Shown: piece after piece, positions 1 to 64,000 of the stretch
Layout of the letters: each line of letters begins with the position of its first letter
Numbering within the stretch: the stretch's first letter is position 1
Origin: Chrysemys picta bellii
Lineage: Eukaryota
DNA length: 64,000 nt
Reading direction: 5' to 3'
Assembly: GCF_011386835.1 (NCBI RefSeq)
Contig: NC_088791.1
Location: 15,376,001-15,440,000, forward strand
Notes under the pieces: model-generated
Databases searched by the model: none
What the model was told of the DNA's origin: nothing
The model's input: only the letters and a program-made list of their open reading frames with translations
Position numbers and translations under genes: made by a program

Positions 1-9600: not shown

Positions 9601-12302
9601 GGATAGACAGACTTCATGTACTTGGAACAAATGAATTTACTAGTTTATATTCTCTCTCCACATAATTTTCTAGTGTAACTTTGCTTCCAAGATGGCTCAT
9701 GTCCTTAAGACCAGAGAGAATGATATTCAGTATGTCCATGTGTCGTTATCACTTAGGTCTAAGAATAGAGCAAGTGTCACAGTGGGACTGGTTGTTTCTC
9801 TAGAGTCCTGGATTTTGGTCACAAGTGAAATGAATTAAGAACTTTCAGTCTCGTGCCCCATGTAAAGACCCTCTCTCCACCAACTACCCTCAGTTCTTTG
9901 GTACAATTATCAGATTGCTCCACAGTCATTTGTTAAAAAGATAAGGAAAATTGCCCATCGTTTATCAAACCCCTTTTAAAATTGACTTAACCATTAAATC
10001 AAGGTAGCCTGAACCAAACATTATGTAAACACTGGTGGATTGAGACAGCTAAACCAGAAAAAAAAAACAGTTTGTAATGAAAGAAAAAGATTTTTTTATA
10101 AAGATTTAATTAAAACAGTAAAAACACAACTTGAATTTAGTCCAAGTCCTTTTTAAACTTGAGGCATTGATTAAAGAAAAACAGGTTTCCACACTGCTCA
10201 AGTTCCAACTTTATCCCTCTTGTTTACCAGGGACTACATCCTGTCTAGAATGCTATGCTGCACAGAGACATCTAGAGGCTGAATAATATAGTGCAAGTAA
10301 ACATTGTTACAAGCAACAACAAAACCTTCTAGCAACTGGGCATTGAGCTCTCACATCAACAGAGTTCCCCATCCCCCCGGCTTACCAGAAAGCTGTTTTT
10401 TAAAGAATTTTCTGCATTCCATCTGGAAAGGACTTCTGACCCCGCTGTTACTTTACTTGTGTGAGATCTAAGCAGGGAGGGCCTTGTCTCACACAGTTTG
10501 GGATGAAACCAATTTGGGTGTAAGCAGAGCTTAGAAATCACACACTGTATTATAATGTATCTAACTGTATTTAATAAGAGGAGGATGCATTCGGCATGCT
10601 CTTTTCCCCACAAATTTGTTGAGTAGTGGACCTTCAGAATCCTCTAGATACAGGTTATGAATATGGGCACTGGGAGGGAGCTGAAGTAGAAAGATGGGGT
10701 GAAGGTGGTGCAGGGGTCAGGTAATGGAAGGCATGCTAGGCAGTCGGAGACAGCAGGTGGAGGAATCCAGGCAGGAGAAGGGGACCTCAAGACATCTGCC
10801 AGGGTTAGGGAAGAAGCAGAGTAGGCAGTAGGGTGTAGGCACAGCCAAAGAAAAGGCAGGCAGGGGCTAGGGATGGGTGGCAAAGAGCAGGTGATGGATA
10901 TCTGCAGGTGACAGGAAAGGCAGTGGATTGAGGCCAGACAGCAGGAGGGGGAAGAGAATCATTGTAAATCTCCAGTACCTATTCTTGATATTCATATCAA
11001 TATGAATCAGGTCAACATGGGCGAGTTGTATATGCACATTGTGTATGAACCAGAGATTCCTCTCATACCCAGCATTTGAGAGTTGATTAAAACATGGATT
11101 AAGACAGACAGTTTAGAATTACTTCAGTCATACTCCTGCTTGTTCTTCAAACCCTGCAAAATAGAATTTGGCTTCAACCCTGTAATTTTTCATTCCAGGG
11201 ACACAGACTGTTCCCACCTTGCACACAAACAAATTCCATGAGATTAAAATTCTCTCTCGCAAGATTGTCAGATGCTGCCTTGGAGTTTCTCTTTCTTGTC
11301 GTTTTCAGAGGCACAGCTGCCAGCCTGCAGTGTGTGTGAATTTTAAAAGATTTTAAAACTTTAAAAAGAGTTTTATGGGGAAGGGGGAAAAGAAAGAGGA
11401 GGCTACATAGTTCCATATGAAAAATACTGACCTTTACTCCTCCAGGCAGTCAGTGCAAGTGCATGCCTGCAGGCGACGGGCGTCCTGCAGAAAAAAATCA
11501 GTGGTTCAAATGTGCAATCACTTGACACACGGAAATTGCCAGGAGAAGGTCAGAGCTGACCTAGCAGAGAATCTGCATTGGTGACCTGTAGAGAGAAAAC
11601 CTTTCTTGTAGAGCCATAGTTGGAGACCACTAGCTGCTGGCAGACCCTTGCTCCACAGAGAAACACTGCATTAGTAATCTCCAATGTAATGGGTTTCCTA
11701 GCAGGTGACAGTAGTATCAATTGTGTGGAACAGAGGAAAATTTTGAAATGAGTTTGTACATGGAGGGTGAAATTCTCCCCTGTGCAGATGCCAGCACAAG
11801 GACCTATGTACCGCTTAGCTCTCAGAGTAGGGCGTAAGTGGTAGGTAGGTCCTTATGCTTGGCCTTCTATGCAGGATGAACTGCACCCTTATCTGAACAA
11901 TGGCTCATCTGAAAAGCCCTGATCACAAACTGCAGTTTTACCTTCTATGAAGAATAGTTTAAAATAGCTTCTTTTTTTTGCAGACCGAATGTTTAATTAC
12001 AGCATTCACAGATTGAAAGAACCACAACAAAAAACACCCCCGCTCTGGCTCCTGAGATTACGCTGATGTCTGGCATTAAAAAAGCCACCGAATGACAGTG
12101 CATGCTGTGGTAATTCATGTTCCTGACATTAGAGTGATTGGCTTTTAATATACTCTTCAATAAATTACCCCTATTCAAATGAACAGCTCTGGAGAGAAAA
12201 ACAGGAGAAGAAATAATCAAGAACCTTGAATGTTCATCAGTCGGCTGAAATGTTCAGAAACCAAGAGAGCATTATACAGCATGGCCAACGCTCACCTCCC
12301 AG

Positions 12303-12725
12303 CAGTGCTTACTTTGTAATGAACGAGGTGCTGGGGCTCAAGCAATGATTTCATTTGAATTTTTAAACTTATGACTTTATTGCCATTACCAAAAACTGAT
12401 GCTCGCCGTGCGAAGCACTGACGCGAGTACATCATGTAAGCAGCAGTGCTACTCACCAGGGACGTTCCTCTGGCAGCTGAGTGGCATGGGAGTGGAGGTG
12501 GAGCATTGCACGGCTGGTGCTTGAATCTCTTCTGCGCACGAAAGAACTTGCAGAATGGATAAGTAAGGGTGGTAGGATATGCTATGGCCACCCTTACTTC
12601 TGCGCTGCTGCTGCTGGTGGCGGCACTGCCTTCAGAACGGGGTGGTCGGAGCTCAGCGGCGCCAGGGCTATGAACTGCTAAACCTAGAAGCACCAGGGCT
12701 CAGCCCCAGCACAGATTAAGCACCA
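12303..12725. mobile_element. hAT MITE
   Basis: Ends CAGTGCTTACTTTGT / ACAGATTAAGCACCA (imperfect TIR). 8-bp TSD CCTCCCAG (12295-12302) / CCTCCTAG (12726-12733). Confidence 0.75.
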
Positions 12726-13097
12726 CCTCCTAGATTAACAATCTTTCATGCACATAAAGGGAAAAGTTACATTTCTATTGAGGAAGCATATGTGTGGGGG
12801 GAACCACACACAAACACTACAGTTAGTCAAGATGGTGCTGACAGGCTGTGGAGTCTAGCAGCTAGAGAGATTGGAGAGTCACAACTCTTAAGGTTCTATT
12901 CTTGGCCACACTGTTGACTGTTTATGAGTCCTCAGCCTAGTCACCTGGGTCCCAATTCAGGAAATTATCCATATTCAGGAAACCACTTAAGCACAGGCTT
13001 AACTTGAAAAAACAGACTTAAATTCCTTTGAAGCCAATGGGATTTAAGCATGTGCTTAAGTGCTCTCCTGAATCAGGGCTTTAAATCTGTCTCTCTA

Positions 13098-13365
13098 GGT
13101 ACTGATCTCACACGTCACTATAGTATCTGTCACAGTCATTAATGAATTTATCCTTGCAATACACTTGTGAGGCAGGGAAGTATTATCCCCATTTTACAGA
13201 TGGGGAACCAAGTTGCGGGGGAATTAAAGGGTTGATCCAAACCACGCTGACATCAACAGAAAGATTCCCATTGATATGAATCGGCTTTGGACTAGGCCTT
13301 GTGTGACAAAAAAGGTTTGTGGCAGAGTTAGGAACAGAACTCAGGTTTCCAGAGTCCTAGACATT
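13098..13365 (-). mobile_element. CORE-type (MIR-like) SINE remnant
   Basis: Contains the core motif ATTATCCCCATTTTACAGATGGGGAA in reverse orientation; boundaries approximate. Confidence 0.55.
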
Positions 13366-14810
13366 GCTCCCTAAAGGGGACACTATCTGGTTAAAAACAC
13401 GTTTTAAAATTTGTGTTAATTAAAAGTACTTTAAACTTCTAATTTACTTTTCATTCTTTATCCTGCACTTCACTCAGAACAGGCAAAGGAGCCCCCCTAA
13501 GCAATTTCAGCTTTTTCCTCTAGTCAGTTTCACCCTCTGGCGCTCATGCACCGGCACAAATGCTGCAATATCTTGGCTGAGAACACTGCTCAGCTGAATA
13601 CTTACATCTACACAAAACATTGCCTTCCGCTGGCATTTTAAAAATATTTCACGGAAACAATTGGGTTAACATTAGGATTTGTCCACACATTTAAAAACTA
13701 AAATCCAAGTTTCAGGTCTAAACCCCTGCATGTCCAAATGTTATTCATTGATAAACTGGATACAAGACTTACCTTCTGAGCGTAAAGACATCATCACGTG
13801 GAAGGTGCAATGTTAATCAAAGGAAACATCAGCAATAGAAAAATCATTCAACTCACGTTGCTTATAAACAACCCTTTGGAAGCTTGAAAATTTAATATTT
13901 CCCTACTAACTTTCCTCTCCATCACATTTGCACACTGGCTTTTTATTGTAAGGTTGCTATTAATGAGTGCTGAAGTCTTGCCACGGATTTTTATTTATTT
14001 ATTTATTTGTTTTTAAAGAAAACCTTTAAAATATCTAAGGCGAAAAAAAAAACAAATACCGCGACTGTGCAAACAGCATGCCAGCCCACCCTCGATAGCA
14101 TCCCTCCAGCTGAAGTGAGGAGCGTGACAGCTGCTTCTCAATTTGGTCTATGCTGGACGATGATATATGCAATAATTTCTACATGAGCAATGGGAGATAA
14201 GGACCCCTGATGTTCTGAATTGCAGCCATGTTGGACTGAATGCTGGTGATAATTTAATACTAACGTTTCGTGACAGAAAATTACTGCATATGCTAATCTC
14301 TAAAAACTTCTCTTCATCTCAAACGGTCTTTCATATGATAATTTGTCATATTTATCCTTGTCACTTCCAAAAAAATGAGACAAAAGGCCTGGAATGTCCT
14401 AAATGTTTTACCATTGATGCATATTTAACACAACTTATTGAAGGGTTCCCAGTTGGCCGTGCTAACGCAGCACATGCTGATGTCATTCTTAGCACTTGTA
14501 TACAAACCTCCCAACATTACCTAGTGTCGCTAGTAGCAGTTTATAGACAGGAAAATTGAGACAGGGAGAGTTCAAATAATTTGCCTGTGGCCGCATGCAC
14601 AGTAAAGCCTGGGCCAGGGTTGGGAATTAGAACTCAAGTGATTTCTGCTAACCAGGCCTTTCAATAATTCACTAGTCCACTGTAACAACATTTGAATATG
14701 TAAATACTTGAATGTTCATATCTGTAATGTTGCTCATTTTGGTCCTCGGTATTATACAGGAACAGAGAAGATCCAGAGGAAAGTCACAGGGAGGAAAATT
14801 AGGCTAATAG

Positions 14811-14851
14811 AGAGAAGAGAAGAGAAGAGAAGAGAAGAGAAGAGAAGAGAA
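14811..14851. repeat. (AGAAG)n pentanucleotide microsatellite, followed by a C-run
   Basis: Direct reading. Confidence 0.9.
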
Positions 14852-15144
14852 CCCCCCCCCCCCCATACCTCCTCAGTAGGGTGTTAATTCTGAAATTTTC
14901 CCTGGAGGACAATTTAAAATGTCAAATGCTCCTAATTTACTTCCCCAGGGAGAACCAACCATAAGCCTCTCTTCAAAACCCCGGCAGCATGACCACAGGA
15001 AACCTATAGGACTCTCATCGGTCACTATAAAGGAGAAAATAAAACACTGACAACAGCTATTGTCTTACAGGACTGGAAAGGCTGCTTTCAGACACACAGC
15101 CCATAGCCACTGCTGGTGCCAGCCCATGCTTCAGAGGTGAACAT

Positions 15145-15427
15145 CATGGGCGGTGGGTGAACCCCCCTTTGGGGATGCTAACTCCCTTGCCCCGCACCTT
15201 CCGTCCAAGTCTCCCCTCCCCCCGCCACCAGAACCCCAAGTCCCCTGTGGCTGGAGAAGCCCTGTCCCAAGCTGCCTGTGCCATCAGCCCAAGCCCCGAG
15301 CTCCAGACTGCCGGCTTCAGGGGAGAGGGGGACTGAGGGTGGGGCCTCGGGGTGGAGCATGGGTGGGACCACACCATGGGTTAGGGGAGGCTTAACCTCC
15401 CCTGGCCTTCAATACCTGCCACCCATG
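15145..15427. mobile_element. hAT MITE
   Basis: Ends CATGGGCGGTGGGT / ACCTGCCACCCATG. 8-bp TSD GTGAACAT (15137-15144) / GTGAACGT (15428-15435). Confidence 0.85.
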
Positions 15428-16565
15428 GTGAACGTCATGCCTAGCAACACCAGGACAGTCTCTCTTCCTAGCACCTGGAGTCCAGTGAATGATTATAATC
15501 AAAAATTAATAAGGGGCTATTGAATACTGTATATACCGTAGGACAAGCTATTTTAATCCTCAAACAAAAACCTTTACAAAGGTCTTGAGAACAGCAGTGC
15601 CTGGCTTACTAGGCAAACTATAATCCCCTTGTTTCTCTTTATTTTGTCACATCTGATCCTTCCGTTTCAGGCTTCTTTGTTCTCTTTTATTGGGCAGAAG
15701 TTTCCAGCCTGGCCAACCTTTGCCTTCAGCTGGTTTCTGATGGGATTGTTAACACTCTGCTCCTCTATTTGCTGTGAAGTTGCTCTCTCTGAATAGTTAG
15801 TTTTGCTGGCAGCTCGTGGTATGGCCACTGGGCAACTTACATTCCGCTCCATACGCATTTTTTTTTAAATGTTCTTTTTAATGTTTCTTCCCACCAACCA
15901 GCTGCTATAAACCTCTCCTCTGGGCTTGAGCCCACAAGACGTGCTGGGAGCGCTCATCACCTAATAGCATCAAGTTTTAAGTTTCTCTTTATAAAGGTGG
16001 TGCCTTTTTCAAGCCATTTTAGCAGCTGGCATAGAGACCTGGAGCGCTGCAGCATTCCTCATACAATGTACATCTTATCCATATATGTACCCCATCTGGA
16101 ATCCTGGGAACACTGAGGACAAATACCACTCTTACCATGAGACTTCCCCTCCCACCCGTTTGACCTTTTTCTAAAGGGCATCCCTGCAATTGCTGAAAGA
16201 ACCGCACACTCCCCATATACCTTAAAAACTGCCTCCCCGCTCAGAACCGCTCTGGGCCAAAGCACCAATGAGTGTCCCTTTTGCTAACACACAAGGAAAG
16301 GACCCTATCCTGAAAGAAATCCTTCCCGAACCCCCTCTCCTGGTCTTCAAACAACCCAGCCTCTTTAAGCTCGACATCAGAAGCTTGCTCCCCTCAGAGC
16401 AGGCCAAACCAACTCAAAGCAGCACCAGACCCTGCCAGAACAACAGATGCAAAAGCTACAGACATATTTCCACCACTGCAATGACCAACACTCCCCTCAA
16501 TATCCATGGATCCTACATACACCTATCACTACATGTGGTGTACCTCACCCAGTGCACTAAAGGCT

Positions 16566-18060
16566 TGTGATGAGGTGTACCAGGTCCTTTGAGGCCCCCC
16601 TTGAAAATCTAAGGAGACCGGTGTTGGGAGTCTGGTGTCATAGATCAGCAAGTATCAGGTGCTGGCAATCAAGGACGCGATGTCGGTCCCGTGTGCCAGT
16701 CCTCTCCCGGTGCTGGGAATTGGTGCCATTCCGCCCTCGGAGCTGGAGAAGGGGAGCACCTCACCGGTGCCAGAGATGCTCTGACACTCAGTGCCGGGGA
16801 GCGGAGCCGCAGATGGTGCTGAGCTGGGGACTGTGAGCACCGCATCATGGCTGGCTTACCCCTAGACAGTACCGGACGTATTGCTACTGGAGGTTTGTCC
16901 CTCAGAATTGGGGGCTGTGAAGCCATCATTTCAATTAGGTCTCTGGCGGCTTCAAAACTGTTCAGGATGGAGGATGGCTCAAACTCCTTCACCTAGCACT
17001 GCCCCTGTGGCAAATCACTGCATGCCGGACTCAATAGTCCCTTCCGGGAAGCCAAAGTCAACAGCACGGGCTCGTGTTGTTTTGGTGTTGATTCAGTGCT
17101 GAGGTGCTCCTGTGCATCCTGACAGTCCCATGGCTTTTCTAGCAGGTGAGCGCCCCCTATTGGCCTTCTTATGGGCTTACGCGGTGCCAGCAACGTCAAG
17201 CGGTGCCAGGGCACTGTCCCTGGCTGCAGTGCTGGGGAGCGCCAGTGCCGAGGATCTCTTATATTAGAGTCCTTCCTCGGCACCAGGTTGCGCACCAATG
17301 CCGCAGTGCTTCGTACTGATGCGCTCGGTGCCACGTCCTGGCAGTCCACAGCCGGCTGTGGGCGGAGAATGGATTCCGTTAAAAGTTATTTCAGGCGGAA
17401 ATCACACTCCTTCTTGGTCCTTGGCCAAAAAGCCCTGCAGATTTTGCACCTCTCCATTCGGTGCGCTTCCCCCAGACACTTTAAGCAAGAGTCATGGGGG
17501 TCACCGAGGGCCATAGGCTTATTGCAAGCACTGCAGGGCTTAAAGCCTTGGGCTCATGGCATGCCCTGGAGCCCAACGGGGCGTTAAGGATTGGGGAGAG
17601 ACCCTGTTCCCGACCTACTATCTAACCCATCTACTAAACTATGAAACTAGCTTGAACTCGAATGACTAACATAAGAACGCTAAGGGAGCACTTGCTGAGC
17701 AAGTGAGCACTGAAGGGGGTCGGGTTGGCAGGGTCATATATTGAGCGCCATGAAGGCGCCACTCCAGGGGGCTCCACAACCGACCAGACCGGAGCTGCTA
17801 AGGGAAAACTTTCCGACAACCGTGCATGGGGCACGCGCACACCTGATTGGAATTGACATGAACAAGCACTTGACGAAGAACTTTTGTTACCCCAGAAGGG
17901 GTTCACCCTTTGTGGACTGTATGACTTAGAGGGCTGAGCCACTGAAGACCTGCCGAATGAGCCCAACACCCTACAGAGTGGTGCCAGGAGAAAAAGAAAA
18001 TTGCAGCACCATACTCAGCTGACAGGAGGCACCTCCGAGAGGTGAGAGCACCCCATCACA
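16566..18060. mobile_element. Solo-LTR remnant interrupting the Penelope element, itself interrupted by DIRS B
   Basis: Inverted termini TGTGATGAGGTG (16566) and CACCCCATCACA (18060). Possible decayed 5-bp TSD AGGCT / ATGCC. Confidence 0.6.
16604..17881 (-). mobile_element. DIRS-type retrotransposon B, 5' terminus and degenerate ORF1
   Basis: Minus-strand start GTTCTTCGTCAAGTGCTTGTTCATGTCAATTCC at 17881. ATG at 17562: MP*AQGFKPCSACNKPMALGDPHDSCLKCLGEAHRMERCKICRAFWPRTKKE. Ser/Pro/Ala-rich GCACCG-type repeats further downstream. Confidence 0.82.
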
Positions 18061-19544
18061 ATGCCCCAATAACTGTGTGGGTGAAACCAGACAATCACTG
18101 TGCTCGCGCATGAACTCACACAGGAAAATGATAAAAGAAAACCACCACATCACCAGGGGGTGAACACTTGTCACAGTGCGATCACTCTATATCTGACCTC
18201 TCAGTCCTCATCCTCAAAGGAACCCTGCACAACACTTTCAAAAGACGAGCCTGGGAGCTTAAAATCATAACTCTTCTAGGCACGAAAAATCATGGACTAA
18301 GGAGACACTGGATTTATGGCTTAGTACAACAACGTAAAACCCATTTAACCCCCAACTTCCCTTCTATGACCACTTCCCCTTGAATGGTCCATTGAAATGT
18401 GTGTTAACTACTTATGCTAAACAATCTGTTCCACCTTATATTTAGCTGTGACACTCTAAGTACATTTTCCAGGCCTGAAGAAGAGCTCCGTGTAGCTCAA
18501 AAGCTTGTCTCTCTCACCAACAGAAGTTGGTCCAATAAAAAATATACCTCACCCACCTTGTCTCTCTAAGGAAAGACCTGGCTTTGGAGAAGAGGCAAAG
18601 AATGCTGGGAGGCCAAACTATGGGAATGGGGGCATCTCCCAGTCAGAAGTTGGTGAACGTTTTCAGATGAATAGTTTATTTGCTGCAAAAATGTAGTTTG
18701 GGGTCTAGCAAAGCTATTCGTGAATTTGCTGAATAGTTTTTTGCGGAAAAAAAAATTCAAGTTAGATTGACAAAGGGACTTGGGTGCCATGCACAAAATA
18801 GAGGAAGAAGTGGACGTGAAAGTGGCTCCCTTATATCCTATGGCTAGACTACTCACCCTGGATGCACAAAACCCAGGTTCAAGTCCTCACTCTGCCTGAT
18901 TTGGAACAGGGCTTTGAACTTGGGCTATAGGGTATTCCAGGGTGGGTCTCTCCTATTTATGTTGTTCCACTTTGTTTAAATAATTAAATATTGATTAAAG
19001 CAGGGACTGAAACCTCTTCCCAGTGAGTGCCCTAATCCCCAGGCTACAGAGACACTCACTCTTTCTCCATCTCTGGACCAATGAATATTTAAGTATGAAG
19101 TAGAGCAGCTTCAACAGGAGACAGACACACCCACCGCAGAATACCCTATAGGCCAGTTGTTAAGGGCACTCACTTGCAATGTGGGAGACCCAAATTTAAA
19201 TCCCTGCTATCCATCAGGCAAGTACCACTACCACCACCACCTCCTTTGTGAATGGCATTTCCAAATTTCCTTTGCTTCTTAACAAAAAAAAGTAGTTAAA
19301 TGCCCTAAATTAAAATGAATCATTTTGTTTCAGGTCAAATGGAATGTTTAGTCTGATCCAAAACAAATGCCCCTTCCCCCCCCACACACACTCTTTTTTG
19401 TTTCACAAAGAAAACCAAAAATTATTGATTACAGCTTGATCCAAAATGACTTATTTTTCAGTTTGGCCAATGAATCAAAAAATCAATTATTCGTACAGTG
19501 CTACATCCGGTAGGTGGGAGGTACTTGCTGCAGACACAGGTACT

Positions 19545-20090
19545 AATCTAGCCTTGCTTCCCAGTCGCTAACGACTGTCAAGCTCCCTGGAGCAGCTCAG
19601 GGCAGAGTGTTACAAACCAGGGCACAAACCCCAAACTAGTTCTATGTTCTATAAATTAAATTTCACCAACCTAGTATTAAGTGTGAACTCCTCAAGTATT
19701 GTAATAGCCTTAACATGGAGTCACAGACAGGTCTCTTCTACTCCAGTCCAGGGCTTACATTCAGCTGGAGCTGTCCGGAGTAGAGCTCTGCTAAATATTT
19801 TGGCCCCATGGGGCTAAAGCCCCGAGCCCCAGCACCTCCCCAACAGGGCTGAAGCCCCGAGCCCCAGCGCCTCCCACAGAGAATGGGGGTGGGGGCTCCA
19901 GGAAATACTCTATGAGAATTTAAGCCTTGCTCTGGTCTATCTTGCCACTTAGACAAGCTTGCCTTTATGATAGATGGCCCCCATACACCAAAAATCACAA
20001 TACTATTCAAGCTACTCCAAGTCTCAAAGGACCAGTCGCTTATCCCAGGTCCAGTGCAATCTAGCTCTCTCACCAAAGACTATGCTTGAA
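19545..20090. mobile_element. LTR remnant (family uncertain) containing a hAT MITE
   Basis: Resembles a recurrent turtle LTR (CCCCAAACT...TTTCACCAACC...GTGAACTCCT...ATGGAGTCACAGACAG); boundaries approximate. Confidence 0.45.
19749..19929. mobile_element. hAT MITE
   Basis: Ends CAGGGCTTACATTC / GAATTTAAGCCTTG. TSD CTCCAGTC / CTCTGGTC (6 of 8 match). Confidence 0.65.
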
Positions 20091-20199
20091 CCAAGGGGCT
20101 CACTACAACTTGGCACGGCTCTGGGTTAATCAGATTGGACTATGCTTTAACTTTCTTTTCTCATGCTAAGCTAAAGACTTCCTATGCTGTGTTCCAGCT

Positions 20200-20498
20200 G
20201 ACTAATGACCCCACAGTGCTGTGTGAGTGTCACTGCAAAGGCTTGGCGAGGTGCATTAACCCCCGGAGAGCGTACAAGTCTTCATCCGGGGTCTGTCTCA
20301 GTCGGACTCGCTAAACAGAGCTCACGGTGTGAAGCAGGAGTGCTGCAGACCTAGAGGTTCCGTTTAAGGAGGCAGCGAAGCTGTGTGGCTTTCCCTGGGA
20401 GGAAGTGGCTTTCCCTAGGTGGTCTGGCACATTGCAGGGGCTCCTCTTAAGGGCAGTTCCAAAGCTGGGGCCACAGCCCTGAACCTGCGGATCCGTGA
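20200..20498 (+). mobile_element. LTR 3' fragment (Gypsy-like)
   Basis: GAGCTCACGGTGTGAAGCAGGAGTGCTG...CCTGCGGATCCGTGAC end, resembling a recurrent turtle LTR; no matching partner end found. Confidence 0.4.
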
Positions 20499-20805
20499 CT
20501 GGAAACTATGCTTCAGTTTAAAAGATTGGTCAAAAAATGTTCATTTTTTAACAAGCTCCATCTATGGGGATACAGGGAGTTCCGAAAGAAAGTGGAATGC
20601 TCTGTGGTTTCATTCACACTTGTGTCCTTAGAATGCTTTGCCAGCTCCCAGCTAAATGCCGATATCTGAGCTGGAAACAAACTGGGAAGTGTGAATGTGG
20701 TACTGGGGGCAGGATGCTTTTCTGACTCTCTGACCTTCGGATGCAGTGTCTCTCTCTTCCTGAAACCGTAAATCCCTTGGCTGGTGCATGAAACCATTTA
20801 AGCGA

Positions 20806-21031
20806 TATTACCAGCTTTGCCCATTACTTTGGGATACGCTCATTTATTAGTGTTACTCTTCTGGGGGGGAGGATGGAGGGGGATTCTGTACTTCTATCAG
20901 TATACTGCTTGTGTCACTTGTGATCTCATAAGGAGCTCTACTTCTCCCTGCTGCAAGTTCCCTCCCAGTAGAGCTATCCTGCAGGACCTAGGTTCCCCAG
21001 GGCTAGGTTCTTCCAGCCCCAGAATCAGACG

Positions 21032-21074
<43 letters not shown>

Positions 21075-22446
21075 TCTAACAGAGCGCGTCTGAGAGGACT
21101 GAGTTAATCAGCACTCCCAAGCTGTCACCCTCATAGGCCCTCGGACTCGGCAGGCTGGGTCGAACAGCACCTCCAAGCTGTCACCCGCATGTGCCATGGG
21201 CACCGCACCAGAATAGAGCACGCCTGAGCAGGCTGGGTCGAGCAGCACTTTCAATCTGCCACCCTCATATGCCCCAGGTTCGGCACGTCCCTATCCCATT
21301 TCACATTACACATTACAGTTGTTCTGGTAGTAACCCACTTGATGAGCAAACCCCTCAGGATTTTTGGGCGCTGCAGGGATCTTTTAGCTTAGGTACAAGA
21401 AGCGTTGCTGCAGAGCGAATGAGGAAACCAAAAACCATCCACGTGGGGGCAGGGAGAGAGAGAGAGAGAGAAGCAGCAACCAGCTTAATCATGAAAGTTA
21501 TTTATTGCCAGTAATAACCATACAAGGGGAGCCAAACAAACAAAACAGTTATAATATTAAATTAACTTAAATTTGATTATAAAAGTCAGGTTTACAAAAC
21601 TATAACTGATCACACAAGGTAGGGTCAGAAGGCTATACCTAGAAAGAGAGCGCGCTGGGTTCTCACCACTCCATGAAGCTGGAATCGATCGGGGATCCCA
21701 GGTGATGGTGGTAGCTGAGGGTCCGGAGTGCTGGAGACAGGCAGAGCCCCCAGCATGATCAGTCAGGAGAAGATGAAGTCCCAATGGAACTGATGCAGAT
21801 TCTGGATCCAGGCATCAGAACGGTTATTTGAGCATGGATAGGAGTCTTTGTAGAGAAACAACAATGGTTCAAGGGAGAACACTAGATTTTGTTTATGTGT
21901 AAACAAGGGAGAATACCAAAGTTGTTTTGTTCAGGCTAGGTCATGGGAACTGATCTTTGGGCAGAGTTCCTTGGAAGGAGCTCACAATGCAATTAGGCAG
22001 CTTCACTATTTTGAATACCAATAAAGGATTGATTAGTAGAATTGGTCTGATAACCACTGAGCTGGGTGTGTGCAGGTGTGGGTTCATTAACATCTGGAGC
22101 AGAGATTCCCCATCATGCAGTGCTTCCCTGCTTTTCAGGTCCCAGAGTTCAGTGTGGTTCTTGCCTTGGAATCTCTGTTCTCCATTCTGTATGCTAATGG
22201 AGATGCCTCCTTGTCCCATCTCCGCTGCAAATGAGGCTAGAGGAGTTTCCTTAATCCTGTCATCCTTATCCCAGAGGTTTAGGTGTGTCTCCCACTGACT
22301 TTTCATTGCTTTTTGTAAGTTTTTCTTCTGATGCAGATTTGGTTCAAGCAGAAGCTGAGGGGCGGGGGGGGGGAAGGTGTTTCGTGAGTTGGACAGGCTG
22401 GGTACTGCGCCTTGGTTCCCCAAGAACACAGAGCTGCTAGGTAACA
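20806..22446 (-). mobile_element. Complete solo LTR, 1641 bp
   Basis: Inverted termini TATTACC (likely TGTTACC) / GGTAACA. Exact 4-bp TSD GCGA at 20802-20805 and 22447-22450. AATAAA on the minus strand near 21500. Internal (CA)n, (GA)n and three ~60-75-bp repeats. Confidence 0.8.
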
Positions 22447-23599
22447 GCGATTAAGAGGGAAACGACTGATGAAACCCAGCAAACAACATTACAGATCACA
22501 TAAATGAAGAGCTTTCCCTGTCCACCATTATTGGGTACATTAGATCCCGGCAGATAGCACTTGTACAAGGGCCATAAAGCGCACCAACAACAACAACAAC
22601 TAGTAATCACCAAAAACATTTAGCAGTTTTGCAATTAGTAGTAAAGTCCACAATGCCGCTGTCAGGAATTGCTCCTCTCAGCAACAAATTCCAGACAGTA
22701 AACGCTTGTAATGAAGTCAAGAGCTTATAGACTTTTAAGAGGTCACAAATCCTTTGGCAATAACATGAGGAAGTTTGGGGAAAAAAAACCCACTACAAGT
22801 ATTGTGAAATCTATCTGGGTATTAAAATGGCCAATAAATATAGCTCTCCTTTGTAAATACTGTATGGATCGGGGGATTGGAGAAAGGGAGAGTAGCAGAA
22901 TATAATGCACTGCATTTTGTGCCAAAGCACAGAGGAGCTCAACACCAGCCATCCCATGTTTATAAATGCTGAGTGGGTTGTTTTCAGAACTATCTAAAGG
23001 AGAAAGCCTACAACGGTCTACATGAAAATACAAAATCAATGTTGTTTATAAGTAAGCAGAGCAATAACTACAGTGAGGAATTAACTTTAAGTGCTTCAGC
23101 CAATATCGGCTTAGAAAAAAAACGAATGCCTGAGAGTGTCTAGGGACATGGATAGACAATACATTCAGTGATGCAGTTTGCATTGAAACGTTGATCAACG
23201 TGCTTAGGGTCAAATCCCTTTTATTCAAATGCAGAAACGGATGGTTCCTTTCTGCAGTGCTGTTTCAGAGGCCATTGTCTATGGAGGTGTTTTTGCAACT
23301 CTGAAGGGAAAAAAAAAAAAAAAAAGAATGTGCCCCACAGTTATATATGAGGCTGCTGATCAATGTTAGTTCCACAACACATCTCGGTACTGTTTAAAGA
23401 AAGAAAATATTACCTTAGTAATTCAGGTTCTGAGTTCTGCTGCCCACTGTGCAACTCTTTCTAGACAGGAATAATCAACTGAAACCCTCAGTGGCAGTTC
23501 TTGCAGAAAAACAAATATCTTGAATGGGCAAAGAGAGACTTACCTTCAAGGTACTGTTAGAGGTTGTCCCTGCAGATCAAGGTGATGCAGAAGATTTCA

Positions 23600-23790
23600 A
23601 GCCAAGAAAATCCAGAGTAACCAGTGATTTTGGATGCTCAGTTGGAGGCAACTCAAAGGGTCTGATTTTCATAGGGCAGATGCTCTGCACTTTCTGAAAG
23701 TCAGGCCCCCTTTGAGGTGCCTCCGGTACACATGTCCAGAAACCGAGGCACCCAAAATCATTGGTCACTTCTGAAAATCTTGGCCTAAGT
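23600..23790. mobile_element. Palindromic MITE (family also seen at ~30657-30784 and ~56995-57150)
   Basis: Mirror arms AGTGATTTTGGATGC / GCACCCAAAATCATT and CTGATTTTCA / TGAAAGTCAGG; superfamily not established. Confidence 0.5.
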
Positions 23791-23834
23791 CTGCAGTGCT
23801 GCCCATCTGGAATCACTCCTTTTAAAGAGAAGCT

Positions 23835-24480
23835 GGAATTTATGCATTATCACCATTAATTATTTGTATTACCATAGTGCCTAAAAGCCCTGGTCATGGA
23901 CCATGACCCCATTGTGCTAGGTGCTGTACAAATACAGAACAGACAGTCTCTACCCCAAGAGCTCAGAATCTAAGCATAGGACAGGAAACAACAGAGGTAT
24001 AGACAGACACACCCAGATGGAGGAGTATAAGGAAACAATAAGAGAACACTGGTCAGCATGATGGGCTGTGCAGAACGGAGTTCTATGTACATGGGTGACA
24101 TGGAAGAAGGCATGGAGTCCTTATGGGAGGACCCAATAAAAGAGCCTTAAAGATAAGCAATGTGAAAAAAGCTAAGAGCTGATAAGCTGGGAAAGGCAGA
24201 GGTACACAGAACTTCAAGGTTAAGACAAGAGGTTTGAACTTGATGCATTGGAGAATAGGGGGAAGCCCAAGGAGGGCTTCAAAGAGAGGGGTTGGACTGA
24301 TGGGTGAGTAAGATAATTAGTAACTTTTTAAAAAATAAACTAGAAGAGGGCAACATGAGTTTCAAAGGGGCCAGAGAAAAGAAATTTGCAGCAACTAAGA
24401 TAGGAGAGGTGTGTGTCTGAAGAAAAGTTTTAGGTGAAAGGATCCAGGGAAACCAATGGATCTTGGTAATGTTAGGGTCA
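23835..24480 (-). mobile_element. Old LINE/SINE 3'-end remnant (L2-like)
   Basis: CCCCATTGTGCTAGGTGCTGTACAAA...CCCCAAGAGCTCAGAATCTAAG tail motif followed by purine-rich degenerate sequence. Confidence 0.4.
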
Positions 24481-26469
24481 GAAAAGTGGTTGGAAGATTT
24501 CCAAGTTCTACTGGTTTGTTTCTATCCCTAGAGCTAAAGTATAAAACTATAATCCCTACTGATGGATGTTTACCGTCTCTTCTTCACCCCAGGGCTGTGA
24601 TTCTGAACAGTGCTTAAAAAAAAATTCTTCATCCAAACCTGTCTAGTTGTTGTTTTTAAACTAACTTAGGTTTTGAATTTAGGCTGGTAACTTCTGGGTT
24701 TGGTAGCCTACCAAATTCCAGTTTAAATAAAATTTAACCTTGGGGATAAGATTGTAGCATGTATCCCAAGGGTCCATCGCTATACGTAATTATCAGTGAA
24801 GAATCCATTTAGTCTCAGAGGCCAAAGACAGTGTCGCTTGTTCAGCCTTTGTGTTCAGAGCTGTTGAAGGTTTTTTTAAATTCTGAAAGAAGTCAGAATG
24901 AAGCAACGAAGCTTTCATACAAGTTCTGCCGCAAACCCTCCATATTCCAGCAGTCTTTGTCTGCATCTTTGTCCTTGATTTCAACACTTCTTTATACCAA
25001 GGACCTCTGAACCAAAGCTGTAAAGAACTTGCAGAGCTGCAGTAAGTTTCTTGAAGTCTGTTAGAATTCATGTGATTCATTTCCCTTCTGCTACATCTTA
25101 GCATTGTATTGCCACTTCAAACACGGAGCCCACTTAACTTGTTCTGGACGACTTCAGATGTCAAGGCTATGAGGTTTTTGAGCATCCTGTAGCATTTACA
25201 ATGCAATTTCATTTCAAACAGCATCTTTTAAACAATATCTTGAAAGAAAGAAAAGCCACTGCCAAAAAAAAAAAAAAAAAAAAAAAAGGAGAAAATGCTT
25301 TCCAGGATGGATTAACAATGAGCGCACAGAGCGAGAGGTTTGTCTGACAACTAAAGCAGACCCAAATATTTGGGAATGTATAAAGAATGCTCAGCATCAA
25401 CCAGAGCTCAGATCCTGCATTTTTAAATGGACACAAAAGCGTCACCTTTTTTTTAATTAAGAACAGAATAAACTGAATGAAATAGAAGATTCAAGAAATT
25501 TTTTTTTTTAAATGGGAGGGCAGAAAAACACAGTTGTTTGTATGTTGCCAACACTGCATGAGATGCTTTACGATGAGGTAGGAACACCTCCCAGGTGTCT
25601 ATAAACTACAGCCCCAAACCTGCAAGCACTGATGGAAATATCTAACTTTACTCCCATTGGACTCAATCTTCAAGCACTGTAATACATGTGCTTACCTTTT
25701 CTCATGCAAGTAGTTCCACTGAAGTCAAGTCCTGTGTATTTGCAGGATGATGGTCTAAGACAATATACACGCTAGGAATAGTGAGGTTGGGGAGTTCATT
25801 CTCAAGTTTGTTCTGCAGTGGTCTTTCCTACTTTAACACAGATTTGTCCTGCTCCCCAGTTTAGACTGATTTTTTCCATCCTTGGAACTAGTTGAAAAGT
25901 TAACAATGGTAAAAGGCAAACAAAGGGAGCCATTCAGAACTGATCCTATAATAATATATACTGTACATCTAATATTTAAATATCAATTTGAGTTGATAGA
26001 GAAACATGGTGGCCAGTAACTACAAAAGAATATACCTCAAGCCAGAAAGACAAGCAGACAGAAGAGCAGAACTAGTTTATCAAAAGCATTGGAATGAGAA
26101 ATATTTTGAGATAAATACTGCTAGACAAAAAGAAGCACTGCAGTGAGGATTTTTTGGAATGAAAATGTTAAAATACAGTTTTGGGGGAAGCAAGTTAAAT
26201 TTCTTCAGGGTCCTTTTAAGCTCACTAACAATCACTTTCCTAATGAAGGGGAAAATTCCACTCCTCCTTTGTCACTTAAACTTATTACCATTCATTTATG
26301 AAGTTACCATAACATTTTAAGCTGTACCATAAGTTATAATAAAGTGCCAGCTGATTTTCGTTACAAACTGCATTGCAATTGAAGTATAATTTAGAAAATG
26401 CAAGATTAGGAGGCTTTGTTAAATATATTATTCTAAAATAAAACTATGGCCTAGTATAAAGTTGGGCAT

Positions 26470-27582
26470 CTCTGTTGGTCTGAGCAGGGATCCAGGTACG
26501 AGGAACTATGATGCCCCCCCTGGATTGCGAAGTACCTCACCACCACCTGCCCATAGCACAAGCAATTTTGTCTGTCCCTGCTGTAGCTCAGCTCCCTGAA
26601 ACCAACAGCCACGGGCCACACAAGCATGTATGGTCTCAGGTATGTGCAGAGCTCAACCTCTCCATGCAGGCTAGTGATAGACACACACCAATCCCCACGG
26701 CCTCAGAGCACATACCCTGGCAATGTCCAGCCCTTCACCACTGAACACTCAAATTACCAGATACACTGTCCCCAGAGGAACAGTGCACACACACCCGCTT
26801 GTTTAGCTCAACTGAGGATGCACTCCAAGATAACATCACAGCACTGAGATATATTTACAGTGAAAAGAAAGCATAAAAATATGAATAAGCATAATTATGG
26901 AACCAGAAACGGTTATATATAAAACACAAAAATCATAAAGCTTCTTAGCCTCTAAACTTAACGTTAACAGGCTGAAAACCTTTATCCAAAGCAGCTTCCC
27001 TCACCTAAATGATTTCCAACCAACGTGGTAGGGATCTTGCTTTCCTGAATGCTAAAAGCGGCCTTTTTGCTTCCTCAGAAAAGGATAAAACGGTGTCCTT
27101 TCACCTTCTTTTTATAGCCCCAAAGGGCATTGTTTCATCTCCCAGAGTGAGGATGACCCCCCTTCCCCTCCCCCCCAGGGTTTATTCTCTCATGTTTTAT
27201 CTCCTGTTGACTTCCCATCCCCCTGTTGACTTGGAGCTTCCATTGTGTTGGTCTACAGTTCTTAATTGACATGGCCAACAGATAGGTGAATTAACATCCT
27301 TTGTCTGACCCAAAACCTGTTTGTCAGCTCTGCCTTGGATACAGATTTTAAAACATTATAGTACATATATACAACTCCTTAAATATCATCCATCCTTCTT
27401 GTAACAATTATGAGAATCGATACGCTATCAGCTTTTATTAGATGCCTCACTTGCTTCGCTGTGGATAAACACTATGAAAGCAATGTGTTGGGTGTGGTGA
27501 GTTTGTCAGGCCTGTCAGGAATTACTGCATACCACACAGTGAAACCTTTACCAGTTGGCGTTGAGGGGTTCTTAGCATCACG
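26470..27582. mobile_element. Degenerate solo LTR
   Basis: Internal motifs and right end (...GTGAGTTTGTCAGGCCTG...CCAGTTGGCGTTGAGGGG...ATCAC) resemble a recurrent turtle LTR; left boundary uncertain. Confidence 0.45.
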
Positions 27583-28725
27583 GGAATGTCTGAATCTTAA
27601 ACCCAAGATTCTCTCTCTGCTCTTAGTAAGTCATTTAGAGCCTGATTTGCAGAAATGCTGAGCCCCCACATGTTTTATTGAAGTCAATAGAAGCTGTGAG
27701 TGCTCAGCTCTCTGAAAAATCAGACACAACCTTTTTAACCTCCTTTAGTCATTGGTACACTAAAAGTAGGAATAATAATACATAACTACCATATGGGGGT
27801 GTGGTGAGCATTAATGTTGGTTAAGTGCTCAGTAAGTGCAAAGCATTATCTCTGTGGATAGAAGCAATTATAAACCCATGACAATTGATTTTACATATTT
27901 TCAACAGTAAAGAGAGGAATTTCAGGATAGCAGTACAGACTGTGGAGTATTCCAGCTTCCGCATCCTAGGGCTTAATCCACAGCTCACTGAAACCTGTGG
28001 AGAGACTGACTACTATGGCCTTTGACTCAGGCTCACAGCCTGCAGTGGGAAGGGGGTCCTGGGTAGCTCAGTTCCTCCCTCCATTATCTCTTCCACCTGA
28101 GTTCCTGTGTGCTCAGTGACCAAGGTATCAAAGATGGTCCTATTGGCACCCTCCCCCCGCACATAAAATCAAAACCTAATGAATCAAACAAAAACTGCCT
28201 TTAGCTTCCATAACGTGGGAGACTTAAAAATATTGGGTAGTTCAAATTGCGTATGACGCGTGTTCCTTTCTATAAGTCTGGACACTAATCCAGCACTCCA
28301 TTCGTAGGTAGGATTTTTCCTTCATCATTCCAATCAGGAATGAATCCGAAATTTTGGAAGTTTTTGACTCCCCTCCTACGAGACCCATTAATCCAAGTGA
28401 AAAGGAAATTATGAAGCCCCAATTTAGAGAGATTCTATATACCAGACCATGATTCATGTCTAAAGAGAGGATGGGTGAATCTACCTTTAGAGAGGACATA
28501 TTGAAGTAATTACCAGGGCTGAAAATGTTATTTTGGAGGCTGACGGCCTCTGTAAGAAACCCCTTAGATGAGAAGGGAAAAATATATAACAAAAAGTATT
28601 AAGGATAAAAGTCATACATTGGAAGTGACCTGCTTATACCCTTCCCAGGCTACATTTTTTTTTTGTGCCCAAAGTCATAACTTTTGAAAGCATTTCAAAG
28701 TACTTCAGACATAGTTTTTAAGAAG

Positions 28726-29926
28726 TTAAATGGGTGCACAGTGTACCGTAAGTACCCAACATAATTGGCATCACAAAGACTTGGTGGGGTAATTCGCATG
28801 ACTGGAATATTGGTATAGAAAGGAGCAGCTTGTTCAGGAAGGACAGGCAGGATAAAAGGAGGGTGTGTTGCCTTATATACCAGATGTATACACTTGCATT
28901 GAGGTTGAGATAGGAATGGGAGGCAGACTTGTTGTAAGTCTCCGGGTAAGGATAAAAGGGGTAAAAAACAAGGGTGATGTTATGCTGGAGTCTACTATAC
29001 ATCACCTATTCAGGAAGAGGTGGATGAGGCTTGTTTGAAACAACTAACAAAATCATCCAAAGCACAGGACTTGGTGGTAATGGGGGACTAGAATTAGAAT
29101 TCAAAATGATCTTGACAAACTGGAGAAATGGCCTGTAATAAATAGGCTGGAATTCAATAAGGACAAATGCCAAATACTGCACTTAGGAAGGAATAATGAA
29201 TTGCACAAATACAAAATTGGAAATGACTGCCTAGAAAAGAGTACTGCAGAAAAGGACATGAAAATGGATCAAAAACTAAATATGAGTTAACAATGTGATA
29301 CTGTTGCACAAAAAGCAAACGTTCTGGGATATACTAGCAGGAGTGTTGTAAGCAAGACATTAAGAAGTAATTACTCCACTTGGCACTGATAAGGCCTCAA
29401 CTGGAGTATTGTGTCCAGTTCTGGACACCACACTTCGGGAAACATGTGGGCAAATTGGAGAAAGTCCAGAGGAGAGCAACAAAAATGATTAAAGTTCTAA
29501 AACACATGACTGATGAGAAAAGTTTTTTTTTTTTTAACTGGTTTATTTAGTGTGGAGAAGAGAAGACTGAAAGGGGGACATGACAACAGTCTTCAAGTAA
29601 GGAAAAGATTGCTAGAAAGAGGAGGATACATTGGTTTTCCTTTTCCATTGAGGACAGGACAAGCAGTAATGGACTTAATTTGCAGCAAGGGAGATTTCGG
29701 TTAGATATTAGGAAAAGCTTCCTAACTGTCAGGGTAGTTAAACACTGGAAAAAATTACCTAGGGAGGTTGTGGAATCTCTCTCATGGAAGATTTTTAACA
29801 ACAGGTTGGACAAACACCAGTCAGGGATGGTCTAGATAATACTTAGCCCTGCCTCAGTGCACGGGGGCTGCACTAGATGACTTATTGAGGTCCCTTCCCG
29901 TCTACAATTCTATGATTGTAAGATTC
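28726..29926 (+). mobile_element. CR1 LINE remnant; endonuclease-domain piece joined directly to the ORF2 C-terminus and 3'UTR
   Basis: TTGTTCAGGAAGGACAGGCAGG...TTGGTGGTAATGGGGGACT (endonuclease region) is followed at ~29090 by AGAATTCAAAATGATCTTGACAAACTGGAG (C-terminal region). Ends in the typical GAGGTCCCTTCC...ATTCTATGATT tail. Confidence 0.85.
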
Positions 29927-32900
29927 ATCCGATACATGCTCTTTTATAAAGTTATTTAAGAATCTAAATTCTTTTCTTCCTCTCCACAATTCCTTCTGAC
30001 AGAATTTTATTCCACGAGGTGCACAGAAGAACAGAACGGTACCAGATTCAGCAATTTTAGAGCCCGTGAAAGTTAAAATAATGGAGGAATTATGCAGCAT
30101 TCAACAGCAGTTTTACCCTTCCCTTTAATGCCTTGGCAAAACTTGGACTGTCCAAGGAGGGGCGGTGGAGGAAAGAAGTGATTAAAATTGAATACCTCTT
30201 TGTGCCTTTCCATAAAAAAGAAAATTTACTATCTGAATAGCCATGAATGCTTACAAGGGACAAGGGACTCATTTGATTGTTTATGAAGATAGTGTTTTCA
30301 ACTCTCATTGGGCAAGCCTGGTAAAACAATTGCTGGAAGTGGAACTTAAAGTTACCAGCTTAGTAGTTTGGCTGCAAAGAAAGAGCACCAGATGATGCTG
30401 CTATTAACGCATTTTGTAATAGTGTGCTATGTAGCAATATCATGTTTTATAGCAACAAAGGTTTAGGTACAATTATGAAGAGTGGACGAACTCCCTTAAT
30501 TGCAAATTAATTGCTTACTCTAGCAGGGAGCTTGCTAATTCTACAGCTAAAATAGGCTATTTATCTCCTGCTGAGCTTGCGGCTACTTATTAAATATTTC
30601 CACAGTGGCAATGTGCCCGGTTTATCCGAGTCACTGTGAATGATCCTGCACATCAGGGTGCCTGATTTCAGAGGGTAGGTGCTCAGCATGTTACGAAAAA
30701 CAAGTCCCCAGAAGGTGTCTTCAGTTGGGCTCCCAAAAATTGAAGGCAACCAAGAATTGCTAGTCACTTTTGAAAATTCAGGCCATCTTCTTTACAACTT
30801 ATGATCAGAACTCAAATAATTGCAGGTACTCAGGCATAATCTTCACTAAGTGTCCACTTCCCCTGATGCTTGTGCTGGATCAATAGTTACAAGGTTTGTA
30901 TATCAGGGTGGCTGTTTGCCTCAAAGCCCCTCTCTACCTAGTAGGTAGTGGTGGTGATGATTATGGAAAATGTTGAAGTGTGGTTTTCTGATTCAACCGT
31001 TGCTGATGGCTCATTAACTGCTAGCAGAGGCGGATGTGGCTCTTAAAACAGAGGATCTAGGGTGTGGGCTGAACAGCCCTTGGGAGGAAACGCCAGGAAT
31101 ACACAATCATGGGCTTGACCTGGATTTTGTCTCATTGAATTTGGAGTTCTTTCTGTGAATAAAAATAACCGTCACGTTGATTGCGTTTGGAGCATGGTGG
31201 GGAAGACACCTGTTCATAATTATCTTGAACACATATCTTCCCAAAAGAAAAGGTGTTGCAAATTCAGACTATACTGAATATCTTAATATCCATTAAGAAG
31301 GCTGACATACCTTTTATCTAGTAGATTCTCCTTCTGAATTGCACCTGCATTGCTAAATATGGAGGGAGAGACTCAGATAATATCCTTAGCAGTTTCCATA
31401 ACTCCAATATCAGCTCTAATATGTTGTCTCCCTATGCAGCATCATTTTAGCCACTGTTCTAAAAGAGTTCTTGGACAAAGCAAGCAGACAAAGCGGCATC
31501 TCAGTCAGAGCTAAAGTGGCGAGAGAGGAAGGCAAAAAGATGAGAGACAATAAATGGAGTGGTGAAGGGAAATGTACATATATATCCAAGAAAGAATTTG
31601 TCCCTACCCCTTTTGTATTCTTGAAGTGTAACTGTATCTTCAGAGATCAGCACCAATATATCACTCTCTCTTACTCACATACACTTAAGAAAGCCTTTAA
31701 AACCCCCTTGAAAAAAAGTTTCCACAACAAGAGAGGCTTAGAACATGTATAATATGTAACCATGCCCCTAAGTAAACTTTTACCATTAAGGCTTGTGGAT
31801 AAATGCATTCAATGCACAGAATACAGTTTTACTTTGGACATTGTCTGGAAAAGGCTGAAGAGACATATGATAACCTCTGTTGTCTTAACCATCTTAACAG
31901 CCATTACCAATGAATAGCAGTAGATGGGGAGGAATGGAACACAGTTGTTCAGGAAACTCCAGAGAAGGGGTCAAGGGAGGTTACCAGAATGAAGGGAGAA
32001 AAGAATAATGAAGTACAGCACAGCTTAGTTTTCTCTGACCTACCCAAATAACATAAGCAGAACAAACCAATTTCAAAATCAGTGTCAAAAGCCAGAGGAT
32101 GAAATGTTGGTTCTCAGAAGATTCAAAATCTCTAGTTTTTGTACCCGTAAAAAGCATGAGTGGTTTTCTGTTGATGCACTACAATATAAGTACAAACAAA
32201 ACTAGTCAATGCTAGGCAGTGGAGGGACGAAGAAACTCAGGTTCTTTGTTCCTCATGCCTGATAGATGTGGCAACCATTTTAAAGGCCATGTTCAAATTA
32301 CTGCCATCATGGTTCAGATTTTTTGTTACTAATCTAGCTATCTCCTCGTTGTGACAGTGTATTGAAAAGCATTTGTGTTGGCTTAACATCCCCTAAAAGG
32401 AAAATGCTAAGAAACTACGGAGGTTAAAATGTTGTTAAATTTTAAGTATGCTACATTCACAGATCTTCATAAGCATGCCATGTTTACAGAACTATAAAAA
32501 GGGTCTTTTTCTCACTGAAGTACTGGCAGCAGACTGCACACTGCTGGAAAAGAAAAGGTGGGCATTCGATGGCGTATATTGTGCAGGCAGTGTAATGGGA
32601 CTCACACGGGGGAGATTTAAAAAAATCTATAATTTGCAAGTCCAATTTCAAAGTCATATCTAGGATAATGTGAAACTCAGGGTAGGAATCTTTAAAAAAA
32701 TATTCTTGGAAAATGTACATGTGTTCCTCAGAGAATCAAAGGGATTTACCTCTCTGCTTCGCTAGGCTGTTCTGTCTTTTTGACATTTTGATGTTGTTTA
32801 CTGTTCAAATCAAATTTTGGAATTATTGAGTGGTTCATTTGAAAGGTGTATTTTTGACTAACATTCAGACAGCTCTCCTAAGCCATGGCCAAGGAGTTGC

Positions 32901-33289
32901 TAAACTCCTCAGCATCAGTACTGGCACTTTTAAATTCATTTTTGTGGGGGATATGTGTTACTTTTACCATAAAGGCTCAGTTCTGCTCTCAACTGTGTGA
33001 GTACAACTCTCACTGAATTCACCAGTGTTACTGAAGGAAAAAATGGGCCCTAAATTTGTTTATGGAGCTATATTTACTGTTTGCACGTTTTAGAATTATA
33101 AAAAGCAGAGAAGGAAAAGCTCCAGTCAGGACATTTAATCCATTACACCAGCCAATGCAGAATTGTTTCTTATTGTAAGCTACAGATAGAGTTGTCTCCT
33201 ACTGTTTCCTGTAATATTGAGCTTTTTGGTAACTAACATGAATAATTCCTTTGATGCTTGCAATGCATTTACCTTAAATAGGCAGATGA

Positions 33290-36141
33290 AGTTTACCCAT
33301 AAATAAGACTTTTATTCTACAAACTATGATGTGCCAGTTTCCCTTTAGGACAGTACAGATCACAGCTACACAAATCCTGAGTAAAATTATATTTTTCAGT
33401 CTGATTAGTAAAATTGTATAGATCTATCATGTCAATAAGTCCACTGTTGTTGACGGATATAGGGTGAGAACACTGGGATAGGGCAGGAAAGTTATAATGA
33501 CAGTTCAGTTCGTCGTTTCTAAAGCCATTGCTGAGGGCTAGGTTTAGCAATGAAGAAGACTATAAGCTGTAACTTCTGAATTATATATTGATATTGCTCA
33601 GTCTAAAAGAAAACACATACAGACAAATTAAATAGGGCATACATTATACAAGAGTATACCATTAATTTTTTAAAAATAATAGTTTATCCTGGGAAGACCA
33701 GAATTATGGCTTTTGCCTACAAGCATAATCAAACACGGTAAAAAAAGACACATAACAACATAGACTTTATTATTATTATTCTACATGTTAAAAATGCAAC
33801 CACATCAAAATAGAATAAACAGTTAAAAAACTGTTGCAGAGGACATAAGAAAATAGTGTGTATATATTTTATATATAAAAATCTACAGTATTTACTAGTG
33901 TTGATACATATTTTGGAGCAGTCCCAGGCTGCTAGCACAAAGTAAATTGTACAGCTTTATTTATTATGAATCACAGAACCATGGTTAAAACTTTGGGATT
34001 ATTACACTTAACCACATTATATACATACATTGCTAAGCTGCTGTAAGCAATCAGAACTAAGATAAGCCCAAGTACTATTCATCATCTCAATTTCAGTTTA
34101 GAGTTTTTCAGTGTAGTGCTTAGCTACTGTTCCTTCACTGCAGTTTGCAATCTTTAAAATATAAAACTGCCCCGGTCATCACCAATTACACCGCTCATTA
34201 TATACACAAAAGAAGTGTGTGAAATATAGTAAATGTTACTTCCATTTTTAAAAACAAACATTTTACTTCTGTACCTTAAAACCTAGACAGCTAACCTGCA
34301 GCAAGAATAGGCACTACAGCTCATTCTTTAAAAGACAAATTGATCTGTTTTCTAGTGTTCAATGTACTCAGCTAACGCATCTCAAGAAAATGCAAATTGA
34401 CAAAAACCTCCCCAAACAAAGACTGATTTTTAAGTGTCCCGAACCTACCAGTGTTTTGGTATTTAAGTATTAGAGCTTTTAACAGAAAAGATTTATAAGG
34501 ACTCAGTCTTGCAAGAGGTCTGTCACCCTCAGCTCTCATTAACTTCAATGAGAGTTCAGAGTGCTTAGCAATTCCTACATTCAGCAGCTCATAAGACTGC
34601 ACCCCAAGTATGCCACTTAACCTGCATTTTTTTTTCTTTTCACAGTGGATGAAAGCCAAGGAGAATGTAGAGTACAAAAGGCTGCAAACACTAATTTAAA
34701 AAAAATATTTAATTACAAAGAGTCTATTAAGCTTCTTATTAACAGTCCAAGGCTGCACATCACACAATCTCTCAATGACCTGACAGTGCAGCAGCACTTG
34801 CCCATTCCTGGACATGAACCTATTGCTTTCTGGAAAAAGGAGGGCAAAAGCAAAACATGTCATTGAACTGACATTATCGAGCTCATGGGAAAGAGCACTG
34901 AATGCATTCATATAGCACTAGGGTTGCCAATTTTGGTTGGATGTATTCCTGGAGATTTCATCAGATGACAATCTTTAATTGAAGATTAATCTTTAACTCC
35001 TGGAGACTCCATGACAATCCTGGAGGATTTGCAACCCTACACCACACACAGAGGGTCAAAATAGCTACACAACCCCCATGTTCGGCCCTCAAGTTTCAAG
35101 TAACTGGCAATACTCTTATACCAGTAAGAGGACTGTTTGGCAAGCCAGTAGCTCACACTATGACTGGTTTGCTAAGTTAGACCCCATGGTAAGGCTGCAT
35201 GCTGTGAGAATGCAGCACCATTTCTGCTTCTAGCATTGTATACGTTGTGCTCAAATAGTTCAGGGGACTTAAATGGGAACACAAAGCATTGCTTTGCAAC
35301 ATTGGATTTGGGTACAAAGGTACAGACTCCGTGCTGAAAGTTCACCCAGACCCTAAAGACTTGCTACACTCAGACTGCCCTGATTTTAAGCACCATTTGT
35401 CGGCCAGATCAGAGTGACACTCTTTTTGGCTCCATGGTTTGCTTGTCTGTTCCTTCTGGCTGAGGGAAAGGCAAGATAGCAGCCAAAGGAATGGAGATTA
35501 ACTGGGAAATAGCATCCCATGTAAGATTACATTAACAACCCAGAGCATCTCTCCATCTTCAATCCGATCCTGGGTTACTGAGGCAGTTTGTATACAAAGA
35601 CAGGAAAGGCCATCCAAAATGAATGGGTCATTTATCAAATAAATTACAAAGAAAATAATTAAACTGAAATAAAATACTTCACTAACCTAGCCCAAGAGTA
35701 AATGCATCTACATTTTAGACTCTTTAGTTCTTCTCCAGCTACATGTTTGTGTATTTGCACAAGCACACTTACTGCATTGTAATGTCAGTCAAAATACAGC
35801 TTGCAAATGTGTTACAGTTGCTAGGCAGAAAGATTATAGCTCTGTGCAAATTATTTAAATTTCAGAAACATGGTAGTGTTAGACACATTTTGCAGATGAC
35901 TCTACTGCTATTGCTATGTTTATATGCATCAGATCCCTTTCAACAGGTTCAATGCAAGTTTAAAAGCTCAACTACCTTTCAGCCAAAGTTTAAAACGGCT
36001 TTGAAATAATGTTATTACTTTATCGGAGAACTGCATGAACTGCCCACGTTCTGTATAAAATACTGACTTGGACAATTATAAACACAGCAATATATATCTA
36101 ATGTTTTCGGTTCTTGCTTATTAGTTAGCATTGATGGATTC
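33290..36141 (-). other. USP6NL: USP6NL 3'UTR (extent inferred)
   Basis: Follows the TGA stop. AT-rich and mostly repeat-poor. Minus-strand AATAAA candidates at 33956-33961, 33766-33771 and 33311-33316. True end unknown. Confidence 0.45.
34919..35039. mobile_element. Short MITE
   Basis: TIRs TAGGGTTGCCAA / TTTGCAACCCTA; TSD not clear. Confidence 0.6.
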
Positions 36142-37592
36142 TCACAGAAGCACTGATTCATGCATAGACATCCCATCATTTTGGTTTCTGTAGTGCTGGG
36201 CAGGGGCTGGTGGGCCTGAATATTGATATTGTGCTGAACCATGTTCTTCCAAGGTTGGTGAAGTCCTATATCTTATTGGACTATCCACAGAAACAGTTGG
36301 AAGATTATGGTCCTGAAAAGGTGTTGGCTGACTGGCTGCATACTTCTGTAAATTACCCAAGTGGCTTTGGTTAGCATCTTGGTTCCAGGGCTGCCTGTAT
36401 ATCTCATGTCTGTACATATAAGCAGCATCCGGCCTCTTTCTGTTGTCTGGCAAATAATCCACTGGAGGAATTATAAATTTGACACCTGAGGGTGATCTAG
36501 AGTTGCCAGGATAGGCATCAACAGGTAAGACTTCTATTCGACTAGAAGGTGGAGAAATAGGATTTTGGCGATTGGCAGGATAAGAGTTCATATGTGGTTT
36601 ATCTGGAGAAAAATCTGTTGAAAAAACAGAACCATATGGTCTACCAGAAGTGTTGGTTCGATTCCCATGATTATACTGTGACGGTACAAAACTTGCACTA
36701 ATTGCGCTGGAGGCAGGCTTTGGAGTGTTTCCATGGTACGTAGGTGGGTTACTATAAGATGGTGGTGGCTGTTTAACATTTGATCTGTGATCTGACCCAT
36801 CAGACTGAGATGAATATCTTGGGCTTCTCTGTTGGGAACTGATGGCATAATTGTTGGATATTTTTAGTGGGCCAGGAATTTTTGCACCTTGCTTTCTAGG
36901 ACTACTAGAGTATGTTACATTCCTGGGACTTTGTGGATGAGCTCTTTCTAGCATCTCCTCAACAGGATTCTCATTCTCATGGTCAACACCTGGAATATTG
37001 TCATACTGCGATGCGTTAGACCCTCGCTTACCTCCATCAGCATCCAAACCCCTCATCTTTTGCTTTACATTCAATGGCTGTGGTTCACCAGGACTTGGTG
37101 GTGTCCCTGAAATAGCATGGTTTACTGACCTACCTTTTACCTCCACGGTAAGTTTTGTAGTCTTTTCAATAACTTTGATATCTGAAGGTTTATTCCATTT
37201 AGGTACAAATCCCCTTCTTGTATCTGAAGTAGCATTAGAATTTTGGTTAGCAGCTGCATTGTTATATTGTCTAGAATTGTCTTGTACTGTTGACTGAGGC
37301 TTTTTTCTGATATCTACGTCATTCTTAGATAGCTCACTCCGGACTGCTGGTCCAGGCTTTTGTTGTTTTAAAGAAGGCTTCTTTTCCAGTGAATTAATTC
37401 TTCTTCGGTTATTTGGTGAATCTTCTTGTACTTTTTCAGGAGATAGTCTCCTTTCTGTCCTTCTTGCTGTCTGTGTTCTTGAAATACTAGTGTTGCTCTG
37501 TCCATTGAGCATATGAGTAAGATTAAGCACGGCAGGCTGAGGTTCCAATAGAATTTGTCCCAACGGCTTCTTTGGAAATTCATCTTCTTTAC
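36142..37592 (-). CDS. USP6NL: USP6NL (RN-tre) terminal coding exon; long low-complexity C-terminal tail
   Basis: Acceptor TTTTTTAG|GTAAAGAAGAT (phase 1, GKEDEFPKKPLGQ). Motifs QYNNAAANQNSNATS, FVPKWNKPSD, GKRGSNASQYDN, PPSYSNPPTYHGN, SRIEVLPVD, IIPPVDYLPDNR, PFQDHNLPTVSVDSP.RY and C-terminal ESVLL* match human USP6NL as recalled. TGA at 36142-36144. Confidence 0.97.
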
Positions 37593-37655
37593 CTAAAAAA
37601 TAAGTAATAAAGTAAATTGAAGTTTTTTCATATGGAACTCTGCGTGTGTGTTAAA

Positions 37656-37657
37656 CA

Positions 37658-37708
<51 letters not shown>
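37656..37708. repeat. (CT)n(CA)n compound microsatellite near the terminal-exon acceptor
   Basis: Direct reading. Confidence 0.9.
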
Positions 37709-37709
<1 letters not shown>

Positions 37710-38268
37710 ATAAAAGACAAAAGTCCAGACAGCCAAATTCAACTCTGGATTTAGATCTCAGACCCAAAGTTCAGTTATATTTGGATCTAGGGTTTTTGTT
37801 CTGGTCTATATATAATGTCTAAGGTATGGGTCTGTTTTACCACTGTTATACTGAACATTGTGGAAAGAAGTACAACTGAGAACTGTCATGTCATTTTTAC
37901 ATTACTGCTGTTTGGGAAAGCAACTAGCAGTGGACTACTGGAGTATTCATGGAGGGGACCCTCTTCATCCCCACAAAAACCTCGTGGGCAGGAGTAGATT
38001 AGGAAGTCCCATTCCACCAAAGTAGTTAAGAGGCTCTGGAGGAAGGGGAAAGAGATAGATAGAAAATGAAGACTTCAATTTTATTAGTGACCTTCTACCT
38101 TGAGTCCATAACAGAGGTTGAGGGACAAAACCTTGGTAAGAATCCCAGTCCAATCCTCCTGCTCAGCAGTTGAAGGTGAGCTGCTGAGTTTCTCACAAGC
38201 CCATCATGAGTATGAGCTCATACTTCTTCCTTATTAGGTTTAGACCACTGGCTTGCAGCTGTCTGGCA

Positions 38269-38405
38269 NNNNNNNNNNNNNNNNNNNNNNNNNNNNNNNN
38301 NNNNNNNNNNNNNNNNNNNNNNNNNNNNNNNNNNNNNNNNNNNNNNNNNNNNNNNNNNNNNNNNNNNNNNNNNNNNNNNNNNNNNNNNNNNNNNNNNNNN
38401 NNNNN
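38269..38405. other. Assembly gap (137 N)
   Basis: Run of N; its true length and content are unknown. Confidence 0.99.
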
Positions 38406-39665
38406 GAGTCAAAAATAAATTCAGCATATAAATGCTTGTTTCTTAACTTTGTTAGTATAAGTATGCAATCAGGTGTGCAGTTATGTTAGACAACTATACC
38501 ATGCGAGGTGAAACACAAGGCCAAGAGACTTCTAAACACAAGAAAAATGGGTATCCAGTGTAGCTATACACCCAAAGTATGCAAGAGCTTTTAATTTTTA
38601 AACACAAATTTTTTGTTAAACACTGAACAGTAAGTTCACTAAAACTGACTAATGGTTACATTAGATAGTTACACTTAAATGCTTTGTCAGCCAATCAGCC
38701 TCTTTTCATAATGACCCTATTAAAAATGTACAGTATAGCTAAAAGATTATGCTTACCACCTTCATTTTTTAACTTCAGTTCTTTTTTATGATCATTGTAG
38801 TTTGAAGAGAATTTATTTAAATATCTAGGTACTACTAAGGTCCCCATCACCACAGAATCTGAATGCCAAATAGGAACACTAATATTTCTGTTCTGACAAA
38901 GATGGCAGTAAAAGACAACAGCATTTACTTAAGAGCAGCATATAAGTGGAGAGTTCTCTTTTGGTTATGAGCACAACATATCTTCCATCATTCAATGTTT
39001 AAATGTCAGTCTCTTAAGGGGACACAATATTCCAGATTGCAACCATGTAAAAACTTAATTATAAACAGAGAAATGAGAGCTATACAGACTGTCTGATAAT
39101 GCCCATATGACTATTTATACCAACATTTCTGTTCAAATTACTCTCTCCTTTCAAAGCAGTCAGAGCTATTTTCCCATTCTAAATTAATACTAGTAAATAA
39201 GTTATTTCCACACCTCATAAAATTGTAGCTTCCCTACTTACGTACAGCAATTTCTTTCAGATTATAAATAGAAAAAAGTTAAGTATGTAATTTTTAAATG
39301 CATCCCCCACACAATCTGTTTGAAAATTTGCCTGTAACTTTTAAAAATCAGACAGGATAGCCAAATAAACTCTATCATATATCAGTTTACTAAGTAAAAA
39401 CTGCAAGGCCAGAAAAAAAAGCCCTGGTTTTGCTGAAAAATTATATAGAAAAGCTATGTAAAATTGTTGGTAGAGAAATAATTTAGTGTTTTGATCCTCA
39501 TTGCTGCACTAGAGACACAGGACCATGCAACTTTTCTCTATCACTGGAAAATCTGAAGTTAAAAGTTAACATCTCATCATCACCAGTTATTTGTATGAAC
39601 AATTCATTCTGCATCTCTGTATAGTGCACCTGAACGAACACTCAGACATACTTGTGTCTCTAAAA

Positions 39666-40000
39666 CAGGGATCGTCAACCTTTGGCACGTGGCCTGCCAA
39701 GGTAAGCACCCTGGCGGGCCAGGCCAGTTTGTTTACCTACCGCTTCCACAGGTTTGGCCAATTGCAGCTCCCACTGGCCGCGGTTCGCAGCTCCAGGCCA
39801 ATGGGGGCAGCGGGAAGCGGCAGCCAGCACATCCCTTGGCCCGCGCCGCTTCCCGCAGTCTCCATTGGCCTGGAGCAGCAAACCGCAGCCACTGGGAGCC
39901 GCGATCGGCCAAACCTGTGGACGCGGCAGGTAAACAAACCGGCCTGACCCACCAGGGTGCTTACCCTGGCCGGCCACGTGCCAAAGGTTGCCGATCCCTG
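39666..40000. mobile_element. Near-perfectly palindromic hAT MITE (335 bp)
   Basis: CAGGGATCGTCAACCTTTGGCACGTGGC ... GCCACGTGCCAAAGGTTGCCGATCCCTG. Exact 8-bp TSD CTCTAAAA at 39658-39665 and 40001-40008. Confidence 0.95.
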
Positions 40001-41616
40001 CTCTAAAATATAATGTTTAGAAGTATTAATAGCGTCATGGAAATTGTACAAACAATATGAGTTAAATCTTTGACAGCTGATTCTCATTAAAGGGGGATGG
40101 CAGAAACTGAGATTATCATTGGATAGCACATAGGAACTGCCATCAAGGATCAGGGCCACATCATGCTAGATTCTGCATAGGCAAATAAAAACAGAATTTA
40201 CAGTCTAGGTGTCAGACAGGAGGTGACAGGTCCACAAAACAGAAACGTGATGAGGGTGGGCGAGATGACAAAGTAACAAAATGAGAGTTTAACAGAGAAG
40301 TCTCTGTTTGCTGCTTGCCTAACTAATGCCAGTTTCATAGTTATTGTATGCTGGTGGTCATTCTCATTCTGCTCCAAATGAAGTCTACAGTATTGTGTAA
40401 GGTCAAACTTACCCCCTGCCTGAGGTCTTGCTGCAGTAGTAATTTAAAACAAACGTCAGCCTAAACTTAATCCTTCCAGCCTGACTGTTCTTAAGTTTTC
40501 TCGTGTCTATCACTGGTTTCACTCCAATCAGGTGGTCTCAAAACTTGGCAGAGTTAACAAGCTTCCTGCCACAAAGAGTCAGCAGAATCCACTCAGCTGA
40601 TTTATGCAGGGCACTAACCCCTGCTAGCCTGATAGGTCACAGAAGAGTCCAGCATCCCTATGCAGAGGGGTCGATCGTGCCACTCTGTTACAGTTATATT
40701 TCAAAAGAAGGTAAGTGAACCTTTCAAGCTGACGATTAAGAAAATAAAGTTAAGTTAGAATTGTTTTCCCCACAAATTTCCAAGACACAGAAAAAGACAT
40801 AAAAAAGAGAAACTATGAAGGGGCTAATAGCAAATCCATAAATGTCTTAGAAAACCTCAATCAGCAAGTGCACTCAAATCGCACAGACGACATGATCAGT
40901 AAGAAAGAACTGACTGCTTTTCTGCATGGCTCTGTTTTTTTTTTTTTTTTTTAAACAATCCATATAGAGTACATAGAAACTATGATGACAGGTGCTTTAA
41001 GAATGCTGAGAGATTTCTTCATAACGATGGCTTTCCAAGACAATATACTGAACACTACATCACACAGTTAAAAAAATTGTCCCATATTCTTTTTGTCCCC
41101 TCTGTAGGGGGTGGAATTCACTCCCTACAGAGGCTCTGCAAAACCTTTAAATCATTTATGTCCCACTTACGCCCTCCAACTAGGGTGTATGCAGGACTTA
41201 AGACCTTGTGCTTGTCTTCTGCACAGGGATGAATTTCACCCTTAATAAATATTCCAACACCAGAGCCATATGTCGTTAGTTTTTCCCATCTTATTTGTCT
41301 CAATGAATTTTTTTAAATTAAGTAGTACAGCATTTCAGAAAAATGAAGCAATTCTGTGTAATACTAAATTGTCTATTTTAATGATAAGAATGAAGTCTGA
41401 ATCGGGAAGTAAATACATACAATATGCCCTTCAAAAAAAAAGTTTGTGTAAATTATACAGAAGTGATCTTGGTTTTATATGCTGTTAAGTAGTTTGCAAC
41501 TTTCAGGTGATCCATCAGGTGTTATGGGATGTTGTAAGAAAATGGCCCATCAGTAACTATAATGATGTAATTTTTACACAGATAATTTAATGTGCTTGTA
41601 TGCAATAAACATTATT

Positions 41617-41677
41617 GGGGGTTGGACTAGATGACCTCTTGAGGTCCCTTCCAACTCTGATATTCTATGATATTCTA
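41617..41677 (+). mobile_element. CR1 3' tail fragment
   Basis: GGGTTGGACTAGATGACCTCTTGAGGTCCCTTCCAACTCTGATATTCTATGATATTCTA. Confidence 0.85.
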
Positions 41678-43018
41678 AACCTCTTAAGAAAAAATGGTCC
41701 TCCTTTGTCAATAATGTCTTCCATGCTTGAAATATAAGTATTCAATCTATTTTTAAACAATAAATAGTTGCATTCATATTTAAATATGCATTCCAGTGCT
41801 CTTCCAGTACCTACATCAATGCTTTCTGTATTTGCATATACACATTTAAAAGCATCAACTGTTTTCCCTTCTCTTTCAGTCTTGAAGAAATTCACATAGA
41901 GCAGATTGGAATCCTTTGAAATGTGCTTGGTTGAACAATAAGTTTTTTGTTTTTTTTAATTCGACACACTTAAGGTCTCTTAATTACCATTAAGCTTTCA
42001 TAAAACCCAAGCGAGAATATTGCAGACATTTTTTATTGAATTCTACATTGCTTTGAAGATTATTTTCTGTAATCTTTCTCGCATGGTTCACAGTAACCGA
42101 GTGCATTAGCATTGGTGTGTGTGGTTTATATGATGTATGCAATAACCTGAATTATAGTCATAAAAAGGATGTCAGAACAACCCTACACCGTAATATTAGT
42201 TATGGAACACTATTGTGAAGCTGTTAAACTTTAGACTGAATGTTAAGACCAGAGTAACAGCCAAAATGTTCCAAGCCTACAACTGTTCTTTCGAAAGATA
42301 AAACCGTGGGCATTCTAATAACGTGATACCAGGCTTTTACTTTCTATGACTTGATGACACTGGAGCTTAGAGTCTGCATAGAAACAAAAGATAAGATATA
42401 GGATGAAAAAAGACAGAGCTTTATATCTTCATCATAAAGCCTCCACACAACACAAATTAACTTGGCCTCGCACTCAAACATCGAAAATCTTGTCTGGATC
42501 AGCAGAGTATTGGAGTACAAGAAGCATTTGTACTCCAACCTTTAGATACAGCCACTTTACTAAACTCTGTTAGCTATGCTCCGTTTTCCTAACAGGTAAA
42601 GCAGCAAAACACATACCTGGATCCTAGGCTCAGTCATGCTCAGATTAATATTCACTAAGGTTTGCCCACCTCTTACCATAACACAACCAAGGCTAAAGAC
42701 ATCATCAAAAGTGATGGGGTAGTGGCATAGTCCAATAACAAGAATCTTACAGCATAAAGGCATATTCCAAACCACTGCCACCTCCTACAAAAAGAACACT
42801 GTTTTAAGCTATAAACAGACTATATTTAATTAGGGTGTTGGTCACTCCCAGTAAATCCACAATCATTCTTAGGGGCTACCAACTGCATTAGATGCCAAGA
42901 ATAATTTATTGCCCTTGAAAACAATAAGAGCTCTTAAATTTAACCTAAAATTAAAGAAAATGAAATCCTTTGAGGCACATGAAATAAAAACAGGAAGAAT
43001 AATTTGCACACCCATCAC

Positions 43019-43070
43019 CATGCATATTAATGCAAATATATATGGCTCAAACTCACAAAGAAAGCATGCA
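43019..43070 (-). promoter_or_regulatory. Two UGCAUG (RBFOX) elements downstream of the candidate cassette exon
   Basis: CATGCA on + at 43065-43070 and 43019-43024, i.e. about 44 and 90 nt into the intron after the 43114 donor in transcript orientation. Confidence 0.6.
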
Positions 43071-43113
43071 AATCATGTACATGAATGTTGTGAAAAAGCC
43101 AGAGATAAAATAC

Positions 43114-43164
43114 CAGGAGACACTTGGGGGGTAGTAGCGAACAGGAAGACCACGATGTCGGGTG
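43114..43164 (-). CDS. USP6NL: Candidate alternative 51-nt in-frame exon of USP6NL (APDIVVFLFATTPQVSP)
   Basis: Acceptor TTTTTCTTTTTCCTCTGTTCCTACCAG|, donor CTG|GTATTT. 51 nt, phase 1 to 1, matching the flanking exons; no stop. Inclusion in transcripts not verified. Confidence 0.6.
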
Positions 43165-46100
43165 CTGGTAGGAACAGAGGAAAAAGAAAAACAGGTTCAT
43201 ATCCTCACCTCTAAAAAAAGCAAAATGAGAAAAAAAATAAAAAGAAATACCCAGAGTGAAAGAGCAAGCAAATAACCATAGAAACAGAGAGAGAGGGAGA
43301 GAGCGAGCGCAAGCCCCTCTGTTGAGAAGAAGTATGCAAATAAAACATCTCATGACTTGTCACGGTAACATGCCAAATATTCCTTTGCAAGTTCTGCATC
43401 ATGTTCCACCACACTTCAGCCTAAAGCTTCACCTGCAGCCTCAGCCATGCTTTCACCTTGACCCCTTCAACTGCGATTTTTAAGCTCAATTGTTAAGAGT
43501 CCCCAGAGCTGAACCCCTAAGAATTAGCAACAGGGTGTTCTCAGTGTTGCTGCCTTAACTGGAATTAGTTTCCACCATTGGCCCAAAGATTGAGTTTACT
43601 AACATTCAGGGCACATTCACTTGTTTGACTGCAGGGCACATTTTGATCGAGTTAACAGTTGTTTCTGGGCTGGGAATTGTTATATAGTTTACAGAGGTTA
43701 ACAAATCTTCTCTAAGATGCATTTGCACCAAACGATAATATTAATAGGGCAACTGAAAAAAAAAAAACAGAAAATATGAAGTGGAAACTGTCAGCTGGTG
43801 GCTGTTTTGGCAGCAGCAATTAACAGTATTATTGCCCAAATGTGCTGGTTTTGTTTTCTCAAGCTTTCTGGGCAACTGGATTTTTCTTAGCCTGCCATAA
43901 TTAGATGCATAGTGAGGTGTGAAATTGTATTCTTATTCCTCCTCCCCTTTAACATACCAAGAAACTAAACAAAACGTTTAATTATTGGGCCTTCCTCAAA
44001 AGGAATCGGATAGAAACTCTGCATGAGAAACGACACAGTTGATACTGTGCCATTTTTTGTGTGGAAGCGTGTAATGATTTGGTTATCCTGTGTCTAAAGT
44101 TAGGGGAGTCCATGCAGCAGCAGTACAAAAAACCAGAGAGAGCAGCAAAAAAACGGGGGAAAACAAAGAAGTCAATACAACTAGTCCTAAAATGATCTGA
44201 AATTAGAGTCATATTAAAAGGGTTTTTATTCTACTGACTTACTCTTGATCTAAAAAGTCTCTGTCACCACCCAGTGGAAATCAATCCCAACTACAAGACT
44301 TTACAGATTAATTGCTTCAGCAGGCACTAACAGCTTCTTGCATTGAATAACAGACATATAATTGGACTAAAGTGCTTTAAGTGCTCTCTCCGGTGAATAA
44401 CAGTCTAGTCCTTAATTTCAGCACAAGCATATACACACTTTGTTCTAATACAGTTTTCAAGCATAGTAAAGGGTCAGAAAAATTATTCAGTTAAAATGAC
44501 ATCTTGGTATTTTGTGTTTATTTAGCATCAGTGACTTTCTCCATCTTATTTGCTCCATTTAAGAGTCAAAAAGGACTTTTTAAAATGTTACTGCTTGTAC
44601 TGGACGTTCAAACTGCTATCAGAAAGTCAGACTAGCTTCTTGCTCCTCAAAATGCCATCATCAACAAAAGGGGATTCTGGAGTTATAACTTGGATGGCAA
44701 TTTTGATGATGGAGCATGAGGCAGATGAGAATACACAGTTTGCTTTTCTGTAGCTATATTAGGTTTGCAGTGCTGATGGTTGCAAAAACTCACTTTTTAA
44801 TTATAAACATTTGTATTTAGATTAAAAACAATGCAATTAGTGAAAAATGCTTAACAGACTTCCAGGATAGTTTTGTGTCAAAGCAAGGTGACTTTTTATA
44901 GTCATTTTCTAGTTATAATCACATTACATTTTATATCACTAATTCTTACATTTCTTGAGAAAAATTGCACTGAAAGATTCAGTAAAAAAACTGTGAACCA
45001 CCAGCTGCATCATAATTTCATTTATAGCGATATAAAAATGTGCAAACTAAAGAGGTCAAGCAATAAAAGATTTTTAAACAGTGCAGAACCAATATATAAA
45101 ATTGCTGGAAATAACACCATTCCATGCTCTACTATCCTTTTATAATATCAGAAAATACACATCAGACAAGCACTAGAAAAATTATAGGAAACACATGATA
45201 GAAATGCATTTTGGTTTAGTTGGTTAATAAATAAAATGCAGTACAAAAATTAAAAAATAGCTACGTTTGTTTTCTCCAAACATATAAATGAAAAATCCCA
45301 AATTCCTCTGAAACAAAAAACAATAGAAGATGCATAGCATCAGAAATAGTAAATCAAGCAGAGTTTCATAATTTTGTTGCCTTACTTGTCAGTGTCGTAA
45401 GATGCATTTCACTGTCTAACGTTTACAGCTAACGACATACATCCTTTGGCAGATTATCACTAAATTATTACATACACGGCTGCAGAATTAATAGAAAAAT
45501 ATTAAACTGAAAAACAAAATCTGTGAAAAACATAATATTCAAACTTTCCACTATTTTTTCCGCACACAGAAAAGCGAGACATGTGGGTGCAACTGAGGCA
45601 GCCAAACTTTAAAGCAAGGGTTACTACACACACAGAGTGTAAAATGACTAAGCGGACAAAGGCAGATTCTAAGTTTGGAATTTGACAGAAATAGTGCCTA
45701 TGTAAAAGTGGAGCAGTGCCTATTAGATGACCTCAGGAGAAATTTTCAGCTACTTTAAATTGGTGTAGCTCCATTGAAGGCTTTACAGACATGAAGAAAT
45801 GTGAGATTTGGGTCACAGGATGATTTTTTGGGCCTCTTTTGTACTTTGTGGGTCACAATATGGATGGTAGGTGACTGCAAGAGTGGACTTCAGGATCTTC
45901 GAATTTTGAAATCTGACCTGACTGACTTGTTCAGGAACTTTAGACTCAGAATCCAGTTTCCACCCAACTACCTAAGGTCTACAGAGAAGGTAGAGGCAAG
46001 CCTCTTGGAAGCACATTGATTTTGTTACTGGTTCTATGACTAAGAGAATAGGTGGGAAGTTATTCCCATAATTTAGGAGCATTTCAAAGGATTTTTTTTG

Positions 46101-48320
46101 ACACTGGGCAAGTAAAGAATCTGTATTAAGGAGTTTTTTTGAACTCAGTGGCATAACTCAATGAGTTACTTTCATTACCCATTGATCTACGGAGCAAAGT
46201 ACCCACAGAGTAACAGCCTGTTCCAAAAGGATCCATCAGGAGGATGGAGACTGGAGTCATGCAGACTTAGAGGTAGTGTGCATTAGCAGATTTTAGAAGT
46301 TGTTCCTTGGCCGTGTAGCCCTCATTGCATTGCGATGGCCCCAGGAGATGTTATTTTCTCTTCTGCTAAGACTGTTTGAGGGGATGCAGAGGAGAAATCT
46401 CAGAAGGGTTGCTTGCCTCTACATGAGCATTTGTAGTCCTCCTCCTGGTGCCTTGATGAAAGGAGGGGCTTGAAACTATGAGGCATCTTCTGAAGCACTC
46501 CACATTCCTAAAGCTTCCAGCAGGTTAGCAGAGGCCATCCTGGCACAGATTGACTCACAAGAGGATTCTGCCAGAAAGGTTAAAGATCTCCAATCTGCTC
46601 TATGAACAATATTCCTGGCTTTGGTCTTCGGCATTTCAGTGGGTACCCTATGCTTTATGCCTAGCTTCATGGCAACTAACTTGATTGTGATCTCATTGTG
46701 CTCCTGGAACTTGGATGTTCACACTAAGTATTTAATGGCTTCATCTCAACACACATAGGCAAACCATTTAAACAAAAAAAAATCAAAACAAATATTGACA
46801 TTTTTCTGCCTCTTCATCCCCTCCCCTTCTTCTGAAGGAAGGGAGCTCTTTGGTTCTGAGTTTAAAGCCATGCAAGAAGAAACCAAGGGAACTCTGTTGC
46901 AGGTTTCCTCCTAGAAGTGCTGGGCAAAGTTAATACCTCTTTTGATATCTGACCACAGCCTGCCCATATAGGGTGTCTGGATTTTCCTGTACTGACAAAG
47001 ACTGACAGATGGAGAATTCCACTGAGCTTAATTAGTTCTCTGCTATTTTTGGATGACTGATACTGATGCAGTCTGTTGAAGGCTATATTTTTATGTTAAT
47101 TTTAAATGGTTTTTAGTTCATAACAATTAAAGGTGTAATTGTTGCTCAGTGCAAGAATGTAAGAAAGGATTTCTCTCCAATTTTAGTTGAGAAAAAAAAT
47201 AAAACAAACATTTTTTTTCCCCCAGACTCTAATGGGTGCTTACATGACCAGACTAGTTTTTCTAAGCATTGCTACATGGCATATAGTGATTTGACAAGTT
47301 TATGTAATAAATAAATAAATAAAAAGGGCTAAAGATCATGCAGGTAGCAGAATCAGACAGACAGACATTTGAGCAAGGTTAAATGTCTAGAGAATGCTGA
47401 GAGCCTGTAGAAAAATATTATTGCCTGAAGACAGTGATTAGAAAAACCAAAATGAACATCAGAGTGAAGAAAAATCAAAGGCTTGTGAAATTCATAAGAA
47501 CAAATGAGGCATCAGACTTACTCAGCTAAGGATAACAGGAGACAAATCTGCTAGATTTCTGAGGATTAGGATAAAGGTATTTTATATTTATTTTGTGAAA
47601 AAGGTGAGTAATATTTCCACTCACCCCAAACAAAAATATACCACACATACAGAGAGTTTCCCAGGCTATTAAGGCAGAAATAAAGGAAAATCGAAGTCTC
47701 CTCCCCACATCCAGCAATAAAACATAATTAGCTTTCTTTGCAGTGATTTTACCCAAGCAGCAGCACACCCCATGTTAAAAAATAGTTATTTTTTTTCACA
47801 TCAGTGGTACTTTGGCTACCCAAGGTAAGAGCAAAAGAAATTCTGAAAACAAACTATTATTGGCTCATCAAGGGCCACACCTTTTAACAAACAAGATATG
47901 CATTGTCTACTGTGGAGTATGACTTGCATTCCATTTCCAGAATTTCTCATGGTAGAGATACATGCCCTGCACCTCCATGGATCATCATTCCCCAGAGATA
48001 TTTACTCCTAAATACTCCCTTCCTCTGTGATATATCAAACACTCAAATACATGCATCTCTAGTGCACACCTCACTCCCTTAAAGAACGTGCCTGCTCCCT
48101 TCCCCTGGGAGACCTATGATTGGACACTTGTCCTATTTCACTATCATCAGTGAGAACTGGTATGAACCCAATCTTTCTTTCTGCTTTAAAGTGACACTCC
48201 AGGATGAGTGGGCAACAGCAAGGCCGGAACCAGGGACCTCTGGATGTAAAAGGAAGAGCTCCTACTGCCTGACCTAAAGAATCCAGCTTCTGCAGCACAA
48301 AGGCTGTCGCCCTATATAAT

Positions 48321-48538
48321 CAGTGGTTCTCAAACTTTTGTACTGGTGACCCCTTTCACATAGCAAGCCTCTGAGTGTGACACCCCCCTTATAAATTAAA
48401 AACACTTGTTTATATATTTAACACCATTATAAATGCTGGAGGCAAAGCGGGGTTGGGGTGGAGGTTGACAGCTCGTGACCCCCCATGTAATAATCTCACA
48501 ACCCCGAGGCGTCTCGACCCCCAGTTTAAGAACCCCTG
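48321..48538. mobile_element. hAT-like MITE (same family as 51416-51640)
   Basis: CAGTGGTTCTCAAAC ... GTTTAAGAACCCCTG ends; the internal sequence is nearly collinear with the 51416 copy. Confidence 0.8.
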
Positions 48539-49483
48539 CTGTATATGGACTAGCCCCTAGAAGGGGGTCAGAGCAGCACTGTATAAACGTGGGTTACACA
48601 TTGAAGAGAAGTATGATTTCTATCATGAGAAGAAACAGCATAGGAAGGTCTCCCTCAGTCTGACACCTCTCTTTCAGAAGAAGAAAATCAAATGGAAAGT
48701 GCTTTCACAGATTATTTTACTCCCACTGGAGCATACATCTTATTGGGAAACTTCACTTAGCCTCTTTCTCCTTTCAACAGGAATCTGAAAATGGGGAGAG
48801 AAGTCCTGTCTGGCCTGGTTCTTGCTTCCCTCCCTCATCTTGAAGTAAGAGAGAAGGAACACCAGTGTGTGCATATCTCCTCTATGCTATAAACTCAGGC
48901 ACATTCGGGGCGGGAGAGGTTAACAGGGTTCCCAAAGGGGAGGAATTGAGATCTCCAAAGCAGGGGCTCTCATACTTCTGTCAATGCTCGATGGCTTTGA
49001 CAGAGACACCTCTGTGTTGAAGAGCTGTACCTGGTCCAGCAGAACAAATACCATACTTAACAGGCTCCCTAACCTAGAAATCCTGGATGTGCTGGAATTA
49101 TTAGGTAAGGACGGACCCTACAATCCACTGCCTAGTTAGCTCACTCAACTGTCCCATCTCATTTGTTGATGGAGAACTAGAGTCCTCCAGCCCATCTCCC
49201 TGGTGCACCACGATGAGATGAGTTGTGGGGGAAAACAAGTCTCCATTCTCTACCAGTACCCAATCATCCCTTTTCCAGCAGGGCTTCCTCTGCCTCATCA
49301 GAGTCCCGGGGATGCCAGGGTGGTGAGACACATACCAAGGTGTTCTTATTCTCCAAACCTCCCTTCTCCATACTATTCCCTCTGATCATTCTCTCCCCTG
49401 ATCTCCACCTCAAACATCTCCAGCTACTTCTATATTCCTGTACACCTCAGGGGAAGTCAGGGTGGGTTATTGACTCTGCAATA

Positions 49484-49717
49484 TAGAACCATAGAATCGG
49501 AGAACTGGAAGAGACCTTGAGAGATCATCTAGTCCAGACCCCTGGACTCATGGCAGGACTAAGTTTTATCTAGACCATCCCAGGTTTGTCTAACCTGCTC
49601 TTAAACGTCTCCAATGATGGAGATTCCACAACCTCCCTGGGCAATTTATTCCAATGCTTAACTACCCTGACAGTTAGGAAGTTTTTCCTAATGTCGAACC
49701 TAAACTGCCCTTGTTGC
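49484..49717 (-). mobile_element. CR1 3' end fragment
   Basis: Reverse-orientation tail (TAGAACCATAGAATC...GATCATCTAGTCC) and C-terminal ORF2 sequence (GACAGTTAGGAAGTTTTTCCTAATGTC). Confidence 0.85.
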
Positions 49718-49779
49718 TTATCCTATTAATTGTCCTATTAAAACCCTAGGAAATTCTCATTAACAAAAACTTCATTAAG

Positions 49780-51910
49780 TTTCCCATCCCCCCAAAATAA
49801 ACCCTAAATAGCAAGGAAATGCCAAGTTAGGGGACATCTCTTAACACTCGTGCAGAATATTTCCACTGACAGTAAAAATTCTGCACTTCACAACAACTCT
49901 CTTCTGCTTCCAACAAATAAAGAAACACTAAAGAAACACTACATATTAATCTTCCTCACAGGATAATGTAAAAACCCATACTTCCCCCACAAATACATAA
50001 CACACCACACACTTGAATGAGGCACAGGTCCCGTGGAAAAAAACATGTGAGATCACATAACTAAAAACTGTATCATAATGCACAGGCAGGTGCAAAGGCC
50101 AAATTAATGTTGCACAGGCACCTTTATTCTGAAATTTCTTAAATTTTGATAGGCTGACTTTATAACTTAATAACGTTCTTTAACTTAGTTTTGTGTGCAT
50201 AATCCCTAGGTTTTTAAAAAAGAAAACTGAAAAAAATTCATCATGTGGTACCATGTGACACCACCTGGGTCACTAGCAGTATTGACCCTTATGATCCACC
50301 AACACAGACCACTACCACTTGAGTTAATGGAATAACTCACAGCAGTAGTCTGTTATCTTCTAAACTGACCAGCACTAGAAGGGGATGAAGAGATGCTTTT
50401 TCAGTGGGTTTCACAGATATTTGGTGACAGCAAAGGAATGGTGAGACTAAGGAATCATGGGTTCCATTTCAGGATCTGGAGAGGAGTGCATTCTAATGGT
50501 CCCAGACCTTTCTGCCCATCTCCCCCCTCCCTCTCTCCCTCCTAGTCCTACTCTCCTTGCCCAACCAATCCCAATTCTCACTCTGCAATCTGGCTCTTCA
50601 TCAGATCTGTCCTCCTTCCCCTTCACCTCCTTCCATTTGCCTCACTAGTTCCCAGTCCCAGTTTTCTTGCCCACCCAGTCCCATTCTCCCCGCAGCTCTC
50701 AGTCCCAGTCTCCTTGCCCAGCCAGCCCCAGCTGCCCAGTCCCAGTCTCCCGCCCCTCACCCCACAAGCTCCTTGTCACAAGCTACTCCCCCTCAAGTCT
50801 GGCTCTTATCCCCTCTGCATTTGAGTCAGGCAGCTTCTTTCTCCAAGCTGCTTGGGTGACAGCAGGAGGAACACAGGAGAGAGATGCTCCCACCTTCTAA
50901 TGCCCAGAACCAGCCCATACTGGGGTAGTAGCACTGCGTGTTATTAAGGCAGCCCAACCCTTTCCATGATAAGCAACAGAAAGTAAAGTCTTATAACTTT
51001 ACCAAACTTCACCATTTGGGCTGAAATTCTCCATGTTGTGGAAAATTTCAGCCAAAACAGTTCAGTTTCTGAGACCAAATGCAGGGAAAAATACATTTTG
51101 CAATGTTAAAAAAAAAAATTCGGGTGACCTTTTCTTTGGAAAGCTCTAGCTTTCAGACCGCATTTGTGCCATTGTTGCAGAGCAACTGAGCCTGCCCCAT
51201 CCCAGGGCTAGGGGTGCAAAGCTGGATGACTTTCCCGTAATTGCAGCTGCCAGCTGCTCTGGGCTGTGGTGGGGTTGGCACTGGAACTGAGGTGGGGAGC
51301 CTTTTTCTCCTGTGCTCACAATGACCACTCCTGCTGGCATCCTGGCGATGCGGCACAAGAAGTCACCTGACTCAAATGCAGAGGGGACAACCACCAGACT
51401 GCATGGGAGAAATACCAGTGGTTCTCAAACTTTTGTACTGTGACCCCTTTCACATAGCAAGCCTCTGAGTGCGACCCCCGCCCCATATAAATTAAAAACA
51501 CTTTTTTATATATTTCACACCATTATAAATTCTGGAGGCAAAGCAGGGTTTGGGGTGGAGGCTGACAGATTGCGACCCCCCCCCATGTAATAACCTCATG
51601 ACCCCCTGAGGGGTCCCGACCCCCAGTTTCAGAACCCCTGAAGTAGACTGAACAAATAGGTGGGAGGGGAAAACTGCATGAGGAAATTAGTAATTCTGTT
51701 TTTGGACACTGTTGAATAGTTTGCACTAAATAAAGTCTAGGGCCACACAATGAACAAGGATAAAAAATGAGTGAACATGTAATTAAAGACTGTATCCACA
51801 ATGCATATGCAGAAGGAGGCCAAATTAATGTTGTCCGAGCAACCTTAATTCTGGCATTTCCTAACTTTTGAGTGCTTGACTTTGCAACCTTAATATTCTT
51901 TTAACATATG
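49780..51910. repeat. Cluster of fragments of one unclassified interspersed repeat (further pieces at ~48080-48300 and ~56715-57450)
   Basis: Recurrent motifs GGCCAAATTAATGTTG, TCCTAACTTTTGAGTGCTTGACTTTGCAACC and GACCAGCACTAGAAGGGGATG in both orientations. Confidence 0.5.
51416..51640. mobile_element. hAT-like MITE
   Basis: CAGTGGTTCTCAAAC ... GTTTCAGAACCCCTG; paralogous to 48321-48538. Confidence 0.8.
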
Positions 51911-52577
51911 TTTGTGTTATAATAAAATTGTATTATTTATAGCTATAGAGAGCTGTAAATAATCACAAGATAATTTGATATTTTTTAAGATGGAGTGCTC
52001 CATTACGCAGTTCATACATAGCTCTGAAAATAAAAAGGAGGAGGTAAATCAGTTCAAGATCTAGAAAGGATGACTAGCTAGAAGGAATTCAAAGGGTATA
52101 TTTGAATAAAAGGAGGATGTTTTGTTCTTGTTATATTTCAGGGGAATAGCAGTTCTGTGCAGTGGCTAATCTATAAAACAATATAGAACCTTGGACTGAA
52201 ATTTGTTGGCTTGAAAAGTAAGCATCCTCTGATTTTTATCTTCTTGCTTGTAAACATCTCTATTTTAAAAGTTCAACTTAATAAAGTTAATTACACAGTT
52301 ACCTGAACCTAGGAAGTTTAAGTGTGTTGCATATAAATACAATTAAGTGCTAACCACTTTTTTTAAATGTAGCAGGCTCAGGATTCAAGGTGGCAGTTTT
52401 GTTTTATAAACCTAAAAGTCATTCAAATGCAATAACCACTTTGTAGTGATGAGGAAACCATGTATTCATGGATGTTAATGGCAGGCAATTAACACTTTAC
52501 AAGTGGGCAACTATATACTTAATTTGTTCAAAAAGTTCTTAAGGTACAGATCAGTATGTGTGGTGGACGTTTCTTAC

Positions 52578-52730
52578 CAGCTGCTGGTAGATCCAACTTT
52601 GCTCGTTTCAGTTCAGACATCGAATTTTGGAGCTGCTCTATTACAAAGTCATCTTCTAAGAAGAAATCCTTGGCTAGAGTCTCCTGAAGGAATTCTACAA
52701 GTTCTTCCATTTGTAATTTCAGCAGATGTT
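52578..52730 (-). CDS. USP6NL: USP6NL penultimate constitutive coding exon (end of the TBC-domain region), 153 nt
   Basis: Acceptor CCAATCTAG|AACAT, donor GCTG|GTAAGA, phase 1 to 1. Encodes (K)[50 protein letters not shown](G). Confidence 0.97.
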
Positions 52731-53382
52731 CTAGATTGGAACAAGAACATTATTGTGGACAAATACGTTTTTATGATAAAAATTCAAAGAAAAAGTCTAC
52801 TAGAGAGGTGAAATGCCTTTACGGATTCTTTAACAATTTTGCAGATGGAATGAAACACATCTAAACTAATTAAACAACAACAACAAAATCACAGGCAGTT
52901 ATTTTATACTAGACATTTACTAAGCATGCTAAAAAATACACTCACACATTACCCCTCTAAATATTTTCTCTCTTTTTCATACCCATATATTTCTCTCTAG
53001 GTCAATGTTTGAAACTTTAAAGCTGAGTCCCTCTTCAGAAAAATGAAACTAGTCACACACCCCTAAAAGTCCGATATGAGACATTAAAATCTACAGATTT
53101 TTTTTTTCAATGTATATATCTTCCATCCCCTGCCCACCTTGGGAAATGGTTCATAATGTACTTATCCTCCTTTCAAAATGCTTTGAAGAGCAGTGAAAAT
53201 TTAAGACATTTAAGGTGCCCTCATTTGCAAATGAGTCAGTACTCATTGAAATGACTGTGGCAGTTTAGAGCAAGAGAGATTGTTTCAGGCTCTCTGCAGA
53301 TTCAGATATGTATTGCTGCATCAGTTACATCCAGGTCACATTCTGAAGGTTTATTCTGCAGTCATAACAGCTAAAACACCAA

Positions 53383-53385
<3 letters not shown>

Positions 53386-53412
<27 letters not shown>
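53386..53412. repeat. (TA)n microsatellite
   Basis: Direct reading. Confidence 0.9.
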
Positions 53413-53416
<4 letters not shown>

Positions 53417-53809
53417 CGCCAGTTCTACGCTTAAAAAAGTTTTACCAGCACAGCTATGTTAGGTAAGGGGGATGATTTTTTTTTTTTACGACGTTAGTTA
53501 TACCAGCAAAAGACCTTCTTTAGAAGCAGTTATACTAGCAAAAAATGATTTTTTTCTGGTATAGCTTATTTTGCTCACTGAATCAGAATATGCTGTACCA
53601 GCAGAAACACTTTTTGGATAGTATAAATGAGTCTACCCTAGGAGGGTTTTGCCTGAGTAGCTATAAAAACAAAACTTTTAAGCACAGACAAGACTGAAAA
53701 GCTGAGTCTCTGGAGAACAAATCAGAGGTTTGACCATGATGCCTCTTCTCTGCCTCCCAATGTGGTCCACTCCTTCCCCCGACTTTCCCTTCAGGAAACA
53801 CGGCTCAAA

Positions 53810-54105
53810 GGGTATGTCTACACAGCAACAAGACACCCATGGCTGGCCCATACCAGCCGACTCAGGCTCGCGAGGCTCAGGCATGCGGGGCTGTTTCATT
53901 GCTGTGTAGACTTCTGGGCTCGCCCAGGCTGGAGACTGGACACTAGGAGCCTGTGAGGTAGGAGGGTCCCAGAGCTTGGGCTCACATCTGAGCCTGAAAG
54001 TCTACACAGCAATGAAACACCTTCACAGCTGGAGTCCAATGACCCGGAGCCAGCTAGCATGGGCCAGACACAGGGTTTTTTTTTTTTTGCTGTCTAGATA
54101 TACTC
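53810..54105. mobile_element. Non-autonomous Harbinger-type MITE
   Basis: Ends GGGTATGTCTACACAGC / GCTGTCTAGATATACTC; internal inverted copies of TCATTGCTGTGTAGAC / GTCTACACAGCAATGA. Confidence 0.75.
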
Positions 54106-54458
54106 CAAGCGTCTTTGATATTTTTATGTAGTGAGGTGCTAATACTGAACATGTTTAAAAAGCCAGTGTTAAGGTAAAAAACCTCCAAATTATCACTATT
54201 GCTTCTCAGAGGCTTGAGACTGAACACTCTTCACTTCAAACAAACAAAATCAAACCAAAAAAAGAGGGGGTGGGACAAGAATTACATTGGTTTTAAGTTT
54301 GCAAATAAAGAGGAAGACTCAAATCTGATTCCTACCATTACTTGTTCTTTAGATTCTTGAACATTTTAAGAAGTGTAACAATTATAAACATTCTTCATCT
54401 TCAAAACATTTTATGAACTAATAAGCAGCTCCAGAGAGCGAGCGAGCGAGAGAGAGAG

Positions 54459-54636
54459 ATATACCTATCTCATAGAACTGGAAGGGCCCCTGACGGGTCA
54501 TAGAGTCCAGCCCCCTGCCTTCACTAGCATGACCAAGTACTGATTTTGCCCCAGATCCCTAAGTGGCCCCCTCAAGGATTGAACTCAACCCTGGGTTTAG
54601 CAAGCCAATGCTCAAACCACTGAGCTATCCCTCCCC
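54459..54636 (-). mobile_element. Tortoise polIII/SINE (tRNA-derived head plus CR1-like tail)
   Basis: Minus strand GGGAGGGATAGCTCAGTGGTTTGAGCATTGGC...GTTCAATCC (A and B boxes), then CCCTTCCAGTTCTATGAGATAGG tail. Confidence 0.88.
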
Positions 54637-54810
54637 CCGATGCAGCATCTCCATAGTTAAATGGGGTAAATTACCTAGCGAGATTAAGATATTAATTCTG
54701 CAAACTCCTCCACATGGACTGCTGCACTCCCATGGAGTCATAGACACTTCTTTGATGGGCCCATATGACTTATTCAAGGACACAGAAGACAGCACTGAAA
54801 CCACGACTAG

Positions 54811-54972
54811 GGGTAAAATTTTCAGAAGCATCTAAGTGACTTAGGAGCCTAAGACCCACTTTCAAAAGTGACATATGCACTTAGGAGCCTAAGTCTGATT
54901 TAAAGTCAATGTGGCGTGGGCTCCTAAGTCACCTCAGAAAATGGGACATGGGTGCTTTTGAAAATTTTACCC
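54811..54972. mobile_element. Palindromic MITE
   Basis: TIR GGGTAAAATTTTCAGAAGC / GCTTTTGAAAATTTTACCC (18 of 19 match); internal CTTAGGAGCCTAAG repeats. Confidence 0.65.
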
Positions 54973-55751
54973 TGGCAGTATGATGTTCAGGCTCTTAAAT
55001 CATATGCTCAGATCATTAGACCAACTCTCTCTCAAAAAAAGCTGCAATACATACAATCCTTGATTTGTTTGCTTTTAGATTTCAGAACTCCAATTCAGGT
55101 GTTGGCTCCCCTGCTTCCAGTACATTCTAATAAAAACCTACAGCAACCTTATTACTTTTAGGTGTAGGTGATTATCAGTATTTAAAGAGTTTACTCATCA
55201 CAATTTAAAGCTTTAACTCATGTCTGTATTTCTTCTTACTGCAAAATATATGTGAAACAAATGCTAATAGGAGTACAATTTCAAACCATGCCTGTGGACT
55301 GTAATAAACTTATTGCACTTTGGTAAGGTATTATGGTAATGTCCAGAAGCCCCAGTCAGGATCAGGTCTCCATTGTGCAGAGCACTACACAGATACAGAA
55401 ATGGTACATTTCTCTAGGTATGGATGTCCATCTAAATAATCTAACAGTTACCACCATGTAGTAAACCTAGGTATTTTGTTTTATATAGCACCTTTTGCCA
55501 ACAATCTCAATCCACTTGAGGACAATAATTTATCCGTTTAACATACGATAAAACTGCAGCTCTATGAAAGTAGTATCTTGTCAAAGGTCAGAAAGCAATT
55601 CAGTGGGAAGTGGGGTCCGAATCCAGATTTCCTAATCTGAGATCCTCCTGCTCTAATAATTGGATAACACTTGTTTTTACTAGAAGCAAAACAGTTCTAA
55701 AATGCTTCTGTAGATTTTGAAATAAAGACTCTGAAGGTGAACTTAGCCTAA

Positions 55752-55980
55752 GGGCAGGTCTACACTAAACATTTACATTGGCTCCGCTGTAGTGTATCTG
55801 GTGAAGACGCTTTAAGATGACGGGAGAGAGATCTTCATTCGGCTTAATAACTACATCTCTGTGGGAGAGCCTCTCCTGCTGACATAGCGCTGTCTACACT
55901 GGGGCTTAGGTCGGTATAATTATAACACACCCCTGAGAAACGTAGTTACACCCAAGTAATTTTGTAGTGTGGATTAGGGC
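55752..55980. mobile_element. Non-autonomous Harbinger-type MITE
   Basis: Ends GGGCAGGTCTACACTA / TAGTGTGGATTAGGGC; TAA TSD at 55749-55751 and 55981-55983. Confidence 0.75.
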
Positions 55981-56034
55981 TAAATCTTTCAAAACCGTTA
56001 ACTTTTCCTTCCAAAAGCAAAGTGATCTTTAAAT

Positions 56035-56470
56035 TAGAGAGACAAGGTGGGTAAGGTAATATCTTTTATTGGTGAGAAAGACAAGCTTTCGCGCTCACAC
56101 AGAACTCTTCTTCAGGTCTGGGAAACTAACACAGAATATCACTGCTAAATATAAGGAGAAACAGACTGTTTAGCATAAGTAGTTACATATTTCAATGGAC
56201 CACTCAAGGTGAAGTGGCCCGTTAACACCCCTTCAATCAGCGGGAGGAAAGAAAGGGAGGTGAGGGGGAAAAAGCAGCTGGGGTGGGGTTTGCTAGTGGG
56301 TTACAGATTGTTGTAATAATCCATAAATCCAGTGTCTCTATTCAGTCCATGATCTTTAGTGTCTAGCAAAGTCTCTCTCACCAACAGAAGTTGGTCCAAT
56401 AAAAGATATTACCTCTCCCACCATGTCTCTCTAATATCCTGGACCAACACGACTACAACTACACTGCATA
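56035..56470. mobile_element. Penelope-like 3' end with an inverted terminal repeat pair
   Basis: Minus-strand copy (TTAGAGAGACAAGGTGGG...) and plus-strand copy (CTCTCTCACCAACAGAAGTTGGTCCAATAAAAGATATTACC) of the same repeat seen at 18480-18569. Confidence 0.75.
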
Positions 56471-58730
56471 CTTGAAAATAAATGAAGTTTAAAAAATGAG
56501 TCAGCAATGTTTTCAAAGGAAGTATAGCTTGCATATAATGCTGTAAAATATATTGGTGTCTTACTGTGGAGATTTGTCCAAAGCCATGTTCTGGCTGTAC
56601 CTTTTTGATATCACACTCAGCATCGTATGGTTAGGACCTCATAAATGAAAATCAAAAGAAATACCTATGGTATTACATATACACACAAAGTACATAAGAA
56701 TTACTTAAAAGAACATGAAGGCTGCAAAGTCAAGCACTCAAAAGTTAGGACAGATGGTGCTTAATTAATGAGCAGTGATTTAATATTTTATTTTAGCTCA
56801 CAGTTCAATGTGTGGCCCCCGTGCCTTATTTACTGCACAATATTTTAACCCTGCGCTTAAGACAATTAATTTCATCATCGGCTTTTCTATGGCACTCATC
56901 ACTAATATCTGAGAGCTTCACAAATATGAATATATATTTCACAATACCCTTCTGATGAGGAACTAATGAGGCCAAGAGAGATAAGGTCAAAAGTCTGCTG
57001 GTTTTGGGTGCTCAGTTTGAGATACCTAGGACCTGATTAATTGTACTTTATATGTTCAAAGCAGAGCTCCCACTGACTTCAGTTGCAACTGTAAGTAGTC
57101 AGCAATTCTGTAAATCAGACCACAGGATCTTAAGTCAGACATCCAGAAAATGAGGACACAATTGCAATCTTAATAGTGTTCTTTTTAAGGTAGTTGTATT
57201 TGTGTAATTTTCCTAGTTTTTAAAAAAAAAAACTGAAAATAACCCTAATTTAATCATGCGGCATCATATTGACATCCATATAGCTCATATGCAGGGTTTG
57301 AACCTGTAAATCCACCACACATCTCTGCTACTTGAGCTAATGGAGTAACAAAGTAGTAGTAGGCTGTTATCCTCTGTGTGGACCAGCACTAGAAAAGGAT
57401 GGGACACTTTAACACAGGGTTTCAAAGATATTTGTTGACATCATAGGAATTCCACCTGTGACGCATCAAGGCATGTATCTATGCCATGCCAAGAGACCTA
57501 GACCATTGTAGTATCAGAAGTAACTCAATCACCACCCTTATTCTACAGCTAATTTACATGCAATGATTTCATTGGTTGTATGACGGAGACTGCACAAATG
57601 GTGGATTATCAGGCCCAACTGCCACATCCATGCAACCACAAAGGCTTTCAGATACTAATAAGATTAATAAACCACTTTCTAATAACTATAGGACACTGCA
57701 GGGTGTTACCTAATAGGCTTTTAGTGTACTTCCCTAGTGGCTGAAAGTACCATGTCTTTGGCGGCGTGTCTCTCAGTGCACCAACAGCACAGTAATGAAC
57801 AACCTGTTGTAGATTATTGTCATATTAGCCTGTAATGAGTAACTGCACACAGCTAGGAAACTACCACATTGGTTTGCTTTAGGAAGGCAACTGGGGATGA
57901 ATGGGAGAGAATCTGTTTCAGCTATGAATTTTGTCTAAAACTACATTTCACACAATTGTTTTCTGCTGCTTACAATAAGGGGAGTTTAATACCTTGTATA
58001 ACAGCCAGAAAGACAGAAAGACTGCCTATGTACCAGGTTTTTATGTAGCCAATGGCACTGAGTATACAAGCAAAGAAACAGAGTTAAAGAAAAATTATAC
58101 AGGTGATTATTTTAGTAGCTGGTAAGGAAAAGAGAAGCAGTATCCACCACAGAACAGCCTTAAATATAGATGGTCCACCAAAGAGTAGAATTAGGCTTAG
58201 ATGCAGCATGTCATCCCCCATGCCAGCTAAAGGAAAAAGCTTCTGGAAAATTGTAGCAGGGAAAAGCAAAGAACAGGAAAGGGCCAAACTTGAGACTATT
58301 AACCCTCTTTTGATCTAGCAAACACTACATTAAAGAATTACCAGAACCAAGTAACTACAATGCTTATTCCCACAATTTTCTAGAGGCTGTGTCATTTACT
58401 GAGTAAACACAATTTAAATCCCTTTTTACTATTGTTCAATTGCATAATAATGAGTAATTTACTCTACCAAATAAGATATTTCTTCTCCTGAGAGTCACTT
58501 TAGATTTCCTGGCACAATTACCCACGATTTCAGATAATTAGCTTTTCAAGTCCTGCCATGCAATTGGACAATATTCTTTGTCAGTTCCTTGCAGAACAGT
58601 AATTCCAGCATCAGCTATATAGCATGAGCTAGAAGGTTGCTAATTTAAGGGCATCACAGTCACGCTGTGCTGTGATGAAAGATCACACAGTCACAAAGGA
58701 GAGATGAAAACAGGAGAAAAAAAAACATTT

Positions 58731-58731
58731 G

Positions 58732-58769
<38 letters not shown>

Positions 58770-58775
58770 TATATA
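58731..58775. repeat. (TA)n microsatellite
   Basis: Direct reading. Confidence 0.9.
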
Positions 58776-58887
58776 TTTTTTACAATAAAAGCCAAATAGA
58801 GGAAATGGCTATTTTAAAAAAACGATAGACTACTTAAAAACTAGTTGAATCTTTGTTTAGCTTTTAAGTTTATGAGAGATCTCTTAC

Positions 58888-58987
58888 TTCTATGTAGTTT
58901 CAGAATTGTGTAAGACATAGCAGTGAGAACTCGCTCTCCTTCAAGTATGTAGATATCCCATATCCTGAGAGTTAATGTAAAGGGAGT
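58888..58987 (-). CDS. USP6NL: USP6NL coding exon, TBC domain, 100 nt
   Basis: Acceptor CATTACAG|ACT, donor AGAA|GTAAGA, phase 0 to 1. Encodes [33 protein letters not shown]. Confidence 0.97.
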
Positions 58988-59043
58988 CTGTAATGACAGA
59001 ATCAGCCAGAAATGTCAAAATAGCTTGCCCCAACATATGACTA

Positions 59044-59169
<126 letters not shown>

Positions 59170-60471
59170 TCAATTAAGAACGCTGCAATGTACTGCCTGG
59201 CACATAAAGGCCTCCCACTTTTTAACCTGGAGCAATAGCAAAGTACCTTCAGCCCAAAACTTGAAGTGAGCTGTTAGACTAACTCCTTTCCTATGTCTTG
59301 CTCACTGTACAATTGAACTTAGCTGCTACTGCTGTCTGGGCACAGTGTTTAACCATTCTTCACATAAAAGAATTCTGACTGCTTCAAACAATGTTGCTTC
59401 GGTCCAACAAATGCTTTCTCTCTCTTGTTTATATTTTTCATTCATCTCCTTTTTCTGAAGAGAGATGTAGATGTTTGAGGATGAGTATTAACAGATACCC
59501 CTGGAAACATTAAGTCTTCCACTTATCGTCAGAACAAGTATAGAAGAGAGTGCACGTTTCTTTCATGTTCTGGAGGAGCCAGAGCTCAGTCTGCAGGCCC
59601 ATTTAATCTTTAACTTCTCTGCTGACAAGGCTGCTAGCAAGGGTGCCTATTAGTGCTAGATGGGGTGATGATCTGGTGAGGTGGATATATATCCACCAGG
59701 AAACAGACTAAGACCATCAATTCATTTCATATAGGACCTCGAGTAATTAGAATGATAATGAATTTCACTTCCTACTAACAGGGGCTTAGTTTGAACTAGG
59801 GGTTTAAGAGATGAAAGGTTTTGTATTCCATTAGTCATCTACTGTCTTCCCACCATGTACACAGTTTATATTTCTGCATAGGAAATATTATTTTCATTCT
59901 AAATAGGAAAAAGCTCACTATGCCTGAAATAACTTTCCATATCTTGAGTATCGATACCAGCTAACAGTAACAAGAGGCAGAAAGACATGCCATGCTTATA
60001 CTTTTCTGTAATTGTAAAACCACTGCCATTCCTGTCACTTGCATTAGCACTAGTTACAATGTTGAAAGTCTTGGAGACTAGGCTGCTGTTTGAGTGGTGA
60101 GGCAGCCAAGAAATTAAGTGACACTGAATTGGTCTTCTCTGATGACTATGGGATAGCACAATTTTAAATTAAGCCTCCATGCCTGTCACAGTCAGCTATT
60201 TCACAAGTTTCGGAAACATAAGTTCTGAAATAATGAGGGACTGACAGTACAAGAGTCAATAGTCATCTGGCATGTTCACAGGCCGTATACGTTTTGCCAT
60301 TCCTTGCTGTTCTTCATTGCTCATACAGGTGCAGCAGGGGTCATCACAATCTAGTAGGTAAACAAATTCAGTCTCTTTGTTCAACCAGTGTTACAGCTCT
60401 CTCTCTCTCATTTTAAGATATATATAATGAAAGTTTTTAAAGAGGTGGATTATTTGGAAAGACAAAACTAT

Positions 60472-60636
60472 GAGATAGCTCAGTGGTATGAGCATTGGCC
60501 TGCTAAACCCATGGTTGTGAGTTCAATGCTTGAGGGGGCCATTTAGGGAACTGGGGTAAAAATCTGTCTGGGGATTGGTCCTGCGTTGGACTAGATGACC
60601 TTCTGAGGTCCCTTCCAACCCTGATATTCTACGATT
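60472..60636 (+). mobile_element. Tortoise polIII/SINE
   Basis: GAGATAGCTCAGTGGTATGAGCATTGGCCTGCTAAACCC...GAGTTCAATGC head; GGACTAGATGACC...GAGGTCCCTTCCAACCCTGATATTCT CR1-type tail. Confidence 0.88.
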
Positions 60637-62100
60637 GTTCTTTGGATTCAGGCCTGCGTTAGATCAGTAAAACCAATGGCATAGTCCAGTCTTGCAGTTC
60701 CTGATATAGAGAGTAGCGACTGGTTAACTGCATGTACAATGTTATATTATGTTATAGTCAAGACTCTGTAAACCATAACTTCCATTTGAAAATAATTATT
60801 CATAGGTATTATTAATGTAAGTAAAATGTGGCATATCCCCAGTGAGAAATTGTGACAATTAACTTCTAAAACCATCTGAAACCATCTTACAAAACAAAGA
60901 ATTTATTTATAGGATGAGCCATTTAAAAAAATGGGCTTGTTTGGGGATTTCCCAGTAAAACAAGGTGAATCAACAGTCTACTACATATAAGAAAATATAG
61001 TGGGTCAGGTTCTCAGTTGGTGTCAATTGATGTAGTTCCAATAAAAAAATATCAATGCAGCTAAACTGATTTACTCCAGCACATGGCCTGGTATATATAA
61101 TTCAAAGATGATCTAGCAGGTTCTCGTAATGAATGTTTATTGAGATTTCATATATTCCTGTTTTCAACTGGCTCAAAGTTCCCTCAGAAGGTGAGTGTTA
61201 TTAAGATACTCTAAGTAAAGTATGTCTACACTAGATATGCTACTGCAGCTGACATTCTGTAGATCTTTCTCAAGAGGTTCCGAGGAAAAACTATTCTTGG
61301 TTATTAAATGTATTATAATGGATATGGGCAATAACATCATATCAGCAAAATGACTGACCACCATGAAGTTTTGTTATCTAGTCATATCCTATTGCTCTTA
61401 TTAAATATTATTTTACTTGTTGGTTTACTTTGATTTGTTAAAAGCATCTATTCAAAAACGAAGGGCCGAGAGTATAGCACTGTCCATTATAACCGTGGCT
61501 CTATGCCTGGTAAGCCAAAATCCTCGAAAATTAAAGCAAGAAGCAGCTCTGACCTATAGTCCAAAGCCTTCATGAACTCTACTGTGAAAATTGAAGCCAT
61601 AATTTTCATTCCAGAGGCAAGTGAGCTACTGGAACTCTGTTTTCACTACACAGTAAGTAGTTTAAAAAAACCAACAAGATACACCCTGCGATTTTGGATT
61701 AATCTTTTACTGTAATGAAGAGAATGTTTCCAAACTAATATATGTTGTAGCATGGCCTGAATAAGTCTCAGCACATTGTAAAAAAAATTGATTAGATTTT
61801 AGTATATACTATTCATGTTCAATAGAAACAGATTTTAGTAGAATCTGAGCCAGCTACAGTCATCAGGAAGTTATTCTCGCCATAATGCATGTGTGGACCA
61901 TTCCCACTAAAAAGGTTACATGAACATTACTTATTGTTTGGCTTGAATATGCTCAACATTGTAATGAAAATAACAAACAGTCCCAGCCCAAGGATTTCAT
62001 AACTGAGAGGTAAGCAGAGTGTACACTCTATTTCTTATGCCCAAGTTCTGAAAAAAATTCATTCCTCCTACCACGGCTACCCTTTGGGTGAAGAAGAGGC

Positions 62101-64000
62101 TACTCATCTTGCGCAGTAGTTGCAGTTCTTCGAGATGTGTCTCACTATGGGTGCTCCATTTAAGATGCGCCTGCTCCCCTTGAGCCCTTGATCAGAAATT
62201 TTTCTAATAGTCACATCCTTTTTACCCATTCATGTGTCCTATGTATCCTTGTGCTGCCCACTGAGGGTATATAGCCCTCAGTTCCTTCTCCATCCAAATA
62301 TCCTAAGAGAACAGAGGAAGGAGGGTGGGTCGTGGAGCATGCATTGGGACATATATCTTGAAGAATTGTAGTTACTGCAGAAGGTGACCTCTTCTTCTTG
62401 AGTAGGATCCCTATGAGTGCTCCACTTCAAGTAGTACTTCGAAGAGTAACTTCTTTTTCTTCTTCTTCAATAGGTGTCCTTATGGGTGCTCTATTTCAAG
62501 TGACGCCCAAACAAGATCCTCAGAAGGAGGAGGAAGCTTCAGAATTGAGTCTAGAACTGAAGATAGTACCGCATTACCAAGTGCCACATAGGAGCTGGTG
62601 GCACGGATCAAGGCAGAGTGCTTAGAAAATGATTGTGCTGAAGCCCATGTAGTGGCTGTACATATCTTAGACATTGGGATGTACTTGAGTAATGCTGTGG
62701 ATGTTGCTTCTGGTCTGGGAGTGTGTGCTATCACCCTTTGGGAGGGTTGAGCAGCAGCTGTATTGTAACAGGCAACAATACATGAGAGATCCACCTCGAC
62801 AGTCTCTCAAGAGAGACTGCGAACCGCTTGGATTTGTCTGCAATGGAAAAAACTGCCTATGTGACTTCTGAAATTGCATGGTCATATCTAGGTAGAAAGC
62901 CAATATTATTCCTTTCTAACATCTAAGGTAGTAAAACAGGTCTCCTGTTGAGATGTATGCAGTTTTGGGAAAAAACGCTGGTAGATGAATGGACTGGTTA
63001 AGATGAAATTCCGATAGTACCTTAGGTAAGAATTTATGGTGTGGCATGAAGAGACCTTGTCTTTGAAGAACACCATAAAGGGGGGGATCCGCCATCAAGG
63101 CCCCAATTTCTCTGACCCAAGGGGCCAACTTGACAGTTACCTAAAAGGACATTTTCATACATAAGTGGAGCAAGGAACAGTTTGCCATTGGCTTGTATGC
63201 AAGTCTCATAAGATATTTAAGTACCAAGTTGAGGTCCCAAGTCTGAGTGGGAACTCTAACATGGGGATAAAGGTTCCCAAACATTTAATAAATCTTGGCG
63301 ACATAGGGTGAGCAAATGGTTCTGGCTAATAATTCACCATCCAAGATGATGGGCTAAGATTGTTCCCTATGTTCCTAAGGAAAGTATTCAATAAAAGCCA
63401 GTTTATAAAATTATATTTGGCCATGATCACCTATAGTTTGTGATCTGAAATTGCAGGGTCATGGACGAATAAGACTTCCATTCAGAAAGGTCTAGTCTTT
63501 TTTGGTCCTTGTCATACAGCGTAGGCTTGGAGTAGCATTGCTTACCCCATTCATTTATTGCATTTATCACCAGGGAGTTAGGTGCGGAGAGGCAGAACAA
63601 AAATTTGGAGTCTTTGGGGGGAACATAATATTTTTTATCCTCCCATTTACTAGTTGGTGGAATGATAGCAGGTGTTTGCCACACTGTCTTTGCCAGGAGC
63701 GTCTCATTAACAGGTAACACAACCCGTGGGAATGTTGCTGACTTCAAGATTTTAGACCTTGACTTCTTGGAATAGTATTTGAAGAGTGTCAGCTACCTCT
63801 TTATAAGGTAATCAAATTGCCAGAAATTGTCAGCCAGGGACAGTGGTGGAAGCATAACTGCCTCATCTGAAGACAAGGCCACCACTCAAATAAGAGTGAG
63901 TGGTGGCCTTCTTATGCACCGTAGCCCCCTACTCCTCCAACTTCTTCTGTTCGTGAGCTGGTTGGGGAGAAGACTATTGGAAAACTCTAGTCTTCCTATG
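62101..64000 (-). mobile_element. DIRS-type retrotransposon C remnant (ORF1 C-terminal part, tyrosine recombinase, 3' repeats) in a USP6NL intron
   Basis: VIAHTPRPEATSTALLKYIPMSKICTATTWASAQSFSKH and PHHKFLPKVLSEFHLNQSIHLPAFFPK are YR-like. WQTPAIIPPTSKWEDKKYYVPPKD...YDKDQKRLDL is ORF1-like. GTTCTTC...ATGGGTGCTCC terminal-repeat units at 62125, 62395 and 62460. Confidence 0.8.

What the first reader, a model, noticed from the sequence alone, without database searches (positions are those of the whole stretch)
42900..45500. Possible splice-switch module in the last USP6NL intron, at the boundary between the GAP domain and the tail
Seen: this ~2.6-kb stretch has no recognisable transposon although the rest of the intron has many. 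It contains, all on the USP6NL strand, two frame-preserving exon candidates (51 and 42 nt), two stop-containing candidates (acceptor 44093; exon 45386-45479), an AG/GT junction site (43209), three UGCAUG motifs and a minus-strand AATAAA at 42905-42910. Established: the upstream exon ends the TBC Rab-GAP region and the terminal exon encodes the long low-complexity tail. Inference: the block may be an RBFOX-type regulated switch between full-length, peptide-inserted and tail-less or NMD-targeted isoforms. An alternative reading is that 44093 to ~42890 is an alternative last exon giving a TBC-only protein.
Basis: partly seen in the sequence, partly recalled or inferred. Interest (0 to 1): 0.72.

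Follow-up and report, generated by a model that had tools for sequence, protein, structure and literature searches.

The report
Tail-removing alternative exons in USP6NL

Summary
The window is painted turtle (Chrysemys picta bellii) USP6NL, minus strand.

Homology and annotation show something real:
It shifts the frame, so translation stops at a TAA made by bases 2-4 of the terminal exon. This is RefSeq isoform X8 of this turtle (399 aa, complete TBC domain, no tail); Pelodiscus has the same form.
It is annotated in frame in Lepidochelys, and after exon A in three squamates.
- Against Python DNA, exon B is 47/51 identical and exon A 36/43. Substitutions favour the A+B reading frame.
- A tarpon has a 58-nt cassette of the same design.

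No support was found for the 42-nt candidate, acceptor 44093, exon 45479-45386 or the AATAAA at 42905. RBFOX control is weakly supported, since only one GCAUG core aligns in Python. Nonsense-mediated decay (NMD) is not expected, because the stop lies in the last exon. The exons are therefore already known from annotation, but no paper in the held library describes them.

The parts
52578..52730 (-). Penultimate coding exon (153 nt, 51 codons, ends ..LDLPAAG in phase 1; donor CTG|GTAAGA). It supplies the 5' splice site for everything below. Some annotated isoforms skip it.
45265..45307 (-). Exon A, a 43-nt frame-shifting alternative exon. The acceptor is strong (15/18 pyrimidines, CAG|AG). The donor AAC|GTAGCT is very weak (U1 pairing -1.3 kcal/mol, against -8.0 for the penultimate exon). 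It encodes the C-terminal 15 residues of Chrysemys isoform X8, from ..EEFGIF to ..WRKQT.
45168..45264 (-). About 100 nt directly downstream of exon A, conserved against Python (73% over the block 45331-45168). Either a splicing control region, or the start of a 3' UTR if the donor is not used.
44232..44533 (-). Cluster of conserved non-coding elements between exons A and B. The core 44424-44350 is about 95% identical to a passerine, and 44314-44232 is 76% identical to Python. It holds an AATAAA at 44522-44517 that is conserved in the passerine. No conserved splice sites.
43203..43212 (-). AG|GTGAGG site, a strong 5'-splice-site-like motif (U1 pairing -10.2 kcal/mol) 45 nt upstream of the exon B acceptor. 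Python has GAG|GTAATA at the aligned place. Role unknown.
43114..43164 (-). Strong acceptor (16/18 pyrimidines) and weak donor CTG|GTATTT (-4.2 kcal/mol). 47/51 identical to Python. Read in frame it inserts 17 residues (Lepidochelys X1/X5). Read after exon A it encodes TRHRGLPVRYYPPSVSW, ending at the terminal-exon TAA (squamate forms).
43019..43070 (-). Two UGCAUG motifs, 45 and 91 nt downstream of exon B. The distal one aligns with GGCAUG in Python inside a small conserved block. The proximal one falls in a Python gap.
41914..42126 (-). Conserved non-coding element just outside the block. The core is about 90% identical in turtle, Python and passerine, and contains AATAAA at 42037-42032 (AGTAAA in Python).
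37587..37592 (-). First bases of the terminal exon, GTAAAG. After any insertion of length 1 mod 3 the frame reads xxG TAA, so the stop is at 37591-37589. The same GTAAAG is found in Python, the passerine, a turtle-like mRNA contig and the tarpon.

Best explanation
The last intron of painted-turtle USP6NL holds a conserved pair of alternative exons, both with strong acceptors and weak donors.

Exon A (45307-45265, 43 nt) shifts the reading frame by one. Whether it is joined directly to the terminal exon or through exon B (43164-43114, 51 nt), translation stops at a TAA formed by bases 2-4 of the terminal exon. The product keeps the whole TBC Rab-GAP domain. It ends in a short conserved peptide, 16 residues with A alone or 33 with A+B, and lacks the roughly 480-residue tail. 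Because the stop lies in the last exon, the mRNA should escape exon-junction-dependent NMD and be translated.

Exon B alone is frame-neutral and inserts 17 residues between domain and tail.

Shown here: the exons, their frames, their conservation, and their presence in public gene models of this and other species.

Inferred: that inclusion is regulated (the weak donors suggest dependence on enhancers, and RBFOX binding downstream of exon B is one candidate, at about 0.3). Also inferred: that the tail-less protein is uncoupled from the partners that published work places on the RN-tre C-terminal part.
For: Annotation:
- Chrysemys picta bellii isoform X8 (XP_065405468.1, P0295, 399 aa) ends ..LDLPAA then the exon A peptide and stop. 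Pelodiscus X4 does the same.
- The exon A peptide equals the translation of window 45305-45267. tblastn of the snake tail hits 45314-45264 (E 4e-6) and 43166-43113 (E 5e-9).
- Squamate models join A to B and end in W-stop: Ahaetulla X4, Python XP_025031209.1 and Rhineura X4. That ending is only possible if B is spliced to GTAAAG.
- Lepidochelys kempii X1 and X5 carry exon B in frame. The peptide is identical to the translation of 43162-43115.
- X8 keeps PF00566 over its whole profile, 2-216 of 216.

Conservation:
- In the Python locus L003 the layout is collinear. Exon A is 32464-32506 (36/43 identical) and exon B is 34312-34362 (47/51 identical), with much less conserved flanks.
- The four exon B differences are 3 synonymous and 1 non-synonymous in the A+B frame. 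In the in-frame reading they are 1 synonymous and 3 non-synonymous.
- The weak donors are themselves conserved: GTAGCT/GTACCT for A and GTATTT/GTATTC for B.
- A tarpon gene model uses a 58-nt cassette in the same intron and stops at the same GTAAAG-derived TAA.
Against: - No RNA reads were examined.
- The supporting isoforms are computational RefSeq/GenBank models.
- No turtle model joins A to B.
- In the turtle, reading through the exon A donor gives ACG TAG, the same protein as splicing to the terminal exon. Isoform X8 therefore cannot distinguish a cassette from an alternative last exon.
- A passerine keeps the exon A acceptor but has a 41-nt version, which gives a different frame. It has no detectable exon B, and no short bird isoform appeared among the best 120 hits.
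- No homologue was seen within 10 kb downstream of the penultimate exon in a bat and a marmot. That is inconclusive.
- UGCAUG is not conserved as such.
Confidence: 0.8

Rival explanations
1. In turtles exon A is not a cassette. It is the start of an alternative last exon: the weak donor is left unused, the frame stops at once (ACG TAG), and the transcript ends at an intronic poly(A) site. A candidate signal is the AATAAA at 44522-44517, about 750 nt downstream. The protein is the same tail-less form.
For: - Donor read-through gives the identical protein in the turtle.
- The exon A donor is extremely weak.
- Snake isoforms Ahaetulla X3 and Crotalus X4 continue after ..WRTHT with residues that start like the translation of the Python intron after exon A. 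So read-through transcripts are modelled there.
- The AATAAA at 44522-44517, with a U-rich stretch after it, is conserved in the passerine.
Against: - Squamate A+B models show that the exon A donor is used.
- The weak donor is conserved between turtle, Python and passerine.
- The 44522 signal does not align in Python.
- No 3'-end data are available.
Confidence: 0.3
2. The block is transposon-poor and conserved mainly because it carries transcriptional enhancers. These could act on USP6NL or on a neighbouring developmental gene. On this view the small exons are minor or noisy by-products.
For: - The best-conserved cores have no conserved splice sites or open frames: 44424-44350 is about 95% identical to a passerine, and 42126-41914 is about 90% identical in three species.
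- They are rich in homeodomain-, forkhead- and NKX-like motifs. That reading of the motifs is my own.
- They persist in a passerine that lacks exon B.
Against: - Exon B is 92% identical to Python while its flanks are not. Its substitutions fit a coding frame, and the encoded peptide is identical in three squamates.
- Enhancers and alternative exons can coexist. This rival explains the elements between the exons, not the exons themselves.
Confidence: 0.15
3. One reading: an RBFOX-driven switch in brain, muscle and heart, in which downstream UGCAUG motifs promote inclusion of the 51-nt exon.
For: - Two UGCAUG lie 45 and 91 nt downstream of exon B in the turtle.
- The distal one aligns with GGCAUG inside a conserved ATTAATA-n-GCATG block in Python.
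- The weak exon B donor is conserved.
Against: - The proximal motif falls in a Python gap, and the distal one is not UGCAUG there.
- GCATG occurs about once per kb in these introns.
- There is no motif near exon A, the exon that decides the outcome: the nearest GCAUG is +138 in the turtle and +256 in Python.
- There are no tissue data.
Confidence: 0.3
4. The block is ordinary intron, and the listed motifs are chance pseudo-exons.
For: Candidate-exon density equals that of neighbouring intron.
Against: Annotated isoforms in at least eight species use exons A and/or B. Conservation against Python is collinear.
Confidence: 0.03

Closest known systems
RefSeq model XP_065405468.1, USP6NL isoform X8 of Chrysemys picta bellii (and Pelodiscus sinensis X4, XP_075764344.1)
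   Same: It is the product of exon A in this very genome. It has the TBC domain, then the 15 residues encoded from exon A, then a stop.
   Different: It is a computational model. The protein alone does not tell whether exon A is spliced onward or read through. I found no published description in the held library.
Squamate A+B isoforms (Ahaetulla prasina X4 XP_058047085.1, Python bivittatus XP_025031209.1, Rhineura floridana X4 XP_061494328.1)
   Same: Homologous exons A and B in the same order and spacing, with the same stop at the start of the terminal exon.
   Different: No turtle model joins A to B. The turtle peptide differs at a few residues.
Lepidochelys kempii isoforms X1 (XP_073184875.1) and X5
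   Same: Exon B is included in frame, with a 17-residue insert identical to the translation of window 43164-43114.
   Different: This form is not annotated for the painted turtle. The substitution pattern against Python does not favour this frame.
Tarpon (Megalops atlanticus) model MATL_G00261570, with similar short isoforms of zebrafish (X4) and coelacanth (X5)
   Same: A cassette of length 1 mod 3 in the last intron (58 nt in tarpon), with the stop made from the GTAAAG start of the terminal exon. The coelacanth peptide shares FHLY with exon A.
   Different: Homology of the fish exon to exon A is not demonstrated: only a few shared residues, and no DNA alignment. There is no exon B counterpart.
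Experimentally truncated RN-tre (Matoskova et al. 1996, Oncogene 12:2679, as listed in the references of PMC2553197)
   Same: A USP6NL/RN-tre protein lacking its C-terminal part. The title reports Eps8 SH3 binding and a growth advantage on C-terminal truncation.
   Different: That is an artificial truncation in mammalian cells. I saw only the title, not the truncation point. The natural isoform ends in a conserved extra peptide.

Membership tests
Alternative cassette exon that truncates the protein by frameshift | AG acceptor and GT donor flanking a short exon whose length is not a multiple of three | tested here: met
   Exon A is 43 nt, CAG|..|GTAGCT.
Alternative cassette exon that truncates the protein by frameshift | Transcripts both with and without the exon | tested here: inconclusive
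   Gene models with and without the exon exist in this species and others. No reads could be examined.
Alternative cassette exon that truncates the protein by frameshift | Exon spliced onward to a downstream exon | tested here: inconclusive
   Shown by the squamate A+B models. In the turtle, read-through and onward splicing give the same protein.
Conserved functional alternative exon | Exon more conserved than its flanking intron across distant species, with coding-type substitutions | tested here: met
   Exon B is 47/51 and exon A 36/43 identical to Python. In the A+B frame the exon B differences are 3 synonymous and 1 non-synonymous.
RBFOX-regulated exon | (U)GCAUG within about 300 nt of the exon | tested here: met
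   UGCAUG at +45 and +91 from exon B in the turtle.
RBFOX-regulated exon | Motif conserved at the aligned position in other species | tested here: inconclusive
   One GCAUG core aligns in Python, where it reads GGCAUG. The other falls in a gap.
RBFOX-regulated exon | Inclusion follows RBFOX expression or perturbation | not testable with these tools
   No expression data.
NMD-targeting poison exon | Premature stop more than about 50 nt upstream of the last exon junction | tested here: not met
   The stop, TAA at 37591-37589, lies inside the terminal exon.
Alternative last exon with intronic polyadenylation | Poly(A) signal and cleavage site downstream of the alternative exon, with 3'-end reads | tested here: inconclusive
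   AATAAA signals are present at 44522-44517 (conserved in the passerine), 42910-42905 (not in any block conserved with Python) and 42037-42032 (inside a conserved element). No 3'-end data.
Recursive splice site | Pyrimidine tract, then AG directly followed by a 5'-splice-site sequence | tested here: met
   tttttttagAG|GTGAGG at 43209, and GAG|GTAATA in Python.
Recursive splice site | Junction or lariat reads showing stepwise intron removal | not testable with these tools
   No reads. From my own knowledge, vertebrate cases are described mainly in much longer introns than this 15-kb one.

The most novel reading that the evidence does not exclude
The tail-off exon is an ancient regulated switch of bony vertebrates. 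On this reading the tarpon, zebrafish and coelacanth cassettes are homologous to reptile exon A. All of them rely on the invariant GTAAAG start of the terminal exon as a hidden stop codon. The switch produces a stable Rab-GAP-only USP6NL with its own conserved C-terminal peptide, uncoupled from tail-dependent partners. A counterpart could still exist deeper in the longer mammalian intron. The conserved AG|GTGAGG site and the non-coding elements between the exons would be part of its control.
Probability: 0.25. Interest if true: 0.6.

Novelty: already known. Interest (0 to 1): 0.4.

Why it matters
USP6NL (RN-tre) is studied as a Rab GAP (Rab43 in PMC2064371). Its C-terminal part is linked to Eps8 and Grb2 by the titles of Matoskova 1996 and Martinu 2002, listed in the references of PMC2553197.

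A naturally encoded, evolutionarily constrained isoform keeps the whole GAP domain but swaps the tail for a short conserved peptide. Such an isoform would separate catalytic activity from tail-dependent recruitment. That is a concrete, testable handle on what the tail does.

For the scan, the case shows two things. A motif-only reading can land on a real alternative exon and still miss the decisive one. And checking annotated isoforms of related species settles such claims quickly.

The exons are already in RefSeq models. The added value here is the cross-species anatomy: the two-exon logic, the shared hidden stop, the favoured reading frame and the conserved weak donors.

Tried and rejected
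Only local translation, alignment and scripts were used on the block.
- The look-up of encoding contigs found nothing for four NCBI proteins: Mauremys X3, Emydura X2, Carettochelys X1 and Buceros. Other turtle loci could therefore not be fetched.
- The first two protein searches showed no insertion at the LDLPxxG|KEDEF junction in 150 of 150 proteins that keep the penultimate exon. The relevant isoforms were hidden by the length window of the first search, by the 90% clustering, and by the display limit of 120 hits. They surfaced only through the search with the TBC part and the cluster listing.
- Mammals: no homologue of exon A, exon B or the conserved elements within 10 kb downstream of the penultimate exon in Molossus and Marmota. 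This is inconclusive, because the intron may be longer.
- Coelacanth and fish tails against the window by tblastn gave no significant hit.
- A 48-nt exon-like piece at 44290-44243 (donor AGA|GTAAGT) was rejected because the donor is absent in Python and the passerine.
- Literature searches on USP6NL or RN-tre with splicing, isoform, RBFOX and truncated isoform found no description of these exons.
- A findings search by the word USP6NL returned nothing.
Exons were translated and compared one by one, by reference.
Full report
**Context.** The terminal-exon translation (window 37590-36145, minus strand) is 100% identical to USP6NL isoforms of Chrysemys picta bellii, so the window is painted turtle. 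The penultimate coding exon is 52730-52578. It ends ..LDLPAAG with one base carried over, and its donor is CTG|GTAAGA. The terminal exon starts at 37592 with GTAAAG. The last intron is therefore 52577-37593, about 15 kb. An N run at 38269-38405 was left alone.

**Check of the observation.** As motifs they are not unusual.
- A crude scan for pyrimidine-rich acceptors paired with GT donors gives 5 frame-preserving, stop-free candidates in the block. Five equal-sized neighbouring intron pieces give 3-6.
- Three TGCATG compares with about 1.1 expected from the strand-wide density.
- The zone without intra-window repeats is 42000-48000, wider than the block.
- CR1-like ends flank that zone at 41617-41669 and 49490-49542.

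**Expression data.** Everything below rests on annotation of this and other species and on comparison with loci fetched through proteins.

**Annotated isoforms.** Two searches anchored on the tail and on the junction region showed the canonical link (three residues ending in G, then KEDEF or a close variant) in 150 of 150 proteins that keep the penultimate exon. They also showed that several turtles and birds have models that skip the penultimate exon.

A third search, with the TBC part alone, brought up short isoforms. The cluster listing of the best one was decisive.
- Chrysemys picta bellii isoform X8 (XP_065405468.1, 399 aa) and Pelodiscus X4 end ..LDLPAA, then 15 further residues (EEFGIF..WRKQT), then a stop.
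- Lepidochelys kempii X1 and X5 have a 17-residue insert between ..LDLPAA and GKEDEF.
- Ahaetulla X4, Python bivittatus XP_025031209.1 and Rhineura X4 end with the exon A peptide followed by a second peptide (TRYRGLPVRYYPPSVSW) and a stop.

**Mapping to the window.**
- The X8 ending is encoded at 45307-45265 (exon A, 43 nt). Translation of 45305-45267 gives EFGIFHLYVWRKQ, and tblastn of the snake tail hits 45314-45264.
- The second squamate peptide is the same exon B read one base later (tblastn E 5e-9). That is exactly the frame produced when a 43-nt exon precedes it.
- After A, or after A+B (94 nt), the frame enters the terminal exon as xxG TAA. The result is ACG TAA after A (ending in T) and TGG TAA after B (ending in W), which matches the annotated ends.
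- The stop at 37591-37589 lies in the last exon, so exon-junction-dependent NMD is not expected. This is an inference from the usual 50-nt rule.
- X8 keeps the full PF00566 profile, 2-216 of 216.
- I did not submit any joined model to a tool. The frames were worked out exon by exon.

**Conservation.** The Python locus L003 has the same layout:
- the penultimate exon ends near 25197;
- exon A is 32464-32506;
- exon B is 34312-34362;
- the terminal exon starts at 40470 with GTAAAG.

The details of the comparison are as follows.
- Exon B is 47/51 identical and exon A 36/43, with much weaker flanks.
- The four exon B differences are 3 synonymous and 1 non-synonymous in the A+B frame. In the in-frame reading they are 1 synonymous and 3 non-synonymous, and all 4 are non-synonymous in the third frame. 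The sample is small, but it points to selection on the A+B peptide, which is also identical in three squamates.
- Both exons have strong acceptors (15-17 of 18 pyrimidines).
- Both have weak donors that are conserved. U1 pairing is -1.3 and -0.9 kcal/mol for A (turtle, Python) and -4.2 in both species for B, against -8.0 for the penultimate exon. Conserved weak donors are typical of regulated exons.

Turtle-Python blastn gives five collinear blocks in the intron:
- 47055-46920;
- 45331-45168 (exon A plus about 100 nt downstream);
- 44314-44232;
- 43195-43084 (exon B);
- 42126-41914.

A passerine genomic contig (L001) gives a mixed picture.
- It keeps the exon A acceptor and start, but with a 2-nt deletion, so the exon would be 41 nt and the frame different.
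- It has no detectable exon B.
- It is about 95% identical over 44424-44350 and 82-88% over 42050-41951.

Those cores have no conserved splice sites and look like transcription-factor binding clusters. That reading of the motifs is my own and is untested.

**Deeper relatives.** A tarpon gene model (L007) has a 58-nt cassette at 47058-47115 in a 2-kb last intron. It ends CG|G TAA at the same GTAAAG. Zebrafish X4 and coelacanth X5 end in R or W, as this design predicts, and the coelacanth peptide shares FHLY with exon A. Homology to exon A is plausible but not shown. In a bat and a marmot nothing similar lies within 10 kb downstream of the penultimate exon, which is inconclusive.

- Acceptor 44093, exon 45479-45386 and the AATAAA at 42910-42905 lie outside all blocks conserved with Python and have no counterpart in any isoform.
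- The AG|GTGAGG site at 43209 is a strong 5'-splice-site-like motif (-10.2 kcal/mol) 45 nt upstream of exon B. Python has GAG|GTAATA at the aligned place. Its role is unexplained.
- Of the three UGCAUG, two lie 45 and 91 nt downstream of exon B. The distal one aligns with GGCAUG in Python within a small conserved block, and the proximal one falls in a gap.
- There is none near exon A.
- I therefore put RBFOX control at about 0.3.

**An open point.** In the turtle, reading through the exon A donor gives ACG TAG, the same protein as splicing to the terminal exon. Isoform X8 therefore cannot show whether exon A is a cassette or the start of an alternative last exon. Snake models of both kinds exist: A joined to B, and A read through. 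An AATAAA at 44522-44517 is conserved in the passerine.

**Literature.** Searches of the held library for USP6NL or RN-tre with splicing, isoform, RBFOX and truncated isoform found no description of these exons. Fuchs et al. 2007 (PMC2064371) assign Rab43 to RN-tre. The reference list of PMC2553197 gives Matoskova et al. 1996 (RN-tre binds the Eps8 SH3 domain; growth advantage on C-terminal truncation) and Martinu et al. 2002 (Grb2-mediated recruitment). These are the reason a natural tail-less form is of interest.

**Verdict.** The feature is real.
- One of five candidates was right.
- The key exon was missed.
- NMD is not expected.
- RBFOX control is unproven.

The exons are already in public RefSeq models, including for this genome, so I file the feature as already known. 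The cross-species anatomy is a modest addition.

Noticed in passing
window 52578-52730 (-): The penultimate exon (153 nt, 51 codons) is itself skipped in annotated isoforms. Chrysemys X3/X5/X6, Mauremys X3, Apteryx X2 and a Ficedula model join ..ILKLHR to S-KEDEF. This trims the end of the TBC profile match (2-213 of 216 instead of 2-216).
   Followed up: partly
window 41914-42126 (-): Non-coding element about 90% identical in turtle, Python and passerine over about 110 nt. It contains TAATGGTAATTA, CCTTAAGTG and an AATAAA (42037-42032; AGTAAA in Python). It is either enhancer-like or a conserved intronic poly(A) region.
   Followed up: partly
window 44350-44424 (-): A 75-nt core about 95% identical to a passerine but poorly aligned in Python. 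The neighbouring 44314-44232 is conserved in all three species. No conserved splice sites.
   Followed up: partly
window 43203-43212 (-): A strong 5'-splice-site-like AG|GTGAGG lies 45 nt upstream of the exon B acceptor. Python has GAG|GTAATA at the aligned place. It could be a decoy U1 site or a recursive-type site. Unexplained.
   Followed up: partly
window 37650-37700 (-): A (GT)n(GA)n microsatellite lies about 60-110 nt upstream of the terminal-exon acceptor.
   Followed up: no
window 39661-40005: Inverted repeat with 161-nt arms, 88% complementary, separated by 23 nt. It looks like a hairpin-forming or MITE-like insertion in the same intron.
   Followed up: no
L001 1447-1540 (passerine contig, SRR30534049): The exon A homologue keeps its acceptor and the GTAGCT donor but is 41 nt (2-nt deletion). 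It would not reach the GTAAAG-derived stop. With the missing exon B and the absence of short bird isoforms among the best hits, this suggests loss of the switch in this bird.
   Followed up: partly
P0167, P0172, P0312 (Logan-derived, mammal-like proteins): Mammal-type USP6NL proteins end in ..DRKSVV right after, or shortly after, the TBC region. This may be a different route to a tail-less form in mammals. Their contigs were not fetched, because the species is unknown and could be human.
   Followed up: no
P0291 (Ahaetulla X5) against L003 40470-40480: This isoform ends one residue earlier (..PPSVS). That fits use of the next AG, 6 nt into the terminal exon, which turns TG|A into a TGA stop.
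   Followed up: no
window 8001-9000: The stretch is 64.6% G+C with strong positive GC skew, in an otherwise 40-50% G+C region downstream of the gene. It looks like a CpG island.
   Followed up: no

What the first reader, a model, noticed from the sequence alone, without database searches (positions are those of the whole stretch)
43019..43190. In-frame 51-nt cassette exon candidate with two downstream RBFOX motifs
Seen: a long pyrimidine tract (TTTTTCTTTTTCCTCTGTTCCTACCAG), then 51 nt (43164 to 43114) and donor CTG|GTATTT. The length is a multiple of 3 and phase 1 to 1 matches the flanking exons, inserting APDIVVFLFATTPQVSP between ...LDLPAA and GKEDEF with no stop. It keeps 3 CpGs in an otherwise CpG-poor intron. 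UGCAUG lies ~44 and ~90 nt downstream. Established: UGCAUG downstream of an exon is the RBFOX1/2/3 inclusion-promoting position in neurons and muscle. Inference: a tissue-specific USP6NL isoform with a hydrophobic and Thr/Ser-Pro insert. I do not know whether it is already annotated.
Basis: partly seen in the sequence, partly recalled or inferred. Interest (0 to 1): 0.7.

Follow-up and report, generated by a model that had tools for sequence, protein, structure and literature searches.

The report
Conserved reptile USP6NL alternative exon
The 51-base segment is a genuine, anciently conserved alternative exon of the painted turtle's USP6NL gene that adds 17 amino acids; automatic gene models of a sea turtle and a lizard already carry it, so it is real but fairly ordinary, and control by RBFOX is plausible but untested.

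Summary
The window is Chrysemys picta bellii USP6NL on the minus strand.

**Evidence that the exon is real**
- RefSeq isoforms X1 and X5 of Lepidochelys kempii carry exactly LDLPAA-APDIVVFLFATTPQVSP-GKEDEF.
- The lizard Elgaria has the same 17-residue insert, 13/17 identical.
- The gecko Paroedura keeps the exon in its DNA: 46/51 bases, AG, GTATTTT, the frame and all three CpGs.
- Four birds keep only a shortened copy that is out of frame or carries a stop.

**RNA evidence in the turtle itself**
- In one of four RNA-type runs, a contig joins the donor at 43114 to the last exon at 37592.
- That contig starts at an upstream AG (43212-43211). This gives a 97-nt exon with a stop in the USP6NL frame.
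- The 51-nt form itself was not seen in Chrysemys RNA.

**RBFOX motifs**
- Each of the two UGCAUG motifs is kept, at least as the GCAUG core, in 5 of 6 sauropsid genomes.
- Tissue specificity and RBFOX dependence could not be tested.

No paper found describes the exon. Verdict: a real alternative exon of a known kind, of modest interest.

The parts
43114..43164 (-). 51-nt cassette exon, phase 1 to 1, encoding (A)PDIVVFLFATTPQVSP
   Evidence: Sequence read. The identical peptide is in L. kempii XP_073184875.1 and XP_073184884.1. It is 13/17 identical in Elgaria P0136. It is 46/51 nt identical at gecko L003:34524-34574.
43165..43190 (-). Pyrimidine tract and AG acceptor (AG at 43166-43165) of the 51-nt form
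   Evidence: The tract is 89% pyrimidine, 99th percentile of the intron's AG sites. It is conserved in the gecko, and CCAG is kept in 3 of 4 birds. No Chrysemys contig was seen spliced at this AG.
43105..43113 (-). Weak donor GTATTTTAT (GT at 43113-43112)
   Evidence: The joint 43114 to 37592 is seen in run X10; the tool reports it as 37589/43111 with cut +3 and skipped ends CT..AC. GTATTTT is identical in the gecko.
43065..43070 (-). Proximal UGCAUG, 44 nt downstream of the donor
   Evidence: Kept in all 4 birds, lost in the gecko.
43019..43024 (-). Distal UGCAUG, 90 nt downstream of the donor
   Evidence: Kept in 3 of 4 birds. The core GCAUG is kept in the gecko.
43165..43212 (-). Upstream alternative acceptor (AG at 43212-43211) and 46-nt extension, giving a 97-nt exon 43210-43114. 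In the USP6NL frame it reads G|AG GTG AGG ATA TGA, with the stop at 43199-43197.
   Evidence: The X10 contig covers 43210-43111 and stops exactly beside the AG, and 73 more of its letters lie nowhere in the stretch (tables 5 and 8). The tract is 89% pyrimidine. This acceptor is not conserved in the gecko or in birds.
52578..52730 (-). Penultimate coding exon (153 nt, phase 1 to 1), ending ...[10 protein letters not shown]
   Evidence: It matches the USP6NL proteins. It is itself skipped in Chrysemys isoforms X5 and X6.
36145..37592 (-). Last coding exon (G)KEDEFPKKPLG... up to the last codon before the stop
   Evidence: It is 100% identical to the Chrysemys picta bellii USP6NL isoforms.
43285..43306 (-). 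CU-rich tract (ctcgctctctccctctctctctg) upstream of both acceptors. It looks like a PTBP-type repressor site, but this is inference only.
   Evidence: Sequence. Not tested, and not aligned in the gecko.

Best explanation
Positions 43164-43114 on the minus strand are a genuine alternative exon in the last intron of USP6NL (RN-tre, a Rab GTPase-activating protein). The exon dates back at least to the common ancestor of turtles and squamates.

Including the 51-nt form inserts 17 residues. The invariant positions are P-D-x-V-V-F-x-x-A-T-x-P-Q-x-S-P. The insert sits about 28 residues after the end of the TBC-domain match and directly before the long, low-complexity C-terminal tail. It does not change the frame.

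The exon has a strong pyrimidine tract and a weak donor (GTATTT), so its inclusion should depend on auxiliary elements. The best candidates are the two UGCAUG motifs at +44 and +90, a position from which RBFOX proteins are known to promote inclusion.

In the painted turtle a second acceptor 46 nt upstream yields a 97-nt version. This version stops translation after LDLPAA-EVRI, 83 nt before the last exon junction, so it is a predicted target of nonsense-mediated decay (NMD) or gives a tail-less protein.

Shown: the exon's conservation, its annotation in relatives, use of its donor, and the upstream acceptor. Inferred: RBFOX control, tissue specificity, and any effect of the insert on the protein.
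For: - **Species and gene.** The last exon is 100% identical to Chrysemys picta bellii USP6NL.
- **Same insert in a sea turtle.** The identical insert is in L. kempii RefSeq isoforms X1 (884 aa) and X5 (780 aa).
- **Related insert in a lizard.** Elgaria multicarinata P0136 reads LDLPVA-VPDTVVFLFATIPQASP-GKDDEI.
- **Gecko DNA.** At L003:34524-34574 the order is AG, then 51 nt, then GTATTTT. The exon is 90% identical, in frame with the gecko's own phase-1 flanking exons, and keeps all 3 CpGs. It scores 84% identity, the second-highest among intronic turtle-gecko matches after a repeat-derived hit, and the match is centred on the exon, at 43190-43092.
- **RNA junction.** The joint 43114 to 37592 is in a contig of run X10. 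In that run the last-exon contig breaks at 37593, as expected where two upstream partners exist. In X5 and X7 the contig runs straight on into upstream exon sequence, which is the skipped form.
- **Motifs.** Each UGCAUG (or its GCAUG core) is kept in 5 of 6 sauropsid genomes. Only 0.36% of 100-nt windows in the intron hold two.
- **Splice signals.** Weak donor and strong acceptor tracts.
- **Position in the protein.** The Pfam TBC matches end at residues 337 and 357, and the insert is at residues 385-401 of P0133.
Against: - No Chrysemys contig shows the 51-nt form. The single spliced contig has the 97-nt form, and 3 of 4 runs show no inclusion. Contigs drop rare variants, so this does not show absence.
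- The Chrysemys isoforms I could see (X4, X5, X6) lack the insert. X1 to X3 were not visible.
- Turtle versus gecko shows 4 amino-acid-changing and 1 silent difference. The constraint is therefore as much on the RNA sequence as on the protein.
- The intron holds many other turtle-bird conserved blocks, so conservation of the flank is not specific to splicing.
- The proximal UGCAUG is absent in the gecko, which keeps the exon. Both motifs persist in most birds, which have lost the coding exon.
- None of about 160 bird, crocodilian and other turtle proteins examined has the insert.
- No tissue information was available.
Confidence: 0.8

Rival explanations
1. The element works mainly as a poison exon. 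Its function would be to lower USP6NL output, or to make a tail-less protein, through the out-of-frame 97-nt form in the turtle and short out-of-frame remnants in birds. The 17-residue insert would be a by-product.
For: - The only spliced Chrysemys contig is the 97-nt form, with a stop 83 nt before the last junction.
- Silent sites are as conserved as amino-acid-changing ones between turtle and gecko.
- Birds keep the acceptor (3 of 4) and the UGCAUG motifs, and the two tinamous have a GT donor, although the remnant is out of frame or carries a stop.
Against: - The upstream acceptor is not conserved in the gecko or in birds.
- Turtle, anguid lizard and gecko all keep exactly 51 nt, in frame and free of stops, over a very long divergence.
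- The RefSeq pipeline modelled the in-frame form in two species.
Confidence: 0.15
2. It is a conserved non-coding element, such as an enhancer, in an intron rich in such elements. It would only by coincidence be flanked by AG and GT and open in frame, and the protein models would be annotation artefacts.
For: The last intron holds several long turtle-bird conserved blocks: 47668-46926, 44828-44190 and 42176-41817. The ratio of amino-acid-changing to silent changes is not low.
Against: - A spliced junction from its GT to the last exon exists in RNA-derived contigs.
- The conserved block between turtle and gecko is centred on the exon with its splice sites.
- Length, frame and splice dinucleotides are kept in three reptile lineages.
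Confidence: 0.04
3. It is a chance pseudo-exon with no function.
For: By sequence criteria alone, 1 to 6 such in-frame AG..GT candidates are expected in this intron. The donor is weak.
Against: All the comparative and RNA evidence above.
Confidence: 0.01

Closest known systems
RefSeq predicted USP6NL isoforms with the same insert: Lepidochelys kempii X1 (XP_073184875.1) and X5 (XP_073184884.1), and the Elgaria multicarinata webbii USP6NL model (P0136)
   Same: The junction is the same (after LDLPAA or LDLPVA, before GK[ED]DE). The length is the same, 17 residues. The peptide is identical in the sea turtle and 13/17 identical in the lizard.
   Different: These are automatic models in other species. 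Nothing is published on their expression or function. The Chrysemys isoforms that I could see lack the insert.
RBFOX-activated cassette exons of neurons and muscle, with (U)GCAUG in the downstream intron (established knowledge)
   Same: Two UGCAUG motifs lie within 100 nt downstream of a weak donor, and both are largely conserved. The exon is short, symmetrical and highly conserved, including at silent sites.
   Different: No binding, knock-down or tissue data exist. The proximal motif is missing in the gecko. The motifs outlive the coding exon in birds.
Poison exons and alternative 3' splice sites coupled to nonsense-mediated decay (established knowledge)
   Same: The 97-nt form carries a stop more than 55 nt before the last exon junction.
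   Different: The upstream acceptor appears to be specific to turtles. No test of decay was possible.

Membership tests
Cassette exon of a protein-coding gene | AG acceptor with a pyrimidine tract, and a GT donor | tested here: met
   Acceptor tract in the 99th percentile. Donor weak, 83rd percentile of the intron's GTs.
Cassette exon of a protein-coding gene | Length a multiple of 3 and open in the frame set by the flanking exons | tested here: met
   51 nt, phase 1 to 1, no stop. The same holds in the gecko.
Cassette exon of a protein-coding gene | Spliced junctions on both sides seen in RNA of this species | tested here: inconclusive
   The donor junction 43114 to 37592 is seen in 1 of 4 runs. 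The acceptor at 43165 is not seen; the contig uses the AG at 43212-43211 instead. Only contigs were available, not raw reads.
Cassette exon of a protein-coding gene | Both included and skipped forms exist | tested here: met
   Skipped form: Chrysemys X4 and the X5 and X7 contigs that run from the last exon into upstream exon sequence. Included form: the X10 contig and the L. kempii and Elgaria models.
Cassette exon of a protein-coding gene | Conserved in orthologues with frame and splice sites intact | tested here: met
   Sea turtle 17/17 aa, Elgaria 13/17 aa, gecko 46/51 nt with AG and GT. Lost as a coding exon in 4 birds.
RBFOX-activated exon | (U)GCAUG in the proximal downstream intron | tested here: met
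   At +44 and +90.
RBFOX-activated exon | Motifs conserved in orthologues | tested here: inconclusive
   Each motif is kept in 5 of 6 genomes. The gecko, which keeps the exon, lacks the proximal one, and birds without a coding exon keep them.
RBFOX-activated exon | Higher inclusion in brain, heart or muscle; RBFOX binding or dependence | not testable with these tools
   Run records were coded and gave no tissue. No CLIP or knock-down data exist for reptiles. No paper was found.
Poison exon coupled to nonsense-mediated decay | Premature stop more than 50-55 nt upstream of the last exon junction | tested here: met
   This holds for the 97-nt form only: TGA at 43199-43197, 83 nt before the junction.
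Poison exon coupled to nonsense-mediated decay | Conservation of the frame-breaking form | tested here: not met
   The upstream acceptor is absent or lacks a pyrimidine tract in the gecko, and the region is deleted in birds.

The most novel reading that the evidence does not exclude
The element could be an ancient sauropsid splice switch at the boundary between the GAP domain and the tail of USP6NL, with three outcomes: full-length protein, protein with a 17-residue hydrophobic and Ser/Thr-Pro insert, or a truncated or decayed message. The same conserved UGCAUG-bearing enhancer would drive all three. Birds would have kept the switch only as a non-coding, output-lowering exon after losing the coding version.
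Probability: 0.15. Interest if true: 0.5.

Novelty: new member of a known kind. Interest (0 to 1): 0.3.

Why it matters
USP6NL (RN-tre) links Rab GTPase inactivation to receptor endocytosis through its C-terminal tail. A conserved, regulated insert or stop exactly at the junction between the catalytic domain and that tail would be a way to tune that link in particular tissues.

The practical gains are modest:
- The painted-turtle annotation may be missing an isoform that relatives already have.
- The exon is a clean example of a coding alternative exon kept for roughly the whole history of turtles and squamates and then lost in birds.

It does not open a new class of mechanism.

Tried and rejected
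- **Turtle and lizard DNA.** The look-up of encoding contigs returned no DNA for L. kempii, Elgaria or Sceloporus because the gene ranges exceed 100 kb. Alligator sinensis X2 and duck X1 were not on record. Nucleotide-level comparison therefore rests on one gecko and four birds.
- **Mammals.** The rodent contig L004 (Neotoma lepida) ends about 1.2 kb after the penultimate exon and does not reach the region. Mammals remain untested. No human sequence was fetched.
- **Short protein fragments.** A word search with a 76-residue piece around the insert found only intron read-through fragments (...PAAGKK...), none with the insert.
- **Structure.** AlphaFold2 on residues 60-470 with a 20-row alignment gave mean pLDDT 34.5. 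I drew no structural conclusion and made no fold search.
- **RNA families.** Rfam found nothing in 39400-43400.
- **Literature.** Papers that mention USP6NL together with splicing, RBFOX or microexons do not describe this exon. PMC5480877 concerns alternative first exons only.
- **Chance pseudo-exon.** Considered and rejected (see the rival explanations).
- **Joined model.** Exons were searched by reference, and the insert was compared through stored proteins. Only in scripts did I complete the split codons with the one and two neighbouring exon letters to read the peptide.
- **Masked run.** The N run at 38269-38405 was left as it is.

Full report
**What the window is.** The long open stretch at 37650-36145 on the minus strand is 100% identical to USP6 N-terminal-like protein isoforms of Chrysemys picta bellii. 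The last three coding parts in view are:
- the penultimate exon, 52730-52578 (153 nt, ending ...[10 protein letters not shown], then g|gtaaga);
- a 14,985-nt intron;
- the last exon, starting at 37592 (ag|gt aaa gaa gat gaa ttt).

Both junctions are phase 1.

**The observation.**
- a pyrimidine tract ending in AG at 43166-43165;
- 51 nt at 43164-43114;
- the donor CTG|GTATTT;
- three CpGs within the exon;
- TGCATG at 43070-43065 and at 43024-43019.

Read in phase 1, the segment gives APDIVVFLFATTPQVSP with no stop.

Within the intron the features are uncommon but not overwhelming.
- CpG observed/expected is 0.21, and 2.3% of 51-nt windows hold three CpGs.
- Only 0.36% of 100-nt windows hold two TGCATG, although the intron as a whole has no excess: 8 found against 5.6 expected.
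- The acceptor tract is in the 99th percentile for pyrimidines.
- The donor is weak on an approximate matrix that I wrote from textbook frequencies: about -1.2 bits, against +4.8 for the neighbouring constitutive donor.
- Depending on the thresholds, 1 to 6 in-frame, stop-free AG..GT candidates of this quality are expected in the intron.

Sequence alone could not settle the question.

**Comparative evidence.** The 90% cluster represented by the Gopherus protein contains two Lepidochelys kempii RefSeq isoforms, X1 (XP_073184875.1, 884 aa) and X5 (XP_073184884.1, 780 aa). Both read ...[33 protein letters not shown]..., which is exactly the predicted insert at exactly the predicted junction.

A search scored on the junction region put the alligator lizard Elgaria multicarinata at the top, because it reads LDLPVA-VPDTVVFLFATIPQASP-GKDDEI.

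For the gecko Paroedura picta the gene is short enough to fetch. Its annotated protein lacks the insert. Its last intron nevertheless holds ...cgtttctcgccag|GACCCGATATCGTGGTCTTCCGGTCCGCTACTACCCCCCAAGCGTCTCCTG|gtattttt at L003:34524-34574.
- This is 46/51 bases identical to the turtle.
- AG, GT and all three CpGs are kept.
- It is in frame with the gecko's own phase-1 flanking exons, reading GPDIVVFRSATTPQASP.
- This match (43190-43092, 84% identity) is among the highest-identity intronic matches between turtle and gecko (exceeded only by a repeat-derived hit) and is centred on the exon with its splice sites.
- Of the five differences, one is silent and four change an amino acid. Both classes are therefore far below neutral expectation, the usual picture for conserved alternative exons, whose RNA sequence is itself constrained.

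Four birds (Calonectris, Tinamus, Odontophorus, Eudromia) keep a recognisable copy. It is about 26 nt shorter and either carries a stop or falls out of frame. In Odontophorus the AG has also been lost. In line with this, none of the roughly 100 bird proteins examined has an insert.

The exon is thus at least as old as the turtle-squamate ancestor and was lost as a coding exon in birds. Crocodilians, tuatara and mammals could not be tested at the DNA level.

**RNA evidence in the turtle.** The look-up of sequencing runs returned only Logan contigs, with coded records and no tissue labels. I laid four runs from four studies on 37450-43300.
- All four hold long contigs that leave the last exon at 37593 for sequence outside the stretch. 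They are therefore RNA-derived.
- In run X10, one 197-nt contig joins 43114 to 37592. The tool reports this as 37589/43111 with cut +3 and skipped ends CT..AC, which is GT..AG on the gene's strand.
- In the same run the last-exon contig breaks at the junction, as expected when two upstream partners are present.
- In X5 and X7 the contig runs straight on into upstream sequence, which is the skipped form.

The X10 contig does not begin at 43164. It continues to 43210 and stops exactly beside the AG at 43212-43211 (ctttttttag|aggtgagg). Another 73 of its letters lie nowhere in the stretch. An unspliced molecule would have aligned on through 43211-43283, so this is a second acceptor.

The resulting 97-nt exon reads G|AG GTG AGG ATA TGA in the USP6NL frame. 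The stop at 43199-43197 lies 83 nt before the last junction, which by the 50-55-nt rule predicts nonsense-mediated decay or else a tail-less protein.

The partner of 43210 is unknown. In a k=31 assembly, 73 unplaced letters is more than a path leaving a shared exon would keep.

In short, the donor is proven in Chrysemys. The 51-nt acceptor is supported only by the relatives' models and by conservation. The upstream acceptor is not conserved in the gecko or in birds.

**Regulation.** Strong acceptor tracts, a weak donor and two downstream UGCAUG motifs fit the established pattern of RBFOX-enhanced exons.
- The proximal motif is kept in all four birds but not in the gecko.
- The distal motif, or its GCAUG core, is kept in the gecko and in three of four birds.
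- This is more conservation than the surrounding block shows.
- It is odd that most birds keep the motifs without a coding exon.
- The intron also holds several other long turtle-bird conserved blocks, so flank conservation is not specific to splicing.

I rate RBFOX control at about even odds. Tissue specificity is untested.

**The protein.** In P0133 the TBC-domain matches end at residues 337 and 357, and the insert is at residues 385-401. It therefore lies just after the last helix region and before the long tail. The structure prediction was too poor to use. Any effect of the hydrophobic core (DxVVF) or of the Ser/Thr-Pro sites is speculation.

**What is known.** The insert is already in two automatic RefSeq models of other reptiles. 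No paper in the held library describes it. Chrysemys isoforms X4 to X6 lack it, and X1 to X3 were not visible to me.

**Verdict.** It comes with a turtle-specific frame-breaking variant and an unproven RBFOX link. Interest is modest.

**House rules.**
- The N run at 38269-38405 was left untouched.
- No human contig was fetched.

Noticed in passing
window 52578-52730 (-): The penultimate exon (153 nt, phase 1 to 1) is itself skipped in the annotated Chrysemys isoforms X5 and X6 and in Mauremys X3 and Apteryx X2, which read ...LKLHRS|KEDEF. This removes the helix that follows the TBC domain.
   Followed up: partly
window 47668-46926, 45379-45211, 44828-44190, 42176-41817 (-): Long non-coding blocks in the last intron are conserved between turtle and birds, at 70-77% identity over up to 790 nt. 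They are far larger than the cassette region and are possibly enhancers.
   Followed up: no
window 41617-41671: A 55-nt piece (…atcagagttggaagggacctcaagaggtcatctagtccaaccccc) has enormous summed depth in all four runs (8,000-79,000) and many copies in the gecko locus L003. It is a fragment of a widespread interspersed repeat. It has no Rfam match.
   Followed up: partly
window 39606-39997: A second stretch has high summed depth (80-1,170) and many variant letters and odd joints in all four runs. It is probably another repeated, transcribed element.
   Followed up: no
window 43210 and upstream; run X10 record 16: 73 letters of the spliced contig lie nowhere in 37450-43300, so the exon or start joined to the acceptor at 43211 is unknown.
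   Followed up: partly
L001:32575-32710, L002:88040-88180, L005:47530-47670, L006:45255-45400: Birds keep a degenerate copy of the exon. It is about 26 nt shorter and has stops or a frameshift. The proximal TGCATG is kept in 4 of 4 and the distal in 3 of 4. The two tinamous have a usable-looking TAG|GTGACA donor, so a short non-coding exon may still be spliced there.
   Followed up: partly
window 37655-37700 and 38269-38405: A (GT)n(GA)n microsatellite lies about 60 nt upstream of the last exon's acceptor. There is also a 137-base run of N in the intron, which was left as it is.
   Followed up: no
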